Part shown: positions 1 through 64,000 of the stretch, in pieces | Position numbering within the stretch: position 1 is the first letter of the stretch | Layout: each line of letters starts with the position of its first letter | Assembly (NCBI GenBank): GCA_045657105.1 | Contig: JAZOSN010000032.1 | Location: 12,477 to 76,476, forward strand | Length of the DNA: 64,000 nt | Reading direction: 5' to 3' | Source of the DNA: Eubacteriales bacterium | Lineage (GTDB): Bacteria > Bacillota > Clostridia > Oscillospirales > CAG-272 | Made by a program: the position numbers and the translations under genes | Notes under the pieces: model-generated | What the model was told of the DNA's origin: nothing | What the model saw: the letters and a program-made list of their open reading frames with translations, nothing else | The model's database searches: none

Positions 1-1311
1 ATCGTAAGGGGCGCACCCGAGCTTATCCTTCCAAACGTTGAAAGTATAGTCACTTCAAACGGCAAAATAGACAAGAGCTTTGATAAAAATAAGGTGTACG
101 CGAGAATGCGCGAAATGACCTCTCAGGCAATCAGAGTTCTTGCCGTGGCTCTTTGTGAAAGCCTGCCCGAAAAGGGGCTTGCAGGGCAAAAATTTACGCT
201 TGTCGCGCTCGTAGGAGTGCGTGATAAGGTTCGTAGGGAAGCGAGAGCGGCGGTCGATGAGATACACGGCGCACTCGTTCAGGTAGTGATGCTCACGGGT
301 GATAATAAGGAAACCGCAAGCGCGGTCGCCCGTGAATGCGGAGTAATCGGAAAATTTTCGGACAGTGTTGTCCTTACCGGCGAGGAGCTCTCGAAAATGA
401 GCGATAAAGAGGTGAGCGAGATACTCCCAAGACTCGCGGTCATAGCAAGAGCTCTGCCGGGGGATAAAAGTCGACTCGTTCGTATAGCGCAGGATATGCA
501 GCTCGTCGTCGGAATGACGGGTGACGGAGTAAACGACGCGCCTGCGCTCAAAAAAGCCGATATAGGCTTTGCTATGGGGAGTGGCACCGACGTTGCCAAG
601 GAAGCAGGCGATATAGTCGTGCTTGATAATAATTTTAGGTCGATAGTCAAAGCGGTGCTGTACGGACGGACGATTTTTGCAAGTATACGAAAATTTATAA
701 CCTTTCAGCTCACGATGAACCTGTGCGCGGTCGCAGTGAGTCTTATCGGACCTTTTATCGGAATAGATACTCCGATAAGCGTAATACAGATGCTCTGGGT
801 AAATATAATCATGGATACCCTGGGCGCGCTCGCGTTTGCAGGCGAGGCGGCGGTCAAGGATATAATGAAGGAAAAGCCGAAAAAGCGGAGCGAGGGACTG
901 CTATCAAAATATATGATAGGGCATATCGTCTTTTCGGGGACGGTTACCGTCGCACTCTGCCTTACTTTCCTGTGCAGCAATAAAATAAAAGCCTTTTACG
1001 GCGCTTTTGACGATCCGACAAGACATCTCGGCGCGTTTTTCGGACTGTTCGTTTTTCTCGGAATATTCAACTGCTTCACCGCACGTACCGAGCGCGTAAA
1101 TATCGGCGCGCATCTTGAAAAAAACAGGGCGTTCATCTTAATAATGACGCTCGTTGCGGTAATACAGACGCTTATGATCTATTTCGGCGGAGCGACCTTC
1201 CGAACGCTGCCGCTTAGCTTCACCGAGCTTTCGTTCGTTGTGACTCTCGCCTTTCTCGTCGTTCCTGCGGATACTGTGTGGAAGGTGTTTCTACGGACGA
1301 GGCGTAAATAA
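1..1311 (+). CDS. P-type cation-transporting ATPase (type II, Ca2+-ATPase-like), C-terminal part; 5' end lies outside the window
   Basis: Frame 1 is open from nt 1. The translation carries the P-type hinge motifs MLTGDN and GDGVNDAPALKKADIGFAMG, followed by several hydrophobic C-terminal helices. Confidence 0.85.
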   Translation: MVRGAPELILPNVESIVTSNGKIDKSFDKNKVYARMREMTSQAIRVLAVALCESLPEKGLAGQKFTLVALVGVRDKVRREARAAVDEIHGALVQVVMLTGDNKETASAVARECGVIGKFSDSVVLTGEELSKMSDKEVSEILPRLAVIARALPGDKSRLVRIAQDMQLVVGMTGDGVNDAPALKKADIGFAMGSGTDVAKEAGDIVVLDNNFRSIVKAVLYGRTIFASIRKFITFQLTMNLCAVAVSLIGPFIGIDTPISVIQMLWVNIIMDTLGALAFAGEAAVKDIMKEKPKKRSEGLLSKYMIGHIVFSGTVTVALCLTFLCSNKIKAFYGAFDDPTRHLGAFFGLFVFLGIFNCFTARTERVNIGAHLEKNRAFILIMTLVAVIQTLMIYFGGATFRTLPLSFTELSFVVTLAFLVVPADTVWKVFLRTRRK

Positions 1312-1480
1312 GCAAGACGGATGAGGTGATCCCCGACCGATAATATCTCTGTATGCGAATTTTCGTACAACGGGGTACTACTCATCCACCACTGCGCTTC
1401 GCTTGTGGTCCCCCTTCTCTCGCAAGAGAAGGCTTTGATAGGAAAAGAGCAGTTCGAGTGAACTGCTCTTTAGCTTTTTA

Positions 1481-2878
1481 TCATTCAATCTCCATTACCT
1501 TGCTAACGAAAAACTCTCCGCGCTCCTCGAAATTCTTGAACATATCAAAGCTGGCGCAGGCAGGGGAGAGAAGCACTATGTCGCCCGCTTTTGCTATTTC
1601 TGAGGCAACTCTTACGCTATCTGCGAGGTCTGTCGTTTCGTAAATTTCCGGCTTTTCTACGGCGCTCTTGTACTCCTTAGAGGAAACGAGTGCGCTCTTT
1701 ATCTTGTCTTTCGTTGCACCGCAAAGGATCACCGCCTTCGCCTTTTCGCAAAGGGGCGCGGCGAGCGGCTCGAAGGGAATATTTTTATCGTATCCGCCGC
1801 AGAGAACTATTGTCTTTTGCACAAAATTCGAGAGCGCCGCCGCTGTTCTAGTCGGGCTTGAATCTATCGAACTGTTATAGTATTTTACGCCGCGAAGCTC
1901 GCGTACGAACTGACATCTGTGGGCAACTCCGCCGAAATTCTTTGCTACCTCGCATATCGACTCTGTTGAAACTATGCCGTAAAGCGCACCGATCGCCGCC
2001 ATATAGTTCTCGACGTTGTGGCGTCCGGGAATCTTTATATCCGCGCTTTTCAGTATCGCATTTTCATTATAATATATAGTTCCGTCCTTTTCGTAAACCC
2101 TGTTTTCGCAGTCGGGAACGGATTTTGACGAGAAATATACGACCGTTCCTTTTGCGCTCTTTCCGAGCTCTCTTGTAACGGGGTTCTCCCAATTGAGCAC
2201 GATGCGCGAGGAAGAGTCCTGATATTTCATTACGTTCGCTTTCGCGTCGATGTATTCCTGCATACCGAGATGGTAGTCAAGATGGTTGGGAGTAACGTTC
2301 GTTATGACCGCGATCTCGGGGGATTTTGCCATCGTGTGAAGCTGGAATGAGGAAAGCTCGGCTACCGAATAGCTGTTCTCGTCCATATCGTCAACGCGAG
2401 GGAGCAGAGGAAATCCGATATTTCCGCCGAGGAAGGTGTTTTTGCCGTCAGCTTCGAGGATCTTACTGATCACAGTCGTAGTCGTCGATTTTCCGTCGCT
2501 TCCGGTGATGCCTATCGTGCGAGCGGGGGTGATGTCGAAATAGAGCTGCATCTCAGATGTGATCTCGGCGCCTCTTTTCGCCGCCTCTATAAGCGAGGGC
2601 TTATCGAAACGGATACCCGGCGAGCGGAAAACTATGTCCTCGGTGATGTTTTCAAGATAGTTTTCTCCGCAGATAAGCGTGACTCCCTTGGCTTCAAGCG
2701 AAGCGGAAAGCTCACTTCCCAGCTTTTCGCGGTCCTTCATATCGCGCGCCACGACTCTTGCGCCGTATTTTAGCAAAAAATCAATAAGCGGAAGATTGGA
2801 AACGCCGATGCCGAGCACCGCCGCGCTTTTTCCGTTAAGCATATTTTTAAGATAGATTTCTCTCTCGGTCATGTTCAC
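1481..2878 (-). CDS. murD: UDP-N-acetylmuramoylalanine--D-glutamate ligase
   Basis: 465 aa with an N-terminal Rossmann-like GIGVSN motif and the Mur ligase P-loop GITGSDGKSTTT; length and domain order are typical of MurD. Confidence 0.9.
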   Translation of the reverse strand: MNMTEREIYLKNMLNGKSAAVLGIGVSNLPLIDFLLKYGARVVARDMKDREKLGSELSASLEAKGVTLICGENYLENITEDIVFRSPGIRFDKPSLIEAAKRGAEITSEMQLYFDITPARTIGITGSDGKSTTTTVISKILEADGKNTFLGGNIGFPLLPRVDDMDENSYSVAELSSFQLHTMAKSPEIAVITNVTPNHLDYHLGMQEYIDAKANVMKYQDSSSRIVLNWENPVTRELGKSAKGTVVYFSSKSVPDCENRVYEKDGTIYYNENAILKSADIKIPGRHNVENYMAAIGALYGIVSTESICEVAKNFGGVAHRCQFVRELRGVKYYNSSIDSSPTRTAAALSNFVQKTIVLCGGYDKNIPFEPLAAPLCEKAKAVILCGATKDKIKSALVSSKEYKSAVEKPEIYETTDLADSVRVASEIAKAGDIVLLSPACASFDMFKNFEERGEFFVSKVMEIE

Positions 2879-3079
2879 AGTTTAAAATTCCTTTCGGAAG
2901 AATATTTTGGACTTTTATTGACTATCATATATTATCATTATACATTGAGGAATGGAAGATATCAACAGATTTTTGAATATTTTTTGATTTTTTTGACAAA
3001 ATTGATTTCGCGCTTTAAAGTGACGGCGAAAAAGACTGAAAATTTTTGAAAAAAAGTTAAAAAAACTTGCCGAAAGATG

Positions 3080-3108
3080 TTGACAAATCGAATTTGTTCT
3101 GCTATAAT
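3080..3108 (+). promoter_or_regulatory. sigma-A type promoter for tRNA-Gln
   Basis: Perfect TTGACA (3080-3085), a 17-nt spacer and perfect TATAAT (3103-3108), preceded by an A/T-rich UP-like tract; it lies 40 nt upstream of the tRNA 5' end. Confidence 0.65.
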
Positions 3109-3148
3109 ACAAAACGTCGCCGAAAGTGCGATACCAAACATAAAACGT

Positions 3149-3219
3149 TGGGGAATTGTGTAACGGTAGCACAGCAGACTCTGACTCTGTATGTTGGGGT
3201 TCGAATCCCTATTCCCCAG
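3149..3219 (+). tRNA. tRNA-Gln (anticodon CUG), no encoded CCA
   Basis: Hand-folded cloverleaf: 7-bp acceptor stem UGGGGAA/UUCCCCA, anticodon stem GCAGA/UCUGU with loop CU-CUG-AC, T-loop GGTTCGAATCC, discriminator G. Confidence 0.9.
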
Positions 3220-3225
3220 TAATGC

Positions 3226-3251
3226 AAAGGACGCCTTATGGCGTCCTTTTT
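3226..3251 (+). terminator. intrinsic terminator after tRNA-Gln
   Basis: Stem AGGACGCC/GGCGTCCT with loop TTAT, followed by a T-run. Confidence 0.7.
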
Positions 3252-3265
3252 GCGTTACTGAAAAA

Positions 3266-3283
3266 GGGAATAGGGATTCGAAC
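3266..3283. repeat. inverted 18-nt copy of the tRNA-Gln T-arm/acceptor 3' segment
   Basis: GGGAATAGGGATTCGAAC is the exact reverse complement of 3199-3216 (GTTCGAATCCCTATTCCC). A further direct 10-mer AATCCCTATT occurs at 3382-3391. Confidence 0.8.
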
Positions 3284-3510
3284 AAGGAGGGAGCGAAGCG
3301 GAAGAAAACTCTCCGGGGGAGAGTTTTCGCCGACGTGGGCAACGAGCGGAGCGAGGCGATAGGCGCGCGGCGCGCCGGAAAAATCCCTATTACGATTTAT
3401 GTTGAAAGCGCATCTTAAACGCGGCGGTAGGGGCTGGCGCCCACGACAGCCCGTTTGGCAAGGCGCAGGGCGTGTGAATCACGAAGCGAAAGCGGAGTGA
3501 TTCCGAAAAG

Positions 3511-3753
3511 TTAGTTCTCAAATAACTTCTCCATACTAACACCGAGAATTTTAGCAATTACAAAAATTTCTTTATCGGTAGCACTGCGAAGCTGACCTTC
3601 GAGCTTTGAATAACTTGTTGGATTCATATCATAACCCATGGTCTGTATTTTTGCAATGAAATCCTTTTGCTTGATTCCTTGTTCCTTGCGAAGCTTTTCT
3701 ATATTTCTGCCAACTATGTTGGCGTTTCCGTATTCTTGCTTGCGAGTTTTCAT
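3511..3753 (-). CDS. XRE-family helix-turn-helix transcriptional regulator
   Basis: 80 aa with an HTH_3-like core (IEKLRKEQGIKQKDFIAKI ... SYSKLE ... IAKILGVSMEKLF). Confidence 0.8.
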   Translation of the reverse strand: MKTRKQEYGNANIVGRNIEKLRKEQGIKQKDFIAKIQTMGYDMNPTSYSKLEGQLRSATDKEIFVIAKILGVSMEKLFEN

Positions 3754-3876
3754 GAATTTTATCCTTCTTAGTTCTTTTTTAGAATTATATCTCCGAAAAG
3801 TATTGACAAAATTCCAAAAAAGAATTATAATAAAATAAATTCCAAAACGGAATAATAACTTTGAAGGAGAAACAAG

Positions 3877-4557
3877 ATGAAAGAAGAAAAAATTATTTGC
3901 GAAGGAAATATGGGAGAGAATAAAACTTCCAAAGGGTTACTTATCGGAGCAGTTATATTCATTATCACGGCATTCGCGATGATTCTTTATTGGTATAATA
4001 ATTATGGAACACAACACTATTATGGTGGATATATGGATAAGTTTACTCCGTATACGGAACAATATGATAATGTTTTTGAATTTTATATTTATAACGGCTT
4101 CGATTTTTATTCGGAATGGGCTACAATGTCATTTTGTATGTTGATGATGGCAGCTGTTTGTGTATTGATCAGCATTTTTCTTTGGCTTTTCTGGCGTTGC
4201 GAGCTTACGGTTACCAATAAAAGAGTTTACGGCAAGGCGGCTTTCGGAAAAAGAGTTGATCTTCCGTTAAAACAGATTTCTTCGCTCGGAATGGGAATTT
4301 TTGGACGTGTCAGTGTTTCGACCTCGTCCGGACATATAAGCTTTTGGCTTCTGGAAAACAAAGAAGAAATTTTTGCCGCTATTTCCGAGCTTGTCGGTAA
4401 TTTTCAGGACGTTCCTCAAACCGGTGATAGATCGGGTGCGGCGGAAAGTCCCGAAGATGCAGCGGAAAGTATAAAGAAATTCAAGGAGCTTCTTGACGCA
4501 GGAGTTATAACTCAGGAGGAGTTTGACACGAAAAGAAAACAGATTTTAGGTCTGTGA
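3877..4557 (+). CDS. membrane protein with C-terminal SHOCT domain
   Basis: GGAG RBS; two hydrophobic helices and a PH-like middle region. The C-terminus KKFKELLDAGVITQEEFDTKRKQILGL matches the SHOCT consensus. Confidence 0.75.
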   Translation: MKEEKIICEGNMGENKTSKGLLIGAVIFIITAFAMILYWYNNYGTQHYYGGYMDKFTPYTEQYDNVFEFYIYNGFDFYSEWATMSFCMLMMAAVCVLISIFLWLFWRCELTVTNKRVYGKAAFGKRVDLPLKQISSLGMGIFGRVSVSTSSGHISFWLLENKEEIFAAISELVGNFQDVPQTGDRSGAAESPEDAAESIKKFKELLDAGVITQEEFDTKRKQILGL

Positions 4558-4567
4558 TTACATCAAA

Positions 4568-4596
4568 ACAAAAACACGCCTTCGGGCGTGTTTTTC
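4568..4596 (+). terminator. intrinsic terminator
   Basis: AAAACACGCC-TTCG-GGCGTGTTTT hairpin followed by a T-run. Confidence 0.8.
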
Positions 4597-4604
4597 TCTT
4601 ACAC

Positions 4605-4633
4605 TTGACAATCCGAATTATCTATGCTAAAAT
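4605..4633 (+). promoter_or_regulatory. sigma-A type promoter for upp
   Basis: TTGACA (4605-4610), a 17-nt spacer and TAAAAT (4628-4633), 30 nt upstream of the upp start. Confidence 0.55.
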
Positions 4634-4663
4634 CAAACAAAAGCACAAAAAGAGGGAAGTACA

Positions 4664-5305
4664 ATGAAAAACTACGAAAACGTGGTCATTTTCGACCATC
4701 CGCTTATCAGACACAAGATCGCAATTCTTCGCGACGAAAAAACGAGTATGAAGGAATTTCGTGAGCTCGTTGAGGAGATAACTACCCTTATGACCTACGA
4801 AAGTCTTAAAGACGACGTTCCGACCGTGGAGGTCGAGGTCAAAACCCCGCTCGATATTTGCACTCAGCGTATGGTAAAGGATAACGCCATCGTTATAGTA
4901 CCGATCCTTCGCGCAGGACTCGGTATGGTCAACGGAGTCCACGTTCTTTTCCCGTCGGCAAGAGTAGGGCATATCGGTATGTGCCGTAACGAGGAAACCC
5001 TTGAACCCGAAACCTATTACTGCAAGCTTCCCGACGGCATCGAGGAAAAGCTCGTCGTCGTTGTCGATCCTATGCTTGCAACCGGCGGAAGCGCCTGCGA
5101 CGCTATCGATCTTCTCAAAAAGCGCGGCTGTAAGCATATCAAATTTATGTCGATAATTGGCGCGCCCGAAGGTGTTTCGAGAGTTGCGAAGGCTCACCCG
5201 GACGTTAAGATATACGTTTCCACTCTCGACAGATGCCTGAACGAGCACGGATATATTCTCCCCGGTCTTGGAGATGCAGGCGATAGACTTTTCGGAACTA
5301 AATAA
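4664..5305 (+). CDS. upp: uracil phosphoribosyltransferase
   Basis: 213 aa with N-terminal VIFDHPLIRHKIAILRD, the PRPP-binding loop VVVVDPMLATGGS and C-terminal GDAGDRLFGTK. Confidence 0.92.
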   Translation: MKNYENVVIFDHPLIRHKIAILRDEKTSMKEFRELVEEITTLMTYESLKDDVPTVEVEVKTPLDICTQRMVKDNAIVIVPILRAGLGMVNGVHVLFPSARVGHIGMCRNEETLEPETYYCKLPDGIEEKLVVVVDPMLATGGSACDAIDLLKKRGCKHIKFMSIIGAPEGVSRVAKAHPDVKIYVSTLDRCLNEHGYILPGLGDAGDRLFGTK

Positions 5306-5436
5306 ATTATAAAGAGGCTTTTCTTTGAAAAAGCTTCTTTTTGTTTAAACATGGATAACGTGTGAATTTTGTGTTGACAAGTGTCGATATATGTGGTATA
5401 ATTACTCAAAATTACAGTAAAAGGAGATTTTTTACT

Positions 5437-6993
5437 ATGGCAGGTACGTTTTGGGCGTTTATGCCTGCGATCGTTGCGATCGTGCTCGCCCTACTTACAA
5501 AGCAGGTGTATATTTCGCTTTTCCTCGGAATATTCACAGGAGCGCTTATGTACGTCGGAGGAAATCCTCTGCGCGCGCTCGGCACACTCTATACGGTTAT
5601 GAGCGAAAAGGTCGGATCAAATGTTTCGATTATCGTTTTCCTCGTAGTCCTCGGAATTTTCGTTATTCTTATGCAGAAGTCCGGCGGATCGAGAGCTTAC
5701 GGCGACTGGGCAGGAAATAAGATAAAGTCGAAGAGCGGTGCACTTGCGGCAAGCGCAGGGCTCGGCTGCCTCATCTTCGTTGACGACTATTTCAACTGTC
5801 TTACAGTCGGCTCGGTTATGCGCCCCGTTACCGATAAGTTCAGAGTTTCTCATGCAAAGCTCGCGTGGATAATCGACTCTACGGCGGCTCCCGTTTGTAT
5901 TATCGCTCCCATTTCTTCGTGGGCGGCGGCAGTTTCGGGACAGCTTGAAGGCGACGGACTTATGGTATTCATCAAGACCATACCCTTCAACGTTTATGCG
6001 ATACTTACTATAATTATGGTATTCACCTTCTGCTATTTCAAGCTCGATTTCGGCAAGATGAAGAGAAACGAGATTATAGCAGAGGAAACGGGCGACCTCA
6101 ATGCAGGTGAAACCGATCTTCCCACCGACGAGGACGCGTCTATCGTTTCCAATCCTCGCGGTAAGGTTCGCCACCTCATCGTTCCGGTAATAATTCTTAT
6201 CGCTTGCTGTATCGGCGGAATGATCTACTCGGGATTCTTCTACGATTGGGATGCAGGTGTTTACGGCACAGCCGTTCAGTCGGCAAATGTAATCGAAGCC
6301 TTCTCGAACTGTGATGCAGGATCTTCTCTTGCAATCGGATCGACGATCGCTCTCCTTCTTGTTTCTATTTACTATTCGATAGAGAAGGTCGTTTCCTTCA
6401 AGGAAATAACCGAAAGCTTCACACAGGGCTTTAAGGCGATGGTTCCGGCAATACTCATTCTTACCTTCGCATGGTCGATCTCGGGTATTATGGGTGCTAA
6501 GGGCGGTTATCTTGACGCTCAGGCGTTCGTTGAGGCGAATATGGCAAATATTCCTCAGGCACTCGAATCGCTCTTCCCGGCGATCTTCTTCGTCCTCGCG
6601 TGTGCGATCGCATTTGCAACCGGTACCTCTTGGGGAACCTTCGGCGTTCTCGTTCCGATAGCAGTCACTCTGCTTGGCGGAAGCGGAACTCTCGTATTCC
6701 TCACCGTTTCGGCAACTCTTGGCGGTGCTGTATTCGGCGACCACGTTTCGCCTATCTCGGATACCACTATCCTTGCTTCGACGGGCGGTAACTGTAACCA
6801 CGTTGACCACGTAAAGACTCAGCTTCCGTATGCACTGTCTATGGCGGTCATATCGATAATTTCTTACGTAGTAGCAGGCTTCCTTGCACCCACAGGATCG
6901 GTCGTTGCAGGTCTTGCTATGTGGGCAGTAGCACTCGCGCTCTTTGCTACATTCGTTGCAATGATAAAGCTTGGCGGTAAGAAAAGGGCTTAA
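5437..6993 (+). CDS. Na+/H+ antiporter NhaC-family membrane transporter
   Basis: Polytopic membrane protein of NhaC-like length and pattern. The start is placed at the ATG at 5437 behind an AAGGAG RBS (the ORF opens at 5362). Confidence 0.75.
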   Translation: MAGTFWAFMPAIVAIVLALLTKQVYISLFLGIFTGALMYVGGNPLRALGTLYTVMSEKVGSNVSIIVFLVVLGIFVILMQKSGGSRAYGDWAGNKIKSKSGALAASAGLGCLIFVDDYFNCLTVGSVMRPVTDKFRVSHAKLAWIIDSTAAPVCIIAPISSWAAAVSGQLEGDGLMVFIKTIPFNVYAILTIIMVFTFCYFKLDFGKMKRNEIIAEETGDLNAGETDLPTDEDASIVSNPRGKVRHLIVPVIILIACCIGGMIYSGFFYDWDAGVYGTAVQSANVIEAFSNCDAGSSLAIGSTIALLLVSIYYSIEKVVSFKEITESFTQGFKAMVPAILILTFAWSISGIMGAKGGYLDAQAFVEANMANIPQALESLFPAIFFVLACAIAFATGTSWGTFGVLVPIAVTLLGGSGTLVFLTVSATLGGAVFGDHVSPISDTTILASTGGNCNHVDHVKTQLPYALSMAVISIISYVVAGFLAPTGSVVAGLAMWAVALALFATFVAMIKLGGKKRA

Positions 6994-7010
6994 AGTAAAA
7001 TAAAAGAAAA

Positions 7011-7039
7011 AGCTTCTCGCGCGGCGAGAAGCTTTTTTT
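7011..7039 (+). terminator. intrinsic terminator
   Basis: AGCTTCTCGC-GCG-GCGAGAAGCT hairpin followed by T7. Confidence 0.85.
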
Positions 7040-7128
7040 GTAAAATTCTATGTTTCATTTGACTTTTCATTTATTTTGTGTTATACTTGTCGAAGTGTGC
7101 CAAAATAGCTTGAAAGGAATGACTTATC

Positions 7129-8055
7129 ATGGAAAAAAATAAGACAGGAATATTTACAAATCCAATCATCGTAGCGATAATAGCTATATTCTGTTGCGCG
7201 CTCTGGGGAAGTGCAACGCCATTTATAAAGATAGGATATTCGCTTATGCTCCCTCACGGCGGCGTACCCTCTACGATGCTTTTTGCGGGTATAAGATTTA
7301 CCCTTGCGGGTATTATAACCGTTATAATATTCAGTATCGCGAGAAGAAAATTTCTTTTCCCTAAAAAAGAAAATTTCGGCAAGGTTGCGACAGTAAGCCT
7401 TTTTCAGACCGTAATTCAGTATGTTTTCTTTTACGTGGGACTCTCAAACACCTCGGGTGTAAAGGGAACGATAGCAAGCGGATCGAGCGCGTTTTTCGCA
7501 CTTTTGATCGCTGCTCTCATCTTCAGACAGGAAAAGCTTAGCGTTAAAAAGATAATTGCCTGCATTCTCGGATTCGCGGGAATAGTTGTGGTAAATATAA
7601 GCGGACTCGATCTTACGATGAATTTCACGGGCGACTGCTTCGTGCTCTTTTCCGCGATGAGCGCGGCATTTTCTTCCGTACTTATTAAGCGCTTTTCAAA
7701 AAGCGAGGATCCCGTTACCATAAGCGGTTACCAGTTCATTGTCGGCGGAATCGTTATGATAATAATCGGTCTTGCCTTTGGCGGAAGGGTTACGCTTGGC
7801 GGAACTGACGCGCTTTTAGTGCTCCTCTATCTCGCGCTTCTTTCTGCACTTGCATATTCGCTCTGGGGCATACTTCTCAAATATAATTCGGTATCCAAGG
7901 TTACTATATATAACTTTATGACTCCCGTTTTCGGAGTTCTGCTCTCGAAGGCGCTTCTCAGTGAGCAGAGTAACGTAGATCCTATAAATCTCGTTGTAAC
8001 GCTTCTGCTTATTTGCGGCGGAATTATTATGCTTAACTATAAAAAGGAATCCTGA
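7129..8055 (+). CDS. EamA/DMT-family transporter
   Basis: 308 aa with about 10 hydrophobic helices in two EamA-like halves. Confidence 0.8.
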   Translation: MEKNKTGIFTNPIIVAIIAIFCCALWGSATPFIKIGYSLMLPHGGVPSTMLFAGIRFTLAGIITVIIFSIARRKFLFPKKENFGKVATVSLFQTVIQYVFFYVGLSNTSGVKGTIASGSSAFFALLIAALIFRQEKLSVKKIIACILGFAGIVVVNISGLDLTMNFTGDCFVLFSAMSAAFSSVLIKRFSKSEDPVTISGYQFIVGGIVMIIIGLAFGGRVTLGGTDALLVLLYLALLSALAYSLWGILLKYNSVSKVTIYNFMTPVFGVLLSKALLSEQSNVDPINLVVTLLLICGGIIMLNYKKES

Positions 8056-8090
8056 GTCTGATAGTAAAGTAATTTGCAAAACAATAAATA

Positions 8091-8120
8091 AAACTCCCGA
8101 AAACGGGAGTTTTGTTGTTT
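8091..8120 (+). terminator. intrinsic terminator
   Basis: AAACTCCCG-AAAA-CGGGAGTTT hairpin followed by a T-rich tail. Confidence 0.8.
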
Positions 8121-8217
8121 ACATTGACAAATATATTATCGTGTGATATAATTCTCTCATAATATAATATTTTATATAATATTTTTTGCTTGAAATTATG
8201 TTTTGTTGGGTGTGGTT

Positions 8218-8844
8218 ATGAAGAAAATTTTATTATTTATACTTGTTTTATTTATGATTGTTATTTCGGTTGCATGTGATAGTGAATACGATGATAGATC
8301 AGGGGGTGATAGCGGATCTTCTGACATTGATTTCGGAGATGTCTTTGGAAATATGAACGCCACAAGTAAATTTGAAACCTTGCCGATAGATATGTATATG
8401 ATCGATTACGATTTCGACCTTCTTTGTAAAAAATCAGATGATTATTTTATAGAGATGGACTCTTTGCCGATTCAGGGCGACTTGGCTCCCGTGAACGTTA
8501 AAACTACGCAACAAATATATCTTTCGAGTTCGAGATATTCCTCACGTACGGAATATTACATAGTAGACGATGGTAAGGTCGCAGGATATTTATATACGAT
8601 TTCGAATTCAAATACAATGAAAAACTATTTTCCAAGCGATTTGTGTTATGATATAGAGCCCAAAACGTGTATTTCTGATTCTGGCAATTTTACTTATTGT
8701 TGTTGGAAAACCAAAGATTCATACCTTATTCTCGTTACACCAACTGACTTGGTGGATATAATGGAATATTACGATTGTCATACATCTGTTTATATTTTAC
8801 TTAAAGATTTCAAACAATTTGATTTTTACGATCAAGTTCAGTGA
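8218..8844 (+). CDS. putative lipoprotein, unknown function
   Basis: Signal peptide with lipobox MKKILLFILVLFMIVISVAC; the gene is very A+T-rich compared with its neighbours. Confidence 0.6.
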   Translation: MKKILLFILVLFMIVISVACDSEYDDRSGGDSGSSDIDFGDVFGNMNATSKFETLPIDMYMIDYDFDLLCKKSDDYFIEMDSLPIQGDLAPVNVKTTQQIYLSSSRYSSRTEYYIVDDGKVAGYLYTISNSNTMKNYFPSDLCYDIEPKTCISDSGNFTYCCWKTKDSYLILVTPTDLVDIMEYYDCHTSVYILLKDFKQFDFYDQVQ

Positions 8845-8964
8845 ATATTATAAGTGATGATTCAAAAGCACCCGAAAATTTGATTTCGGATGCTTTTTTT
8901 CTTGACATAAACCTTCCTTTATGGTAAACTCTATATCGTAATAAAAACAAAAGGAAACGTAAAA

Positions 8965-10239
8965 ATGGAATTTAACAGTATTATAAGAGATATAGTCGCC
9001 GAGGCAGAGGAAAAGCTCGCCGAAAAATTCGCCGAGTTTGATAGAATTTCCTTTGAGAACACCTCGCGCGTGCTCGATGCTTTCCGCCGTCACAGAGTAA
9101 GTGACGCCATGTTTGCAGGTACAACGGGATACGGCTATGACGATAAGGGAAGAGATACCCTCGATCTTATATATGCCGACGTTTTCGGCGCCGAGGCGGC
9201 ACTCGTTCGTCATAATATAGTCAACGGAACGCAGACTATCGCTATCGGTCTTTACGGACTTCTCCGTCCGGGTGACGTTATGCTTTCTGTCACGGGCAAG
9301 CCGTACGATACGCTCGAAAAGGTCATCGGAATAAATCCCGACGGAAGTATGAATAAAACGGGTGACGGTTCGCTCGCCGATTTCGGAGTAGAGTACGATC
9401 AGGTAGAGCTCCTTGACGACGGATCGATAGATTTTGACGGTATAAAGGAAAAGCTCGAAAAGTACGGAAAGAGAGTGAAGGTCGTTTTTATACAGCGCTC
9501 GAAGGGATATATGACAAGACCTACACTTTCGGTCTTAACTATCGGAGAAATCGTGAAATTTACAAAGGCTATTTCGGACGCTTACGTGGTCGTTGATAAC
9601 TGCTACGGAGAGTTCTGCGAGAATATCGAGCCCACCGCGGTCGGCGCCGATATGATCCTCGGCTCGCTTATAAAGAACGCAGGCGGCGGAACCGCACTCT
9701 CGGGTGGATATATTGCAGGCACGAAAAGAGCGGTTGAGCTTGCCTCGTACAGACAGACAACCGTCGGTACGGGAAGTGAGGTCGGAGCATCTCTGGGACA
9801 GAACAGAGATATGTTCAGAGGATTTTTCCTCGCTCCGCATACCGTTGCACAGGCACTCAAAACGGCATCTCTTGCGGCGTATGTGTTCGACAGACTCGGC
9901 TTTGTAACCGAGCCCTCCTGGAATGATAACAGATACGATATAATTCAGAGAATACAGTGCGCGAGCCCTGAGGCTCTCTGCGCATTTTGCCGCGGTATCC
10001 AGTTCGCATCTCCGGTAGATTCCTTTGCCGCTCCCGAGCCTTGGGATATGCCCGGATATACCGATCCTGTCATAATGGCGGCAGGTGCTTTCGTGCAGGG
10101 ATCTTCGATCGAGCTCTCGGCAGACGGTCCTATGAGAGAGCCCTTTACCGCGTATCTGCAAGGCGGTCTGACCTATGAGTCGGGCAAGATCGGAGTAATG
10201 TCGGCGGCGAGCGAGATTTTAAGACTTAAAAATAATTAA
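8965..10239 (+). CDS. aluminium-resistance / methionine gamma-lyase family protein (YnbB-like, PLP-dependent)
   Basis: 424 aa; the N-terminal pattern FENTSRVLDAFRRHRVSDAMFAGTTGYGYDDKGRDTLD is characteristic of this family. Confidence 0.75.
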   Translation: MEFNSIIRDIVAEAEEKLAEKFAEFDRISFENTSRVLDAFRRHRVSDAMFAGTTGYGYDDKGRDTLDLIYADVFGAEAALVRHNIVNGTQTIAIGLYGLLRPGDVMLSVTGKPYDTLEKVIGINPDGSMNKTGDGSLADFGVEYDQVELLDDGSIDFDGIKEKLEKYGKRVKVVFIQRSKGYMTRPTLSVLTIGEIVKFTKAISDAYVVVDNCYGEFCENIEPTAVGADMILGSLIKNAGGGTALSGGYIAGTKRAVELASYRQTTVGTGSEVGASLGQNRDMFRGFFLAPHTVAQALKTASLAAYVFDRLGFVTEPSWNDNRYDIIQRIQCASPEALCAFCRGIQFASPVDSFAAPEPWDMPGYTDPVIMAAGAFVQGSSIELSADGPMREPFTAYLQGGLTYESGKIGVMSAASEILRLKNN

Positions 10240-10802
10240 GCAAGACCGAAATATTCGAGAACTGCGGTATAAATTCCCTCTGCAAATAAGTTGGGGTGTT
10301 TATCCATAAGCTCTGCATCGCTCGGATTTGTGATAAATCCAAGCTCGACGAGAGTTGCGGGCATAGTCGTTTTTCTCAGAACGTAAAGGGAAGGGCGAAC
10401 GAAAACTCCGCGGTTGGGTATTCCGGTTTGCTCGGATATGTTTTCGACTATCCGCTCTGCAAGCGCGTATGCAGGAGTCGTCGTACTGTAAACGAAGGCT
10501 TCGGTGCCGGTTGCGGCGCTTATCGTGGACGCGTTGGCATGGATACTTATAAAATAGTCTGCGCCCCAGTTGTTCGCTTCGGAGGCGCGTATGGCAAGGC
10601 TTTCCGAGTTCGAATTTCCAAGGCTCGTTTCGGGTGTCGGACGCGAGAGCTTCACGTCAAAATTCTGATTTGCATTTAAAAGCTCGGCAAGCAGAATTCC
10701 TACCTCGTAGGTGATGTTCTGCTCGTAAAGTCCGTTTCCCTCTGCGCCCGCATTCGGATTTCTGGGGTTGTGCCCCTGGTCTATGAAGATCTTTATTGCC
10801 AT
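10236..10802 (-). CDS. N-acetylmuramoyl-L-alanine amidase (Amidase_3 family)
   Basis: MAIKIFIDQGHN... SIHANA ... ATLVELGFITN motifs. The start is placed at 10802 behind an AAGGAG RBS (the ORF opens at 10853). Confidence 0.85.
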   Translation of the reverse strand: MAIKIFIDQGHNPRNPNAGAEGNGLYEQNITYEVGILLAELLNANQNFDVKLSRPTPETSLGNSNSESLAIRASEANNWGADYFISIHANASTISAATGTEAFVYSTTTPAYALAERIVENISEQTGIPNRGVFVRPSLYVLRKTTMPATLVELGFITNPSDAELMDKHPNLFAEGIYTAVLEYFGLA

Positions 10803-10892
10803 AATATTTTCTCCTTTTTGATGTATTTGTCTTGTATATAATATGCAAGGCAACTGATTTAGTTAAATTTCAAAAACGAAGGACCTTATCAA

Positions 10893-11633
10893 ATGAAATT
10901 TGAAAATATCCGCCGACTGCTCAGCTTTGCGCGCAGGGCGGTCGATGATTACAATATGATAGAAGAGGGCGACAGGATCGCCGTCGGTGTTTCGGGCGGA
11001 AAGGATTCGCTCGCACTGCTCGCCGTTATGCGCGATCTTTCGATCTTTTATCCGAAGAAATTTGAGGTCTGCGCTATAACGCTCGATATGGGATTTACGG
11101 GCGGAAATTTTGACGCGCTCGAAGAGTTTTACAAAGAGCTCGGAGTAGAATACAAAATAGTAAAAACTCAGCTTGCAGAGATTATTTTCGACGTCCGTAA
11201 GGAATCAAATCCCTGCTCGCTATGCGCCCGTATGCGTCGCGGTATCCTTCACGATACTGCCAAGGAGATGGGTTGTAATAAGATTGCGCTCGGTCATCAT
11301 TTTGACGATGTGGTCGATACTTTTATTATGAATCTTTTCAACGAGGGCAGACTCGGCACCTTTTCTCCGGTCACTTTTCTTGACAGAAAACAAATAACCA
11401 TGATAAGACCGCTGGTGCTCGCTCCGGAAAAGGATATAAAATATTTTGCGAGAAAAAACGAACTGCCCGTGAGCGAAAGTCTTTGTCCTGAGGATAAGCA
11501 TACCGATAGGGAAAAGTATAAAATCATGCTCGCCGAGATGGAAAAGACAAACGACGGACTGCGCCACCGCATATTCGGGGCTATAAAAAAGGCGGGACTT
11601 GACGGATATTCGACCGAAGACAAGGAAAATTGA
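10893..11633 (+). CDS. PP-loop ATPase, TtcA-like tRNA 2-thiocytidine biosynthesis family
   Basis: PP-loop SGGKDS plus CSLCARMRRG and LALGHHFDD motifs. Confidence 0.8.
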   Translation: MKFENIRRLLSFARRAVDDYNMIEEGDRIAVGVSGGKDSLALLAVMRDLSIFYPKKFEVCAITLDMGFTGGNFDALEEFYKELGVEYKIVKTQLAEIIFDVRKESNPCSLCARMRRGILHDTAKEMGCNKIALGHHFDDVVDTFIMNLFNEGRLGTFSPVTFLDRKQITMIRPLVLAPEKDIKYFARKNELPVSESLCPEDKHTDREKYKIMLAEMEKTNDGLRHRIFGAIKKAGLDGYSTEDKEN

Positions 11634-11728
11634 ATAAAAATAAATAATTTGGCAAAAATCTATTGACATTTTGTTCACTTTTTGTTATAATTTAAACGTA
11701 GAATAAAACGTCAGGAGGGAAGCCGGAT

Positions 11729-11947
11729 TTGAAGATCATTAAGAGTAAAAAGCTTTGGGTGTCGCTGCTCGTGTTCGGAAGCGTATTTGCCGTTGCCGCG
11801 GTAGCGGTGTTCGTAATGAGCCTTTTCGGAATAAGAGTTTTTGCAACTGCAAGTGCAGAGCTGTTTTTGTGGGATCTTCTTTTCCTCGTGTCGGCACTCG
11901 TGCTCTCCTCTGTAATAATCATCGTTTCGATACATTTGAAGCCATAA
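11729..11947 (+). CDS. small hydrophobic membrane protein (hypothetical)
   Basis: TTG start behind an AGGAGGGA RBS; two predicted TM helices. Short and unconserved-looking, so tentative. Confidence 0.35.
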   Translation: MKIIKSKKLWVSLLVFGSVFAVAAVAVFVMSLFGIRVFATASAELFLWDLLFLVSALVLSSVIIIVSIHLKP

Positions 11948-12108
11948 AATATCGCCGTGCGGAAGGTAAAACGCTTGCCGCACGGTCGTTTTGTGTAAAT
12001 TTTCGATCCGAAACGCGTTGTTTGTAAGAAAATTCATTATGTGTTAACTGTAAGTTCACATAGGTAAAGTACACTAAATATATGCTAAATACGAGAGCGG
12101 AGTAGAAT

Positions 12109-12870
12109 ATGGCTATATCGGTATTTAAAAGATATGAGAAAAAGTTTATACTAAACGCCGAGCAGTACAGAGAAACCGTGGCGTTCGTTCAACAGTATAT
12201 GAACTTCGATAAATACTGTGTTGGCGAAAAGGATTATTCTCTGCTTAATCTCTATTTCGATACTCCCGATAATCTTCTTATCACCCGCTCAACAAGTAAG
12301 CCTACGTATAAGGAAAAGCTTCGTCTGAGAGCTTATTTCCCACCACAAACACATGACGATAAGGTCTTTTTCGAGATAAAAAAGAAATATAAAGGAATAG
12401 TTACGAAAAGACGCGCGGTAATGAGATACGGCGAGGCGCTTGAACTTATTGACACCGGAAAAGCTCCGAAGCTTAAAAAAGAGAGCTACATAGATACTCA
12501 GGTAGCAAAAGAGATAGAATATATGTTCAAAAGATACCCCGGACTCGCTCCTGCGGTATATATCGCCTACGACAGAGTTGCGATGTTTGCAAAGGATAAT
12601 CCGGAGTTCAGACTCACCTTTGACAGAAATATCCGCACGAGAAGGGAAAACGTCAGCTTCGACTACGGCGACTACGGAACTCAGCTCCTTCCCGATGGCT
12701 ATAATCTTATGGAAATAAAGATCTCGGACGCCGTTCCGCTCTGGCTCACGTCCTATCTTTCGGAAAAAGGTCTTTATATGACAGGATTTTCAAAATACGG
12801 GAAAGAATACGAAAAAATGATCACCGGAATAGATCCGGCAGAGGTCCTTCTTGCTTCTGATGATCTTTGA
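12109..12870 (+). CDS. VTC-domain (polyphosphate polymerase-like, CYTH-type tunnel) protein
   Basis: 253 aa with N-terminal FKRYEKKF and a LRLRAY...FFEIKKK...KRR pattern typical of bacterial VTC-domain proteins; paired with a DUF4956-like gene. Confidence 0.7.
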   Translation: MAISVFKRYEKKFILNAEQYRETVAFVQQYMNFDKYCVGEKDYSLLNLYFDTPDNLLITRSTSKPTYKEKLRLRAYFPPQTHDDKVFFEIKKKYKGIVTKRRAVMRYGEALELIDTGKAPKLKKESYIDTQVAKEIEYMFKRYPGLAPAVYIAYDRVAMFAKDNPEFRLTFDRNIRTRRENVSFDYGDYGTQLLPDGYNLMEIKISDAVPLWLTSYLSEKGLYMTGFSKYGKEYEKMITGIDPAEVLLASDDL

Positions 12871-12894
12871 TCTCTTTGAGAAAGGAAAAAATAA

Positions 12895-13593
12895 ATGGAT
12901 AAAATACTTAATTTCGTGATACCGAGTATTCTCGGAAATCAGTTTACCGTAAGAGCAATACTTTCCGTGCTCGGCTCAGCACTCGTTTTCGGAGTGATAC
13001 TGTCGCTTGTTTACATATTCTCTTCGGGAAAGGACCGTTATTCGAGAGGACTTTCGATAACTCTCGTGCTCCTTCCGGTTATTATAGGAACGGTAATTAT
13101 GCTCGTTTCCGATAGCTTTGCAAGAGCGTTCGGACTTGCGGGTGCATTCTCGATAATCCGTTTCAGAAGCACACAGGGCAACCCCAAGGATCTCGCGTAT
13201 ATCTTCGCAGGTCTTGCAGTCGGTCTTGCCTGCGGAATGGGATATATCCTTGCAGGCGCGATAATTACCGCATTTATCTGCATAATACTTATCGTGCTCA
13301 GCTTTATCGGATACGGAACGCCTAAGACTCCCCCGATGCTTCTCAAAATAACCGTTCCCGAAAGCCTTAACTACGTTGGCATTTTTGACGAGTGCCTTGG
13401 AAAATACACAAAGAGCTGGAAGCTCGTAAGAGTCAAGAGCAATAATTTCGGAACGATGTTCGATCTTTCGTATGACGTGCGCCTTAAAAGCGGCATAAAC
13501 GAAAAGGAGTTCATTGACGAGCTCCGTTGCATAAACGGAAATCTCAATATTATGCTCCAAAACAACGCGGCAGATCCCGATATTCTTGTCTGA
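12895..13593 (+). CDS. DUF4956-like membrane protein
   Basis: Four TM helices with IIRFRS/NPKDLAYIF motifs; the usual partner of bacterial VTC-domain genes. Confidence 0.65.
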   Translation: MDKILNFVIPSILGNQFTVRAILSVLGSALVFGVILSLVYIFSSGKDRYSRGLSITLVLLPVIIGTVIMLVSDSFARAFGLAGAFSIIRFRSTQGNPKDLAYIFAGLAVGLACGMGYILAGAIITAFICIILIVLSFIGYGTPKTPPMLLKITVPESLNYVGIFDECLGKYTKSWKLVRVKSNNFGTMFDLSYDVRLKSGINEKEFIDELRCINGNLNIMLQNNAADPDILV

Positions 13594-13600
13594 TAATAAA

Positions 13601-13625
13601 CGGTCCTTTCAAAGGACCGTTTTTC
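13601..13625 (+). terminator. intrinsic terminator
   Basis: CGGTCCT-TTCAA-AGGACCG hairpin followed by T5. Confidence 0.8.
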
Positions 13626-13720
13626 ATTTGCCTTAAAGCATTGACATTTTGCTTTTGGTGGTGTATAATAACTACCGTGTGCTCGCACTAAAATAAAAAT
13701 CGCAGGATAAGGAGAAAATT

Positions 13721-14191
13721 ATGGTAGTTCTTGAAATAAAGGATCTTGGAAAGATCAAGATCGAGCTTGATGCCGAAAACGCGCCGATAAGCTCAGCAAA
13801 TTTCGAAAATCTCGCTCGTGAGGGATTTTACGACGGAATCATTTTCCACAGAGTCATAGCTAATTTTATGATTCAGGGCGGAGATCCGCAGGGTATCGGT
13901 ATCGGCGGAAGCGGAAAGAATATTAAGGGTGAATTTGCCGCAAACGGAGTAAATAACCCCATAAAGCATAAGAGAGGAACGATCTCGATGGCGCGTTCGC
14001 AGAACTTCAACAGCGCGTCCTCGCAGTTCTTTATCTGTCACGTTGACTGTCCCTTCCTTGACGGACAGTACGCCGCTTTCGGACAGGTAGTTGAGGGTAT
14101 CGAGGTGGTCGATCAGATCGCATCGGTCAAGACAGACCTCAGAGATAAGCCGCTTTACGACGTGGTTATCGAAAAAGCATACGTAGAATAA
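13721..14191 (+). CDS. ppiB: peptidylprolyl isomerase, cyclophilin type
   Basis: FHRVIANFMIQGGDP and SMARS...SASSQFFI motifs. Confidence 0.9.
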   Translation: MVVLEIKDLGKIKIELDAENAPISSANFENLAREGFYDGIIFHRVIANFMIQGGDPQGIGIGGSGKNIKGEFAANGVNNPIKHKRGTISMARSQNFNSASSQFFICHVDCPFLDGQYAAFGQVVEGIEVVDQIASVKTDLRDKPLYDVVIEKAYVE

Positions 14192-14199
14192 GAGAGAAA

Positions 14200-14227
14200 C
14201 GCAGATCTTGAAGGTCTGCGTTTTTTG
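14200..14227 (+). terminator. intrinsic terminator
   Basis: CGCAGATC-TTGAA-GGTCTGCG hairpin followed by T6. Confidence 0.8.
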
Positions 14228-14339
14228 TTTGAAAAAACAAGATAAAGGAGTAATTGAGCCGTAATGTCCCTCATATACTGTAACATCGGAATTCCGAAAG
14301 GTCAGGTAAGCGGAGCCGAAAAATATCGGAGGGAAGACA

Positions 14340-14633
14340 ATGCGAAGGGTTTATTCGGATAGATCGGAAGAAAGATGCGAGCAGATCGCGCTTTATATGC
14401 TTGAAAATAACGCCACCGTGAGAAAGGCTGCCGCGCAGTTCGGTATAAGTAAATCGACGGTACATAAGGACGTTACGGGAGTGCTCAAAAAATATAATTA
14501 CCGCCTTTATTTAAAGGTTAAGGAGCTACTTGACGTCAATAAAAGCGAGCGTCATATGCGCGGCGGAGAGGCAACGCGTAAAAAGTACAGTGATATAAAA
14601 CAAAATTCAAAGAACAGAAAAACTCTGCCGTGA
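14340..14633 (+). CDS. spoIIID: sporulation transcriptional regulator SpoIIID
   Basis: ATVRKAAAQFGISKSTVHKDV HTH and C-terminal ERHMRGGEATRKKY match SpoIIID. Confidence 0.85.
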   Translation: MRRVYSDRSEERCEQIALYMLENNATVRKAAAQFGISKSTVHKDVTGVLKKYNYRLYLKVKELLDVNKSERHMRGGEATRKKYSDIKQNSKNRKTLP

Positions 14634-14646
14634 AGCAGAGTTTTTG
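14617..14646. terminator. bidirectional terminator between spoIIID and cysK
   Basis: CTCTGC-CGTGAA-GCAGAG hairpin flanked by an A-run and a T-run, between convergent genes. Confidence 0.7.
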
Positions 14647-14649
14647 TGT

Positions 14650-15576
14650 TTATTTAAACATTTCGCTCGAAAGGTATCTGTCGCCTGTGTCAGGCAGAAG
14701 AACGACGATGGTTTTACCTTCGTTTTCAGGACGCTTTGCAAGCTCTATTGCCGCCGAAAGTGCCGCTCCCGAGGAAATTCCTACGAGAATTCCTTCGCAT
14801 CTTCCGACCTCGCGTCCGAGCACGAGCGCATCGGCGTCCGATACCGTCACGACCTCGTCGTAGATGCCGCGGTCAAGCACGCTTGGAACAAAATTTGCTC
14901 CGATTCCCTGTATAGCGTGAGCACCGGCAACGCCGCCCGAAAGAAGCGGAGAAGCGCTCGGTTCTACCGCAACTACGCGGATTTTTTCATTTTTAGATTT
15001 TAAATATCTTCCGACTCCCGTGATCGTTCCGCCCGTTCCGACGCCTGCTACGAAAAGGTCAATTTCGCCGTCAGTATCCTCCCATATTTCGGGTCCTGTC
15101 GTTTCCTCGTGAGCCTTGGCATTTGCAGGATTGTCAAACTGACTCGGGATAAAGCTGTTCGGTATTTCCTTTGCAAGCTCCTCGGCTTTTGCTATCGAGC
15201 CCTTCATTCCGAGAGAAGCATCGGTAAGGACGAGCTCTGCGCCGTAAGCCTTGATTATCGCTCTGCGCTCCTCGGACATAGAGTCGGGCATAACTATAAC
15301 CGTGCGGTATCCGCGAGATGCTCCGACCGAGGCAAGACCGATTCCGGTGTTTCCCGAGGTCGGCTCGATTATTACCGCGCCTTGTGAAATAAGACCGCGC
15401 GCCTCGGCATCGTCGAGCATAGCTCTGGCGACTCTGTCCTTTGCGCTTCCCGCAGGATTAAGATATTCAAGCTTTGCAATTATTTTCGCTTTGAGCGAGT
15501 ATTTTTTTTCAATGCCGTTCAGTCGGAGAAGGGGAGTCCTTCCGATAAGCTGCTCGGCGGAATTATATATTTTCAA
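14650..15576 (-). CDS. cysK: cysteine synthase A (O-acetylserine sulfhydrylase)
   Basis: 308 aa with LNPAGSAKDR (PLP lysine) and GTGGTITG motifs; TTG start. Confidence 0.92.
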   Translation of the reverse strand: MKIYNSAEQLIGRTPLLRLNGIEKKYSLKAKIIAKLEYLNPAGSAKDRVARAMLDDAEARGLISQGAVIIEPTSGNTGIGLASVGASRGYRTVIVMPDSMSEERRAIIKAYGAELVLTDASLGMKGSIAKAEELAKEIPNSFIPSQFDNPANAKAHEETTGPEIWEDTDGEIDLFVAGVGTGGTITGVGRYLKSKNEKIRVVAVEPSASPLLSGGVAGAHAIQGIGANFVPSVLDRGIYDEVVTVSDADALVLGREVGRCEGILVGISSGAALSAAIELAKRPENEGKTIVVLLPDTGDRYLSSEMFK

Positions 15577-15581
15577 GAGAT

Positions 15582-17036
15582 CTACCGCCCTTCACTTGTG
15601 ATTTCTTGGAGTGATTTTTCAGATAAGGTGCTCGCTTCGGCAAGCCTTGCTTTATGCTTTTTAAGCTGAGATGAGTATATGGCAAAGAACAGAGATGCGA
15701 GAGCCACGACCGAAAGAGCCCAGGAAACGGGGTACATTATGTATATCATAGGTATCGTTCTGTACCTGTCGAATACAGTTGAAAGCCAAAGAATTCGGAA
15801 TCCGCAGACGGTCGTGAGAGATATGAGCGTAGGTGACAAAGAAACACCAAGACCTCTGAGAGATCCGTTTATAACGTCCATCGTTCCGCAAAGGAAATGA
15901 GAAAGGCTGAGTATTGTCATACGCATAGCTCCGAGCATGATAGATGCTTGCGAGTCCTTTATATATATACCGAGAAGCTGCTCTTTGAATATATATGTAA
16001 TAAGACCTAAAACGATCTCAAAGCCAAGCGAGTAAACAAGACAAACGCCGAGAGCTTTCAGTATGCGATCGTATTTTCCTGCGCCTCTGTTTTGTCCTAT
16101 AAAGGTTATTGCCGCCTGATGGAAGGCGTTCGACGTTGTGTATATAAATCCCTCTATGTTGCTCGCTGCGGCGTTTCCGTTAATGACCGTTCCGCCGAAA
16201 ATGTTTATAGATGACTGTGCAACGACATTCGATAGAGAGAAAAGAGTTCCCGAAATACCGGCAGGGAGTCCGACTGCGATTATTGATTTGGTGCATTCTG
16301 AGTCAAATCTTATTTTTCTGAGACAAAGCCTTTGCGGACCTTCAGATCTCGACAGATGAATGAGTATCCATACCATGGCGATATACTGAGATATTACCGT
16401 CGCCGTCGCAACACCGTCAACAGACATATTAAAAAAGCAAACGAAGATAAAATTGAAAATGACGTTTATGACACCGGCACTTGACAGTATCAGAAGGGGA
16501 GTTTTGGAATCTCCGAGCGCGCGAAGTGCGGCAGAGCCGAAGTTGTAGATTATAGTTGCCGGCATCGCGATAAAATATATGCTCATATAAAGCGTCGAGC
16601 CGTCAAGGTGACTCTCGGGAGTTCCCATTAGTACGAGAAGTTGTCTTGATAAGCTGAGTCCGACGATGAAGCATAAAATTCCGGCAACTATGGCTACTGC
16701 AATCGACGTATGTATGTATTTTGATATTTTTTCACTGTTTTTTGCGCCGTATTCCTTCGATACACCGACGCTTACGCCGACCGAAAAACCGATGAAAAGG
16801 TTGACCAGAAGGTTGATAAGCGCTCCGGTTGCACCGACCTGTCCGACTGCGGCGCTTCCGACAAAACGTCCGACGATTATCATATCGGCGGCGTTGAAGG
16901 CGAGCTGCAAAAGACCTGTGAGCATAACCGGAATCGCAAATGCGAGAATAGTTTTGAACAGGTTTCCGTTTAGCGGATCTATAAGCCTTCCACGCTTTTT
17001 ACTTTCAATACTTACTGTGTTTGGAATTTTAACCAC
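15582..17036 (-). CDS. MATE-family efflux transporter
   Basis: 484 aa with 12 TM helices and MATE-like N-terminal IPVMLTGLLQLAFNAADMIIVGRF; GTG start. Confidence 0.85.
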   Translation of the reverse strand: MVKIPNTVSIESKKRGRLIDPLNGNLFKTILAFAIPVMLTGLLQLAFNAADMIIVGRFVGSAAVGQVGATGALINLLVNLFIGFSVGVSVGVSKEYGAKNSEKISKYIHTSIAVAIVAGILCFIVGLSLSRQLLVLMGTPESHLDGSTLYMSIYFIAMPATIIYNFGSAALRALGDSKTPLLILSSAGVINVIFNFIFVCFFNMSVDGVATATVISQYIAMVWILIHLSRSEGPQRLCLRKIRFDSECTKSIIAVGLPAGISGTLFSLSNVVAQSSINIFGGTVINGNAAASNIEGFIYTTSNAFHQAAITFIGQNRGAGKYDRILKALGVCLVYSLGFEIVLGLITYIFKEQLLGIYIKDSQASIMLGAMRMTILSLSHFLCGTMDVINGSLRGLGVSLSPTLISLTTVCGFRILWLSTVFDRYRTIPMIYIMYPVSWALSVVALASLFFAIYSSQLKKHKARLAEASTLSEKSLQEITSEGR

Positions 17037-17164
17037 CAGCTTTCTTTTACTATTTTAGAGTCTATCACTTATTCTTTAAAAAGTCAATAGAAAGAAAAAA
17101 TAATTTACTTGTAAAAGGGATAAATATATGGTATAATATCTTAAAGCCGCATGCGGAGGAAAAT

Positions 17165-17803
17165 ATGAAAACGAAGCTTACAAAAATATATAAGGCACCG
17201 CGTCCGAAAAGAGGACAGGCGGCACTGCCTCGGATCGTGGCGAGAGCTGACGAGCAGTTCGGACGAAAGAATTACGCCGAATATTCGGTAAGAAAAAAGA
17301 TAGAGGGAAGCTATGCGCTGAGCCGCGTGCTTATGATATTTTTTTATATCGTTGCAACGCTTGCATATATCATTTTTTGCTCGGCAGTTAAGATCTTTCT
17401 TTGGTTTCTCGTTGTTCTTCCCGTGTTCGTTATGCTGATCGTCTATCTGACCTGGTGGAGAGTTTCGATAGATTATAAATATACGGTAGATCAAGCCGTT
17501 TTTTGTGTGAAGGCGGTGTATGGCGACAGATACGAGCGTGTCCTTTTTGAAGAAAAAATACGCGAAATCTCGCTTATTGCTCCGTATAAGGACGCCTATG
17601 TATCACAAGTCAATGACTTTATTAAAGACGCCGAAGCGGCGTATGCGATCTCCTCAAAAAAAGCGGACGATATTTATTTTGCCTGCCATACCGACGCGTA
17701 CGGTAAAAAGAAAGCGGTCTTTTTTGAAATGACCTCTCAGGCGCTTGCGGCACTTAAATATTATAACTCAAATGCCACCGTTGCTTCGGATCCAAGAAGA
17801 TAA
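17165..17803 (+). CDS. hypothetical membrane protein
   Basis: GGAGGA RBS and a consensus-like promoter (TTGTAA-17-TATAAT) upstream; two central TM helices; no recognisable family. Confidence 0.5.
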   Translation: MKTKLTKIYKAPRPKRGQAALPRIVARADEQFGRKNYAEYSVRKKIEGSYALSRVLMIFFYIVATLAYIIFCSAVKIFLWFLVVLPVFVMLIVYLTWWRVSIDYKYTVDQAVFCVKAVYGDRYERVLFEEKIREISLIAPYKDAYVSQVNDFIKDAEAAYAISSKKADDIYFACHTDAYGKKKAVFFEMTSQALAALKYYNSNATVASDPRR

Positions 17804-17940
17804 ATTCAACTAAAATTCTCATAATTTTCCATACATAAAACAAATCGCCTCGCTCATAATAATACCAGAGCGGAAAGCAAACCCGCTCGAGTAAAAAATC
17901 AAAGAACGCTTGATGCGTTCTGAGCAAGGAGATTTGTAAA

Positions 17941-18207
17941 ATGGCAGGAAGCAACAAGAACCTCATTCCTGAGGCAAAGGAAGGTCTTAACAAGTTTAAG
18001 ATGGAAGCAGCAGGAGAAGTTGGTGTAAACCTCAAGCAGGGTTACAACGGCGACCTCACCAGCCGTCAGGCAGGTTCCATCGGTGGACAGATGGTTAAGA
18101 ACATCCCTACCATACGAACTATGAAACAGGTCTCTTTCGAGAGAACGAACCGTATCGTAGACGGTCATAAAACCACCGTTCGTTACATAGCGGAGCTGAC
18201 AATTTAA
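17941..18207 (+). CDS. alpha/beta-type small acid-soluble spore protein with an atypical C-terminal tail
   Basis: LIPEAKEGLNKFKMEAAGEVGV and GDLTSRQAGSIGGQMVK are the two conserved SASP blocks; AAGGAG RBS. Confidence 0.8.
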   Translation: MAGSNKNLIPEAKEGLNKFKMEAAGEVGVNLKQGYNGDLTSRQAGSIGGQMVKNIPTIRTMKQVSFERTNRIVDGHKTTVRYIAELTI

Positions 18208-18214
18208 TAATGAG

Positions 18215-18256
18215 CCCTCTTGGACAGCGTTATTGCCATCCAAGAGGGTTGTTTTT
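18215..18256 (+). terminator. intrinsic terminator after the SASP gene
   Basis: 10-bp stem CCCTCTTGGA/TCCAAGAGGG followed by TTGTTTTT. Confidence 0.85.
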
Positions 18257-18278
18257 GTGCACCTCTGCGTTTGTGTGT

Positions 18279-18374
18279 AAAAATGTGTTATTAAGTCGAT
18301 TTTTAATTTGCAAAAATGTGCAAACTTGAAAAAATGTGCAAAATACCTGTTGTAAAACTTGAAAAAGTGTGATA
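18279..18374 (+). repeat. four direct copies of AAAAA(T/G)GTG(C/T/A) in the ATPase promoter region
   Basis: AAAAATGTGTTAT at 18279, AAAAATGTGCAAA at 18312 and 18330, and AAAAAGTGTGATA at 18362. The last overlaps the extended -10 TGTGATATAAT. Confidence 0.6.
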
Positions 18375-18401
18375 TAATATATCCGTACACATATTTGTGA
18401 G

Positions 18402-19703
18402 GTGATTAGTATGAAGCGAAACGCGATAGAAGTACTGCTTAAATGGAAAAACGACGAAGAGCGCAAGCCGATGGTGCTAAAGGGTGCCCGTCAGGTCGGT
18501 AAGACTTGGCTTATGAAGGAATTCGGCAGAAGTTATTACGAAAATTACGTATATTTCAACTTTGACGAGGAAGACGAGCTACAGTCTATCTTTGAAACGA
18601 ATAAGAATCCCAAGAGGATCATAGAGCTGCTTTCCTTGGTTGCGGGAGAAAAAATACTTCCCGGTACTACGCTTGTTATATTTGATGAGATACAAGAGTG
18701 CCCGTCTGCGCTCAACGCCCTGAAATATTTTAGGGAAAAGGCAAACGAATACCACGTGATTGCTGCAGGCAGTCTGCTCGGAACGCTCCTTGCTCAGCCG
18801 AAATCCTATCCCGTGGGGATGGTCAATCTGTTGGATATCCATCCGCTGACCTTCGATGAATTTTTGGATGCTACCGATGAGTCGCTGTATGCCTACTATC
18901 AAAGCATCACCAAAGAACAAGTAATCGAAGAAATCTTCCACAATCGCCTGATGGAAGCGTATAATAACTATCTGATCATCGGCGGAATGCCCGAATGCGT
19001 TGCGTCCTGGGTGAAGCATAAGGATCCGGCAAGAATCACGCAGATCCAGAAGGAGCTTGTTCAGATCTACGAAAACGACTTTTCCAAGCATAACGGAAAA
19101 GTGAACAGCGGAAGAATTTTGCAGGTTTTCCGCAGTATCGTAACTCAGCTTGCAAAGCCTAACGAAAAGTTTATGTACGGCGCAGTAAGGGAAGGCGGCA
19201 GAGCGAGAGACTTTGAGGAAGCTATCGAATGGCTCGTCTCTGCAGGGATGCTGAACCGCGTATACAATCTTTCTAAATTGGAGCATCCGCTGTCCGCTTT
19301 TTGTAAGATGGATCAGTTCAAGCTTTTCGTGTTTGATACGGGACTTCTGAAGTATATGGCTGGCATTGATAACAGCGCAATCCTCTTAAAGACTGACTAT
19401 CAATTTAAGGGGCCTTTGACCGAAAATTACGTTCTTCAGCAGCTGATTGGTCAGTTCGACGTGGATCCTCACTATTATTCGGACAGGAGCGGAGAGATCG
19501 ATTTCGTCCTGCAGAACGGCACTGAGGTTATTCCCGTGGAAGCCAAGGGCGGCGAGGACAAATCCGCACCGACATTTAAGAAATACGTAAACGAGCACCT
19601 CCCAAAGCACGCAGTCCGCTTCTCAAAACGCGGCTACCGCAAGGACGGCTATATCACCAATATGCCGCTGTACCTTGCAAGAAGAATGAAAGATTTGCTG
19701 TGA
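18402..19703 (+). CDS. AAA-family ATPase (AAA_14 N-terminus plus DUF4143-like C-terminus)
   Basis: Walker A GARQVGKT and Walker B LVIFDEIQ; the C-terminal half is typical of the DUF4143 ATPase family. Confidence 0.8.
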   Translation: MISMKRNAIEVLLKWKNDEERKPMVLKGARQVGKTWLMKEFGRSYYENYVYFNFDEEDELQSIFETNKNPKRIIELLSLVAGEKILPGTTLVIFDEIQECPSALNALKYFREKANEYHVIAAGSLLGTLLAQPKSYPVGMVNLLDIHPLTFDEFLDATDESLYAYYQSITKEQVIEEIFHNRLMEAYNNYLIIGGMPECVASWVKHKDPARITQIQKELVQIYENDFSKHNGKVNSGRILQVFRSIVTQLAKPNEKFMYGAVREGGRARDFEEAIEWLVSAGMLNRVYNLSKLEHPLSAFCKMDQFKLFVFDTGLLKYMAGIDNSAILLKTDYQFKGPLTENYVLQQLIGQFDVDPHYYSDRSGEIDFVLQNGTEVIPVEAKGGEDKSAPTFKKYVNEHLPKHAVRFSKRGYRKDGYITNMPLYLARRMKDLL

Positions 19704-19748
19704 GTGAACCAAAACATTAGAGCTGCGAACTGATTTTTTAATGGCCAT

Positions 19749-19764
19749 GTGCGTTTTTTCGCAC
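19749..19764 (+). promoter_or_regulatory. operator-like inverted repeat GTGCG-T6-CGCAC (copy 1)
   Basis: Lies exactly 11 nt upstream of the TATACT hexamer (extended -10 TGTTATACT at 19773-19781) in front of the 19817 gene. 19747-19765 is identical over 19 nt to the reverse complement of 32072-32090. Confidence 0.55.
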
Positions 19765-19816
19765 TATGTCTATGTTATACTGTTATTGTAAAAAACAATT
19801 ATGGAGGATACACACC

Positions 19817-20533
19817 ATGCCTACACCCATCATTTCTACGTTCATTGCCTATTGCGAAACCGAACTCAATCTTCATGACAAGCTTATGGTACAAAAGCTC
19901 ACCGATCCCAATGAAACTTTCTATAAGTCCTTACCTGTATGTATTATTGATGCTGTATTTTCGATTGGCGTTAAATATCAGTCAGTTGAAAAAGCCGAAA
20001 AAACATTTATTGAGTATTTTAATCTCAATATTTCGAGAACACTTCCTATTGTAAACGAATACACGATCAATGATTTTATCAGAGACATGAACGCTTTTGC
20101 TTCATTCGAAGACGCAGCTGTAATTGGCTTCAATAACAGGCAAAGAACATCTTCCGTTAACGGCATTTTGAAGGCGGAAGCGTGCTATCGCGTTGCAGAG
20201 GTGTTCAAAAAGCATAACATCAATACTTTGGAGGATTTTAATAAGTATGCAAATAAGCCTATGCTTGATGCTGATATTCTTAAAGTAAGAGGGCAAGGCA
20301 GCGGAATTATGCTCAAATACCTTTACATGCTTGCGGGCGATGCAAACGAAGTAAAGCCTGATAGACACATGGTTAATTTTATGAAAAAAGTATTTCCTCA
20401 TTTGACCATGTCGACCAAAGACCACCCCGAAATCAAAAAGATTATTGAAGAAACCGTGTTGGAGCTGAAGCCGAAATATCCTCAGCTTACCGAGCGTTTT
20501 CTTGATGTTCTTATTTGGGATCACATGCGTTAA
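19817..20533 (+). CDS. hypothetical protein with a possible helix-hairpin-helix (HhH-GPD-like) segment
   Basis: GGAGGA RBS before the ATG at 19817. VRGQGSGIMLKYLYMLAGDANEVKPDRHMVNFM resembles the HhH-plus-Asp motif of HhH-GPD proteins (weak, by eye). Confidence 0.5.
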   Translation: MPTPIISTFIAYCETELNLHDKLMVQKLTDPNETFYKSLPVCIIDAVFSIGVKYQSVEKAEKTFIEYFNLNISRTLPIVNEYTINDFIRDMNAFASFEDAAVIGFNNRQRTSSVNGILKAEACYRVAEVFKKHNINTLEDFNKYANKPMLDADILKVRGQGSGIMLKYLYMLAGDANEVKPDRHMVNFMKKVFPHLTMSTKDHPEIKKIIEETVLELKPKYPQLTERFLDVLIWDHMR

Positions 20534-20545
20534 GGAGACACCAAT

Positions 20546-21055
20546 ATGGAAGCCCCAAAACCCCCACTTCTCGTTTACAGAGAAAAGATGTCAGAAGTAC
20601 ATACCCCCGAAGAGATCAAGGCAGCGTTCGACGAAAGCCACTATGCCGTATGCTTTAACTACGATCGTGGTCATGGGCGAGCTAAGCACGAATTGTTCGC
20701 GGCAATATGGGAGGTCAATCCCGATGCGATCATTACCGAAGCGGATCTATGCATTATGGCAGTTGAGCCCATCGTGTGGCGTGATCAGCTCCTGCTGATC
20801 GACAAAAACGGCACCAAGGAAACGGCAAATACGATTGCGAAATTCATGGCGGAATCGGGCATCATTTCTTATGAATACCGCATTGTCGACGAGGCGGGCA
20901 TTAAGGTGTGCTTCGGCTCGATTGACGTAAGAAAAGAATCCCCTGCAGTGCGCTTCAAGTGCAATCTGCTCAATGACGGCAACAAGTTACTTTTGACCGC
21001 AAGGCATATGACAAAAGCGGATAGAGAGAAATTAAAACTGAATAAGGAGAATTGA
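20546..21055 (+). CDS. hypothetical protein
   Basis: AAGGAG RBS, tightly packed behind the previous gene; no recognisable motif. Confidence 0.5.
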   Translation: MEAPKPPLLVYREKMSEVHTPEEIKAAFDESHYAVCFNYDRGHGRAKHELFAAIWEVNPDAIITEADLCIMAVEPIVWRDQLLLIDKNGTKETANTIAKFMAESGIISYEYRIVDEAGIKVCFGSIDVRKESPAVRFKCNLLNDGNKLLLTARHMTKADREKLKLNKEN

Positions 21056-21056
21056 A

Positions 21057-21350
21057 ATGACACCGACGCTTAAAAATTATTTAAACAACAACAGATGTTA
21101 TATCGAAAAAGAAGAATTTGACAAGCTGATTTGCCGTGAGGTAATTGAAAACGGCTGGCTTAACGAGTTGCTCGACTTTCTTTATGAATGCGGGGCATCG
21201 GTTTCAACAGAAGTTATCACAAAACAACTAATCGAATTTTATGTGGCAAATAAGGTTTCAAACAACAAAGAAAATGTCGAAGCAAAAATTAGATATTTGC
21301 TCAACAAACATCAAATTATGCTTTTCAAAACTATTCTGGACGAAAATTAG
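21057..21350 (+). CDS. hypothetical protein
   Basis: AAGGAG RBS; the start is 1 nt after the upstream stop; no recognisable motif. Confidence 0.5.
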   Translation: MTPTLKNYLNNNRCYIEKEEFDKLICREVIENGWLNELLDFLYECGASVSTEVITKQLIEFYVANKVSNNKENVEAKIRYLLNKHQIMLFKTILDEN

Positions 21351-21434
21351 TAAGAACAAGCCTTCCGTATAATTCACGAGGGACGAAATCGCGGTCGTTT
21401 ACAACAGCTATATCAAACGAGAAAGGTAAAAACG

Positions 21435-22220
21435 ATGACTGAGTCTAAAGATTTCAAAATTTTCACACTTACATATTCCGGAAAATATACCGGAACGGAT
21501 GAAGAGGTCGTGATTCCCGATGGGGTTAATGTCATAAGTGCCGGTGCCTTTGAGGGAAACAAATCGATAAAAAGCGTTGTCATGCCCAATACCGTTACTT
21601 GCATTGATCCTCGCGCTTTTTGTGGTTGTTCTTTCCTTGAAAAGATCGTGCTTTCGGACAATCTGAAATTTATAGAACCGAGTGCATTCGAAGATTGTAT
21701 CAGCCTTTCTCAGGTTAATCTTCCAAGCAGTCTTAAAGCAATCGGTGCCGGCGCTTTTGAGAATAGCGGGCTCACAAATATTGCTTTTCCTGAAAATGTT
21801 AAGATAATGCCATTTGCTTTTAAAGGTTGTTCGCGCATTGAAGAACTCTATGTGCCATCCGGTGTTTCTTTATCTTCCGATGCGTTTAAAGATTGTAAGA
21901 AATTAACCAAGGTCTGTTTTGAACATGGCACATGTTCCTTAGGCTATGGTTCTTTTGCACATTGCAGTAATCTTACAACGGTGTTGCTTCCTGACGGGGT
22001 TACACGCATTGGTGATAATTCATTCTATTTGTGTGATTCGCTCAAAAAAATATATATTCCTTATACCGTTACCTCTATCGGGCGCTCGTCGTTCTATAGA
22101 ATAGGCAAAAAGAACAAGCTGACAATTCAAGCACCGAAAGGCTCGTATGCAATAAAATACGCCAAGAAAATGCATTTCAAATACGAATATGTCGAAGAGA
22201 ATCCATATGTAAATGGGTAA
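21435..22220 (+). CDS. BspA-type leucine-rich repeat (LRR_5) protein, no signal peptide
   Basis: Repeated units of about 23 aa of the form IP..V..IG..AF..C..L..I. Confidence 0.75.
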   Translation: MTESKDFKIFTLTYSGKYTGTDEEVVIPDGVNVISAGAFEGNKSIKSVVMPNTVTCIDPRAFCGCSFLEKIVLSDNLKFIEPSAFEDCISLSQVNLPSSLKAIGAGAFENSGLTNIAFPENVKIMPFAFKGCSRIEELYVPSGVSLSSDAFKDCKKLTKVCFEHGTCSLGYGSFAHCSNLTTVLLPDGVTRIGDNSFYLCDSLKKIYIPYTVTSIGRSSFYRIGKKNKLTIQAPKGSYAIKYAKKMHFKYEYVEENPYVNG

Positions 22221-22234
22221 AATTTAGAGAACAA

Positions 22235-22268
22235 GCCCTCCGCAATTTTGCGGAGGGCCTGTTCGTTT
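22235..22268. terminator. bidirectional terminator between convergent island genes
   Basis: GCCCTCCGCA-ATTT-TGCGGAGGGC hairpin followed by a T-rich tail. Confidence 0.75.
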
Positions 22269-22270
22269 GA

Positions 22271-23086
22271 TTATCTTGGTCTATAAGCACCACAATTTAG
22301 GGAATTATATTTTGCTGTAATCGAACATTTTGCACTGTTTACACAGTGGCTACATTTATCCAATGCTGCGTGTTCTTGTTTCCTTCGAGCCCATACTTCT
22401 TCCAAATCACGGCGCCTTTGTGCGTGTTGTGCTCGCACGTCCTCTATTCTTCGCCTTTCTGCTTCTTCTTTACGAGCGCGTTCTTCTTGTTTTCGCATTT
22501 CTTCATCATGCTTAAATCTTGCCTCACGATCTCGTTTCAAGACCTCTTCATATTCCGCCGCATCATTTGATGAAGACAACTCTTGTGTTCTATAGGAATA
22601 AGAGGAATAAGAATTCGAGGAATTACCGTCCCCATACGCCTTATCTAAATATTCCATATACTGCTCAAAGCTATCCTCTGTGATTTTTCTTTGTTCCCAG
22701 GCGTCTTTATGGAGTTTTTCCAAAGGAGCTTCAATCGGTTTCATCTCCATATCTATTTTGTTACAAAACGTCTCGTACTCTTTCCGATTCGCCTCCATTT
22801 CATCCAGCACGGCTTTTATGGCGGAATCGTCTTCAATCGCGGCTTCCAAGGGCTTGCTTCCGTTTTTGCGTTCATGGCGTATCTTTTCCTCAAGACGATC
22901 CACTGCTTGATTTCGGAATTCGGACTGCTTTTTTTCAAACTCGTCGGTCTTTTCCTTTTTATTTTTCTTCAACTCACTGAGTCTCTTTAACAGTGAACTA
23001 ATTTTTGCTTTTATTCGCTCTTCCTTTTTCTCCGATTCGTGCCAGTTCTTTTCGTAAATTTCTACCATCTCATAGATGTCTGCCAT
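22271..23086 (-). CDS. K/E-rich coiled-coil protein with a C-terminal cysteine cluster (hypothetical)
   Basis: GGGAGGA RBS before the ATG at 23086; long charged heptad-like sequence; C-terminus CSHCVNSAKCSITAKYNSLNCGAY. Confidence 0.6.
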   Translation of the reverse strand: MADIYEMVEIYEKNWHESEKKEERIKAKISSLLKRLSELKKNKKEKTDEFEKKQSEFRNQAVDRLEEKIRHERKNGSKPLEAAIEDDSAIKAVLDEMEANRKEYETFCNKIDMEMKPIEAPLEKLHKDAWEQRKITEDSFEQYMEYLDKAYGDGNSSNSYSSYSYRTQELSSSNDAAEYEEVLKRDREARFKHDEEMRKQEERARKEEAERRRIEDVRAQHAQRRRDLEEVWARRKQEHAALDKCSHCVNSAKCSITAKYNSLNCGAYRPR

Positions 23087-23106
23087 CTTTTTTCCTCCCA
23101 TTTTTG

Positions 23107-25185
23107 TTACGGTTGAACGTCTCCGTCGCTACAGTGGATAGTCTTGCCAAGCGTTCCGCCGCCTGAATCTTTTTCCACCTGTGCCCACTGAGCAACCGTT
23201 CCTTCGTAATGAATCTCTCCGTCAATACTGTTCAATCCATACGTTACGATACGTTTGAGTGATAGTGGAAGGATCAATTTATCCAAAGCATCGCAATTTG
23301 AAAATGCGCTTCTGCCAATGCTTTCGATGTTTGGAGATAAAACTAATTTCTCTAACTTTTTGCATCCGCTGAAAGCATAAGCTCCGATACTTGTTACAGT
23401 GTCGGGCATAACAATTTCCAAAACCTCTGTACATCCCTCAAACATGTAATCATCTATCTCGGTTATTCCCGCGGGAAGAACAATTTTGGTAAGACCGTAT
23501 TTTGCGGCATTTTTATAATCTCCGCGTTGAGCGTAATTATATGCTTTCAAAATCGGCAGGTAGTTAACGTCGTATTCACTCGTGGTATATCCCATATCAC
23601 TGAGCAGCTCATAAGCGGCTTTGTAGTTGCCGCTATCAGCGTATTCAATCGACATCGCCTCTACTTCATCGATAATGGCGGTCATGATGTCTTTGCTGTC
23701 CTTATAATCCATGATGTCGTAAAAGGCATAATAGGCGTCTGAATAGCGCTTGTTTTGATACATCGCTTTGGCTTGAATATATTTTTCTTCTATATCCTGT
23801 GAGAGCATTGCATTTTCGCATTGCTCTATGTAATCTTGACTGTCTTTATAATCAATAATTGCTTCAAATTTCCCAATCGCATCGGAAAAATGTCCGGATA
23901 GGAATAAAGACACTGCTTCTCGGTAAATGGCTTCCAGCTTTTCGTTTTCAAGGGCTTGTTCACACAGAAGAATATATTCTGCACTGTCTTTATAGTTTCT
24001 GATCAGATCGAAAGCGGTAAGTGCTTCCTCAAAATTACCGCTTTCATAAAGTGCTATCGCAGATCGATACCGCTCCTCAGCTGTTGGCTCATTGTTGTTA
24101 TTCTCTGAGTTTTCTCCCAAGGACAGGACTTTCATGAGTCTGCTGTCGGGATACTCCTTTCTTCCGTGTCCGTCATAGCTAATCGCGCTTATCTTAAAGG
24201 TTGCAGAAAGCTCCTTTGCTGTTGCGTAATAAAGCGTCAAAACTTCTTCGCTTGATCTTCTGTCGATATTTAGAGTAAATACGGTGCTGTCTTTGGATAA
24301 TATATCGCCTGACAAGGTTACGATAGATGAATCTAACAAATTACCATTTGCGTCATATATATTTAAATCGCCCTTTATCTGTGTAACATCTTTATACTTT
24401 TCATTGGTTACCTTGATCTTAAATGCAGTAACATATCCGTCTACATATATGGATCTTTCATCAGATTCGCATTTTTCGACAATAGAAATATGAATATCTT
24501 TACAAGTAGAATCAACATGATTGGCACGAATTGTTCCCAAAGAAAAACAAACGCTTACAATTACAACACAAGAAATCAAACATCCCCAAAGAGCGGGTTT
24601 GTTTGTCCTTTCCGAATCGCCAAATATTGCATAATAAATATATCCCGTTGCAACCAAAAGCAATCCTATCCAGAATAACGCCGATATCGGACGCAATGTG
24701 ATCAAAAGTCTTATTGCGCAAGCAGTGGCACAGCACCAGCCAAAGGACACCACGCCGAATCCTATCACTTCGTGATAGGATTGGATTGTGTCAGACAACG
24801 ACAATTCGTAAGTATAGCCGGTATAACCGCGTTTTTTAAACAGTTGATTTAATTTAGCTCTCAGCTTAAATGATGTAGATTTGCCTACATTCATAAGTGT
24901 GACATAAAGATCATATATCTCCTTGGTTTTCTCGGTAACCTCATAGTTTTCAAGAAAATAAATTAAATCAAGAAGCTGATCTGCTGTGCCATTGTCTTGA
25001 TCGATATGTATTTTTTTGATAGCAAACACAATAGCCGCTATGCACGCACAGCACAATGAAATAATGACAATCGCAGCGTTTCCAAAAGGGATATTATCGT
25101 GATTGATGGAAAATAACAAACTCAATATTCCGCATAATATTGTTGATATCACAATAGATATTTGACCCGAGAACTTATTTTTCAT
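23107..25185 (-). CDS. multi-pass membrane protein with repeated xYKDS helical repeats and a C-terminal BspA-type LRR
   Basis: N-terminal TM helices; three repeats ending in YKDS(A/Q/K); C-terminal LRR_5-like units (ITEIDDYMFEGC..., VTSIGAYAFSGC..., IESIGRSAFSNC...). Start placed at 25185 behind an AAAGGAG RBS. Confidence 0.7.
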   Translation of the reverse strand: MKNKFSGQISIVISTILCGILSLLFSINHDNIPFGNAAIVIISLCCACIAAIVFAIKKIHIDQDNGTADQLLDLIYFLENYEVTEKTKEIYDLYVTLMNVGKSTSFKLRAKLNQLFKKRGYTGYTYELSLSDTIQSYHEVIGFGVVSFGWCCATACAIRLLITLRPISALFWIGLLLVATGYIYYAIFGDSERTNKPALWGCLISCVVIVSVCFSLGTIRANHVDSTCKDIHISIVEKCESDERSIYVDGYVTAFKIKVTNEKYKDVTQIKGDLNIYDANGNLLDSSIVTLSGDILSKDSTVFTLNIDRRSSEEVLTLYYATAKELSATFKISAISYDGHGRKEYPDSRLMKVLSLGENSENNNNEPTAEERYRSAIALYESGNFEEALTAFDLIRNYKDSAEYILLCEQALENEKLEAIYREAVSLFLSGHFSDAIGKFEAIIDYKDSQDYIEQCENAMLSQDIEEKYIQAKAMYQNKRYSDAYYAFYDIMDYKDSKDIMTAIIDEVEAMSIEYADSGNYKAAYELLSDMGYTTSEYDVNYLPILKAYNYAQRGDYKNAAKYGLTKIVLPAGITEIDDYMFEGCTEVLEIVMPDTVTSIGAYAFSGCKKLEKLVLSPNIESIGRSAFSNCDALDKLILPLSLKRIVTYGLNSIDGEIHYEGTVAQWAQVEKDSGGGTLGKTIHCSDGDVQP

Positions 25186-25273
25186 AACAAACAAGCTCCT
25201 TTCCGAAATGTATACAGAAATTATACCACATTTTGAATGTCTTTTCAACAGTTATTAGTTATCCAAACTGCTA

Positions 25274-26353
25274 TCAATTTGTTTTAAACAGAGAGGAATA
25301 ATAGACCTGATACCAATTAAGAATAATGGAATATTTCAATTCCAACACCGCAAGAGCCTTTGTTGACATATAATGCGTTTTTCCGATAAATCCGCAAAAC
25401 CAATCGTCAAGACCAAGCGTTGAAAGCGTTTGATTGGTGTAATTGTCCATTCCATGTTCAAGGTAATAGCCACACCGAGCTTTGTTTGCTGCTTCATAGG
25501 CAAAGCCCATATCGTAAAAGTAGCAATCTTTCATCGCGTCGCGGATGGCCATAAACACCTCGTCGCGCGTGGCGGGGATATCGGATAGAGAGCAAACGCC
25601 GTCTGCTATCAGATGCTCCGCGTTCTGCGTCCAAGTGTTAGTGCCGTGGGAAAGGCCAATCAGCTTCAAAAGCTCGTGATACGTTTGTGGATAAGTGAGC
25701 GCAATCATCTGCTTAATTACTTTCTCACCGCCAATACCTGCTAATTTCTCAAAATTTCCCGTCAAAAGTCGGTGCTTGACCTCGCGGTCGTTCAAGTCAA
25801 TGTCATCCATACAAACTCCCGTAGCCTTTTCGCGTCGCTTGCAAATGTTGGTCGTATATAACAGCGATTTTTGATAATGTGAGAAGGTCGCCTCGGACAG
25901 CGCAAGATAACTTTCGTCGGTCATATCTGCGACTCTGAGCTTTTGGGCATAGGGTAGATAGGTTTCAAAGGGAATGTCAAAGCCGTCGGCTTTCATTCTT
26001 TCGCCGCACGCGCAGGTGTGGTCACGCAGATCGAATACACATTTGCCGTTCAACCATTCCACTGTCTTGCATTTGGGGCAATAGTAGTGCGCGGGGAGCG
26101 GATTTTCGTCTGTCGCACCAAGCAGATATGCCACAAGGCAGGAGGCAACCGTGTTTTTGACAACCATTTGTTCATTCGCTTGCTTTACTTCGGCACGGAG
26201 CCTGAAAAGATCGTAAAAGTATTTTCCAACCTCGTATTGCATAAAGGCTTGTTTTTCGCTATAAAAGCGGTTAACGATACACAGATCAGGCATATCACCG
26301 TAAAGCTCAAATATGCGTTTGTACGCTCTATCCCAGATTTCTTTTTCGGTCAT
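25274..26353 (-). CDS. shortened PolC-like protein (PHP-domain Zn-finger segment plus downstream helical segment); probably not a polymerase
   Basis: ENPLPAHYYCPKCKTVEW, CACGERMKADGFDIPFETYLPY and IGLSHGTNTWTQNAEHLIADGVCSLSDIPATRDEVF parallel PolC segments recalled from memory (NPLPPHYVCPNCK, DIPFETFLGF, SGLSHGTDVWLGNAQELI...CTLSEVIGCRDDIM). At 359 aa it is far shorter than PolC. Confidence 0.6.
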   Translation of the reverse strand: MTEKEIWDRAYKRIFELYGDMPDLCIVNRFYSEKQAFMQYEVGKYFYDLFRLRAEVKQANEQMVVKNTVASCLVAYLLGATDENPLPAHYYCPKCKTVEWLNGKCVFDLRDHTCACGERMKADGFDIPFETYLPYAQKLRVADMTDESYLALSEATFSHYQKSLLYTTNICKRREKATGVCMDDIDLNDREVKHRLLTGNFEKLAGIGGEKVIKQMIALTYPQTYHELLKLIGLSHGTNTWTQNAEHLIADGVCSLSDIPATRDEVFMAIRDAMKDCYFYDMGFAYEAANKARCGYYLEHGMDNYTNQTLSTLGLDDWFCGFIGKTHYMSTKALAVLELKYSIILNWYQVYYSSLFKTN

Positions 26354-27339
26354 ATTTCAATCCCCGCAATTCTTTTTCCTTCTTTGGTATAATTCAAAGA
26401 TCCGTATATGTTCCTTGCCTCGTTCTCACAAAGCATAATTCTTTGCGCGCCAAGCAAGAGAGGGAGGTCGATTTCATCTTTGAGGTAGCGGCTAATTGGG
26501 ATGAGTAGTCGTTCCTCGTCGCAAAGCTCGCTACGCACATACTCCAAATCCATATAATTGTGAATGCACTCGTGATATGCCACACTGTCACGGTCAATAA
26601 AATATCCGTATGCCGTCATGTCGCTGCCATCTGTCATCGGACGTTCACCCTCGGTACAAGTAGACGTGAGCACGAACAGATCTGCAAAGGTGGTGGGGCG
26701 CGTATATTTTCCAAGTACGGTTTTTAAAATATCCCCTTTTTTGAACGGTGTCGGGAAGGAAAACCACATATTTCGGAATACCTCTTGGAAAATTTCTGTA
26801 TACTTCACGTCAGAAAGATAACGGCTTTCATCAACTCGCACGATTTCCTTTTCAAGATTGAAACGAACGAAAATCTTTATATCCACCTTTCCAATATAAG
26901 TCTTCACGAATTCTATGAAATTTGGCTGCGGTATATCAATATCATTAACTTTCATAGAAGTTACAGAGAACGAATATGCCTCTTCAAAGGTGTGAAAGAG
27001 TGTAGTCTCCTCATACCAATTATCATCAAAATACTCTCGATAGGAATATACGGCATTCGGCTCTTTCTGAAAAAATTCTTGAATCAAATAATTTTCAATT
27101 TTCATATATCTTCTCAAAAAACGATGAAGCAATCGTTGCGGAAGATTAAAACGCCCTGCGGGAATGACGCAATCTTCAGAATTATCAAGAATATTTAGCC
27201 ATGCCGTATGCTTTTCCTCAAGCGTATGGTTTTTGCTCTGCCACACGAGCCATGCGGATTCAAGTGCAGTGGGTTCGTAGCCGATCTTTTCCCAATGCGC
27301 ACGAATGTCTTGCGAGTTAATAAAATCATAAATCTTCAT
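26350..27339 (-). CDS. hypothetical protein
   Basis: Start placed at the ATG at 27339 behind an AAGGAAAA RBS, 13 nt after the upstream stop; the stop overlaps the next start (ATGA-type overlap at 26350-26353). Confidence 0.55.
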   Translation of the reverse strand: MKIYDFINSQDIRAHWEKIGYEPTALESAWLVWQSKNHTLEEKHTAWLNILDNSEDCVIPAGRFNLPQRLLHRFLRRYMKIENYLIQEFFQKEPNAVYSYREYFDDNWYEETTLFHTFEEAYSFSVTSMKVNDIDIPQPNFIEFVKTYIGKVDIKIFVRFNLEKEIVRVDESRYLSDVKYTEIFQEVFRNMWFSFPTPFKKGDILKTVLGKYTRPTTFADLFVLTSTCTEGERPMTDGSDMTAYGYFIDRDSVAYHECIHNYMDLEYVRSELCDEERLLIPISRYLKDEIDLPLLLGAQRIMLCENEARNIYGSLNYTKEGKRIAGIEI

Positions 27340-27352
27340 TTTTAATTTTCCT

Positions 27353-27733
27353 TTATTTTTGACGCAATAATAAATAATCATAATGTGCAGATCCGTCGTT
27401 AACGATTCGAATTGAAAGATTTTTTCCAAAAATATTGAATTCCGATTCAATCAATTCTATCAGCTTTGGCTCATTTAAGGTGGGATTAAGATAAATCGTG
27501 ACTTTCTTCTTTTTGATCTCCACACGCCCACGCGGATAATAATTATACAGATGTCCGTTCGTGATGTTGCGATAAAGCTTCGCCCACTCTGCTTTGTGAT
27601 TGAAATTTTCACCGGACTTTGATGAATATTCAACCGCTTCAAGTGCATTTCCATATTCATCGCAAGCAACCTTCCGTGTAATCAACCTTCCTTGCTGAGG
27701 ATCGCACCAAAATATTCCTTTATATAATTCCAT
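27353..27733 (-). CDS. hypothetical protein (126 aa)
   Basis: An ORF in operon context; features GIFWCDP and YNYYPRGRVEI segments that I cannot assign to a family. Confidence 0.5.
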   Translation of the reverse strand: MELYKGIFWCDPQQGRLITRKVACDEYGNALEAVEYSSKSGENFNHKAEWAKLYRNITNGHLYNYYPRGRVEIKKKKVTIYLNPTLNEPKLIELIESEFNIFGKNLSIRIVNDGSAHYDYLLLRQK

Positions 27734-27796
27734 ATCTTTTCATACACCTTCTCACATTTTTTCATTGATATTGAACCTTGAATCAGCATCGTAATA

Positions 27797-28420
27797 CTAA
27801 AGATCTTCAAAGCGAATTTTGTTCATTTCGGCACATTTTTCCGCACACGAGCCGCTGTGACCCTTGACGACGAGATCGGGGTGTACATACCCTGAAATCT
27901 GACGCGGCATCGGGCTGCCGTCGTTAAGTGTTTTGCCGAATGCCGCGGGTTCAAAAACTGTATTTTCCCCTAAAACGGTTATTTCGCGAAGCTTTTCACA
28001 TATTCCGAAAGCATTTCCTCGCACAAGCTCAAGCGACTTGGGAAGTGTAATTTTGCGAATCGAAGAGCCTGAAAACGCACCCACGTCAATCACAAGAATA
28101 CCCTCGGGAATCGTAAGTGAGTCAAGTGTCGCATTGTACCCAAAGGTACACGCTCCGATAACCTCGACAGAACCGTCGCTTGGAATGGTACATTGGTTAA
28201 GTCCCAAGACAAGTGTCCTTGTGTCTCGGTGAATGAGACAACCGTTCGTGTATGAAAAATCGGTATTCCCCTCAGCTACTTTGATCGTTTCAACACCGTC
28301 AAAGGCATACGCCATAAGCAAGGTTTCCGAAACACTTTCCGCTTCTGCGGGGATGGTCAGAACACCATCGCCGTCATTCAAAATATCGATAATAACTCCC
28401 GATTCAATTACTGTTTTCAT
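27797..28420 (-). CDS. BspA-type leucine-rich repeat (LRR_5) protein, cytoplasmic
   Basis: Repeats such as VEVIGACTFGYNATLDSLTIPEGILVIDVGAFSGSSIRKITLPKSLELVRGNAFGICEKL; no signal peptide. Confidence 0.7.
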   Translation of the reverse strand: MKTVIESGVIIDILNDGDGVLTIPAEAESVSETLLMAYAFDGVETIKVAEGNTDFSYTNGCLIHRDTRTLVLGLNQCTIPSDGSVEVIGACTFGYNATLDSLTIPEGILVIDVGAFSGSSIRKITLPKSLELVRGNAFGICEKLREITVLGENTVFEPAAFGKTLNDGSPMPRQISGYVHPDLVVKGHSGSCAEKCAEMNKIRFEDL

Positions 28421-28489
28421 TTTTATATCTCCTTTACAGATTTAATTATCAAAAATGTATTTGTATGCGTTAAAGAATAAGGGATTGCT

Positions 28490-29092
28490 TTATTTCCATC
28501 TTTCATCCGCCCAATCTATTGCTTCGTTTCTGCCCATATCAAGCAGACATGCTCGGTATCCATCTGCATACTGTGCAGGAATGATCTTAACTACTTTGCT
28601 TCCGTTTCCGTCATAGAAGCTGACACTTACCGTATCTTCCGTTTCTTGTCTTATGATAAAGCCCGAGGTTATCTTTCTCCTTTCATATCCCTCGATCGGC
28701 GTAACGGAATAATAGGAATACAGTCCTTCCTCAGAGCAATCCCATGTATCTACGATCGTTCCGTTTATTACTGCACTCCAGTGCCCGGACATCGAAATAA
28801 TATATCGTCCCTTGGGATGGATTTCACAAAATTCATGGGCACTTACACGAGAACCGTCATCCTTTTTAGGTATAGCTACTCTTGGGAATCCCAAAACTTT
28901 TTCAACATAGCTTCTTGGGTTTCCAGGAGAATTGAAGTCCTTTGCTCCCGTTATCTTTTTGTGAGCATTAAGACCTCGTTGCACATCCATATAGTCCATT
29001 CCGCAGGTGACTGAAATTGCTCGTTTTACACAGTCATCAACAAGCAAATGCCTCGGATGAGCGTTGTAGTATCTGAAGTTACTGTTCTCCAT
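28490..29092 (-). CDS. hypothetical protein with a possible Cys-His-Asp (papain-like) triad
   Basis: DDCVKRAISVTCG near the N-terminus and SGHWSAVINGTIVDTWD about 85 aa later resemble papain-like/C39-like peptidase cores (by eye only). Confidence 0.45.
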   Translation of the reverse strand: MENSNFRYYNAHPRHLLVDDCVKRAISVTCGMDYMDVQRGLNAHKKITGAKDFNSPGNPRSYVEKVLGFPRVAIPKKDDGSRVSAHEFCEIHPKGRYIISMSGHWSAVINGTIVDTWDCSEEGLYSYYSVTPIEGYERRKITSGFIIRQETEDTVSVSFYDGNGSKVVKIIPAQYADGYRACLLDMGRNEAIDWADERWK

Positions 29093-29095
29093 ATT

Positions 29096-29356
29096 TTAGC
29101 TCCTTTCTTTCATAATGCGGTTATATTCATCACGGTATTCTCGCAGTGTAGCACCGTTTGCGGCAGAATAGTGATCCTCTGGGAATCCGTCGTATTCCCA
29201 GCCGCAGTGTCCGCAGATGTAGTAATTATCGAGTGTTTTTTGCCCGCAAACAGGGCAAAGTATAACGGTGTAAATATCGTCTACGACGGTCCCGAGCTCA
29301 GGTAACTCGCATCCGACAAATTCCCCGCGTATTGCGGCGTAAATGTTTTCTTTCAT
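29096..29356 (-). CDS. CPCC-family cysteine-rich (zinc-ribbon) protein
   Basis: CPVCGQKTLDNYYICGHCGWEYDGFPED matches the Cys_rich_CPCC pattern. Confidence 0.7.
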   Translation of the reverse strand: MKENIYAAIRGEFVGCELPELGTVVDDIYTVILCPVCGQKTLDNYYICGHCGWEYDGFPEDHYSAANGATLREYRDEYNRIMKERS

Positions 29357-29365
29357 AAACTCTCC

Positions 29366-29692
29366 TTAAAATCTGTATTTGGCAGCAGTCTGCGCAAGCC
29401 ATTCTTCTGCTTTTCTTACACCGCTTTCCGAGCTTTCAAATTCTGCTCGTTCAAAATCGGTTTTGTTTCCGCCAAGATGCCAAGGCTGGATTATATAGCT
29501 TTCGGCAATCAAACGAAATGTGCTTTCTTCGCCGCTTGATATGTCCACGTAAACGCGGTAGTTAAACGTTCGTGCACTCACACACCCTTGATCGGGAAGT
29601 GTGCCCATAGAGCCCGAGTAGGTGTTTGTAACAAAACGCCCTTCGTGCTTGCTTACAAGCCAATGATAATGCGTCAGATCAATCTTCGACAT
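29366..29692 (-). CDS. hypothetical protein
   Basis: GGAGG RBS 6 nt before the ATG at 29692; overlaps the 3' end of the upstream gene by 14 nt (translational coupling). Confidence 0.5.
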   Translation of the reverse strand: MSKIDLTHYHWLVSKHEGRFVTNTYSGSMGTLPDQGCVSARTFNYRVYVDISSGEESTFRLIAESYIIQPWHLGGNKTDFERAEFESSESGVRKAEEWLAQTAAKYRF

Positions 29693-30335
29693 AGTTAACC
29701 TCCACATTTATGACTTGTACCTTGTTGTGCTTCAACTTTTGGGTGGGATAATTCGGGCATACAGCAATAAATACCTGTCTGCCGAGTCTTGCAAGTTCGT
29801 CAATATAAGGAGAAACGTCTACAGATTCATCAATACGATCAAAAAAGTGGTAAATAAATATAGGACGAGAATCACCGTTGTTCGTATCTATATTTAATGT
29901 TGTTAAGAATTTTTCGAAAGACAATAGAACTTTTTCTGACATCGGCAGGCACGAGGTAGATGAACGCATATCCTCATCGGCGAAAACGTGGCAGGTGTTA
30001 ATGTTACGGGCTCGCCTTTTTTTCTCGTACTCTTGAGTATCAGGCAGAGAAAAAAATCTTTTTTCTTTCGTGAAGTTAACACCCATAGTGTGTTCTGCAT
30101 CCGCCGAGTAGATATAGCAAATGTCATACTCCTTTTTGTCTATTTCAACACACCCGTGGATAATAGATTCGTGAGGTATGTGGATACCTGTGGCTTGATC
30201 CCCTCTGTACGTTCCCGTCATTGCCTCTATAAATAGCATATATTTGTCGCTGTTAGTTCCCTTAAAGCACATAATCGGTGTTTCAAGGGTTATCTCTCCG
30301 CTGCTATCATTAAAATCAATTCGTTTTACCTTCAT
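29679..30335 (-). CDS. hypothetical protein, possible degenerate ABC/SMC-like ATPase
   Basis: The N-terminal strand-loop FKGTNSDKYMLFIEAM sits where a Walker A would be but lacks GK(S/T). The C-terminal PIFIYHFFDRIDESVD...LARLGRQVFIAV resembles Walker B/D-loop. Confidence 0.45.
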   Translation of the reverse strand: MKVKRIDFNDSSGEITLETPIMCFKGTNSDKYMLFIEAMTGTYRGDQATGIHIPHESIIHGCVEIDKKEYDICYIYSADAEHTMGVNFTKEKRFFSLPDTQEYEKKRRARNINTCHVFADEDMRSSTSCLPMSEKVLLSFEKFLTTLNIDTNNGDSRPIFIYHFFDRIDESVDVSPYIDELARLGRQVFIAVCPNYPTQKLKHNKVQVINVEVNYVED

Positions 30336-30396
30336 ACCGAATTCCTTTCTTTACATGAAACTGTGGTGGTTGTAAATTCAGTATAACATATAGCAT

Positions 30397-30412
30397 GTGC
30401 GAAAAAACCACC
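30397..30412 (-). promoter_or_regulatory. operator-like repeat (copy 2, GGTGG-T6-CGCAC in gene sense)
   Basis: Lies 11 nt upstream of the minus-strand TATACT (extended -10 TGTTATACT = 30380-30388), directly in front of the 30335<-25274 operon. Confidence 0.5.
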
Positions 30413-30415
30413 ATC

Positions 30416-30447
30416 AAAAAAGCAAGAGCATAAAACTCTTGCTTTTT
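30416..30447 (-). terminator. intrinsic terminator after the WYL regulator gene
   Basis: AGCAAGAG/CTCTTGCT stem flanked by an A-run and a T-run, 10 nt after the stop at 30457. Confidence 0.75.
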
Positions 30448-30456
30448 ATAAAAATA

Positions 30457-32028
30457 TTACGTGTCTATTCTGAAATCAATTTCGGGGATACACTTTTTTA
30501 ACTTCTCGATATCGATACAGTCGGCAGTTTCTTGATCAACTCGCAAAATTTGAAGATTTTTAGCTTCATATATTGGCGAAAGATCCAACTTTTGCGCACC
30601 GTGCAGTTGTAATCTTGTAAGGGCGTTGCATTTATTAATGGGTGAAAGATCTGCGGTTCCGGGTTTTATAATATCAAGCTCTTTCAAGCGCGGAAGATCT
30701 TTGATAAATGAAATATCAATTTTATCTCCGCCGCCAATATACACCTTCTCGCTGTTGATATAATCTGACAGCATATTCCAATCGGTAACGACCGATGCGT
30801 CGTAAATTTTAATAGTTTTAACAGCTTCCACTCTTTCCGATAGAGACATCGCCTTGTGTTTTTTGAAATTACTTAATCCTACATTTAGCATTTTACCGAT
30901 CAGTAAACAGTTTTTAGATATTGTAGTATTACACGAGTAAAATTCTATATCTTGGTCGTTTTGAATATATCGAATCTTCATCATCCGCGCCATGCTTTGC
31001 AATCTATATCGCAGATCTTGTGGCTCGATTACATCAACACTATCTGCATGGTGTAGTGCAAAGCGGAAAACATCTTCGAAATTCGCGCTGAACGTGATCT
31101 CTCGAAAAACAGAATTTGTTTTTGTAATATTGACCCTCGTGCCAAACTCATCAATAACATCACCGATGCCGCTCTCGGTTGCGCGCAACTTTATATATCC
31201 GATTTCGCCTTCTTGCATATAGGGGTGCTGAAGCAAATATTCACGAACATCTTTGTAAAGCTCGGATTCAGCCTTTGAATCAAGGATAGTAATCTCCGTC
31301 ATTTTGTCAATTCTGTAGTGTCTTAACTTTTTTTCCCCGAGTATCGTTCCGATTACATAATATCTACCATGCGATGTAACTATGTGATACGGATTGAAAG
31401 TGATTTTATCATTTGAAATTCGGTGCAGCTCCTTGTCGGATGCATATTGACATTCATAGAATGAAACCTGTCTGCGTACTCCACGTGAATGGGCTACATT
31501 TTCTTCGGTTTTAAAATTTAGAGCTTCACTAAGCGCATTAAGATTATCCGCAAAAGTATTACTTTCAGAAGCAAAAGCCTTGCTTTCACTGAATTCTCCA
31601 ACGTTGCTTGCGTTTTTATTTCTGGAAAATCTGGTCAGCTTTTCGACAAGCTTTTTGGAGGCTTCTGCATCAAGATTTTTATCAAATTTTACATGATCGA
31701 TCAAAAGCAAAAGTTCGCCTTTGGAGAAACGTTCTTTTTGTGCAAGGTAAATGTCGGTCATAACACCCTTAGTGTTCTTACGTTTTTCCTTACTGTATTT
31801 AACGGCATAAGGATTATTACCTTTTTCGTCACAAAGCTCTTTGAATTTTTCAATATTCTCGCGAACGGTCTTTGGCGTTACTTCTATAGCAAATTTTTCT
31901 TTAAGTCTGTTTGCTATTTCGGTACATGTCATTTTTTTGATCTTTCCGGTTCTTATATCTAGTCGTCCGGTTTCTTTTTGCAGTATATTGAGTATTCCTA
32001 CTGCAACCATTCTTTTATCACTGCTCAT
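30457..32028 (-). CDS. HTH-WYL domain transcriptional regulator with a C-terminal leucine-rich-repeat extension
   Basis: AGGAGG RBS before the ATG at 32028. N-terminal wHTH-like MTCTEIANRLKEKF..., WYL-like core GRYYVIGTILGEKKLRHYRIDKM, and C-terminal LRR units (LKELDII..., LTRLQLHG..., LQILRV). Confidence 0.7.
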   Translation of the reverse strand: MSSDKRMVAVGILNILQKETGRLDIRTGKIKKMTCTEIANRLKEKFAIEVTPKTVRENIEKFKELCDEKGNNPYAVKYSKEKRKNTKGVMTDIYLAQKERFSKGELLLLIDHVKFDKNLDAEASKKLVEKLTRFSRNKNASNVGEFSESKAFASESNTFADNLNALSEALNFKTEENVAHSRGVRRQVSFYECQYASDKELHRISNDKITFNPYHIVTSHGRYYVIGTILGEKKLRHYRIDKMTEITILDSKAESELYKDVREYLLQHPYMQEGEIGYIKLRATESGIGDVIDEFGTRVNITKTNSVFREITFSANFEDVFRFALHHADSVDVIEPQDLRYRLQSMARMMKIRYIQNDQDIEFYSCNTTISKNCLLIGKMLNVGLSNFKKHKAMSLSERVEAVKTIKIYDASVVTDWNMLSDYINSEKVYIGGGDKIDISFIKDLPRLKELDIIKPGTADLSPINKCNALTRLQLHGAQKLDLSPIYEAKNLQILRVDQETADCIDIEKLKKCIPEIDFRIDT

Positions 32029-32072
32029 ATTTGCCTCCTGTAGTTTTGTATCACTATTATAGTAAGCACAAA

Positions 32073-32088
32073 GTGCGAAAAAACGCAC
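32073..32088 (-). promoter_or_regulatory. operator-like inverted repeat GTGCG-T6-CGCAC (copy 3)
   Basis: Lies 11 nt upstream of the minus-strand TATAAT (32056-32061) in front of the WYL regulator gene. A second extended -10 (TGTGATATAAT, minus strand) lies just upstream. Confidence 0.55.
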
Positions 32089-32330
32089 ATTGATATTATA
32101 TCACAGATCTTTTAATTTGTCAAATTCCTGAAGCGCCATGCGGAGGGTGTTGCCACTGTAATATTTGACTTTAAGTGAAGGAGATCGTCACAGTTTGATA
32201 AGGACGTTTTCTACATATTAGACGATGTTGAAATACGGGTTCCCCCTTATAGGGTAATTATTGAATTTGGGTTGAAAACGTTCTTTTTTGATATGATTCC
32301 GTCCAAATCCGTATTGATTACGTAAGTAGA

Positions 32331-32380
32331 ACTGCTCTAAATCGTTCTAATCGATGATAATCGTTTCTAAACGCTTCTCA
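32331..32380. repeat. five tandem 10-bp units (consensus aTCGtTCTAA)
   Basis: ACTGCTCTAA ATCGTTCTAA TCGATGATAA TCGTTTCTAA ACGCTTCTCA, in exact 10-nt register. Confidence 0.6.
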
Positions 32381-32553
32381 ATAATATATCCTTTAAAAAT
32401 CGTCTGTCCTTTAGAAATGATAGAGTTTCGAGAAGCTTTTGCGGTCATTTTCTTTTGGAAATAACTATCGTTTTCAACGCAAAATCATTTTAATATGACA
32501 AGAAGAATGACTTTCATTCAGAGACGCAACCGAGGGTAGAAAATCCCTGTTCT

Positions 32554-32780
32554 TCATTTCTGAAAGAGGGTCATTTTCATTTCGTAAAGAGCATCATCAC
32601 TCTCGAAAAGAACATCATCCGTCATATTGAAACGAGAGCACTTCATCATATCGAAAGGGCGGCGGCATCATTTCAAAACGAAAGTTTTGCCTTCCATTAA
32701 TCTAAAAAGAAATCCAAAATAAATCTGAATGACTCATTTCAAAATGATAGATGATATATCATCTTGAAATGAAAGATACG
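32554..32780. repeat. iteron-like array of about 8 degenerate units of 17-28 bp (core TCAT..TC..GAAAG)
   Basis: Units start at 32554, 32571, 32594, 32615, 32643, 32668, 32734 and 32759. Each has TCAT(T/C) followed by a (T)GAAA(G) core. Confidence 0.55.
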
Positions 32781-32799
32781 AACAATTCCCATAAAAGAC

Positions 32800-32833
32800 G
32801 GTCCGTACCGAGAGGTGCGGACCATATTTTTTT
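32800..32833 (+). terminator. possible intrinsic terminator at the end of the ORF-free segment
   Basis: GGTCCG/CGGACC stem with a 12-nt loop, then ATATTTTTTT. The stem is short, so this is tentative. Confidence 0.4.
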
Positions 32834-33076
32834 GTGAAAAATTTTTTGTATTTTTCTTGAAATACCCCCTTTTTGCAAAGCATTTATTATTTACAAAAGC
32901 AAAATTGGAGGTGAGAGGGATGTATAGAACTTCGTGACTAAAATTTTTGTAGGGAAGAACAAATAACGAAAAAACGCTGCCCGATTAAAAAAGCAGTTTC
33001 GGGCAATAATAGAAAGGAAGGATTTTACTATGATGAATTGTGTTTTGATGCAGAGGACTCGTGAAGGTGAGGTGCT

Positions 33077-33259
33077 GTGGCTACGGAATCAAACACTATT
33101 AATATAAGTGAAAAAAAGAAAAATCTCGTTATGGAACAGCTATGGCTTACCTATTTTAACGACAGTCTTTTAAAAAGCGGCGTAATATCGAAAGATGAGC
33201 ACGAGAGAATGCGTGTGATCATCAAAAACCGCTCTTTTCGTATAGAACAGCAAGGGTAA
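33077..33259 (+). CDS. small hypothetical protein upstream of the recombinase
   Basis: GTG start behind a GGTGAGG RBS; 60 aa, helical-looking (LWLTYFNDSLLKSGVISKDEHERMRVII); followed by a hairpin with a T-run. Confidence 0.45.
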   Translation: MATESNTINISEKKKNLVMEQLWLTYFNDSLLKSGVISKDEHERMRVIIKNRSFRIEQQG

Positions 33260-33266
33260 GTATTAT

Positions 33267-33304
33267 GGGCGGCGAAATTTATTTTGCCGCCCGTGACTTT
33301 TTTT
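33267..33304 (+). terminator. intrinsic terminator after the small ORF
   Basis: GGGCGGC/GCCGCCC stem followed 4 nt later by T8. Confidence 0.55.
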
Positions 33305-33314
33305 GTGAAGTCTA

Positions 33315-33343
33315 TTGAAAAAGTTAAATCTTTGTGATATAAT
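33315..33343 (+). promoter_or_regulatory. sigma-A type promoter for the recombinase gene
   Basis: TTGAAA (33315-33320), a 17-nt spacer and TATAAT (33338-33343) with an upstream TGTGA extended -10. Confidence 0.55.
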
Positions 33344-33383
33344 GAAACAAGGTAATGATATAACGAACTTTTGGAGGAAAGAT

Positions 33384-35141
33384 ATGGATATACATAATAT
33401 TCGTCAGGAAATTCGATATAAGTCTATATTCGATGTGCCTATGCGCGTGACCTACTATGCCCGCGTTTCATCGGAGTCGGACGAGCAGTTAAATTCTCTG
33501 GGCAACCAGATCAATTATTACGAAGACTTTATCAAGAAGAATCCCGCTTGGGTGTTTATCAGCGGATATATCGACGAGGGTCTGTCCGGTATTTCCACGA
33601 AAAAGCGCGAGAACTTCAACCGCATGATCGAAGATGCGGCACAAGATAAGTTTGACCTTATTATCACAAAGGAAATCTCCCGTTTTGCCCGTAACACGCT
33701 GGACTCCATTCAGTACACCCGCCAGCTTCTCGGCTACGGCGTAGGCGTGTTTTTTCAGAACGATAATATCAACACTCTCGACGAGGATTCCGAGCTGAGA
33801 CTCTCGATTATGTCCTCTATCGCGCAGGACGAGCTGAGAAAGCTTTCCAGCCGCGTGAAATTCGGTCATCAGCAGGCGATCAAGCAGAATGTGGTTCTCG
33901 GCAACAATCGCATCTTCGGCTACAAGAAGAACAACAAACGCCTTGTGATTGACGAGGATGAAGCTCCGATGGTCAGAGAATTGTTCGAGCTTTATGCCAC
34001 CGACAACTACAGCATGAAGCAGATCGAAAAGATCTTCTGGGACAAGGGCTACCGCAATCACAACGGCAAGAAGATAGCACACTCCACCATGGCAAATATG
34101 ATCGCCAACCCCAAATACAAGGGCTACTACGTGGGCAACAAAGTGAAGGTCGTTGATATGTTCACCAAAAAGCAGAAGTTCCTGCCGCCCGAGGAATGGG
34201 TCATGTTCAAGGATGAAAGCGGTGAGATCGTACCGGCAATTGTTAGCGAAGAGCTTTGGGAAAGCGCCAATGTAGTTCTACGCCGCAGAAGCGAGGACGT
34301 GAAGAACCGTCAAGGCATTTGCAATCACGCCAATCTGCTTACGGGAAAGCTTTTCTGTACCGACTGCGGTACGCCTTATTACCGCAGAGAGTCCAAGGAC
34401 AAAGAGGGCAACAAAAACAGCAAGTGGGTATGCTCAAACAAAATCAACAGCGGCAAGGATGCCTGCGCTTCGTTCCCCGTTTACGAGGAGGAGATCAAGC
34501 CGGTCCTGTTCGAGGTGTTTAGGGACACCAAGGACAGCTCCGCCGCAATGATGCTTGAATACGAAAAGCTTTATCTGTCTATGACTGCAAACGGCAAGCT
34601 TGACAAAATGATCGCCAAGCGGGAGGGAATCATTGATCTTGCAAACAAGAAAAAGAGCGCGCTTCTGAAACTCGTTGCCGAAGGGAATATCAACGGCAAG
34701 GACTTTAAGGAAATGACCGAAGCGTGCAACAAAGAGATCCACGATGCCGAGGCAGAGCTGATTGAACTGAAAAATCAGCAGGAGTCTAGCGAGGAATTTA
34801 AGAAGCATATGGAAAAGGTGCGTGCCGTTCTCAGGGCTGCCGAGCGTGATATCGAAATGGGCGAGATTTCCAAGGATTTTATTGACACCTTTATTGATAA
34901 GATTTTTGTCACACCTTTTGAGGACAAAACCGTGGAGCTTCGCATCAAGATCTTCACCGGAGAAACCACCGAAAGATACCTCAAAAAACTCAAAGGTCGT
35001 GCTTGTATCATCACTACACCATCTGCCCGAAGCGAAGAAAATGCCGTAAATACAGGGGGCTCCGACCCTCAAAGTCGTACGGGACACACGATTAAGAAGA
35101 TGGTCGAGAAGTACGAGAACGACCTTAAAAACAACAAATAA
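33384..35141 (+). CDS. large serine recombinase (resolvase N-terminal domain, recombinase domain, zinc ribbon, coiled coil)
   Basis: GGAGGA RBS before the ATG at 33384. N-terminal RVTYYARVSSESDEQLNSLGNQ (catalytic Ser region), ITKEISRFARN, a Cys-rich CTDCGTPYYRR...WVCSNK segment, and a long coiled-coil tail. Confidence 0.9.
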   Translation: MDIHNIRQEIRYKSIFDVPMRVTYYARVSSESDEQLNSLGNQINYYEDFIKKNPAWVFISGYIDEGLSGISTKKRENFNRMIEDAAQDKFDLIITKEISRFARNTLDSIQYTRQLLGYGVGVFFQNDNINTLDEDSELRLSIMSSIAQDELRKLSSRVKFGHQQAIKQNVVLGNNRIFGYKKNNKRLVIDEDEAPMVRELFELYATDNYSMKQIEKIFWDKGYRNHNGKKIAHSTMANMIANPKYKGYYVGNKVKVVDMFTKKQKFLPPEEWVMFKDESGEIVPAIVSEELWESANVVLRRRSEDVKNRQGICNHANLLTGKLFCTDCGTPYYRRESKDKEGNKNSKWVCSNKINSGKDACASFPVYEEEIKPVLFEVFRDTKDSSAAMMLEYEKLYLSMTANGKLDKMIAKREGIIDLANKKKSALLKLVAEGNINGKDFKEMTEACNKEIHDAEAELIELKNQQESSEEFKKHMEKVRAVLRAAERDIEMGEISKDFIDTFIDKIFVTPFEDKTVELRIKIFTGETTERYLKKLKGRACIITTPSARSEENAVNTGGSDPQSRTGHTIKKMVEKYENDLKNNK

Positions 35142-35195
35142 GTAAGTTTATTACTGCATTTTAAACCGAAACGAAATACCTTTTCGGTTTGAGAA

Positions 35196-35228
35196 AGCGG
35201 GAGGCCCGGTGCTTCCTGCTTTTTCTTT
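35196..35228 (+). terminator. intrinsic terminator downstream of the recombinase
   Basis: 9-bp stem AGCGGGAGG/CTTCCTGCT (two G-U pairs) with loop CCCGGTG, then TTTTCTTT. Confidence 0.6.
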
Positions 35229-35298
35229 GCTTATTTATATAATATTTATATATATTATTTTTGTTAACTATTGAAAAATCGCAAAAAATGTGTTATAA

Positions 35299-37329
<2,031 letters not shown>

Positions 37330-37340
37330 CGGAGAAAGAT

Positions 37341-38615
37341 ATGCTGTTTGATAATGTAAAGATCTATTTAAAAGCAGGGGACGGCGGAAACGGCGCAGTT
37401 TCATTCAGGCGTGAAAAGTACGTTTCGCACGGCGGTCCTGACGGCGGTGACGGCGGAAACGGCGGAAATATCATTTTCACTGTCGATGAGGGGCAGAATA
37501 CCCTTACCTATTACAAATACAAGAGAAAATTCAAGGCAGAAAACGGATTAAACGGAAGCGGCTCGAAGTACCACGGCAAAAGAGGCGAAGATCTCATTCT
37601 TCCCGTGCCGCCCGGAACTGTAATAAAGGACGCAGGTAGCGGACTTGTCATTAAGGATATGTCTGAATGTGACAGCTACGTCATATGTAAGGGCGGACGC
37701 GGCGGTTGGGGAAACCATCATTTCGCAACCCCCACAAGACAGATCCCGCGCTTCGCAAAGCCCGGACTTGTCGGCGAGGAAAAGGAGATAATCCTTGAAC
37801 TCAAAATGATAGCCGACGTCGGTCTTATCGGATTTCCTAACGTCGGAAAATCCTCGATACTTTCGATGATCTCGTCTGCAAGACCGAAGATCGCCGATTA
37901 CCATTTTACAACTCTTGCACCGAATATCGGAGTCGTTTCGGTAGGTGACGAGAGAGGATTTGTCGCCGCTGATATTCCCGGACTTATCGAGGGTGCGGCG
38001 GACGGTATCGGACTCGGACATTCATTCCTTCGCCACGTTGACAGATGCAGACTTCTTCTGCACGTCGTCGATATATCGGGCAGTGAGGGCAGAGATCCCA
38101 TCGACGATATTATCGCGATAAATGCAGAGCTTGAAAAATACAGTCCCGAGCTTGCAAAGCGTCCGCAGATAATAGTTGCCAATAAATGCGACCTTCTTCC
38201 GAACGATGCAGATCTCTCTGAATTTGAGGAGTTTGCAAAGGTGAGAGGCAGTCAGGTCATCTACGTCTGCGCTCCGATAGGAGAGGGAATACAGGAAATG
38301 GTCAATAAGACCTTTGAGGCTCTCCAAGGACTGCCGCCTATCAAGATATACGAGGCGGAATATAAAGAACCCGATCTCGAAGCGGATACCACGAGCCACG
38401 AGTTCTCGATACACAGAGAGGACGACCTGTTTATAGTCGAGGGAGAATGGCTTCGCCGTGTTATGAACTCGGTAAACTTCTCGGACAGAGAATCGCTTAT
38501 GTTCTTCCAGAGAGTGCTCCGCAACAGCGGCGTTATCTCGGCGCTCGAAGATGCGGGAGTATCGGACGGAGATACGGTAAGTATATACGATTTCGAATTT
38601 GACTACGTAAAATAG
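37341..38615 (+). CDS. obgE: GTPase Obg/CgtA
   Basis: Glycine-rich Obg fold (GDGGNGAVSFRREKY...GGPDGGDGGNGG), G1 GFPNVGKSS, and a C-terminal OCT-like domain. Confidence 0.93.
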   Translation: MLFDNVKIYLKAGDGGNGAVSFRREKYVSHGGPDGGDGGNGGNIIFTVDEGQNTLTYYKYKRKFKAENGLNGSGSKYHGKRGEDLILPVPPGTVIKDAGSGLVIKDMSECDSYVICKGGRGGWGNHHFATPTRQIPRFAKPGLVGEEKEIILELKMIADVGLIGFPNVGKSSILSMISSARPKIADYHFTTLAPNIGVVSVGDERGFVAADIPGLIEGAADGIGLGHSFLRHVDRCRLLLHVVDISGSEGRDPIDDIIAINAELEKYSPELAKRPQIIVANKCDLLPNDADLSEFEEFAKVRGSQVIYVCAPIGEGIQEMVNKTFEALQGLPPIKIYEAEYKEPDLEADTTSHEFSIHREDDLFIVEGEWLRRVMNSVNFSDRESLMFFQRVLRNSGVISALEDAGVSDGDTVSIYDFEFDYVK

Positions 38616-38674
38616 CTTTTTCCGAATATATCGCATAAGACTTGTACCACTACAAATATTCGGAGGAAAAAGAC

Positions 38675-39775
38675 TTGTTTACACTTACACAAAGCGAAAA
38701 GAATATGCTTGAAAAGCTCGGCGACGCGGTGAAAAGATACCGCGCTCTCGAGGAGATGCTTGGAGATCCCGAGGTGATCTCCGATCATAAGCAGTACACA
38801 AAGCTTATGAGAGAGTATAAATCTCTTGCTAAAATCGCCGAAAAATACGGCGAATTTACAAAGCTCGACGGGGAGTGCGGCGACCTTCGCGAAATGCTCG
38901 ATATGGAGGACGACGAGGAAATGCGCGCTCTTGCAAAAGAGGATCTCGATAAAAACGAGGATATAATGCGCGCGCTTATCGACGAGCTTCGCATACTTAT
39001 TTTGCCGAGGGATCCTAACGATGACAAGAACGTTATCGTCGAGATACGTGGCGGCGCAGGCGGCGAAGAGGCGGCTCTGTTTGCAAACTCGCTTTACAGA
39101 ATGTACTCTATGTACTGCGCTTCTGCGGGATATAAGACCGAGATAATCGGAGCAAACGAAACCGAGCTCGGCGGATACAAGGAAATCGACTTTATGATCG
39201 AGGGTGACGGCGCGTACTCGCGCTTCAAATTCGAGAGCGGCGTTCACAGAGTTCAGAGAGTTCCCGAAACCGAAACACAAGGAAGAATACACACATCTAC
39301 CGTAACCGTTGCGGTTCTCCCCGAGGCAGAGGAGATCGAGGTCGTCATAAATCCTGCGGACATTATAATCGAATCCTGCAAATCGAGCGGAGCGGGCGGT
39401 CAGCACGTCAATAAGACCGAATCGGCAGTCCGCCTTACACATAAGCCGACAGGTATAGTCGTCGAATGTCAGGAGGAGCGAAGTCAGTTCAAGAACCGCG
39501 ATAAGGCGATGAAGGTGCTTCGCGCAAAGCTTCAAGATATGCAGGAACGTGAGCAGAACGATAAGATCACGAGCGAGAGAAAGAGTCAGGTCGGAACGGG
39601 CGACCGAAGCGAGCGTATCCGTACCTATAACTATCCGCAGGGAAGGGTTACCGACCATAGAATAGGACTTACCCTCTACTCTCTCGAAAATTTCCTCAAC
39701 GGAAACATTCAGGAAATGATAGACGCGCTTATTACCGCAGATACGTCGGAAAAATTAAAGAACAGTGAATTTTGA
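38675..39775 (+). CDS. prfA: peptide chain release factor 1
   Basis: PET-like and GGQ (SGAGGQHVNKTESAVRLTH) motifs. Start tentatively placed at the TTG at 38675 behind a GGAGGA RBS (the ORF opens at 38642; an ATG at 38705 is the alternative). Confidence 0.9.
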   Translation: MFTLTQSEKNMLEKLGDAVKRYRALEEMLGDPEVISDHKQYTKLMREYKSLAKIAEKYGEFTKLDGECGDLREMLDMEDDEEMRALAKEDLDKNEDIMRALIDELRILILPRDPNDDKNVIVEIRGGAGGEEAALFANSLYRMYSMYCASAGYKTEIIGANETELGGYKEIDFMIEGDGAYSRFKFESGVHRVQRVPETETQGRIHTSTVTVAVLPEAEEIEVVINPADIIIESCKSSGAGGQHVNKTESAVRLTHKPTGIVVECQEERSQFKNRDKAMKVLRAKLQDMQEREQNDKITSERKSQVGTGDRSERIRTYNYPQGRVTDHRIGLTLYSLENFLNGNIQEMIDALITADTSEKLKNSEF

Positions 39776-39779
39776 TAAA

Positions 39780-40823
39780 ATGTCTGAAAAGCATATAAAT
39801 ACGAAAATAGTAAATTATCCGGACGGGGCGGGAATGAAAGAGGCGGCAGAGCTTATAAAGGGCGGCGCGCTTGTGGCTTTCCCGACCGAAACGGTCTACG
39901 GACTCGGAGCGAACGCTCTTAGAACCGACGCCGCAGAAAAAGTATATGCCGCAAAGGGCAGACCGTCTGATAATCCGCTTATAATTCATCTTGCAAAAGC
40001 TGATGATGCAGAGAAATATTGCGAGGTTACCGAGGAGTTTTCAAGACTTACAAGGGCGTTTACTCCCGGACCTATCACCGTTGTTATGAAGAAAAAGGAT
40101 ATTATTCCGAGCACGGTAACGGGAGGTCTTGATACCGTTGCTGTCAGAATACCGAGGCATAATGTCGCAAGAGAGCTTATTGCTCTTTCGGGAGTTCCGA
40201 TAGCCGCTCCGTCGGCAAACCTTTCGGGCAGACCGTCTACCACCTCGGCAGATCACGTTATATCGGATATGTTCGGGCGTATTGATATGATAATCGACGG
40301 CGGAGAGTCGGACATCGGTCTTGAATCAACGATAGTGGCAGTAGTCGGAGAGAACAAGTTAAAGCTTTTAAGACCGGGTGCAGTGACTGTCGAAATGCTT
40401 GAAAACGAGGGCTTCGAGGTCACGCTTGATAAGGCGGTCACCGAAAAGCTGACAGAGGGCGAAAAGCCTGCCGCACCCGGTATGAAATACCGCCATTACG
40501 CACCGGGAGCACCGGTTGCACTCGTTGAGGGTGAGGACGTAAAACGTACCGAATTTATGGCGAAATTTGCAAACGATCCCACGGTCGCACTCGTCTGCTT
40601 TGACGAAGATGAGGCGATAAAGACTGCTTCAAACGCCTTCGTTATCGGCAGTAAAAATGATCCTGAGGGACAGGCTCACAGACTTTTTTCGCTGCTTCGC
40701 TCCTTTGACGATAAACGCGAGATAAAGCAGATATACGCGCCGCTTCCCGATAAAAGCGGTATAGGACTTGCAATATTCAACCGTATGCTCAAAGCATCGG
40801 GATATACGGTAATAGAACTTTAA
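39780..40823 (+). CDS. tsaC: L-threonylcarbamoyladenylate synthase (Sua5/YwlC type, with C-terminal Sua5 domain)
   Basis: FPTETVYGLGANA and SAPSANLSGRPS motifs; 347-352 aa depending on the start (GTG at 39765 or ATG at 39780). Confidence 0.85.
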   Translation: MSEKHINTKIVNYPDGAGMKEAAELIKGGALVAFPTETVYGLGANALRTDAAEKVYAAKGRPSDNPLIIHLAKADDAEKYCEVTEEFSRLTRAFTPGPITVVMKKKDIIPSTVTGGLDTVAVRIPRHNVARELIALSGVPIAAPSANLSGRPSTTSADHVISDMFGRIDMIIDGGESDIGLESTIVAVVGENKLKLLRPGAVTVEMLENEGFEVTLDKAVTEKLTEGEKPAAPGMKYRHYAPGAPVALVEGEDVKRTEFMAKFANDPTVALVCFDEDEAIKTASNAFVIGSKNDPEGQAHRLFSLLRSFDDKREIKQIYAPLPDKSGIGLAIFNRMLKASGYTVIEL

Positions 40824-40860
40824 CACATAAAAGAACATAAAGCTGAAAGGATTTTTCCAA

Positions 40861-43098
40861 ATGGCAAAGAAAAAGGTAAGTAAAGAACATAAGGCGGACG
40901 ATATAGTCGCTCCCATAGTAGATCAGCCCATAACCGAAACGGTAGAGAAGAACTATATGCCCTACGTTATGAGCGTTATTATCTCGCGCGCTATCCCCGA
41001 GATAGACGGCTTCAAGCCCGCCCATAGAAAAGTACTCTATACTATGTATAAGCAGGGACTTCTTACAGGACCGAGAACCAAGAGTGCAAACGTCGTCGGA
41101 CAGACGATGAAAATACACCCTCACGGCGACGCGTCGATATACGATACCCTCGTTAGGCTTACGAGAGGACACGAGGCTCTGCTTCACCCGTTCGTTGACT
41201 CGAAGGGAAGCTTTGGTAAGCATTACAGCAGCGATATGGCGTATGCCGCACCCCGTTATACCGAGGTAAAGCTCGACCCCTTCTGCGCCGAGATTTTCAG
41301 AGGAATTGATAAGACCGCAGTTGAGATGGTGCCTAACTACGATAATACTATGGTCGAGCCTGTTCTTCTTCCTACGACCTTCCCGAACATTCTCGTTTCG
41401 GCAAATATGGGTATCGCGGTCGGTATGGCGAGCCGTATCTGCTCGTTTAACCTCGCAGAGGTCTGCGACGGCGCGATACAGGTTCTTCGCAACCCGAACA
41501 CCGATGCCGATCAGATGCTCGATATAATCAAAGCTCCCGATTTTCAAGGCGGAGCGTATATAATTTACGACAGAAAGCAGCTCTCCGATATATATTCGAC
41601 AGGTCGCGGAAGCTTCACTATGCGCGCGAAATACGTCTACGATAAATCGTCGAACTGTATAGATATAATCGAAATACCTTATTCGACCTCGCTCGAAGCT
41701 ATAATGAAGCGCCTTACCGAGCTCGTCAAGAACGGAAGCCTTAAAGAGGTTTCGGATTTCCGTGACGAGATCGACCTCAAAGGCTTCAAGCTCACTCTCG
41801 ATCTGAAACGCGGAGTCGATCCCGATAAGCTTATGAATAAGCTTTACAGGCTCACACCGCTCGAGGACGATTTCTCGTGTAACTTCAACGTGCTTATCGA
41901 TAGCGTTCCTATGCAGATCGGTGTCGTTGAGATACTTAAAGAGTGGATACGCTTCCGCATGGGTTGTGTCAGACGCGAGCTTGGCTTTGACCTCGGCAAG
42001 AAGGAAGAAAGACTCCACCTTCTCGAAGGACTTCGCGAGATACTTCTCGATATAGACAAGGCGATCAAGATTATCCGCGAAACAAAGAACGATAAGGACG
42101 TCGTTCCCAACCTTATGACAGGATTCAGAATAGATGAGGTTCAGGCAGAATTTATCGCAGAGATCAAGCTCCGTCACTTAAACCGCGAGTATATAATCTC
42201 GCGTCTTGACGAGATAAAGAAGCTTACCGAGGATATAGCAGAGCTCAGAGATATTATTACCAGCGATTCGAAGCTCAAAAACTATATTGCAAAGCAGCTT
42301 AAAGAAATCAAGGCAAAGTACGGCAAGGAAAGACGTACCGAGCTTATCTACGCCGAGGATATCGTAAACGAGCCCGAAGAGGTAGTGGTCGATACTACTC
42401 CCGTGCATCTCGTTCTCTCGAAGGAGGGCTATTTCAAGAAAATATCCATGCAGTCCCTTCGCGGAAATGACGCGCAGACCTTCAAGGACGGCGACTCGCT
42501 CAGAGTCGAGGAGGACGCGACCAATAGCGACGATCTGATATTCTTTACGGATAAAGCACAGTGCTATAAGTCGAATGCATCTGCGTTCGATTACAGTAAA
42601 GCATCTGCGCTCGGCGACTTTGCCGCGGCAAAGCTCGGAATGGATAAGGACGAAAAGGTCGTCTTTATGAAGGCTATAAAGGGTAATAATTACGGAGTCG
42701 GCAACTTTATGTTCTTCTTTGAAAACGGAAAGGGCGTAAAGATCCCGGTTCTCGCATACGAAACGAAGACAAACAGAAAGAAGCTCGTCGGAGCATTCTC
42801 GGACGTTTCTCCGATAGTTTCGGTGATTTATGAGGACTCTCCCGTAGAGCTGCTCATGATCTCGAATGCAAAGCGCGGTATCGTTATAAGCAGTAATCTT
42901 GTTCCTGTAAAGTCGTCGAGATCGTCACAGGGCGTTACCATATTCGCACTTAAAGGCGGTCAGAAGCTTGCCGCAGTGCTCACAGATTTTGCCGATAAAT
43001 TTACGAGCGCAAAATCACTTAAAAAGATAAAAATACCCGCTACCGGTATCGCAATAGATGAGTACGATGCCGAAAAACAACAAATCAAGCTTATTTAA
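40861..43098 (+). CDS. type IIA topoisomerase subunit A homolog (GyrA/ParC family)
   Basis: YMPYVMSVIISRAIPEIDGFKPAHRKVLY, HPHGDASIYDTLVRL and the catalytic-Tyr region AAPRYTE; a C-terminal beta-pinwheel-like region. No B subunit is adjacent. Confidence 0.85.
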   Translation: MAKKKVSKEHKADDIVAPIVDQPITETVEKNYMPYVMSVIISRAIPEIDGFKPAHRKVLYTMYKQGLLTGPRTKSANVVGQTMKIHPHGDASIYDTLVRLTRGHEALLHPFVDSKGSFGKHYSSDMAYAAPRYTEVKLDPFCAEIFRGIDKTAVEMVPNYDNTMVEPVLLPTTFPNILVSANMGIAVGMASRICSFNLAEVCDGAIQVLRNPNTDADQMLDIIKAPDFQGGAYIIYDRKQLSDIYSTGRGSFTMRAKYVYDKSSNCIDIIEIPYSTSLEAIMKRLTELVKNGSLKEVSDFRDEIDLKGFKLTLDLKRGVDPDKLMNKLYRLTPLEDDFSCNFNVLIDSVPMQIGVVEILKEWIRFRMGCVRRELGFDLGKKEERLHLLEGLREILLDIDKAIKIIRETKNDKDVVPNLMTGFRIDEVQAEFIAEIKLRHLNREYIISRLDEIKKLTEDIAELRDIITSDSKLKNYIAKQLKEIKAKYGKERRTELIYAEDIVNEPEEVVVDTTPVHLVLSKEGYFKKISMQSLRGNDAQTFKDGDSLRVEEDATNSDDLIFFTDKAQCYKSNASAFDYSKASALGDFAAAKLGMDKDEKVVFMKAIKGNNYGVGNFMFFFENGKGVKIPVLAYETKTNRKKLVGAFSDVSPIVSVIYEDSPVELLMISNAKRGIVISSNLVPVKSSRSSQGVTIFALKGGQKLAAVLTDFADKFTSAKSLKKIKIPATGIAIDEYDAEKQQIKLI

Positions 43099-43122
43099 AG
43101 AGTAAAACAAGGAGGTTGTTTT

Positions 43123-44910
43123 ATGTCAAATAAAAACAGACATCAAAACAAAAACACGCCGTCAACGCGCGAGATACTCGTGCGGATCGTTGCGGGCTTC
43201 CTCGGCTTTCTTATGATCTTTTCTATTCTTGTGGTTGCTATCGAGGCGTATGCAAATACGGCTGTCGATCTTAAAATCGGAGAAGAAATAGACGTCGGTC
43301 TTTTTTACGGAAGTGATCTTGCCGAAAGCTTTACGGTAAATACGAGCAAGGGATTTCGTCTTGAAATCCCTTGTGACGACGGCTATCTTTCCTTTGACGA
43401 TGCAAGCGAGGCAAAGGTTATTTCGATAACCGCGGGCAAAAATCTTATAAAGAGTGACGGTACCTACGTCGAAGCGGCGGAGAACGTAGATCCGAGCATT
43501 GGCGGATACAGAGTTATGATCTCCTCTTACTCGACTAAGGTAGGCGGATCGTCAAAAAACGATAATATAGTGCTTTTCCGTCCGTCAAGCGCTACGACCG
43601 GATCGTTTAGTAAGGAAAATATCCGCGGATATATAAGCAGAATAGAAGATACCGTTGAAAAGCTTGGAAGCTACGCTTTTCCGGCGTACGTTGACGGAGA
43701 ATACTATATCTGCCTCGGCGGATTTGCAACTGCCGAAAGAGCAGAGAATTTTCTCAGTGCATTTGAGGCCTCGTATATCTGCGAGGGAAGCGTCGTGGCT
43801 CCCGATGAAAACGCCTATTCTGTAATAGACTATCAGACCAACACCGTTATCGGTCATTTTAAGGGAATTGACGCTCTTTACGTAACTCCTGTTGCAAACG
43901 AGATTTTCTCATCGCATCTCGGAGAAACCTATTACGGCAGACTCAGAATTAAAAGCCAAAATAGCGCTTTCGAGATCGTGAATACTCTGCATATGGAGGA
44001 ATACGTCGCGTCGCGTCTTTCGGTTGAGGTAAATACCTCATGGAACGACGAGGCTCTCAAAGCGGCGGCTACCGTCGTGAGAACAAACGCGTATTCTTCT
44101 CTTGACGACAGATCGACACATAAAAACGACGGATTTGACTACTGCACGAATTCTCACTGCGGTAAATATAATGGTTGCGGAAACGTAAACGGCAATATCG
44201 AAAAGACAGTAGATGCAACGAAAAATATGGTCATAAAGAGCGGCGGCGAGCTTATAAACGCTCTATACGGCTCGACCTACGGCGGAGCGACCGTTTCGCT
44301 TTCCGAGGCGTACGGTGAGATCATGGCAGGTAAGGGAAGCTATCTCGCAGGTCAGATCGTGGCTTGGGAGGATTTCGAAAACCGCTCGGGCGGCAGATGG
44401 AAGAGCGAGATAAGCCAGTACGAGCTCTACGAGCTTCTTTCTCAGAGAGTCGCGGACTGTCCGCTGGAAGGTAACGTTTCAGAGATCAAGGTGTTAAAGC
44501 GCTCGCAGAGCGGACTTTACGTCACCGAAATCGAATTTACCGATATTTTCGGGAATAAACTTGTTGTTTCGGGAAGTGAAACTATAAGAAATCTGCTTTC
44601 GGGAACGCTTAAAAGCGCGAACTTTGTCGTGGGTGTCGCGGGAAGCGAGGTGACCGAGATCACGCCGAAATATAATTCAGAAACCAAGGAAACGACAACT
44701 GCCGAAACGACTGTGAAGCTTGACGGCACATACGGAAATTTCGTTTTCGTCGGACGCGGTGTCGGAAGCGGACTCGGACTTAGCCTCAACGGAGTAAACG
44801 ACCTTGCAAACAAGGGATATTCTTACGAGAATGCATACGTCGATATGATCAAGATCTATTATAAGGACGTTGACGTCGAGCTGATAGTGACAAGCGACGG
44901 AGCGATATGA
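43123..44910 (+). CDS. SpoIID/LytB-domain protein with an N-terminal membrane anchor
   Basis: MEEYVASRLSVEVNTSWNDEALKAAATVVRTNAY and STYGGAT resemble the SpoIID amidase-enhancer domain. Confidence 0.75.
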   Translation: MSNKNRHQNKNTPSTREILVRIVAGFLGFLMIFSILVVAIEAYANTAVDLKIGEEIDVGLFYGSDLAESFTVNTSKGFRLEIPCDDGYLSFDDASEAKVISITAGKNLIKSDGTYVEAAENVDPSIGGYRVMISSYSTKVGGSSKNDNIVLFRPSSATTGSFSKENIRGYISRIEDTVEKLGSYAFPAYVDGEYYICLGGFATAERAENFLSAFEASYICEGSVVAPDENAYSVIDYQTNTVIGHFKGIDALYVTPVANEIFSSHLGETYYGRLRIKSQNSAFEIVNTLHMEEYVASRLSVEVNTSWNDEALKAAATVVRTNAYSSLDDRSTHKNDGFDYCTNSHCGKYNGCGNVNGNIEKTVDATKNMVIKSGGELINALYGSTYGGATVSLSEAYGEIMAGKGSYLAGQIVAWEDFENRSGGRWKSEISQYELYELLSQRVADCPLEGNVSEIKVLKRSQSGLYVTEIEFTDIFGNKLVVSGSETIRNLLSGTLKSANFVVGVAGSEVTEITPKYNSETKETTTAETTVKLDGTYGNFVFVGRGVGSGLGLSLNGVNDLANKGYSYENAYVDMIKIYYKDVDVELIVTSDGAI

Positions 44911-44920
44911 AGTAAAACGA

Positions 44921-44953
44921 AAACTCACTACCTTTGAAAGTAGTGAGTTTTTT
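44921..44953 (+). terminator. intrinsic terminator
   Basis: 11-bp stem AAACTCACTAC/GTAGTGAGTTT followed by a T-run. Confidence 0.85.
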
Positions 44954-44998
44954 GCAAACAAAGTTAAGGCGTTGTGTTTTACACAACGCCTTAGTTTC

Positions 44999-45226
44999 TA
45001 TCGGGCCCCGCTTTTGCCGTGGGTCAAGAAATATAACCCTGCTTTTTAGTCAGGGTGGTGTCCTCTCCGATGCTTTACGGTGCTCCCAACGTCCCACGAA
45101 AGCCGTGACAAAAGCAGGGCTAAGTGAGGAGGTCTGCACTCCGGCGCGGAAGTTTATCCGGACTCCAATATCAGTTTGTAGGTTTATTTACCTGACATTT
45201 CCACGCACAAAGCAGGATGCCCGATA
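44999..45226. ncRNA. candidate structured non-coding RNA (unclassified; orientation unresolved)
   Basis: ORF-free gap between convergent genes. The ends pair over about 40 nt in four consecutive helices, enclosing several hairpins. The element is flanked by hairpins at 44966-44992 and 45237-45289. See findings. Confidence 0.45.
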
Positions 45227-45236
45227 ACAGAATATT

Positions 45237-45289
45237 CGGAAAGATGCCGGAAAATACCTTGTTGAGCCCGGCATCTTCCGTCTTTTTTC
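45237..45289. terminator. strong hairpin with a T-run (a + strand terminator; may also end the minus-strand DUF1292 gene)
   Basis: CGGAAAGATGCCGG/CCGGCATCTTCCG stem with a 17-nt loop, then TCTTTTTTC on the + strand. Confidence 0.7.
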
Positions 45290-45336
45290 TTTCCGTTATT
45301 ATTGTGCTCAAAAAAGCTCGGTTTAAAAGCGGAAAA

Positions 45337-45657
45337 TTATTCCGCGTCGTAATCTATCTCGGAAAAGAGAAGATCGTCGAAAACGTCTGCGATGCGCTCG
45401 TATTCGTCGTCGTCCTCGATGGTACAGAGCGAAACGTCGCCGTTTTCTTCCTCTTCAACCTTGAGAATTACGTATTCCTCTGCCTCGGAGCCGTCCTCGT
45501 TTACGGGAGCGAGTGCATAGTAGATCGAGCCGTCGTCTGCCTGATAGGTTTCGATAAGCTCGAATTTGGACTCAGTGCCGTCCTCTTCATCGGTAAGTGT
45601 GAGTATGCCGAACTCCTCTTCGGGGAGCTCTGCGCCGTTCTTTATTTCGTCGTTCAT
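45337..45657 (-). CDS. DUF1292-family acidic protein
   Basis: LTDEEDGTESKFELIETYQADDGSIYYALAPV...EEYVILKVEEEENGD is the typical DUF1292 pattern. Confidence 0.8.
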   Translation of the reverse strand: MNDEIKNGAELPEEEFGILTLTDEEDGTESKFELIETYQADDGSIYYALAPVNEDGSEAEEYVILKVEEEENGDVSLCTIEDDDEYERIADVFDDLLFSEIDYDAE

Positions 45658-45845
45658 TACTTAAATTTCCTTTCTTACTGTGATGGATATATTCTACACT
45701 ATTTTTACCTTTATGTCAAGGTCTTTGGGAATTTAATTGTTAAAGATTTTTCTGCAAAGTGGGCGGGGAATATAATTAAAATCGGGAAGCCTTTGCTTCC
45801 CGATTTTTTCTCTTCGGCCGAATAAGCCTGATTTTCGTTTCGCTT

Positions 45846-46064
45846 TTACTCTTCTGCCGTATCGAGAAGAGGAGTTCTCTCTCTGAAAAGCAGAGAAATG
45901 CACCATATAGCGGCAACGCCGACGAGCGAATAGATTATTCTGCTTCCAACGGCGTCCTGACCGCCGAAAATCCAAGCTACAAAATCATAGCCGAAAAAAC
46001 CGATACTGCCCCAGTTGAGTCCTCCGACGATTGCGAGGAGAAGGGCTATTCTGTCAATAATCAT
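45846..46064 (-). CDS. DUF378-family small membrane protein
   Basis: ALLLAIVGGLNWGSIGFFGYDFVAWIFGG is the DUF378 signature. Confidence 0.8.
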   Translation of the reverse strand: MIIDRIALLLAIVGGLNWGSIGFFGYDFVAWIFGGQDAVGSRIIYSLVGVAAIWCISLLFRERTPLLDTAEE

Positions 46065-46180
46065 TTTTTCAGACCTTTCTTTGGGTATGCGCCCGACAAT
46101 ATGATTTTGTGAATTTTCGAGCGCAAGATTATTTTGTGCTTTAAAACATAAATTATGCGAAATATATTAAGCCAACTTTT

Positions 46181-46215
46181 TCAAAAAATAAACGGCAGAT
46201 CTTTGTCTGCCGTTT
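46181..46215 (-). terminator. intrinsic terminator
   Basis: AAACGGCAGA/TCTGCCGTTT stem with a T-run on the minus strand. Confidence 0.8.
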
Positions 46216-46220
46216 GTGTT

Positions 46221-47246
46221 TTAAGCTTTGGGAGCCGAGGGATTTTCTTCTTCAAGCTCAGGAAGTGCTTCGCTTCCGAAGGTGAGGTCGATCTTTCCCG
46301 CATTTACCGTGACGGTCATAGTTCCGGGGGCGCTTTCAAGAAGCTCCTCTGCCGATTCGTCCTTTTGTCCGATAGAATTGCCGCTAAGGAGTATTTCTCC
46401 CTCTGTTATCGCTATTTTACGGAAATACGAGAGTCTGTCGTATTTGGTGGAAAGAACGAGATCTCCTGTTTCAAGAGTTACCGACATATTACGGAACTCG
46501 GTACTGAGAAGCGAAACGTTAGAGGATTTGGTATCTACCGTAACGTTCTCGGCGATCACACCACTTGCGGTGAAGTTTGTGGCTGTCGCGAAATATTCGA
46601 AGCTCGTTACGTTTGAGTTTCCGAGCGTGATCTCGGAATTGCTGCCTGCTATCGTCATAGCCGCCGCGTTTATGTTGCTTATTTCGAGCGTACTGTCGGT
46701 TGCAGTAAACGAGAGGTCGCAGTCCTTATCAATGTCCGCTACTCTGAGGTTTGCTCCCGAGTCGCAGTTTACGTTGATCTTGGATACATCGGCGTCGTTA
46801 CCAATGTAAATGTGTATCTCGCGCTCGCCGTTTGAGGTGTCGAAGTTAAAAAACGAGCGGAGAGTTTTCCATACGCCACTGAATCTTACTCCCGCACCGT
46901 CGAGGTTGAAATAGTCGAGAATGGATATTTTGTTCGATACGGTGAGAACCTTTTCGCCGGATGCGGCAACGTAGGTGTTTTCGTTGAAGTTTATGAGAGT
47001 TACCGAAGACGTTTCGGCGTTTCCGTGAACCTCGACCTTGCAGTCCGTAACGTCGATGTTTACCATCGAGAAGGTCTGACCGGTGAGAAGAACCTCAGTG
47101 ACGACGTTTCCGTCTTCATTTACGAGTGTGTTTCCGTCGATTGCGGCGTCGTTTGGTGCCTTATCTCTTGCCTGTGCACAAAGAATAAGTCCGCCTACGA
47201 TGAAAACGAGAGCTATGAAAATACTGATTATAGATGCGCCTTTCAC
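46221..47246 (-). CDS. DUF4097-like putative adhesin / beta-strand repeat protein with an N-terminal TM anchor
   Basis: TM helix followed by repetitive V/T/N-rich beta-strand segments; the start overlaps the stop of the upstream DUF1700-like gene. Confidence 0.6.
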   Translation of the reverse strand: MKGASIISIFIALVFIVGGLILCAQARDKAPNDAAIDGNTLVNEDGNVVTEVLLTGQTFSMVNIDVTDCKVEVHGNAETSSVTLINFNENTYVAASGEKVLTVSNKISILDYFNLDGAGVRFSGVWKTLRSFFNFDTSNGEREIHIYIGNDADVSKINVNCDSGANLRVADIDKDCDLSFTATDSTLEISNINAAAMTIAGSNSEITLGNSNVTSFEYFATATNFTASGVIAENVTVDTKSSNVSLLSTEFRNMSVTLETGDLVLSTKYDRLSYFRKIAITEGEILLSGNSIGQKDESAEELLESAPGTMTVTVNAGKIDLTFGSEALPELEEENPSAPKA

Positions 47247-48145
47247 AGTTTCTCACATCCTTTCCTTGCTTTTTCGGCGATGCGCTTTACGCGTACGACG
47301 AGTGCTTTAAAGATGACGGACGCTTTTGAAAGTATCCAGGGAATGAGCTTTATTGCGATGTTGTAGAGAATAACCGAAACGAGAATGGTTGCACCTGCTA
47401 CGATAAGAGCAAACCCCACCTCGTGCATACCGACGTATCTCGGCTCCTGCATTATCTGCGTAACTCCGTAGAGCAGGGCGACTATCGAGGTAAGACCGCC
47501 GCCGCAAACTACTGCGATTATTCCGAATATAAGAGCTACAACGAGCGCCGCGAGCGCAAAATAGAGTCCGAAGAGCGCGCCGATAGATACGAACGATCCG
47601 AACAGTATAAGAGGGAAGGCAAGAACCGTAAGTACAGTGAATATAAGCGTGGGTGCCTTATTTTCCGCTCTTTCAGTAAGTCTTTTGACAAACGACTTCT
47701 TGTCCGACTCAGTCTTTTTCTTGTAAGAAACGATCGGAGTCATATCTACCGTAACGACGTCGTCGCTCTTATCGGAGAACGAAGACTCCCCGGAAGTCGC
47801 TTCCTTTTCGGGTACGGTATCTATTTTCTTTGTTTCCTCGTCGGTGACGACCGGAGCCTCGCTCTGTTTTTCGGAAACGGGACGCGTTATGATGGTTGCC
47901 TCGTTTTCGTCCTGAACCTCCGGCTCTTTTTCCTCGGTGTGTCTGGTTCTGGAAAGATATTCTTCCATTGAGGAGCGAGCGAGCATCGCGATATTTTCGC
48001 CGCTTGCACTCTTTTCAAACTCCGTATCGGAAAGAGCTTCGATCTTTCCCGAAATAAGAGCACTCTGCTCGTTTATAAATTCGGGAGATGCACCCTGATC
48101 TCTCAGTGCGCTTTGGAACTCTTCCAAAAATTGCTGTCTGGTCAT
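47243..48145 (-). CDS. DUF1700-like membrane protein
   Basis: N-terminal MTRQQFLEEFQSALRD... helical domain, an acidic linker and C-terminal TM helices; GGAGG RBS. Confidence 0.55.
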   Translation of the reverse strand: MTRQQFLEEFQSALRDQGASPEFINEQSALISGKIEALSDTEFEKSASGENIAMLARSSMEEYLSRTRHTEEKEPEVQDENEATIITRPVSEKQSEAPVVTDEETKKIDTVPEKEATSGESSFSDKSDDVVTVDMTPIVSYKKKTESDKKSFVKRLTERAENKAPTLIFTVLTVLAFPLILFGSFVSIGALFGLYFALAALVVALIFGIIAVVCGGGLTSIVALLYGVTQIMQEPRYVGMHEVGFALIVAGATILVSVILYNIAIKLIPWILSKASVIFKALVVRVKRIAEKARKGCEKL

Positions 48146-48272
48146 TACGGCCTCCTTGCTTAAAATATGTAAAATGTGATCGTTTATAAAAATATTTGCA
48201 AAATGCTACTTGATTATTTTCGGTAAAATGATATACTGTTATGTGTAATGATACCGAAAGGAAAATAAAACT

Positions 48273-48896
48273 ATGAGAATGAGAAAAAAGAAGAATAGCG
48301 AGGCAAGACTTGAAGCCTGCGCCGAGCTTATAATAAACACTCCCGAGGAGATCGAAATCTACCGCGACAGATTTCCCGTTTGTCTTGAAATCGGTTGCGG
48401 CAAGGGCGGATTTATCCGTGATACCGCCAAAAGATACCCCGACCGCCTTTTTATTGCCGCTGAGCTTCAAACCTCTGCTATCATAACTGCGCTTGAAAAT
48501 TCAAAGGCGGCAGAGCTTACCAACGTCCGTTTTATGAACGTGAACGCGATGAACCTCGGTGAATATTTTAAAAAGGGTGACGTCAAAGAGATATATCTTA
48601 ATTTCTCGGATCCTTGGCCGAAAAAAGGACACACCAAGCGCCGTCTTACCTATCGCGCCTTCCTCGACGTTTATAAAAATATCCTTGCCGACGACGGTAA
48701 GATAATAATGAAAACCGATAACGACGGACTTTTTGAATTTTCGCTCGAAGAATTCCGCGAGTGCGGTTGGTCGCTTGATAAGATCACCTACGACCTGCAT
48801 TCTGAGGACTGGGCTAAGGACAATATTATGACCGAGTACGAAAAGAACTTTTCGTCACAGGGAATAAGCATCAAATCGCTCGAAGCAAGACCTTAA
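48273..48896 (+). CDS. trmB: tRNA (guanine46-N7)-methyltransferase
   Basis: LEIGCGKGGF SAM motif and FSDPWPKKGHTKRRL motif. Confidence 0.9.
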   Translation: MRMRKKKNSEARLEACAELIINTPEEIEIYRDRFPVCLEIGCGKGGFIRDTAKRYPDRLFIAAELQTSAIITALENSKAAELTNVRFMNVNAMNLGEYFKKGDVKEIYLNFSDPWPKKGHTKRRLTYRAFLDVYKNILADDGKIIMKTDNDGLFEFSLEEFRECGWSLDKITYDLHSEDWAKDNIMTEYEKNFSSQGISIKSLEARP

Positions 48897-48899
48897 CGC

Positions 48900-49331
48900 T
48901 CAGCTTTTTTTGAAAATACTGACGTATTCCTCGCTTTTTTCGTCTTTAAGTCCCTTTTTGTGCTTTTTGCCCGCGAAAATATATATCGGAGCGATTATAG
49001 CGTAAAGGAACAGGAAAACGAAGAGCATAACCGGAGTCTTATAGTTAAGACTGTAACCCGCAAGTCCCGCACAGATAAGAAGGGACGCGAGAGTCGCCAT
49101 AAAATGAGCGAGCAGTCTGAGCGCAAAATGAATTCTTACCGCATCGAATATCATATCGCAAACTGAAAGAAAAAGCGCCAGGAGAAAAACGATAAGCGAG
49201 TTTTTAAGCGGTATTGCGGGAGTTATAGTTCCCGTAAGACCGGAAAAAATCAGAATGAAAAAATACATTACGGTAAAGACTGCACAGGAAGATGACAGTA
49301 TCTTTCCTGCCTTGCTTAAATATTTTTTCAT
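48900..49331 (-). CDS. hypothetical membrane protein (4 TM helices)
   Basis: Hydrophobic 143-aa ORF with an RBS and a TTGAAA-N16/17-TATAAT promoter upstream. Confidence 0.5.
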   Translation of the reverse strand: MKKYLSKAGKILSSSCAVFTVMYFFILIFSGLTGTITPAIPLKNSLIVFLLALFLSVCDMIFDAVRIHFALRLLAHFMATLASLLICAGLAGYSLNYKTPVMLFVFLFLYAIIAPIYIFAGKKHKKGLKDEKSEEYVSIFKKS

Positions 49332-49631
49332 TTGAGCATATCACCCTTTCTTCTGTCACTTGCGACAGTTACGCTTATATTATTATAGCACATAATTTTC
49401 AGTTTTCAAGTGGGAAAAGATAAAAATTACACATTGTTAAAAAATAACTGCGAAAATCTCCGCGGCAAAATACGCCGCTCGGAGATTTTTTCTTTTGATA
49501 AATTAAAATATATTATATATAGTATAAAAATTCACGATATTTATTGACATATAGAAAAAAAGGGTGTATAATAAAACAGAATATGCAAAATTATGCAAAT
49601 ACTTTACAGAACTTATTTTTTGAGGTTAGTT

Positions 49632-50048
49632 ATGACAAGAAGAGAAGCACGCGAAGCTTTGTTTAAGCTTATATACGAAAGACCGTTTCACTCGGAAGAA
49701 GACGCTCGCGAAACTGCCGAGAGAGAAATGAGAGAAATGGGGCTTGACGACTCATATATCATAGGGGGATTTTCGGGAACGTTTGATAATATCGATGAAA
49801 TAGACGCTCTCATATCCGAAAGCGCAATCGGCTGGAAGCTCGGACGTCTTTCCAAGGTATCTCACGCTATTATGCGCCTTGCCTGCTATGAGATGCTCTA
49901 TACCGATCTGCCGGTAAGGATCGCTATAAACGAGGCAGTTGAGCTTGCGAAAAAGTACGATCACGATCAGGCGCCCTCGTTCATCAACGGAATACTTAAC
50001 TCGATAGCCGATAAAAAAGATCTTAAAAACAAGCCGGAGAATAAATAA
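49632..50048 (+). CDS. nusB: transcription antitermination factor NusB
   Basis: MTRREAREALFKLIYE... and AINEAVELAKKY...FINGILN motifs; start placed at the ATG at 49632. Confidence 0.9.
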   Translation: MTRREAREALFKLIYERPFHSEEDARETAEREMREMGLDDSYIIGGFSGTFDNIDEIDALISESAIGWKLGRLSKVSHAIMRLACYEMLYTDLPVRIAINEAVELAKKYDHDQAPSFINGILNSIADKKDLKNKPENK

Positions 50049-50049
50049 A

Positions 50050-50961
50050 ATGCTTTATCTCGGTATAGATACGAGTAACTATACGACCTCGGCGGCACTT
50101 GTTTCCGAAGACGGGAAAATAGTTGCAGACTCGCGCCTTCCGGTAAGTGTTGGAAACGGCGAGCGCGGTATCCGTCAGTCGGACGCTGTATTCACACATA
50201 TAAAAAATCTGCCCGAGGTCATGCACGCGCTCGGCGAGATAAGATCTCTTGCGGCGGTAGGCGTTTCTTATGCGCCGCGCGACGTTAAGGGTTCTTATAT
50301 GCCTTGCTTTCTTTCGGGTGTTGCATCGGCGCATAGCGTGTCGGCGGCGGCAAATATTCCTTGCCTTGAATTTTCGCATCAAGCAGGACATATCGCGGCG
50401 GCAGTCTGTACGACGGGTAGGGAAGATCTGCTAAATGAAAAATTCCTCGCCTTTCACGTTTCCGGCGGAACTACCGATCTGCTCCTTGTTGACAGACTCG
50501 AAATAACACAGATAGGCGGAACGCTCGATCTGAACGCCGGTCAGGCGATAGACAGAGTCGGCGTTATGCTCGGACTTGAATTTCCCTGCGGAAAGGAGCT
50601 CGAAAGAATATCCGATCCGATTGGAAGTGTAAAGCCGATGTCCTGCGTGAAGGGAACTGAGTGTAACCTTTCGGGACTTGAAAACAGGGCGTCCGATATG
50701 CTTAAAAAGGGAGAGTCGCCGTCAAGGATTGCGGCGTTCACTCTTGCAAGCGTTCTCGAAACGCTTGATAAGATGTGCAAAAATGCACTTGACAGCTACG
50801 GAGAGCTTCCGGTAGTATTTGCAGGCGGAGTTACCGCAAACAAATATATAAAGAGCGCTCTCGAAAAGAAATATAACGCTATATTCACTCTGCCCGAGTA
50901 TTCGAGAGATAACGCGGTCGGAACTGCTTATCTGACTCGCAAAAAGATGCTCGGATTTTAA
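50050..50961 (+). CDS. Kae1/TsaD-like (peptidase M22 / ASKHA fold) protein
   Basis: LGIDTSNYTTSAAL N-terminus, SHQAGH metal-site-like motif and FAGGVTANKY C-terminal motif. Confidence 0.7.
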   Translation: MLYLGIDTSNYTTSAALVSEDGKIVADSRLPVSVGNGERGIRQSDAVFTHIKNLPEVMHALGEIRSLAAVGVSYAPRDVKGSYMPCFLSGVASAHSVSAAANIPCLEFSHQAGHIAAAVCTTGREDLLNEKFLAFHVSGGTTDLLLVDRLEITQIGGTLDLNAGQAIDRVGVMLGLEFPCGKELERISDPIGSVKPMSCVKGTECNLSGLENRASDMLKKGESPSRIAAFTLASVLETLDKMCKNALDSYGELPVVFAGGVTANKYIKSALEKKYNAIFTLPEYSRDNAVGTAYLTRKKMLGF

Positions 50962-50974
50962 AAAGGACCGAAAA

Positions 50975-52201
50975 ATGATAAACGAAAGAGAATGTCCGAT
51001 ACTTACCGTATCGCAGATAACTCAGTATATAAAAGCGATGTTTTCATCGGACGCTCTTGTACAGAGTATTTCGGTGAGAGGAGAGATCTCTAACCTCGTA
51101 GAGCGCGGCGGTCATATGTACTTAACGCTCAAAGACGAGGGCGCGGTGATAAAGGCGGTCATATTCCGCTCGTCACTTGCGAGAATAAAATTCCGTCCCG
51201 AAAACTCAATGACTGTCGTTGCTCACGGGCGTATAAACGTTTACGAGCAGAGCGGGCAGTATCAGCTTTACGTTGATATGATCGAGCCCGAGGGTGTCGG
51301 TGCGCTTGCAAAAGCGTACGAGCAGCTTAAAAACAAGCTTGAAGCAGAAGGACTCTTTTCGCTCGAAAGAAAGAAGAAACTTCCGTATATTCCAAAGACC
51401 GTCGGAGTCATAACATCTCCTGCGGGGGCGGCGGTAAGAGATATTATAAACGTAATGACAAGACGCTTTCCCGCGTCGAAAATGATCCTCTATCCTGCGC
51501 TCGTGCAGGGCGAGGGTGCCGCAAAGCAGCTTGTTGAGGCGGTAAGATATTTTAACAGGGTAAAGAGCGTTGACGTTATTATAATCGGACGCGGCGGAGG
51601 CTCTATCGAGGACCTCTGGGCGTTCAATGACGAAATACTTGCAAGAACGGTGGCGGCGTCCGAGATACCGATAATTTCGGCAGTCGGACACGAGAGCGAT
51701 TTCACAATATGCGATTTCGTTGCCGACATGAGAGCTCCCACGCCCTCTGCGGCGGCAGAGCTCGCAGTACCCGACGCCATAGAGCTCTCCTCGCGTATTT
51801 CGGCTCTTGATTCAAGGCTTAAAGGTGCTTTGTCAAACCGTTTGAAAAGAGCGCGCAGAGATCTTGAAAACCTCACAGGTCGCAGAGTTATGAAATCTCC
51901 TGCGGCAGTGCTTGACGATAAAAATATGCGACTTTCGCATATTACCGACAGACTTGACTCGTCCTACTCTCGGACGGTGTCCGAAAAACGCGCCGAGTTT
52001 GTAAAGAAAATATCACAGCTCGAAGCACTAAGTCCGCTTTCGGTGCTCTCGCGCGGATATTCGGTAGCGTTTGATAAGGACGGAAAGCTTGTTAAAAACG
52101 TTTCGGACGTGAAAAAGCAAGATAAAATAACTATTTGTGTATCTGATGGAAGGATAAGCGCCGAGGTCTGCGGCGTAGAGAAGGATAATGGCAGAAAATA
52201 A
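50975..52201 (+). CDS. xseA: exodeoxyribonuclease VII large subunit
   Basis: OB-fold N-terminus, GVITSPAGAAVRD, IIIGRGGGSIEDLWAFN and SAVGHESDFT motifs. Confidence 0.9.
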   Translation: MINERECPILTVSQITQYIKAMFSSDALVQSISVRGEISNLVERGGHMYLTLKDEGAVIKAVIFRSSLARIKFRPENSMTVVAHGRINVYEQSGQYQLYVDMIEPEGVGALAKAYEQLKNKLEAEGLFSLERKKKLPYIPKTVGVITSPAGAAVRDIINVMTRRFPASKMILYPALVQGEGAAKQLVEAVRYFNRVKSVDVIIIGRGGGSIEDLWAFNDEILARTVAASEIPIISAVGHESDFTICDFVADMRAPTPSAAAELAVPDAIELSSRISALDSRLKGALSNRLKRARRDLENLTGRRVMKSPAAVLDDKNMRLSHITDRLDSSYSRTVSEKRAEFVKKISQLEALSPLSVLSRGYSVAFDKDGKLVKNVSDVKKQDKITICVSDGRISAEVCGVEKDNGRK

Positions 52202-52418
52202 AAGCTTTGAAGAGATGCTGAGTGAGCTTGAAAAGATAGTGTCAAGGCTCGAAACGGGCGATATTGCACTTGAAGAGGCGCTTGAAATGTATAAAAGCGG
52301 AACGCTTCTTGCAAAAGAGTGCTCAAAACTGCTCGAAGAGGCAGAAAAACAGATAAAAATACTCGTAAACGAGAACGGAGAGCTTAAAGAAAGCGACTTC
52401 TCGGGGAATAAAGAATGA
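52188..52418 (+). CDS. xseB: exodeoxyribonuclease VII small subunit
   Basis: 76 aa with SFEEMLSELEKIVSRLETGDIALEEAL; overlaps the xseA 3' end. Confidence 0.85.
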   Translation: MAENKSFEEMLSELEKIVSRLETGDIALEEALEMYKSGTLLAKECSKLLEEAEKQIKILVNENGELKESDFSGNKE

Positions 52419-53302
52419 ACGAAACCAAACTGAAAAGCGCGCTTGCAGAATCTGCCGCGCTTGTTGAAAAAAGACTTGATACTCTCCTTAGTGAAAGAGA
52501 TAGCGACTTCTGTATGCTTACCGATGCGGCAAGATATTCGGTGCTCGGAGGCGGAAAACGTATCCGCGCATTTCTGACGACCGAATTTGCAAGACTCGGC
52601 GGAGATATGTCGGACAGAGCACTGACTTATGCGGCAACGCTCGAAATGATACACGCCGCATCTCTTATACACGACGATCTGCCCTGTATGGACGATGACG
52701 ATATGAGGCGCGGAAAGCCTTCATGTCATATCGCGTATCCCGAAGCGACCGCGCTTCTCGCAGGCGATGCTCTTATGATATATCCCTACGAGGTGATAAG
52801 CGCACTTGACGGCGCACCCGACAGGGAAAAGCTCGAAGCGATAAAGATACTTTCACGCTCGTCGGGAATGTACGGTATGATCGGCGGTCAACAGATGGAT
52901 ATTTCGGGCGGAGCTCTCTCGCAGGAAAAGCTCGAAAAGCTCCAAGGACTTAAAACCGGACGTATGATACGCGCCGCCTGCCTGCTCGGATGCATAGCAT
53001 CGGGACATTTCGAGGGAAGCCCTCTTTACGAGGCGGCAAAGGTGTATGCCGACAAGGTCGGACTGACTTTTCAGATAATCGACGATCTGCTTGACGTTAC
53101 GGGCGACCCGACTCTGCTCGGCAAGAAGGTTGGAGTTGACGCAAAGAGCGATAAGGTCACCTTTGCGACTCTTATGCCTTACGAGGAGGCAGTCGATCTT
53201 GCGGCTATGTATACCGCAGAGGCATGTGTTGCTATATCCGCATTCGAGGGCTCGCAGACGCTATCCGATCTTGCACAGATGCTCCTGCTTCGTAACAGCT
53301 GA
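52415..53302 (+). CDS. ispA: polyprenyl (farnesyl) diphosphate synthase
   Basis: First DDxxD (LIHDDLPCMDDDDMRRG) and second DDxxD (FQIIDDLLD) motifs. Confidence 0.88.
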   Translation: MNETKLKSALAESAALVEKRLDTLLSERDSDFCMLTDAARYSVLGGGKRIRAFLTTEFARLGGDMSDRALTYAATLEMIHAASLIHDDLPCMDDDDMRRGKPSCHIAYPEATALLAGDALMIYPYEVISALDGAPDREKLEAIKILSRSSGMYGMIGGQQMDISGGALSQEKLEKLQGLKTGRMIRAACLLGCIASGHFEGSPLYEAAKVYADKVGLTFQIIDDLLDVTGDPTLLGKKVGVDAKSDKVTFATLMPYEEAVDLAAMYTAEACVAISAFEGSQTLSDLAQMLLLRNS

Positions 53303-53304
53303 TT

Positions 53305-54084
53305 ATGAGAATAGATAAATATCTTTTTGAAAAAGGTCACGCTCAGAGCCGTCAGAAGGCAAGGGAGATAGTTGAGGCGGGTTTTGTTTATATCGACGGA
53401 AAACAGATAACAAAGCCGTCCTACGACTTTGATCCCGAGCTTAAAGTGCCCGAGGTTAAGGGAAAGCCGTACGTTTACGTCAGTCGCGGCGGAGTCAAGC
53501 TCGAGCACGCGCTAAGATGCTTCGATATAGATGTGGACGGACTCGTTTGTGCCGATATAGGCTCGTCAACGGGAGGTTTTACCGATTGTCTGCTTCGCGG
53601 CGGAGCGAAAAAGGTCTTTGCAATAGATAGCGGAAGCGACCAGCTTCACGAAAGCCTCAGATCAAACGGCAAGGTCGTCGTTATGGAGAATTTCAATGCA
53701 AGAGAGCTTGGCGAGGAGATCCTTGGAGAAAAGGTCGATATTGCCGTGTGCGATCTCTCGTTCATTTCTCAAAGGCTTATATATCCTCCCGTAACGAGGA
53801 TACTTAAAGAAAACGGACTGTTTATAAGTCTTATAAAGCCGCAGTTCGAGGCAGGCAGAGAATACCTCTCGAAAAGCGGAATAGTAAAAGATAAAAAAAT
53901 ACATAAAAAAGTGATAGACTCACTGCTTTCTGCGGCATCAGAGCATAAGCTTTACTGCTACGGAGTGAGCGTTTCACCTATACAGGGCGGAGATGGAAAT
54001 ATCGAATATCTTGCGCTTTTCAGGCTTTGCGAGCCGAAAAACGCGGAAAACTGTATTTTCCGAACGCCGGACGGAATAATCTGA
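53305..54084 (+). CDS. tlyA: TlyA-family rRNA (cytidine-2'-O)-methyltransferase
   Basis: N-terminal S4 domain (MRIDKYL...SRQKAREIV) and FtsJ-like DIGSSTGGFTDC motif. Confidence 0.88.
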   Translation: MRIDKYLFEKGHAQSRQKAREIVEAGFVYIDGKQITKPSYDFDPELKVPEVKGKPYVYVSRGGVKLEHALRCFDIDVDGLVCADIGSSTGGFTDCLLRGGAKKVFAIDSGSDQLHESLRSNGKVVVMENFNARELGEEILGEKVDIAVCDLSFISQRLIYPPVTRILKENGLFISLIKPQFEAGREYLSKSGIVKDKKIHKKVIDSLLSAASEHKLYCYGVSVSPIQGGDGNIEYLALFRLCEPKNAENCIFRTPDGII

Positions 54085-54106
54085 CTGATAAAAGGAGGCC
54101 TAGTCC

Positions 54107-54967
54107 TTGAAATACGATTTCAAAAAAGTTGCGGTCATACCCAATATTCATAAGGACGCGGGATTTTTATACACCCGTGAGCTGATTTCATATCTTGAAA
54201 AATCCTACGAGGTTCTGCTTTGTGAGGAGCTTTCGACACTTGCGGAAAAAAGCTCGGCAAGGGCAGTGTCCGACAGTGAGCTGTTTTCTGCCGATCTTAT
54301 AATCGTTCTCGGCGGCGACGGCACGATACTTCGCGCTTCGGGTAAGGCTGCTCTTTCGGATACGCCTATTATAGGAATAAATCTCGGACGGCTCGGATAT
54401 ATCGCAGAGCTCGAAACCACCGATATACCGAAGATCGTCGAAATACTTTCGGGTGAGCTTGAAACAGAGGAGCGCACCATGATAGAGGCGGAGGTCGTCC
54501 GCGACGGAAGAAAGATCGTTTCCGAGATTATCGGACTCAACGACGCGGCGATCGTCCGTGCTTCCGGACTCGGAGTCGTCGAGGTTGAGCTCTTCTGTAA
54601 TTCGAACGCGGTCTATAAGTACCGCGGTGACGGACTTATCGTATCGACCGCTACGGGATCGAGCGCGTACTCAATGTCGGCAGGCGGTCCGGTTCTCGAT
54701 ACGAGCCTTGACTGTATTTCGGTAACTCCGATATGTGCACATTCTCTCAGATGCCGTCCTATCGTATTTTCGGGCGAGTCGGTGTTCGAGGTCAAAAGCA
54801 TAGCAACTCCCGATCACGCGAAACTTTCGGTGGACGGAGAGGAAATATGCGATCTCGAAGGAAACGACGTTGTGAGAATAAAGAAATCAAAATACGTTAC
54901 AAAGCTTCTGAGATCGGGCGAGAGCAGCTTCTGCGGTATACTCTACCGTAAGATGTCCGACGTCTGA
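54107..54967 (+). CDS. nadK: NAD kinase
   Basis: GGDGT(ILRA) and GDGLIVSTATGSSAYSMSAGGP motifs; TTG start behind a GGAGG RBS. Confidence 0.88.
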   Translation: MKYDFKKVAVIPNIHKDAGFLYTRELISYLEKSYEVLLCEELSTLAEKSSARAVSDSELFSADLIIVLGGDGTILRASGKAALSDTPIIGINLGRLGYIAELETTDIPKIVEILSGELETEERTMIEAEVVRDGRKIVSEIIGLNDAAIVRASGLGVVEVELFCNSNAVYKYRGDGLIVSTATGSSAYSMSAGGPVLDTSLDCISVTPICAHSLRCRPIVFSGESVFEVKSIATPDHAKLSVDGEEICDLEGNDVVRIKKSKYVTKLLRSGESSFCGILYRKMSDV

Positions 54968-54990
54968 ACAGATTTTAACGGAGAGAAAAA

Positions 54991-55449
54991 ATGAAAAACG
55001 AAAGACAGTCTAAAATAATAGAACTGATAAATAAATACGATATTGAAACTCAGGAGGCGCTTCTCGATAAGCTTCGCGAGGAGGGCTTTGACGTAACTCA
55101 GGCAACCGTTTCGAGAGATATTAAGGCGCTCAATATCGTAAAAACATCAATGAGGGGACTCGGATACAAGTACGCCGTCAAAAGCAGTAGCGAGGACCGT
55201 CCGAGTGCAAAATATGCAAATATTCTGCGAGAGGCGGCGCTTTCGGTCGTGTCGGCAGGAAATCTTGTCATAGTCAGAACGTATGCAGGTATGGCAGATG
55301 CGTCTGCCGCGGCAATAGACCTTGTTTGGCATAACGATATTCTCGGAAGCATCGCGGGCGACGATACGATATTCGTTGCAACGGCAGATGCGAGATCTGC
55401 CGAAAATCTTGCGGGTAAAATAAACGAGGTGCTTGGCACTCGGGGCTAA
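54991..55449 (+). CDS. argR: arginine repressor
   Basis: N-terminal wHTH (RQSKIIELI...TQATVSRDIKAL) and C-terminal GSIAGDDTIFV motif. Confidence 0.9.
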   Translation: MKNERQSKIIELINKYDIETQEALLDKLREEGFDVTQATVSRDIKALNIVKTSMRGLGYKYAVKSSSEDRPSAKYANILREAALSVVSAGNLVIVRTYAGMADASAAAIDLVWHNDILGSIAGDDTIFVATADARSAENLAGKINEVLGTRG

Positions 55450-55482
55450 GCGATAAACTTTAAGAGAAGGGAGGCGGAAATA

Positions 55483-57180
55483 ATGCTCTCGTCTATGCAT
55501 ATAGAAAATATAGCGGTAATAAAAAGTCTGGACGTTGATTTCCCAAAAGGATTTTCTGCACTCACGGGTGAAACCGGAGCAGGTAAATCAATACTTATAG
55601 ATTCGCTCAGTATGCTTCTGGGAGCAAAGACCGAGCGTGAGCTTGTCAGAGCGGGCGAGGAGATTGCCTCTGTTTCGGCTATTTTTTCGGATATTTCGAA
55701 AAGCACCGCCGAAAAGCTTGCACTTATCGGGATCGAGCCTGACGAGGAAGGCTCTGTCTTTCTTCAAAGAAGCGTGACCTCGGACGGAAAATCCAAGGCA
55801 AAGATAAACGGTTGCACCTATCCGCTTTCTCTGCTTCGTGAGGTAGGAGCCCTGCTTGTAAATATTCACGGACAGCTGGATAACAGGGATATTTTCGACG
55901 AAAAGACATATATTCCGCTCGTTGACTCATATGCAGATCTGACTTCGCTTTGTGAAAAATACCGCGAGCAGTACAGAAAAATGACCTCTGCGCTCTCTGA
56001 GATCGAACGCCTTTCGAGCGATGAGCGTGAGAAGGAGCGCAGGATAGAACTGCTCACCTATCAGATAAACGATATTGAGGCGGCGGATCTCAAAGAGGGT
56101 GAGGAGCAGGGGCTTGATAACGAAAAGCGAATGCTTAAAAACTTCCGCCAGATAGCAAAGCAGGTAAGCACGGTCTACCGCGCACTTTATAAAAACGACA
56201 AGGGAATGTCGGCTTCAAGGCTTGTGGATATTGCACGCGATAATTTGGAAACAATGACCGAGTTCGTACCCGAAGCCGCAGAATATGCCGAGCGTCTTTA
56301 CGAGATAGGCTTCGAGATGGAGCATATAGCCGAAAGCGTGATGTCTGCGCTTGGGAGCGAGCATAGCGATCCCGAAAGACGCCTTGACGAGATAGAAACA
56401 AGACTTGATACTATACACAAGTTAAAGCGTAAATACGGAAGCACGGTAGAGCAGGTGATAGAGTATCTCGAAAAAGCGAGAGCTGAGCTTGACGATATAC
56501 TGCTTTCCGACGATAAAATAAAAGAGCTCGAAAAAGAGGTCGCGATCTGCCGCGAAAAGGCACTCGCGCTTGCAAAGGAGCTTTCGGGAAAGAGAAGAAA
56601 TGCGGCAGAGGTGCTTTCTGAAAAAATAAGCTCTGAAATACGCTTTCTCGATATGGAAAAGGTTAAATTCTCGGTCGAGATATCGACTCTTTACGACGAA
56701 AAACGAGATGTTCTTTTCACAAAGGACGGTATCGACAAAGTAGAATTTCTCGTATCGACCAACCCGGGTGAGCCGCCGAAGCCTCTTTCGAAGATCGCCT
56801 CGGGCGGTGAAGCGGCGAGAATACTTCTTGCCATAAAATGCGTGCTCACGAGCGCGGATAATATAGAAACGCTCATCTTTGACGAGATAGATACGGGAGT
56901 GTCGGGTAAGACCTCTCAGAAGATAGGGCTTAAACTCAGGGAGCTCTCAAAGAACTTGCAGATACTTTGCATAACCCATTCGGCGCAGGTCGCGGCAACC
57001 GCTATGCACCACTTCAAGATAAAGAAAAATATTCTTGACGGACGTGCACAGACAGAGCTTGCTATGCTCGATAAGGCAGGACGCGTCGATGAAATATCGC
57101 GAATTATGGGCGGCGTGAACATTACCGAAAAAATAAGAGAATCCGCGGCAGAAATGCTCGAAAATGCGGAAGATCTTTAA
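55483..57180 (+). CDS. recN: DNA repair protein RecN
   Basis: Walker A LTGETGAGKS, a long coiled coil, signature SGGEAARILLA and Walker B LIFDEIDTGVSG. Confidence 0.92.
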   Translation: MLSSMHIENIAVIKSLDVDFPKGFSALTGETGAGKSILIDSLSMLLGAKTERELVRAGEEIASVSAIFSDISKSTAEKLALIGIEPDEEGSVFLQRSVTSDGKSKAKINGCTYPLSLLREVGALLVNIHGQLDNRDIFDEKTYIPLVDSYADLTSLCEKYREQYRKMTSALSEIERLSSDEREKERRIELLTYQINDIEAADLKEGEEQGLDNEKRMLKNFRQIAKQVSTVYRALYKNDKGMSASRLVDIARDNLETMTEFVPEAAEYAERLYEIGFEMEHIAESVMSALGSEHSDPERRLDEIETRLDTIHKLKRKYGSTVEQVIEYLEKARAELDDILLSDDKIKELEKEVAICREKALALAKELSGKRRNAAEVLSEKISSEIRFLDMEKVKFSVEISTLYDEKRDVLFTKDGIDKVEFLVSTNPGEPPKPLSKIASGGEAARILLAIKCVLTSADNIETLIFDEIDTGVSGKTSQKIGLKLRELSKNLQILCITHSAQVAATAMHHFKIKKNILDGRAQTELAMLDKAGRVDEISRIMGGVNITEKIRESAAEMLENAEDL

Positions 57181-57217
57181 AATAAACAATAATTTCTCAA
57201 AATAAAGGAGTATAAAA

Positions 57218-58447
57218 ATGACACTTTACGAAGAACTCAAAGCGCGCGGTCTTGTAGCGCAGGTAACAGACGAGCAGGAGATCGCGGATCTTATAAATAA
57301 CGGAAAGGCGACCTTCTATATCGGCTTCGATCCTACCGCAGATTCGCTTACAGCAGGACACTTTATGGCTCTTACTCTTATGAAAAGACTTCAAGACGCG
57401 GGCAATAAGCCGATAGCTCTTGTCGGCGGCGGAACCGGTATGATCGGAGATCCGTCCGGCAGAACCGATATGAGAAGAATGATGACCAGGGAGATAGTTG
57501 ATCATAACTGCGAATGCTTCAAAAAGCAGATGAGCCGTTTTATCGATTTTTCCGAGGGCAAGGCGCTTATGGTAAATAACGGCGATTGGCTTCTTGCACT
57601 TAACTACGTTGAATTTCTCCGCGATGTCGGACCTCATTTCAGCGTAAACAAGATGCTTTCGGCAGAGTGCTATAAGCAAAGACTCGAAAAGGGACTTTCC
57701 TTCCTTGAATTTAACTATATGCTTATGCAGAGCTACGACTTCTACGAGCTCTTCAATAGATACGGCTGTAATCTCCAATGCGGCGGCGACGATCAGTGGT
57801 CGAATATGCTCGGAGGAACCGAGCTTATCCGCCGTAAGCTCGGAAAAGACGCGTACGCGCTTACCATCACGCTTCTTTGTGACTCCAACGGAAACAAGAT
57901 GGGTAAGACCGCAGGAAACGCGGTATGGCTTGATCCCGAAAAGACCTCGCCCTACGATTTCTTCCAGTATTGGAGAAACGTCGGAGATGCGGACGTCATA
58001 AAATGTATCAAGATGCTTACCTTCCTGCCGCTTGATCAGATTGCCGAGATGGAGGCTTGGGAGGGCTCTGCGCTCAACCGCGCAAAGGAAATTCTTGCGT
58101 ATGAGCTTACAAAGCTCGTTCACGGCGAGCAGGAGGCAGAGAAGGCACTCGGCGCGGCAAGATCGCTCTTCGGTGCAGGAAACGCATCGGCAGATATGCC
58201 TACGACCGAGCTTACCGCAGAGGATTTCACCGACGGCAGAATAAGTGTTATCGGTATGATGCTTAAAGCTAAGCTCGCCTCCTCGGGAAGAGATGCAAGA
58301 ACTCTTATCGGTCAGGGCGGTATCGCGCTCTGCGATGAAAAGGTTACCGATATGACTACCTCGCTTGCTATCGAGGATTTCGACGGCAAGGATATAGTTA
58401 TAAAGAAGGGTAAGAAGGTACACCACAAGTTCGTCGTCAAGAAATAA
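57218..58447 (+). CDS. tyrS: tyrosine--tRNA ligase
   Basis: Class I HIGH-type motif (TADSLTAGH), KMGKT (KMSKS-type) motif and a C-terminal S4-like domain. Confidence 0.93.
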   Translation: MTLYEELKARGLVAQVTDEQEIADLINNGKATFYIGFDPTADSLTAGHFMALTLMKRLQDAGNKPIALVGGGTGMIGDPSGRTDMRRMMTREIVDHNCECFKKQMSRFIDFSEGKALMVNNGDWLLALNYVEFLRDVGPHFSVNKMLSAECYKQRLEKGLSFLEFNYMLMQSYDFYELFNRYGCNLQCGGDDQWSNMLGGTELIRRKLGKDAYALTITLLCDSNGNKMGKTAGNAVWLDPEKTSPYDFFQYWRNVGDADVIKCIKMLTFLPLDQIAEMEAWEGSALNRAKEILAYELTKLVHGEQEAEKALGAARSLFGAGNASADMPTTELTAEDFTDGRISVIGMMLKAKLASSGRDARTLIGQGGIALCDEKVTDMTTSLAIEDFDGKDIVIKKGKKVHHKFVVKK

Positions 58448-58476
58448 TCAAATTTACTCAAAAGGCGGTAAAACCG

Positions 58477-59403
58477 ATGAATTTAACTCCAAAGGAAAGA
58501 TTTGCAGAGAAAATGCGCTACCTGTCGGGTGATGGTATGCTCACCTTTGCCGAAAATGCAGAGCTCGCGCCCCTTTCCACCTTCAAGATAGGCGGAAAAG
58601 CGGATTTTATCGTCAAAGCATATACAAGAGAGTGCCTTGTGAGCGCCGTCAGGGCGGCAAGAGAATGCAAGATCAAATATACCGTCGTGGGAAACGGAAG
58701 CAATATTCTGTTTCCCGACGTACGCTACGAGGGTGTGGTAATTCTCACTACCGGAATGACAACTGTCAGCGTTGAAGGAAACAAAATATACGCCGACTGC
58801 GGATATTCCTTTACCTCGCTCGCCTTGCAGGCACAGAAAAAAGAACTCAGCGGACTTGAATTTGCTTACGGAATTCCGGGAAGCGTCGGCGGCGCGGTCT
58901 TTATGAACGCGGGCGCGTACGACGGAGAAATAAAAAACGTCGTTACAAAGACATTCTGGTACGACAGTATAAACGACTGCTTCGGAGAATTTTCTCTCGA
59001 GGAAAACTGCTTCGGGTACAGAGAAAGCATCTATCAGAAAAAGGACGGATATATCATACTCGGTGCAGAGTTTGAGCTTGCCTCGGCAGACGGTAGTGCG
59101 GTGCTTGAAAAAATGCAGGGCTTTATGCGCGCAAGGCAGGAAAAGCAACCGCTCGAATATCCGAGCGCAGGAAGCACGTTCAAGCGCGCTCCCGGATATT
59201 TTACCGCAAAGCTTATAGACGAGGCCGGAATGAAGGGATACTCGGTAGGAGGAGCTCAGGTTTCCGAAAAGCACGCCGGATTCGTTATAAACCGCGATAA
59301 CGCTACCGCACAGGACGTCAAAAGACTCGTTTCGGATATACAGAAGGCGGTCTACGAAAACAGCGGCGTAAGGATCGAATGTGAAATCAGAATAATAGAA
59401 TAA
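58477..59403 (+). CDS. murB: UDP-N-acetylmuramate dehydrogenase
   Basis: FAD-binding region (TFKIGGKADF...GNGSNILF) and C-terminal SAGSTFKRAPG...GGAQVSEKHAGFVIN. Confidence 0.92.
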   Translation: MNLTPKERFAEKMRYLSGDGMLTFAENAELAPLSTFKIGGKADFIVKAYTRECLVSAVRAARECKIKYTVVGNGSNILFPDVRYEGVVILTTGMTTVSVEGNKIYADCGYSFTSLALQAQKKELSGLEFAYGIPGSVGGAVFMNAGAYDGEIKNVVTKTFWYDSINDCFGEFSLEENCFGYRESIYQKKDGYIILGAEFELASADGSAVLEKMQGFMRARQEKQPLEYPSAGSTFKRAPGYFTAKLIDEAGMKGYSVGGAQVSEKHAGFVINRDNATAQDVKRLVSDIQKAVYENSGVRIECEIRIIE

Positions 59404-59415
59404 ACGGAAAATATC

Positions 59416-60294
59416 ATGCAAATTATCATACTTACGGGAATGTCGGGCGCGGGTAAATCAAGCGCAGGACAGGCACTTGAAGATTTTGGATACTATAAGG
59501 TGGATAATATGCCGGTATCCATGCTTCGCGAGTTTGCCGAGCTTTGTCATAACTCCGAGCTTCGACACAAGGATATAGTATATACCGTGGATATTCGTGC
59601 GGAAAGAGAATTTTCGACACTGCTCGATACGGTTGAAAAAATAAAGAAAGAATTTGACTGCAAATTCAGAATAATATTTATGGACGCTTCCGACGAGGCG
59701 ATAATCGCCAGATATAAGGAAAGCCGCCATATCCACCCTTACGTCGTTTCTGAGGGAATTCCGCTTGCTGAGGCTCTCGTGCGCGAGCGCGGAGTGCTTT
59801 CTGTGCTCAGAGAGGCGGCAAACGACGTTATAGATACGACGAGTCTTAGAAGCGCACAGATGCGAGATATGCTTTCGGATATACTCGATAAAGAGAAGCC
59901 GGGCAGGTTTACGCTTACCTGTATGACCTTCGGCTTCAAATACGGCGCGCCGACAGATGCCGATCTCGTTTTTGACGTCAGATGCTTTGCAAATCCGCAT
60001 TACGATCCGAATCTCAGACCGCTTACCGGACTTGATAAGGTCATAAGAGATTTTGTCTTCGATGACCGAAACGCCGTCAAGTTTCTCGATAAGCTCGACG
60101 ATATGCTTTCGTTTATGATACCTCTCTATATTGAAGAGGGCAAGGCTCATCTTACGGTAGCTATCGGTTGTACCGGCGGACGGCATCGCTCGGTGGCTAT
60201 TGCATACGAGATCTGCGACAGAATTGAAAAGAAAATTAATGATATAAGAACGGTGCTCTGTCACCGCGATATTGACAAATACAAAAGCACGTAA
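59416..60294 (+). CDS. rapZ: RNase adapter / nucleotide-binding protein RapZ (YvcJ)
   Basis: Walker A LTGMSGAGKS and C-terminal IGCTGGRHRSVA motif. Confidence 0.9.
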   Translation: MQIIILTGMSGAGKSSAGQALEDFGYYKVDNMPVSMLREFAELCHNSELRHKDIVYTVDIRAEREFSTLLDTVEKIKKEFDCKFRIIFMDASDEAIIARYKESRHIHPYVVSEGIPLAEALVRERGVLSVLREAANDVIDTTSLRSAQMRDMLSDILDKEKPGRFTLTCMTFGFKYGAPTDADLVFDVRCFANPHYDPNLRPLTGLDKVIRDFVFDDRNAVKFLDKLDDMLSFMIPLYIEEGKAHLTVAIGCTGGRHRSVAIAYEICDRIEKKINDIRTVLCHRDIDKYKST

Positions 60295-60326
60295 ATATCT
60301 AAAAAACACGAAAGGAATGGGTAAAA

Positions 60327-61226
60327 ATGTCCTTTTCTTCCGAAATAAAAACAAACGTAAGCGCGGTAAATGTAAAAGCGCCCTGTTGCAGGGCCTCGGT
60401 TCTTTACGGAATACTTTTTTCTCAGAACGACTTTACGGGAGCGCCGCTTAGCTTCACGACCGATAACGAGGGCGTAGCAAATCTTTTTACCGCCATGATG
60501 CGCTCGACCTTCGGCACGAAGGTTACCTTTACGGTAGCAGAGCGTCTTTCGAGATCGAGAGAAGCGCAGAGCGTCTATCGTCTTGATTATCCCGGACTTG
60601 ATATTATGAATAATATAAACGAAAAATTTTCAAGCCGTGAAATAATCAAGGAAGACCTGTTTTTCTGTCAGAACTGCGCGAGCGCTTTTTTGAGAGGACT
60701 TTTCCTCTCCTGCGGATCTGTTACCGATCCGAACAGTGGATACCATCTTGAATTCTCTGTGTCGAACGATAAAAAATGCTTCGCACTTATGGAGTATTTT
60801 AATGCAAACGGATTTCCCGCAAGACGAACGGTCAGACGTGGCGTATCCTCGCTTTATATGAAGGAGAGCGAGAGCATCGAGGATTTTATGACCTTTATAG
60901 GCGCGGCTCAGGCATCACTTTCAATTATGAATGCGAAAATAGTGCGCGATATACGAAATAACGTCAACAGACGAATGAACTGCGATTCAGCAAACCTCTT
61001 TAAGACTACGGGAGCCGCTACGGCGCAGTCACACGCGATAAAGCATCTTATGGAAACGGGAAGATTTGATTTTCTCCCCGATCAGCTTAAAGAAACCGCA
61101 AGACTCAGACTCGAAAATCCGCAGGCATCGCTTGGAGAGCTTGCAGAGCTTCACAGTGAAAGTATAAGCAAGTCGGGTGTTAGCCACAGACTTGCCAAAA
61201 TAGTGGATTTCGATACCAATAACTGA
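60327..61226 (+). CDS. whiA: DNA-binding sporulation/division regulator WhiA
   Basis: MSFSSEIK N-terminus, LAGLIDADG-like middle (FLRGLFLSCGSV) and C-terminal HTH (LGELAELHSESISKSGVSHRL). Confidence 0.9.
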   Translation: MSFSSEIKTNVSAVNVKAPCCRASVLYGILFSQNDFTGAPLSFTTDNEGVANLFTAMMRSTFGTKVTFTVAERLSRSREAQSVYRLDYPGLDIMNNINEKFSSREIIKEDLFFCQNCASAFLRGLFLSCGSVTDPNSGYHLEFSVSNDKKCFALMEYFNANGFPARRTVRRGVSSLYMKESESIEDFMTFIGAAQASLSIMNAKIVRDIRNNVNRRMNCDSANLFKTTGAATAQSHAIKHLMETGRFDFLPDQLKETARLRLENPQASLGELAELHSESISKSGVSHRLAKIVDFDTNN

Positions 61227-61254
61227 AAAAAATAAAGGAAAGGAGCAATACGGT

Positions 61255-64000
61255 ATGAGAGATTTCGTTCATCTTCATTTGCATAGTGAATATAGCCTGC
61301 TTGACGGCGCCTGCCGTATTGCTGATATTCCCAAAAGAGCAAAGGAGCTCGGGCAGAGCGCAGTTGCAATCACCGATCACGGCGTAATGTACGGAGTCGT
61401 TGATTTTTATAAGGCTTGTAAAAGCGAGGGAATAAAGCCGATAATCGGTTGCGAGGTCTATCTTGCCGAAGGTAGTCGCTTTGATAAAAAGCATACAGGA
61501 AGATATTTCAACACGCACCTCGTACTGCTCGTCAAAAACGAGATCGGATATAAAAATCTTTCCTACCTCGTTTCTTCGGCGTTTACCGAAGGATTTTACG
61601 TAAAGCCGAGAATAGATCTTGAAATTCTCAGAGAGCATTCTGAGGGACTCGTATGTCTTTCGGGTTGCCTTTCGGGATATATGGCAAGGGCTGTCCTTGC
61701 CGACGACGTCGATGCGGCGGAAAATTTCGCAATCAGAATGAAAGCGATCTTCGGCGAGGATTTCTATATCGAGGTGCAGGATCAGGGGCTCGCAGACCAA
61801 AAGAAGGTAAGTGCAGAGCTCTTTAAGCTGTCAAAGAAAAACGGCATCGGACTCGTTGCAACAAATGACGCTCACTATATTTCAAGGCAGGACGCTAAGG
61901 TCCAGTCTATACTCGTTTGTGTCCAGACAGGAAATAAGCTCTCGGACGGAAATCCGCTCGGATTTGAAAGTGACGAGTTCTATCTCAAAGATGCTTCAGA
62001 GATGGAAATGCTCTTTGCAGACATACCCGAGGCTCTTGAAAATACGGTGAAAATAGCCGAAAAATGTAACTACGATTTTGAGTTCGGAAAATTGAAGCTT
62101 CCGACCTATACGCCTGAGGACGGATCCTCTCCGCGCGATCTTCTTAAAAGACTTGCCTATGAGGGATACGAGAAGAAAAAAGCCGAGGGTAAGATCGTTT
62201 TTACAGATAAGCATACCGAAGACGACTATAAGGCTCGCATACTTTACGAGCTTCTTATGATAGAAAAGATGGGGTATTCGCAGTATTATCTCATCGTGCG
62301 CGACTTTGTGAATTACGCAAAGGAAAACGGCATACAGACAGGACCCGGGCGTGGATCGGGCGCGGGAAGCCTCGTCGCCTATCTCGTCGGAATAACCGAT
62401 GTTGATTCAATTAAATACGAGCTTCTTTTCGAGAGATTTTTAAATCCCGAAAGAGTAAGTATGCCCGATTTTGATATTGATTTTTGCTATATCCGCCGAG
62501 ATGAGGTAATAAAATACGTTATTTCGCGGTACGGCGAGGATAGGGTATCTCAGATAATAACCTTCGGTACCCTTGCGGCAAGAGCGGCGGTCCGTGATGT
62601 CGGGCGCGTGCTCGGAATGTCGTACGACGAGGTCGATAAGGTTTCGAAGATGATCCCGAGAGATCTCAAAATCACACTTGCCGACGCTCTGAAATCGAGT
62701 AAAGAGCTCGCAGAGGCGTACGCTTCGAGCGTCGAAACGAAAACTCTCATTGATTATGCTTCCAAGATAGAAGGAATGCCGAGGCACGCCTCTACCCACG
62801 CGGCAGGCGTCGTTATAACAAAGGATCCCGTCTGCTCCTATCTGCCGCTTGCGACCAACGGAGATAACGTCGTAACTCAGTTTGATATGGATACGGTGGC
62901 AAATCTCGGACTGCTTAAATTCGATTTTCTTGCGCTTCGTAACCTCACTATAATTGCCGACGCGGAAAACGAGATAAGAAAGACCGAGCCTGATTTCTCG
63001 ATAGAGAAGGTTGGCTTTGACGATCCCGAAACCTACGAGCTTTTCGCTCAGGGAAGGACCGAGGGTGTTTTCCAGTTTGAGTCCTCGGGTATAAAGAGGC
63101 TTCTTGTAAATATGAAGCCGAAAAATATCGAGGATATTATGCTCGCGCTCTCGCTTTACCGCCCCGGCCCTATGGATTCGATACCGCGTTTCCTTGAAAA
63201 CAGAAAAGATCCGTCCAAGGTCACATATAAGACCGAACAGCTTAGAGATATACTCGAAAATACATCGGGTTGTATAATCTATCAGGAGCAGGTCATGCAG
63301 ATCTGCCGAAAGATAGCAAATTACTCCTACGGTAAGGCGGATATGGTGCGCCGCGCTATGTCCAAGAAGAAGACCGAGGAGATGGAAAAGGAACGTGCAA
63401 CCTTCGTTTCGGGCGCGATGGATAACTTTATTCCCGAGCAGACCGCAAACGAAATATTTGACGAGATGGCAAGCTTTGCAAGGTATGCCTTCAATAAGTC
63501 GCATGCGGCGGCGTACTCGATAACCTCGTACAGAACGGCGTATCTCAAAGCGCACTACGGCGCACAGTATTATGCCGCACTGCTTACCTCGGTTATGGGA
63601 AATACTCCGAAAATGTCCGAATATATCGCAGATGCGCGCAAAATGGGACTTTCGGTCCTGCCGCCCGATATTAACGAAAGCGGTGCCGGATTTACTGTTT
63701 GCGAAAGCAAGATAAGATTCGGACTTGCCGCAGTAAAGGGTGTCGGAGAAGCACTTGCAAACGCTATTTCGGCAGAGCGCGCAGGCGGTGATTATAAGTC
63801 CTTTGACGACTTTATCGAAAGAATGACTTGCAGGGAGCTTAACAGACAGTCGCTTCTCGCTCTTATAAGCGTAGGCGCGTTTGATAGCCTCGGTATCGCC
63901 AGAAGCGCTCTCGTTGAATCGCTCGATATAGTTCTCGAAAACGCGTCTGCCGCAAAAAGACGAAATCTCGACGGACAGCTTGATCTCTTTTCCGCACTTT
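61255..64000 (+). CDS. dnaE: DNA polymerase III alpha subunit (DnaE type), 3' end outside the window
   Basis: AAAGGAG RBS; PHP N-terminus FVHLHLHSEYSLLDGA...ITDHGVMYG, palm GRGSGAGSLVAY...PDFDIDF, and FNKSHAAAYS. The frame stays open to the window end (it is not in the ORF track because it has no stop). Confidence 0.9.
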   Translation, partial: MRDFVHLHLHSEYSLLDGACRIADIPKRAKELGQSAVAITDHGVMYGVVDFYKACKSEGIKPIIGCEVYLAEGSRFDKKHTGRYFNTHLVLLVKNEIGYKNLSYLVSSAFTEGFYVKPRIDLEILREHSEGLVCLSGCLSGYMARAVLADDVDAAENFAIRMKAIFGEDFYIEVQDQGLADQKKVSAELFKLSKKNGIGLVATNDAHYISRQDAKVQSILVCVQTGNKLSDGNPLGFESDEFYLKDASEMEMLFADIPEALENTVKIAEKCNYDFEFGKLKLPTYTPEDGSSPRDLLKRLAYEGYEKKKAEGKIVFTDKHTEDDYKARILYELLMIEKMGYSQYYLIVRDFVNYAKENGIQTGPGRGSGAGSLVAYLVGITDVDSIKYELLFERFLNPERVSMPDFDIDFCYIRRDEVIKYVISRYGEDRVSQIITFGTLAARAAVRDVGRVLGMSYDEVDKVSKMIPRDLKITLADALKSSKELAEAYASSVETKTLIDYASKIEGMPRHASTHAAGVVITKDPVCSYLPLATNGDNVVTQFDMDTVANLGLLKFDFLALRNLTIIADAENEIRKTEPDFSIEKVGFDDPETYELFAQGRTEGVFQFESSGIKRLLVNMKPKNIEDIMLALSLYRPGPMDSIPRFLENRKDPSKVTYKTEQLRDILENTSGCIIYQEQVMQICRKIANYSYGKADMVRRAMSKKKTEEMEKERATFVSGAMDNFIPEQTANEIFDEMASFARYAFNKSHAAAYSITSYRTAYLKAHYGAQYYAALLTSVMGNTPKMSEYIADARKMGLSVLPPDINESGAGFTVCESKIRFGLAAVKGVGEALANAISAERAGGDYKSFDDFIERMTCRELNRQSLLALISVGAFDSLGIARSALVESLDIVLENASAAKRRNLDGQLDLFSAL

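Follow-up and report, generated by a model that had tools for sequence, protein, structure and literature searches.

The gene-free stretch of the window (the whole 64,000-nt stretch of DNA that we analyzed) is, as judged by alignment with its relatives, one truncated copy of a large non-coding module that is conserved among them, and it is neither a hidden gene nor part of the serine recombinase machinery. We read it, with a probability of roughly 45%, as an orphan array of cis-acting sites at which ribbon-helix-helix (RHH) proteins would bind DNA and which would form the relaxosome or origin-of-transfer (oriT) plus control region of integrative and probably mobilizable elements. The non-coding module, 0.7 to 1.4 kb long, occurs at about 20 distinct loci in gut Clostridia, and together with three protein families it forms the backbone of a widespread family of integrative elements to which the segment led us and which is undescribed as far as we found. 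The hosts are gut Oscillospiraceae, Acutalibacteraceae and other Clostridia, and restriction, Dnd, TIR, toxin-antitoxin and type VII secretion genes are among the cargo, with a WYL-controlled cassette in the present case. The features of the window copy are as follows.

32204-32935, plus strand: the whole conserved non-coding module, from the first base common to relatives to the stub of ORF1.
32239-32262, minus strand: highly conserved landmark TCCCCCTTATAGGGTAATTATTG, the Shine-Dalgarno sequence and 5'UTR of a leftward gene of about 100 aa in relatives.
32354-32381, minus strand: promoter-like TTGAGA-16-TATCAT (10/12), pointing left towards the WYL operon.
32407-32498, minus strand: two reversed sites from motif scans, TCATTTCTAAAGGA at 32407-32420 and TCATATTAAAATGA at 32485-32498.
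32437-32484, plus strand: hairpin d, stem TTTTGCG / CGCAAAA, with TTCGAAA-like cores in the loop.
32554-32681, plus strand: six direct units of a 14-bp pseudo-palindrome, starting at 32554, 32577, 32597, 32622, 32646 and 32668.
32697-32726, plus strand: TTAATCT, AAATCC and AAATCT, three short direct repeats that lie at intervals of 11-12 bp within an A+T-rich spacer.
32734-32772, no strand assigned: inverted pair of two units with 19-nt arms, 89% complementary and 1 nt apart.
32784-32797, plus strand: nearly invariant box AATTCCCATAAAAG, directly 5' of the terminator hairpin.
32800-32835, plus strand: intrinsic terminator GGTCCGTACC-GAGA-GGTGCGGACC then ATATTTTTTTG, conserved in relatives.
32857-32890, plus strand: promoter-like box TTTTCTTGAAA then TATTAT, a homologue of the TTGAAA-N18-TATATT-type sites that precede ORF1 in relatives.
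32907-32937, plus strand: putative ribosome binding site GGAGGTGA and, with its ATG at 32920, the stub (five codons, MYRTS*) of ORF1, the first predicted tandem-RHH gene.
32925-32961, no strand assigned: deletion junction between the module and a unit of a 60-aa ORF and the serine recombinase.

The limits of 32089-32835 given by an earlier, sequence-only reading of this DNA are replaced, on comparison with relatives, by about 32204 to about 32935. Among gut-metagenome assemblies, Logan contigs align with the module from 32203/32205 to 32924 at about 90%, and blastn against L099, L100 and L109 covered 32306-32839 at 71%. The claim that the segment holds no ORF of 60 aa or more stands: the ORF list has no entry as long as 40 aa between 32089 and 32733, a 49-aa ORF (minus strand) and a 40-aa ORF (plus strand) overlap only the 3' end, and on translation stops crowd all six frames. 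Across 20 module copies the common layout consists of 2-3 reversed sites, 4-9 direct sites, a gap and the inverted pair. The motif, the orientation pattern and the 23-26 bp spacing are kept in about 20 loci, and the comparison with homologous loci that the earlier reading had called for gave a repeat copy number of 4 to 9. Because neither of the two outcomes it had named as contrary, a decayed gene or unconserved repeats, was borne out, the feature is real. The module segment had no blastn match in phage and plasmid collections. Four exact or degenerate patterns gave zero matches in viral_contigs, so within IMG/VR the element is not carried by phages, and a 23-mer of the conserved upstream block gave zero matches in species-representative genomes because the copies are too diverged for exact words.

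All eight units quoted in the earlier reading are present, that is the six direct units and those starting at 32734 and 32759. A scan with the 14-nt consensus TCATWTCRAANNGA, at a threshold of at least 11 of 12 informative positions, gave 9 matches in the 852-nt segment (shuffles: mean 0.02, maximum 1) and only 2 in the other 63 kb of the window, an enrichment of several hundred-fold. The array is not confined to 32554-32780, as had been proposed: reversed sites lie upstream at 32407, 32485 and about 32506-32521, and motif scans found 2-3 such minus-oriented sites in every relative. The logo of 158 distinct units (in percent, T94 C92 A87 T98 T75 T96 C80 G64 A94 A96 A74 N G88 A94) shows symmetry for six of the seven position pairs and no compensating substitution within units (T5 to A, for example, is not matched by A10 to T), which is the pattern to be expected of a dimer-type DNA operator. 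Most likely the units, TCATTTCGAAANGA, are 14-bp pseudo-palindromic candidate DNA sites made of TCATTTC and GAAANGA halves. Their spacing peaks at 23-26 bp. No piece of the module is as well conserved as the last direct unit together with GTTTTGCC; this unit is kept in all 7 loci found independently via protein, and metagenome depth over it is higher, up to about 10-fold. The columns of the short repeats at 32697-32726 are conserved in the alignment of relatives, as is the inverted pair at 32734-32772. Readings of the unit as a CodY box, Spo0A box or cre site were rejected for misfits of spacing or core.

The hairpin at 32800-32823 had been described as weak, but it is strong: a stem of 10 bp with seven G-C pairs closes a loop of 4 nt, and seven T follow. 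Its G+C-rich stem-loop, its U-run and the pairing kept on the transcribed strand are those of a Rho-independent terminator, and the equivalent hairpin was scored as a terminator in scans of L106, L109 and L113. Across 16 aligned sequences a hand count gave 35 G-U/U-G cells versus 2 C-A cells, so the terminator folds on the plus strand; C-G, U-G and U-A all occur at single pairs and the changes keep pairing. The L091/L094 subfamily is without the G+C-rich hairpin, yet keeps the AATTCCCATAAAAG box. The box before the hairpin may also be written ATTCCCATAAAAG. Further upstream, the stem of hairpin d is found in nearly all relatives with differing inner pairs (GCGG/CCGC, GGC/GCC, GACC/GGTC), and many relatives carry an additional hairpin, d2, as an insertion whose stem sequences are unrelated; both are retained with unrelated stems across five clades. 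RNAalifold missed d and d2 in the upstream half, as the alignment columns of the stems are not homologous between sequences, and per-sequence folds were used instead.

The landmark TCCCCCTTATAGGGTAATTATTG is present in 12/12 relatives with enough upstream sequence, and in L100, L106 and L109 an ATG stands 7-8 nt past AAGGGGGAG; no ORF follows the landmark in the window. The idea that the landmark CCCCCTTATAGGG is an att core or a promoter was dropped, as it is the ribosome binding site of the leftward gene in these three loci. Sites equivalent to the leftward promoter-like sequence are TTGATG-16-TATCAT in L109 and TTGACT-16-AATCAT in L106. Plus-strand promoters (TTTACA-16-TATCAT) are predicted near the left edge of L106 and L113, with a weaker one in L109, and these would converge with the conserved minus-strand promoter about 40-70 nt away; the window counterpart, read from the sequence, has a 14-nt spacer. 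On the other side, one to three TTGAAA-N18 promoter-like repeats lie 3' of the terminator in relatives, and the TTTTCTTGAAA box of the window has a poor spacing of 22 nt.

The module of intact relatives is followed by two paralogous predicted tandem RHH proteins (ORF1 and ORF2, whose genes begin about 130-330 bp downstream), a protein with a winged helix and a PD..ExE nuclease-like domain (ORF3), a RemA-like gene and then either the pair Xis and Int or, in its place, a small ORF with a serine recombinase. The order module-ORF1-ORF2-ORF3-RemA-like-Xis-Int is seen in L106, L109, L113, L114 and L116, and the variant in L112 ends with a 58-aa ORF and a serine recombinase. The three protein families had no significant match in Pfam, NCBIfam or PHROGs and are nameless in the databases searched. 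The ORF1 model (pLDDT 80) shows strand-helix-helix twice, followed by two long helices; its best Foldseek matches, none of them significant (E ~1), are VirC2, F-plasmid relaxosome chains, DndE and PcfF, and no Pfam RHH family was matched. The AF2 model of ORF3 (pLDDT 89.8) has a winged helix and an alpha/beta domain, and its alignment has an invariant IPD...EVECG motif. Using hhalign, 167 columns of ORF3 were collinear with the TraX-like Replic_Relax (MOBC) family of pTEF1, with PD opposite PD and EVE opposite EIE; with E = 0.019 and a probability of 2.4%, the link is weak. ORF3 had no Pfam PF13814 match at E up to 1 and no BLAST link to enterococcal plasmids; the tblastn matches in plasmids were limited to four hypothetical proteins encoded by megaplasmids, and the gene neighbourhood in Alkaliphilus gave no clue. 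Possibly ORF3 is a distant MOBC/TraX-like relaxase; to our knowledge no MOBC structure exists for comparison. We rejected ORF3 as a two-winged-helix Rep, its C-terminal half being alpha/beta and nuclease-like with the invariant PD..ExE.

The truncated gene start at 32920 was overlooked in the sequence-only reading, as was the possible origin of transfer. The stub aligns with the ribosome binding site and start of ORF1 in L099, L100 and L109, and tblastn did not find ORF1-3 in the window. Homology to the module relatives stops at about 32924, and homology to L001, whose recombinase is 92% identical, begins at 32962 or perhaps at about 32940. Upstream of the equivalent point L001 carries, by eye, a truncated ORF3 and a likely RemA-like gene. 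These alignments indicate that a deletion in the window took ORF1 from codon 6 through the RemA-like gene, and because it removed the partner genes, the array would work only in trans, with the proteins of a related element, or be a relic. Complete modules not followed by ORF1-3 exist at three or more other loci (L082, L095 and the L091/L094 type), in keeping with a site usable in trans. Against this, the ORF1-3 genes of such orphan modules might simply sit elsewhere in elements cut by contig ends.

In our preferred reading of the module as an origin-of-transfer and control region, the 14-bp pseudo-palindromes (TCATTTC|GAAANGA) would be DNA sites about 24 bp apart, a spacing at which bound proteins would spiral round the helix, and the likeliest binders would be ORF1 and ORF2. 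The array, the 11-12 bp repeats, the inverted pair, the box and the hairpin would most likely form the region where the relaxosome assembles, ORF3 would be the nicking enzyme, and the RemA-like, Xis and Int genes (or the small ORF and serine recombinase) would follow downstream of it. The module probably also serves as the control region for divergent promoters. Conservation, the statistics of the sites, the order of the genes, the truncation and the strand of the terminator are observed directly, whereas the binders of the sites, the nicking and the transfer we infer for every member of the family. Two points count against this reading: the G+C-rich hairpin and T-run resemble an RNA terminator on the plus strand, so that the region may also be transcribed and act partly as RNA, and no coupling protein or T4SS gene was found near any module copy. 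If the module is an oriT served by a distant restriction-endonuclease-like relative of the MOBC relaxases, this would explain how the islands move and would add a new set of relaxase, accessory proteins and oriT for a phylum whose mobilisation is poorly mapped, and the orphan copies would mark islands that hitch rides via proteins made elsewhere.

Several known systems resemble parts of this arrangement. The inverted pair at 32734-32772, the three 11-12-bp repeats and the six 14-bp units have a MOBC-oriT-like architecture with no sequence similarity. In oriT2/TraX (MOBC, Replic_Relax PF13814) of the pheromone plasmid pAD1 and in its relative pTEF1 a long non-coding region likewise lies upstream of a small gene and of the gene for a protein of about 260-290 aa, which combines a winged helix at its N terminus with a PD..ExE/K nuclease-like core, and the motifs of the TraX-like family are collinear with those of ORF3 (the alignment of 2.4% probability given above, with no Pfam match). 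A large inverted repeat and short direct repeats also lie upstream of the MOBC gene at pTEF1 19498-19735, but there about 5-7 contiguous 12-bp units are found, whereas the module has 14-bp palindromes every ~24 bp and three 11-12-bp repeats. Moreover, pAD1 and pTEF1 are plasmids, while the module family is chromosomal and integrative with two intervening tandem-RHH genes, and the window copy, unlike them, is without all the protein genes. TraY of F and VirC2 of Ti carry two RHH units in one chain. ORF1 and ORF2 are likewise predicted to have two per chain, and relaxosome proteins of the F TraY, VirC2 and pCF10 PcfF kind top the Foldseek list of ORF1, although not significantly (E ~1). In RHH relaxosome systems, as here, the genes directly adjoin a repeat-bearing non-coding region; in contrast to those proteins, ORF1 and ORF2 have long C-terminal helices and are two paralogues, and the sites of the module, 10-17, are far more numerous than in known oriTs. 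The compact order of putative relaxase, excisionase and integrase, with the cargo on the other side, is that described for integrative and mobilizable elements (IMEs; PMC5357655), but ORF1-3 all fall outside the described mobilisation families and the mobilisation of the elements is putative. Orphan modules without protein genes are like the islands carrying only an oriT of the iOriT concept (bioRxiv 10.64898/2026.01.13.699239).

Among the other explanations, it is extremely improbable that the segment is a protein-coding gene in decay or low-complexity sequence that arose by chance. The one trace of coding in it is the genuine ORF1 stub, five codons long, at 32920, and against this explanation stand the stops in all frames, the absence of third-position bias in one long open frame compared with relatives, indels that are not multiples of three, gene callers that gave no consistent ORF across relatives and the several hundred-fold enrichment of the motif. 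We give equally little credence to the proposal that the units are accessory (res-like) sites of the neighbouring large serine recombinase. Proximity speaks for it (the array is about 500 bp upstream of the recombinase unit), but this adjacency was produced by the deletion, the module adjoins Tn916-type Int/Xis as often as serine recombinases, and 80 loci with recombinases 66-92% identical share with the window only 32962-33314, which is the small ORF, with the module in 0/80; the lack of the module in these relatives contradicts the proposal and sets the units apart from such sites. A replication origin of iteron type or a centromere-like partition site of the excised circle, with ORF1/ORF2 as ParR/omega-like proteins or ORF3 as initiator, is improbable. 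In type Ib and type II partition systems the centromere repeats are targets of RHH proteins, ORF3 carries a winged helix, and direct repeats 23-26 bp apart (about two helical turns) with an A+T-rich stretch and then an inverted pair after them are the classical layout of theta-plasmid iterons and parC-type centromeres. The units are nevertheless pseudo-palindromic where iterons are asymmetric, no DnaA box (up to 1 mismatch) is present in 32089-32940, and the C-terminal half of ORF3 is nuclease-like instead of a second winged helix. Gene tables or Pfam scans showed no Rep_3, RepA_N, Rep_trans or PriCT and no ParA, ParM or TubZ NTPase at the 11 loci examined, and Pfam, NCBIfam and PHROGs scans found no Rep family beside the module in the window or in relatives. 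The general idea of the earlier reading, a repeat array of a mobile element for protein binding, is supported, and the specific roles that it offered fared unevenly.

Two alternatives remain. A purely transcriptional switch, which we regard as rather unlikely, would use the units as operators for RHH (perhaps RemA-like) proteins at face-to-face or divergent promoters; a plus-strand leader would stop at the terminator unless read-through carried it into ORF1...Xis-Int, in a manner like prgQ/prgX or Tn916 attenuation and with no DNA transfer. The conserved, plus-strand-specific terminator agrees with this, as do the predicted left-edge plus promoters of L106 and L113 (weaker in L109) that converge with the conserved minus promoter, the one to three TTGAAA-N18 repeats after the terminator and an operon that ends in xis and int, the expression of which needs tight control. 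The likeness to pCF10 prgQ/IRS1 and the Tn916 orf12 leader extends to a conserved terminator between a long untranslated region and an operon ending in xis/int and to the converging predicted promoters, but the module has no leader peptide or known counter-transcript, and we know of no repeated palindromic sites filling the region in either leader. Furthermore, 0.7-1.4 kb with 10-17 sites far exceeds known repressor-operator needs, complete modules persist without downstream ORF1-3 (L082, L095, L094) and so does the window copy, and the plus promoter counterpart in the window has the 14-nt spacer.

A large structured non-coding RNA of about 530-650 nt on the plus strand, ending at the terminator, is quite unlikely. 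Its repeated UCAUUUCGAAA motifs, between or inside hairpins, would be bound as RNA by a protein of the element or paired with the reversed upstream copies. Here the repeat-rich RNA of the sequence-only reading gains from the strand bias of the terminator (35 G-U versus 2 C-A cells), the covarying hairpins d and d2 kept with unrelated stems in five clades, a plus-strand fold of z = -5.2 versus shuffles in the window and the unusual non-coding length and high sequence conservation. It loses in that the minus strand folds nearly equally (z = -3.9), the fold sums of d and d2 are close on the two strands (-409.6 versus -394.4 kcal/mol), the pseudo-palindromic units show no covariation and as hairpins would have only ~4 bp, and the RNAalifold consensus structure is scant. 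No Rfam family was found in the window or four relatives: the best Rfam 15 match in the window, Thr_leader, scores 26 bits where the gathering score is 55 and is just the terminator, and the four relatives gave nothing at E up to 0.01. A more specific form, a structured plus-strand RNA of about 550-650 nt whose 6-9 UCAUUUCGAAA motifs are read by the tandem-RHH or RemA-like proteins and which sets termination versus read-through at the conserved hairpin, is doubtful to a slightly greater degree; if true, it would be a new protein-RNA attenuation switch for island excision and transfer in gut Clostridia. The islands concerned form a large cargo-carrying family, partly defence-like. Searches for RNA runs with the window and L100 sequences returned no RNA run holding the module, which speaks against both alternatives, and the sole run returned, X25, behaved like a metagenome and held contigs of a relative at about 90%.

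The sequence-only reading had described the segment between the WYL regulator gene and the serine recombinase unit as free of ORFs of 60 aa or more. This was borne out: the window ORF listing holds no ORF of at least 40 aa from the WYL regulator gene to 32733, and stop codons are abundant in all six frames. Comparison with relatives, proposed as a check for a decayed gene, revealed no conserved coding frame, and a pseudogene is therefore excluded. The eight quoted repeat units were all found in the window sequence. At a threshold of at least 11 of 12 informative positions, TCATWTCRAANNGA has 9 matches in the 852-nt segment versus a mean of 0.02 in shuffles, and just two in the other 63 kb of the window. 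The hairpin had been called weak and is instead a strong terminator-like site on the plus strand; it gave the sole match, below threshold, in an Rfam scan of the window. The features are:

32123 to 32095, minus strand: WYL regulator gene promoter, TTGACA-17-TATAAT
32407 and 32485: opposite-orientation unit copies, upstream of the array
32800-32823, plus strand: hairpin of 10 bp (7 G-C) with a 4-nt loop and seven T
33077 onward: 60-aa ORF and serine recombinase, right flank of the non-coding segment

Diverged pieces of 32203-32445, 32667-32703 and 32734-32772 are frequent in gut-metagenome assemblies, and one ~90% relative covers 32205-32689 and 32716-32924. A pattern of 20 nt, modelled on the unit that is best kept, retrieved 25 metagenome contigs, 17 of which share part of the segment, and look-ups via a neighbouring protein added 15 loci (L106-L120), of which about nine are distinct. 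All copies of this module (32204-32935, plus strand, in the window) follow one plan, in which the repeats are conserved in related elements:

Element 1: landmark TCCCCCTTATAGGGTAATTATTG, nearly invariant
Element 2: conserved block ending in CCTTTTGAAATGATAGAGTTTCGAGAG
Element 3: one or two hairpins, stems varying by clade
Element 4: box TATGACAAGAAAGATGACTGTC...ACAGAGGG
Element 5: direct units, 4-9 per copy
Element 6: last unit TCATTTCAAAACGACAGTTTTGCC, best conserved
Element 7: three WAATCT repeats, 11-12 bp apart
Element 8: two units as an inverted pair
Element 9: ATTCCC(A/G)TAAAAG
Element 10: G+C-rich hairpin, then TTATTGTTTTCTTGAAAC

The last unit TCATTTCAAAACGACAGTTTTGCC occurs in 7 of 7 distinct loci found through the protein, so the search pattern cannot account for its conservation. 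The landmark (TCCCCCTTATAGG, window 32239-32251) resembles the pre-hairpin box (TTCCCATAAAAG, 32786-32797), giving direct repeats that bound a core of ~545 nt.

The logo of 158 distinct units reads T C A T T T C G A A A N G A, with 75-98% conservation at most positions, 64% at G8 and position 12 free. Symmetry holds at six of the seven position pairs, and start-to-start spacing peaks at 23-26 bp. This is the pattern expected of double-stranded DNA sites that bind a dimeric or pseudo-dimeric protein, set ~2.3 helical turns apart. Small RNA hairpins were rejected as the unit signature, since changes at position 5 (T or A) are uncompensated at position 10.

In intact relatives a ~100-aa gene and a DUF4143 AAA ATPase gene run leftward on the left of the module, and on the right lie ORF1 (157 aa), its paralogue ORF2 (200 aa), ORF3 (282-290 aa), a RemA-like gene, and Xis and integrase, both Tn916-type; in one locus, L112, a 58-aa ORF and the gene of a large serine recombinase close the series instead. 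Cargo by these backbones includes LlaJI/AAA_5, DndB, TIR/HATPase, WXG100, Phd/ParE and AbiEi-type genes. No Pfam, NCBIfam or PHROGs family matches ORF1-3 significantly, and homologues of ORF1 and ORF3 are unnamed in a collection of 5.8 billion proteins. The three unnamed families form an element backbone (L106:6001-8354, L112:3001-5130 and about 240 database proteins, P0001-P0150), whose copies lie mostly on short contigs, as repeated mobile DNA would predict. ORF1 and ORF2 are the two paralogous tandem-RHH families, and in the third, ORF3, a winged helix is joined to a nuclease-like PD..ExE domain. The ORF1 model (pLDDT 80) shows strand-helix-helix twice and then two long helices, a predicted pair of ribbon-helix-helix units in a single chain; its best Foldseek matches (VirC2, F-plasmid relaxosome structure chains, DndE, PcfF) are all non-significant. 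In the ORF3 model (pLDDT 89.8) a winged helix at the N-terminus is followed by an alpha/beta domain that bears the invariant motif IPD...EVECG..H.Q; Foldseek matched it to winged-helix regulators and, along its whole length, to AF2093 and VC1899, none below E = 1e-3.

Plasmid pTEF1, typed MOBC, encodes a Replic_Relax protein of 261 aa whose family carries the motif VPD...FEIELT.K. Profile-profile comparison with ORF3 gave 167 collinear columns with the motifs aligned (E = 0.019, probability 2.4%), which we regard as a lead to a MOBC relation, not as membership. Upstream of the pTEF1 gene, a ~140-bp inverted repeat adjoins 12-bp direct repeats, an architecture we take to be that of pAD1 oriT2. 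MOBC relaxases are kin of restriction endonucleases, with no structure solved (PMC6499999); PF13814 is the MobC superfamily, and streptococcal IMEs have a compact relaxase, excisionase, integrase order (PMC5357655). We found no literature description of the module or ORF1-3.

Several readings of the module were weighed. In 16 aligned terminators single pairs run through C-G, U-G and U-A, and a manual count gave 35 G-U/U-G cells versus 2 C-A cells; the plus strand is therefore the folding strand, whether in RNA or in single-stranded DNA under transfer. In five clades, hairpins d and d2 of the upstream half are maintained with unrelated stems, and their summed folding (-409.6 versus -394.4 kcal/mol) is about equal for both strands. 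Searches turned up no RNA-seq run with the module. A structured leader or non-coding RNA is, in our estimate, improbable, though still a live rival. Scans of relatives predict a plus-strand promoter by the left edge (L106, L113, weaker in L109), whose window counterpart has a 14-nt spacer, a converging minus-strand promoter that is the counterpart of window 32381..32354, and TTGAAA-N18 promoters 3' of the terminator; a purely regulatory switch is the other live rival, less likely than the favoured reading below but with more weight than an RNA. Serine-recombinase accessory sites, an earlier suggestion, are excluded because 0 of 80 related recombinase loci carry the module. The proposed replication origin found no backing: no initiator or partition gene was found by the module in the window and examined relatives, and the window segment holds no DnaA box.

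Complete modules that ORF1-3 do not follow recur: between int-xis and TetR/MMPL in L082, ahead of Phd/ParE in L095, and between housekeeping genes and an AbiEi-like gene in the L091/L094 type. This fits a cis-acting site that can be served in trans, within the limits set by contig ends; oriT-only islands are reportedly common (bioRxiv 10.64898/2026.01.13.699239). Given these orphans and the rejected alternatives, we tentatively favour, at a probability of roughly 0.45, a protein-bound DNA array: the units would nucleate a relaxosome-like complex and would also control the promoters on their flanks.

The window copy is truncated. Past the terminator it retains a TTTTCTTGAAA box, RBS GGAGGTGA, ATG 32920, five codons and a stop, which align with the ORF1 start of L099, L100 and L109; tblastn found no ORF1, ORF2 or ORF3 across the entire window. 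L001:700-7800 (MAG Eubacteriales, JAZNHT010000004.1) appears to be the corresponding chromosomal site of a related genome, with a recombinase 92% identical to the window's, a near-identical 60-aa ORF and the same neighbourhood; shared on the left are a DUF4143-type ATPase and a small ORF that by eye is SASP-like. L001 has two DUF4143/AAA_14-type ATPase genes, the second judged from N-terminal sequence alone. The match begins at 32962, perhaps about 32940, and just upstream of it L001 carries an N-terminally truncated ORF3 and a likely RemA-like gene (by eye), with neither module nor WYL cassette. Since the window keeps the module without ORF1-3 and L001 a truncated ORF3 without the module, the islands are alternative decay products of one element, the window deletion running from ORF1 codon 6 to about 170 nt beyond the end of the L001 RemA-like gene.

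The entire non-coding segment is flanked by a direct repeat of 23 nt with 83% identity (32064-32086, including the WYL-cassette operator inverted repeat, and 32955-32977, in the recombinase unit and kept in L001); either chance or a recombination scar could explain it. The leftward promoter-like site 32354-32381 now faces the WYL regulator operon (to 32088), and the sole terminator-like site on the way is the weak 5-bp operator inverted repeat at 32073-32088, so the module relic may add transcription to the cassette. TAA(A/T)CG recurs every ~10 bp at 32331-32380, overlapping this site, and is only partially conserved in relatives. The TTTTCTTGAAA box occurs twice each in L109, L099 and the window, one of the two inside the terminator tail. 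Between terminator and ORF1, L106:5740-6000 holds three tandem unit copies of ~90-105 nt, each opening with TGTTTTCTTGAAAC and bearing a promoter-like TTGAAA-N18-(A/C/T)ATATT.

A second, subfamily-specific repeat set, with no counterpart in the window, lies left of the module about 60-170 nt from the landmark (L088, L093, L095, L085): in one subfamily it consists of three copies of ATGGGGTGGAATATGGGGTGTCAA spaced ~37 nt apart, and at L082:4480-4620, a site with Tn916-type Int/Xis, of four copies of (A)ATGATACC. They could be arm-type sites of a recombinase or of Xis. Relatives of the 60-aa ORF (33077-33259) precede the recombinase gene in 51 of 80 related loci (L005-L080; tblastn with the L112 58-aa protein, which has a weak SHOCT_2-like signal). 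The ORF is a conserved partner of this serine recombinase family and may act as a regulator or directionality factor.

Follow-up and report, generated by a model that had tools for sequence, protein, structure and literature searches.

A highly probable, divergent 6S RNA gene downstream of DUF1292 in uncultured Clostridia of the animal gut

The 6S RNAs of Firmicutes have been described as rods of about 200 nt with a central bubble, in which a hairpin is preformed on the 3' bubble strand and the start of the product RNA lies in the 5' bubble (PMC8876501, PMC8414754). In Bacillus subtilis, which has two paralogues, the 6S-1 RNA (bsrA) is a rod of this kind, about 200 nt long, with the preformed 3'-bubble hairpin and a product RNA made from the 5' bubble; it binds the sigma-A holoenzyme (PMC8876501). 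The E. coli 6S RNA (ssrS) relies on the same mimicry of an open promoter, but its 3' bubble strand is unstructured in the free RNA and folds into a hairpin only when release takes place (PMC8876501). It is made within a longer transcript together with a protein gene and is then trimmed; 6S precursors are trimmed in both E. coli and B. subtilis (see, in part, PMC10578484). The gene neighbourhood differs between the groups, since rarA is the conserved neighbour of 6S in Bacilli and lactic acid bacteria (PMC8414754), while ssrS of E. coli lies upstream of ygfA.

The locus described here is found in the window, i.e. the whole analysed stretch of 64,000 nucleotides from an Eubacteriales bacterium, the assembly of which comprises 1.75 Mb in 72 contigs and is 83% complete. 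The convergent stop codons of a SpoIID-domain gene (44910, plus strand) and of a DUF1292 gene (45337, minus strand) bound a gap of 426 nt, and the features of the region are collected in Table 1. An earlier reading of the sequence only had found no credible ORF in this gap, and in the ORF listing of the 426 nt only mechanical ORFs were indeed obtained. Since, in addition, the substitutions follow the pattern of a paired RNA, a protein-coding reading of the gap was rejected. The segment 44995-45232 folds more strongly than shuffled sequence in both senses (z -3.57 for the plus and z -3.65 for the minus strand). The rod encoded here is a divergent housekeeping 6S RNA, a regulator of RNA polymerase, and does not constitute a new RNA class; the minus-strand segment 45226..44999 is very probably the single 6S RNA (ssrS) gene of the organism.

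Table 1. Features of the gap between the SpoIID-domain and DUF1292 genes and of its flanks (window positions)
Feature	Position	Strand	Basis or remark
SpoIID-domain gene	43123-44910	+	Pfam PF08486
Bidirectional intrinsic terminator common to SpoIID (+) and 6S (-)	44920..44951	.	terminator scan; z -5.6
Strong hairpin with T-rich tail, probable extra terminator	44965..44993	-	terminator scan; -19.7 kcal/mol, z -8.8
Very probable 6S RNA (ssrS) gene, about 228 nt when the longer closing stem of the genus is counted in	45226..44999	-	RF00013, R1, homology, covariation, synteny
Closing stem, 5' strand	45192..45226	-	pairs with 44999-45027; consensus helices 1-3 compensatory
Central bubble, 5' strand, unpaired and conserved in sequence	45167..45191	-	alignment columns
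Apical (internal) arm, 5' strand	45125..45166	-	pairs with 45057-45096; helices 4-8 (A1), 4-9 (A2)
Apical extension: 4-bp stem 45121-45118/45104-45101, 13-nt loop 45117-45105 CUGCUUnnGUCAC	45101..45121	-	insertion relative to the Rfam model
3'-bubble-strand hairpin ACCCUG...CAGGGU, B. subtilis 6S-1 type	45036..45056	-	helix 9 (A1), 10 (A2)
Conserved hairpin between DUF1292 and 6S	45237..45289	.	A-run before and T-run after on the plus strand
Weak promoter-like site TTTAAA-18-AATAAT	45327..45298	-	9/12 matches; hexamers and spacing conserved in the genus
DUF1292 gene	45657-45337	-	Pfam PF06949, 65.8 bits; kept upstream neighbour of 6S
Near-consensus sigma-70-type promoter TTGACA-17-TAGAAT upstream of DUF1292	45719..45691	-	11/12 matches

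The architecture of the window's RNA equals the published descriptions of the Firmicute 6S RNAs, and this was counted in favour of the assignment. It is shared with B. subtilis 6S-1, to which there is little sequence identity; the window's genome has one copy instead of two paralogues, DUF1292 takes the place of rarA as the neighbour, and the conserved apical loop is no described feature of 6S-1. Compared with E. coli, the 3'-bubble hairpin of the window's RNA is part of the consensus fold, the gene lies downstream of DUF1292 and not upstream of ygfA, and its function would be the same by analogy. The closest known RNAs are the 6S RNAs of the sister genera and of Ruminococcus, which can be aligned end to end with the window's RNA and have the same helices and the same 3'-bubble hairpin. 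They also share with it the 5'-bubble motif AACC-ACA, the upstream DUF1292 gene and the occurrence of one copy per genome. However, these RNAs are about 190-205 nt long, compared with about 228 nt in the window, where the closing stem is extended and the apical extension carries a 13-nt loop in place of the short apical loops of Ruminococcus. The Ruminococcus genes furthermore have a strong promoter of their own (TTGATT-17-TGcTATAAT) and reach 58-71 bits against the 6S model, versus 26 bits for the window.

At gathering thresholds, no Rfam family matched the gap. In a permissive search the 6S family RF00013 came out on top of 4227 families with 26.1 bits (E 0.0022), and the match was full length, extending over model positions 1-187 and 45221..45003 of the minus strand. 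The window's copy thus stays below the RF00013 gathering threshold of 46.4 bits, which is an operational criterion of the database and not a biological one. The sequence-only reading had suggested such a search and had guessed at a 6S-like closed rod while stating that no known family could be matched. The search ended below the threshold, with 6S as the best, full-length match; the guess was right, as the RF00013 match, the homology and the fold agree, and the statement had to be dropped, because the RNA is an orthologue of RF00013 6S for which sister genera give matches above the threshold. The local scores of the genus copies (23.9-28.5 bits) are the lowest in the family, other genera of which reach 63 bits. 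In the RF00013 alignment the apical loop contains an insertion, 41 nt compared with 10 in the model, and insertions of this kind, rather than lost pairs, account for much of the deficit in score.

Whole-genome searches with RF00013 gave no match in any of the eight genomes of the genus, that of the window included, and revealed no second 6S candidate in the window's 83% complete genome. Five genus-mates are 94-97% complete, and in these the same search yielded no canonical 6S either. A second, canonical 6S on a missing part of the window's genome is in the strict sense conceivable. Among the remaining Rfam candidates, the engA RNA motif (RF02972) reached 25.5 bits against a threshold of 46 at 45056..44963, partly on an insertion specific to this genome, and was rejected as a chance match; in the family any match to it was seen in 2 of 121 genomes, with none above the cut-off. 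Other low matches (LhrC, microRNA and snoRNA families) were likewise chance matches, to hairpins only.

For the 341 bases 45300..44960, each of the seven genus-mates has a counterpart of 87-93% DNA identity, and counterparts of 69-83% identity occur in ten more genera, seven of which belong to the same family and three to the same order. Seven of these homologues, all from the same family, share their coordinates with RF00013 matches. In G020, for example, the homologue at C48:4753-4946 falls on a 6S match at 4750-4960 that is above the cut-off with 61.7 bits, and the matches in G019, G014, G023, G022, G008 and G009 score 44.8, 43.7, 40.8, 39.9, 35.3 and 19.1 bits, respectively, below the cut-off of 46.4. 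This coincidence indicates one orthologous locus with a continuous gradient of scores, at the low end of which the window's genus is situated.

A covariance model, R1, was built from the window and 22 relatives. In the window's genome it gave a single strong match of 191 bits at 45227..44995, the runner-up having 11 bits, and exactly one match per genome was obtained in 113 of the 121 genomes of the family (92 of 97 genera). In 18 further genera the R1 match coincides with an RF00013 match, which is above the cut-off in seven of them. R1 also picked out 6S loci that are above the RF00013 threshold in Ruminococcus callidus ATCC 27760 (58.4 bits), in an R. bromii isolate (64.5 bits) and in four other Ruminococcus genomes, the RF00013 scores of the six ranging from 58 to 71 bits. 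As judged from these sequence comparisons, the window's RNA is orthologous to accepted 6S RNAs and thereby belongs to them, and its near-universal, single-copy distribution agrees with that of a housekeeping 6S RNA, of which a genome has typically one copy and in rare cases two. In addition to every copy of the genus, 16 of the 33 other family genomes scored locally lie below the RF00013 cut-off.

The fold was examined in two alignments: A1 contained 23 sequences, the window and 22 relatives, with a consensus calculated by RNAalifold, and A2 contained 40 matches, mostly from genomes outside the set used for building R1 and with the window's genome left out. In A1, 95.9% of the cells were paired, compared with 37-46% when the partners were slid, and 19 of the 38 pairs showed compensatory changes; none of 500 shuffles reached the observed values. 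In A2 the corresponding figures were 92.8% and 35-48%, with 26 compensatory pairs out of 38, so that the look for covariation in relatives, which the sequence-only reading had recommended, upheld the 6S fold. This fold consists of the closing stem, the open 5' bubble strand, the 3'-bubble hairpin and the apical arm, and it is backed by covariation. The rod architecture of 6S was thus found, with 38 consensus pairs within about 228 nt, and so was the 3'-bubble hairpin (45056..45036), the helix of which is kept in 80-93% of the cells and which folds with -9.1 kcal/mol (z -4.25). Every consensus helix and every invariant position of the family is kept in the genus. The minimum-energy fold of the single sequence (-85.3 kcal/mol) is not the rod, which has -76.9 kcal/mol when constrained.

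Several helices had been proposed from the single sequence before. All four of those in the closing rod, formed by 44999-45027 with 45192-45226, are present, and three of them belong to the consensus supported by covariation; the CCCTG/CAGGG hairpin was confirmed at 45036-45056 as a consensus helix of both A1 and A2. The outermost helix of the rod, TATCGGGC/GCCCGATA (also given as UAUCGGGC/GCCCGAUA), is specific to the genus and shows compensatory changes in G005, G001 and G007. The bases assigned to hairpins at 45077-45106 (ACGG/CCGT) and at 45128-45166 (GGAG..TCCGG/CCGGA..CTCC) pair instead across the apical arm, again with compensatory changes, and the supposed AAATA/TATTT extension of the rod falls in the central bubble, where the sequence is conserved, and is missing from the consensus structure. 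It had also been pointed out that the two C-A mismatches of the rod turn into G-U pairs on the minus strand, which is correct. Conserved U-G pairs occur in A2 in 34 of the 40 sequences at one pair and in 14 of the 40 at another. Since read from the plus strand these would turn into A-C mismatches, the RNA must be of minus sense, as the Rfam orientation and the synteny also indicate.

The 5' bubble strand contains the motif CCUACA (45182..45177), in which U45180 is variable and the five other positions show little or no variation; the invariant columns of A1 are C51, C52, A54, C55 and A56. In E. coli, the product RNA starts at U44 of 6S. The position of U44 is aligned, in the RF00013 alignment, with C45178, inside CCUACA, and a conserved A follows on the 3' side of C45178. 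By analogy, C45178 is the predicted template start of the product RNA, which would read 5'-GUAGGUUUAUUU..., with GG at positions 4-5. A conserved adenine beside the start of the product RNA has been noted for 6S RNAs (PMC8414754), and the A of the window fits this.

A DUF1292 gene immediately precedes 6S, in the same orientation, in each of the eight genus genomes and at 40 of 44 further loci of the family and the order; the named Ruminococcus genomes show this arrangement too. In the literature we found no paper on the DUF1292-6S gene order or on a link between the two, and no described function of DUF1292. The sister families, Ruminococcus among them, have a strong promoter of the type given above between the two genes. 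Within the window's own family, many genomes have only 15-40 nt between the stop codon of DUF1292 and the first base of 6S, and this short spacer argues for co-transcription and processing there. The spacer of the window measures 110 nt and contains the weak but genus-conserved TTTAAA-18-AATAAT site, which may be a promoter of 6S itself. The TTGACA-17-TAGAAT promoter likely drives a DUF1292-6S transcript, and DUF1292 is probably co-transcribed with 6S. Gut-1 RNA (RF01706), which adjoins 6S in G009, was considered as a partner of 6S and rejected, as it is a dispersed multi-copy element and the adjacency is incidental. It was observed in 71 of 121 genomes, with up to 35 copies scored and six copies in the window's genome.

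Three hairpins surround the gene. The one between DUF1292 and 6S (45237-45289) is kept in 8/8 genus genomes, with z -5.1 on the minus and z -3.8 on the plus strand, and it is bridged by RNA contigs. It looks like a terminator that faces the plus strand, and on the minus strand it would be a weak one at best. The hairpin at 44965-44993, which had been suggested (as 44966-44992) to end a minus-strand transcript, is real and probably acts as an extra terminator, but it sits in a 41-nt insertion unique to this genome and is missing from the seven other genomes of the genus; since it occurs only once in the genome, it was rejected as a member of a repeat family. The bidirectional terminator at 44920-44951 is kept right after the 3' end of 6S in all eight genus genomes, seven of which run straight into it.

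Three metatranscriptome runs, all from one study, and one DNA run were compared over 44700-45700, assembled contigs being indicators of presence in RNA and of bridging, and not of strandedness, transcript ends or real levels. Run X2 yielded a contig of 204 nt (depth 478) over 45003-45206, with one difference, and a contig of 494 nt (depth 45) over 45177-45670, which takes in DUF1292, the spacer and the initial 50 nt of 6S. In run X6, a contig with a depth of 89 spans 45064-45320. No RNA contig was found for the SpoIID gene, though the DNA run covers this gene continuously. The contigs fit a DUF1292-6S transcript from which the far more stable 6S RNA accumulates. The start predicted for TTGACA-17-TAGAAT is about 15 nt upstream of the points at which the RNA contigs of X2 (45670) and X8 (45669) break off, whereas the DNA contig continues; coming from two runs of one study, these ends are a weak hint at the promoter upstream of DUF1292. 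The loose ends of contigs at 45158/45159 and 45191/45192 carry the 6S of related species, which means that the 6S RNAs of relatives are expressed in the same samples.

The apical extension shows covariation in 4/5 pairs of its stem, and its loop CUGCUUnnGUCAC is shared by 10 of 19 family-f1 sequences inspected, with looser variants in a few more, and is kept in five further genera of the A1 alignment. A pairing between CCCTGCTTTT and AAAAGCAGGG, which would join the apical loop with the 3'-bubble hairpin, had been listed as a possible long-range alternative. It exists in the single-sequence minimum-energy fold and in fact drives it; within the genus, RNAduplex gave -19.6 to -27.0 kcal/mol for the apical loop against the 3'-bubble hairpin (z -2.9 to -7.3). 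On A3, 79% of the cells were paired in the alternative manner, compared with 33-52% when slid, and there were eight compensatory pairs, a number reached by 4 of 500 shuffles. However, the complementarity of the two hairpins is automatic, because the stem sequences are common to both; the usual loop, CUUAUG, almost equals its reverse complement, the apical and the 3'-bubble loops of other genera are alike and not complementary, and there is strong covariation in the local apical stem. The pair counts are thus suggestive but confounded, and the evolutionary support for the alternative pairing is ambiguous.

The sequence-only reading had favoured the plus strand, on the grounds of the T-run hairpin at 45237-45289, and in this case the region would encode a stand-alone structured RNA unrelated to 6S and ended by that hairpin. 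The hairpin and its T-run are real and conserved in the genus, and folding is equally good on the plus strand (z -3.57) and on the minus strand. The plus orientation is nevertheless contradicted by the conserved U-G pairs, which would become A-C, while the Rfam alignment, the R1 matches and the DUF1292 synteny all point to the minus sense. Moreover, the promoter scan gave no plus-strand promoter upstream of 44999, and the homology to 6S RNAs above the threshold is continuous, so that we consider a new plus-strand RNA as next to impossible. It is highly unlikely, too, that the minus-strand structure is only a 3' UTR of the DUF1292 mRNA acting in cis on stability or termination, with an inherited likeness to 6S that is no longer used. 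The distance of 8-60 nt in many family genomes, which leaves no space for a promoter, and the RNA contigs that bridge DUF1292 and the 5' part of 6S would suit such an element. But the contig of the rod is about ten times as deep as that of DUF1292 (478 versus 45), as expected of a stable processed RNA, and it is usual for 6S RNAs to be co-transcribed and then processed. Purifying selection on all the 6S helices and on the invariant bubble motifs in at least 90 genera, and the strong promoter that the same RNA has for itself between DUF1292 and 6S in sister families, also speak against a cis-acting UTR.

Two further explanations accept the descent from 6S. The RNA could have shifted its function in the genus, to another sigma holoenzyme or to a partner bound through the apical loop; the RF00013 scores, which are the lowest in the family (23.9-28.5 bits against up to 63), the longer closing stem with a conserved leader hairpin specific to the genus, and the loop of the 3'-bubble hairpin, now complementary to the apical loop, would be in line with this. 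On the other hand, the genus has lost none of the family's consensus helices or invariant positions, much of the score is lost through insertions (41 versus 10 nt in the apical loop) and not through lost pairs, and the RNA is the sole 6S candidate in the genome, which leaves only a slim chance for a changed function. Alternatively, the 6S RNA of the family may have gained a second module, namely the conserved apical hairpin with its CUGCUUnnGUCAC loop, which resembles the 3'-bubble hairpin and is complementary to it in the genus, together with a functional link between DUF1292 and 6S. We hold this combination to be improbable. If it were true, the apical module would allow a self-masked conformer, a kissing-loop dimer or a second site for binding a partner, and the position of 6S as the 3' part of a DUF1292 unit could point to a link of the DUF1292 protein with 6S or with RNA polymerase.

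For the housekeeping 6S RNA, a working scheme can be proposed by analogy with the described systems. Its synthesis would proceed, probably at least in part, by read-through from the DUF1292 promoter and subsequent trimming to the stable rod; the RNA's own weak promoter (45327..45298) possibly contributes, and the transcript would end at the hairpin 44993..44965 and/or at the bidirectional terminator 44951..44920. The rod, with its closing stem, large central bubble and apical arm, would mimic an open promoter, occupy the active site of the housekeeping holoenzyme, RNA polymerase with sigma-A, and restrain the enzyme when growth slows. When nucleotides return, the polymerase would copy the 5' bubble strand into a short product RNA, which would refold the 6S RNA so that the enzyme is freed.

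The known mechanism of 6S is unaltered by the present finding, the value of which lies mainly in annotation. The DUF1292-6S arrangement, which is very stable across the order, may serve as a simple synteny anchor in the search for divergent 6S loci, a role that rarA plays in lactic acid bacteria. When annotated at the Rfam threshold, this genus of uncultured Clostridia from animal guts is left without a 6S RNA, though one is present. About half of the 6S RNAs of the family lie below the threshold, and enlarging the Rfam seed with these sequences would close the gap.

The order DUF1292 → 6S was kept throughout the whole taxonomic order, cultured Ruminococcus included (loci L023-L094, L056-L063), and within the window's family many genomes had only 15-40 nt between the DUF1292 stop codon and the 6S gene. 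No mention of this linkage was found in the literature. Upstream of DUF1292 a near-consensus promoter was located, and in two runs an RNA contig (from the metatranscriptome assemblies) ended close to it, at 45670 and 45669. The short ORF lying further upstream was conserved in the genus with 40-80% identity across the aligned part (tblastn), and a Pfam search with it returned no match.

Features of the 6S locus and related matches (window coordinates; L025 and L045 are stretches of relatives' DNA; R1 is the covariance model built from the window's 6S and 22 relatives)
Feature	Location	Strand	Remarks
41-nt insertion	window 44955-44995		between 6S 3' end and shared bidirectional terminator
6S apical tip	window 45101-45121		conserved 13-nt loop CUGCUUnnGUCAC
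Hairpin between DUF1292 and 6S	window 45237-45289		genus-conserved; flanked by A-run and T-run
Near-consensus promoter	window 45691-45719	-	TTGACA-17-TAGAAT, upstream of DUF1292
80-aa ORF	window 45733-45975	-	upstream of DUF1292
Weak second 6S-like match	L025:1069-1259	-	genome G037; R1 33.4 bits
Gut-1 (RF01706) match	L045:1739-1814	+	

Since the hairpin between DUF1292 and 6S has an A-run on one side and a T-run on the other, it resembles, judged from its sequence, a terminator oriented towards the plus strand, and it might block antisense transcription from entering DUF1292. Alternatively, it might be a leaky terminator of DUF1292 or a processing site. RNA contigs were found to cross this hairpin. 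On the other side of the 6S gene, the insertion contained a perfect 13-bp hairpin (44965-44993), which occurred a single time in the window's genome. In the alignment of the genus the insertion was present in the window's genome only (one of eight), and in the relative G037 a stretch of 27 nt from it was matched at 93%.

The apical loops of 6S RNAs are usually variable, thus the conservation of the loop in this family is unusual. Of the 19 family sequences inspected, 10 carried this loop and a few others had looser variants; it was also found in five further genera. In the window's genus the apical loop was complementary to the 3'-bubble hairpin of the 6S RNA, and in other genera it was similar to that hairpin.

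In case of G037, the genuine 6S scored 62.4 bits against RF00013, the Rfam 6S model. The weak 6S-like match follows it in tandem, approx. 240 nt further downstream, and may be a degenerate duplicate of it. The arrangement recalls the tandem 6S genes reported for the Bacillus cereus group (PMC7726162).

One copy of the Gut-1 RNA motif adjoined the 6S gene in the relative G009, and six matches were located elsewhere in the window's genome. Altogether 71 of the 121 family genomes had matches. The number of scored copies in one genome reached 35, and copies were frequently arranged in tandem at a spacing of a few hundred bases. In the window's family Gut-1 is a dispersed multi-copy element and not a single-copy small RNA.
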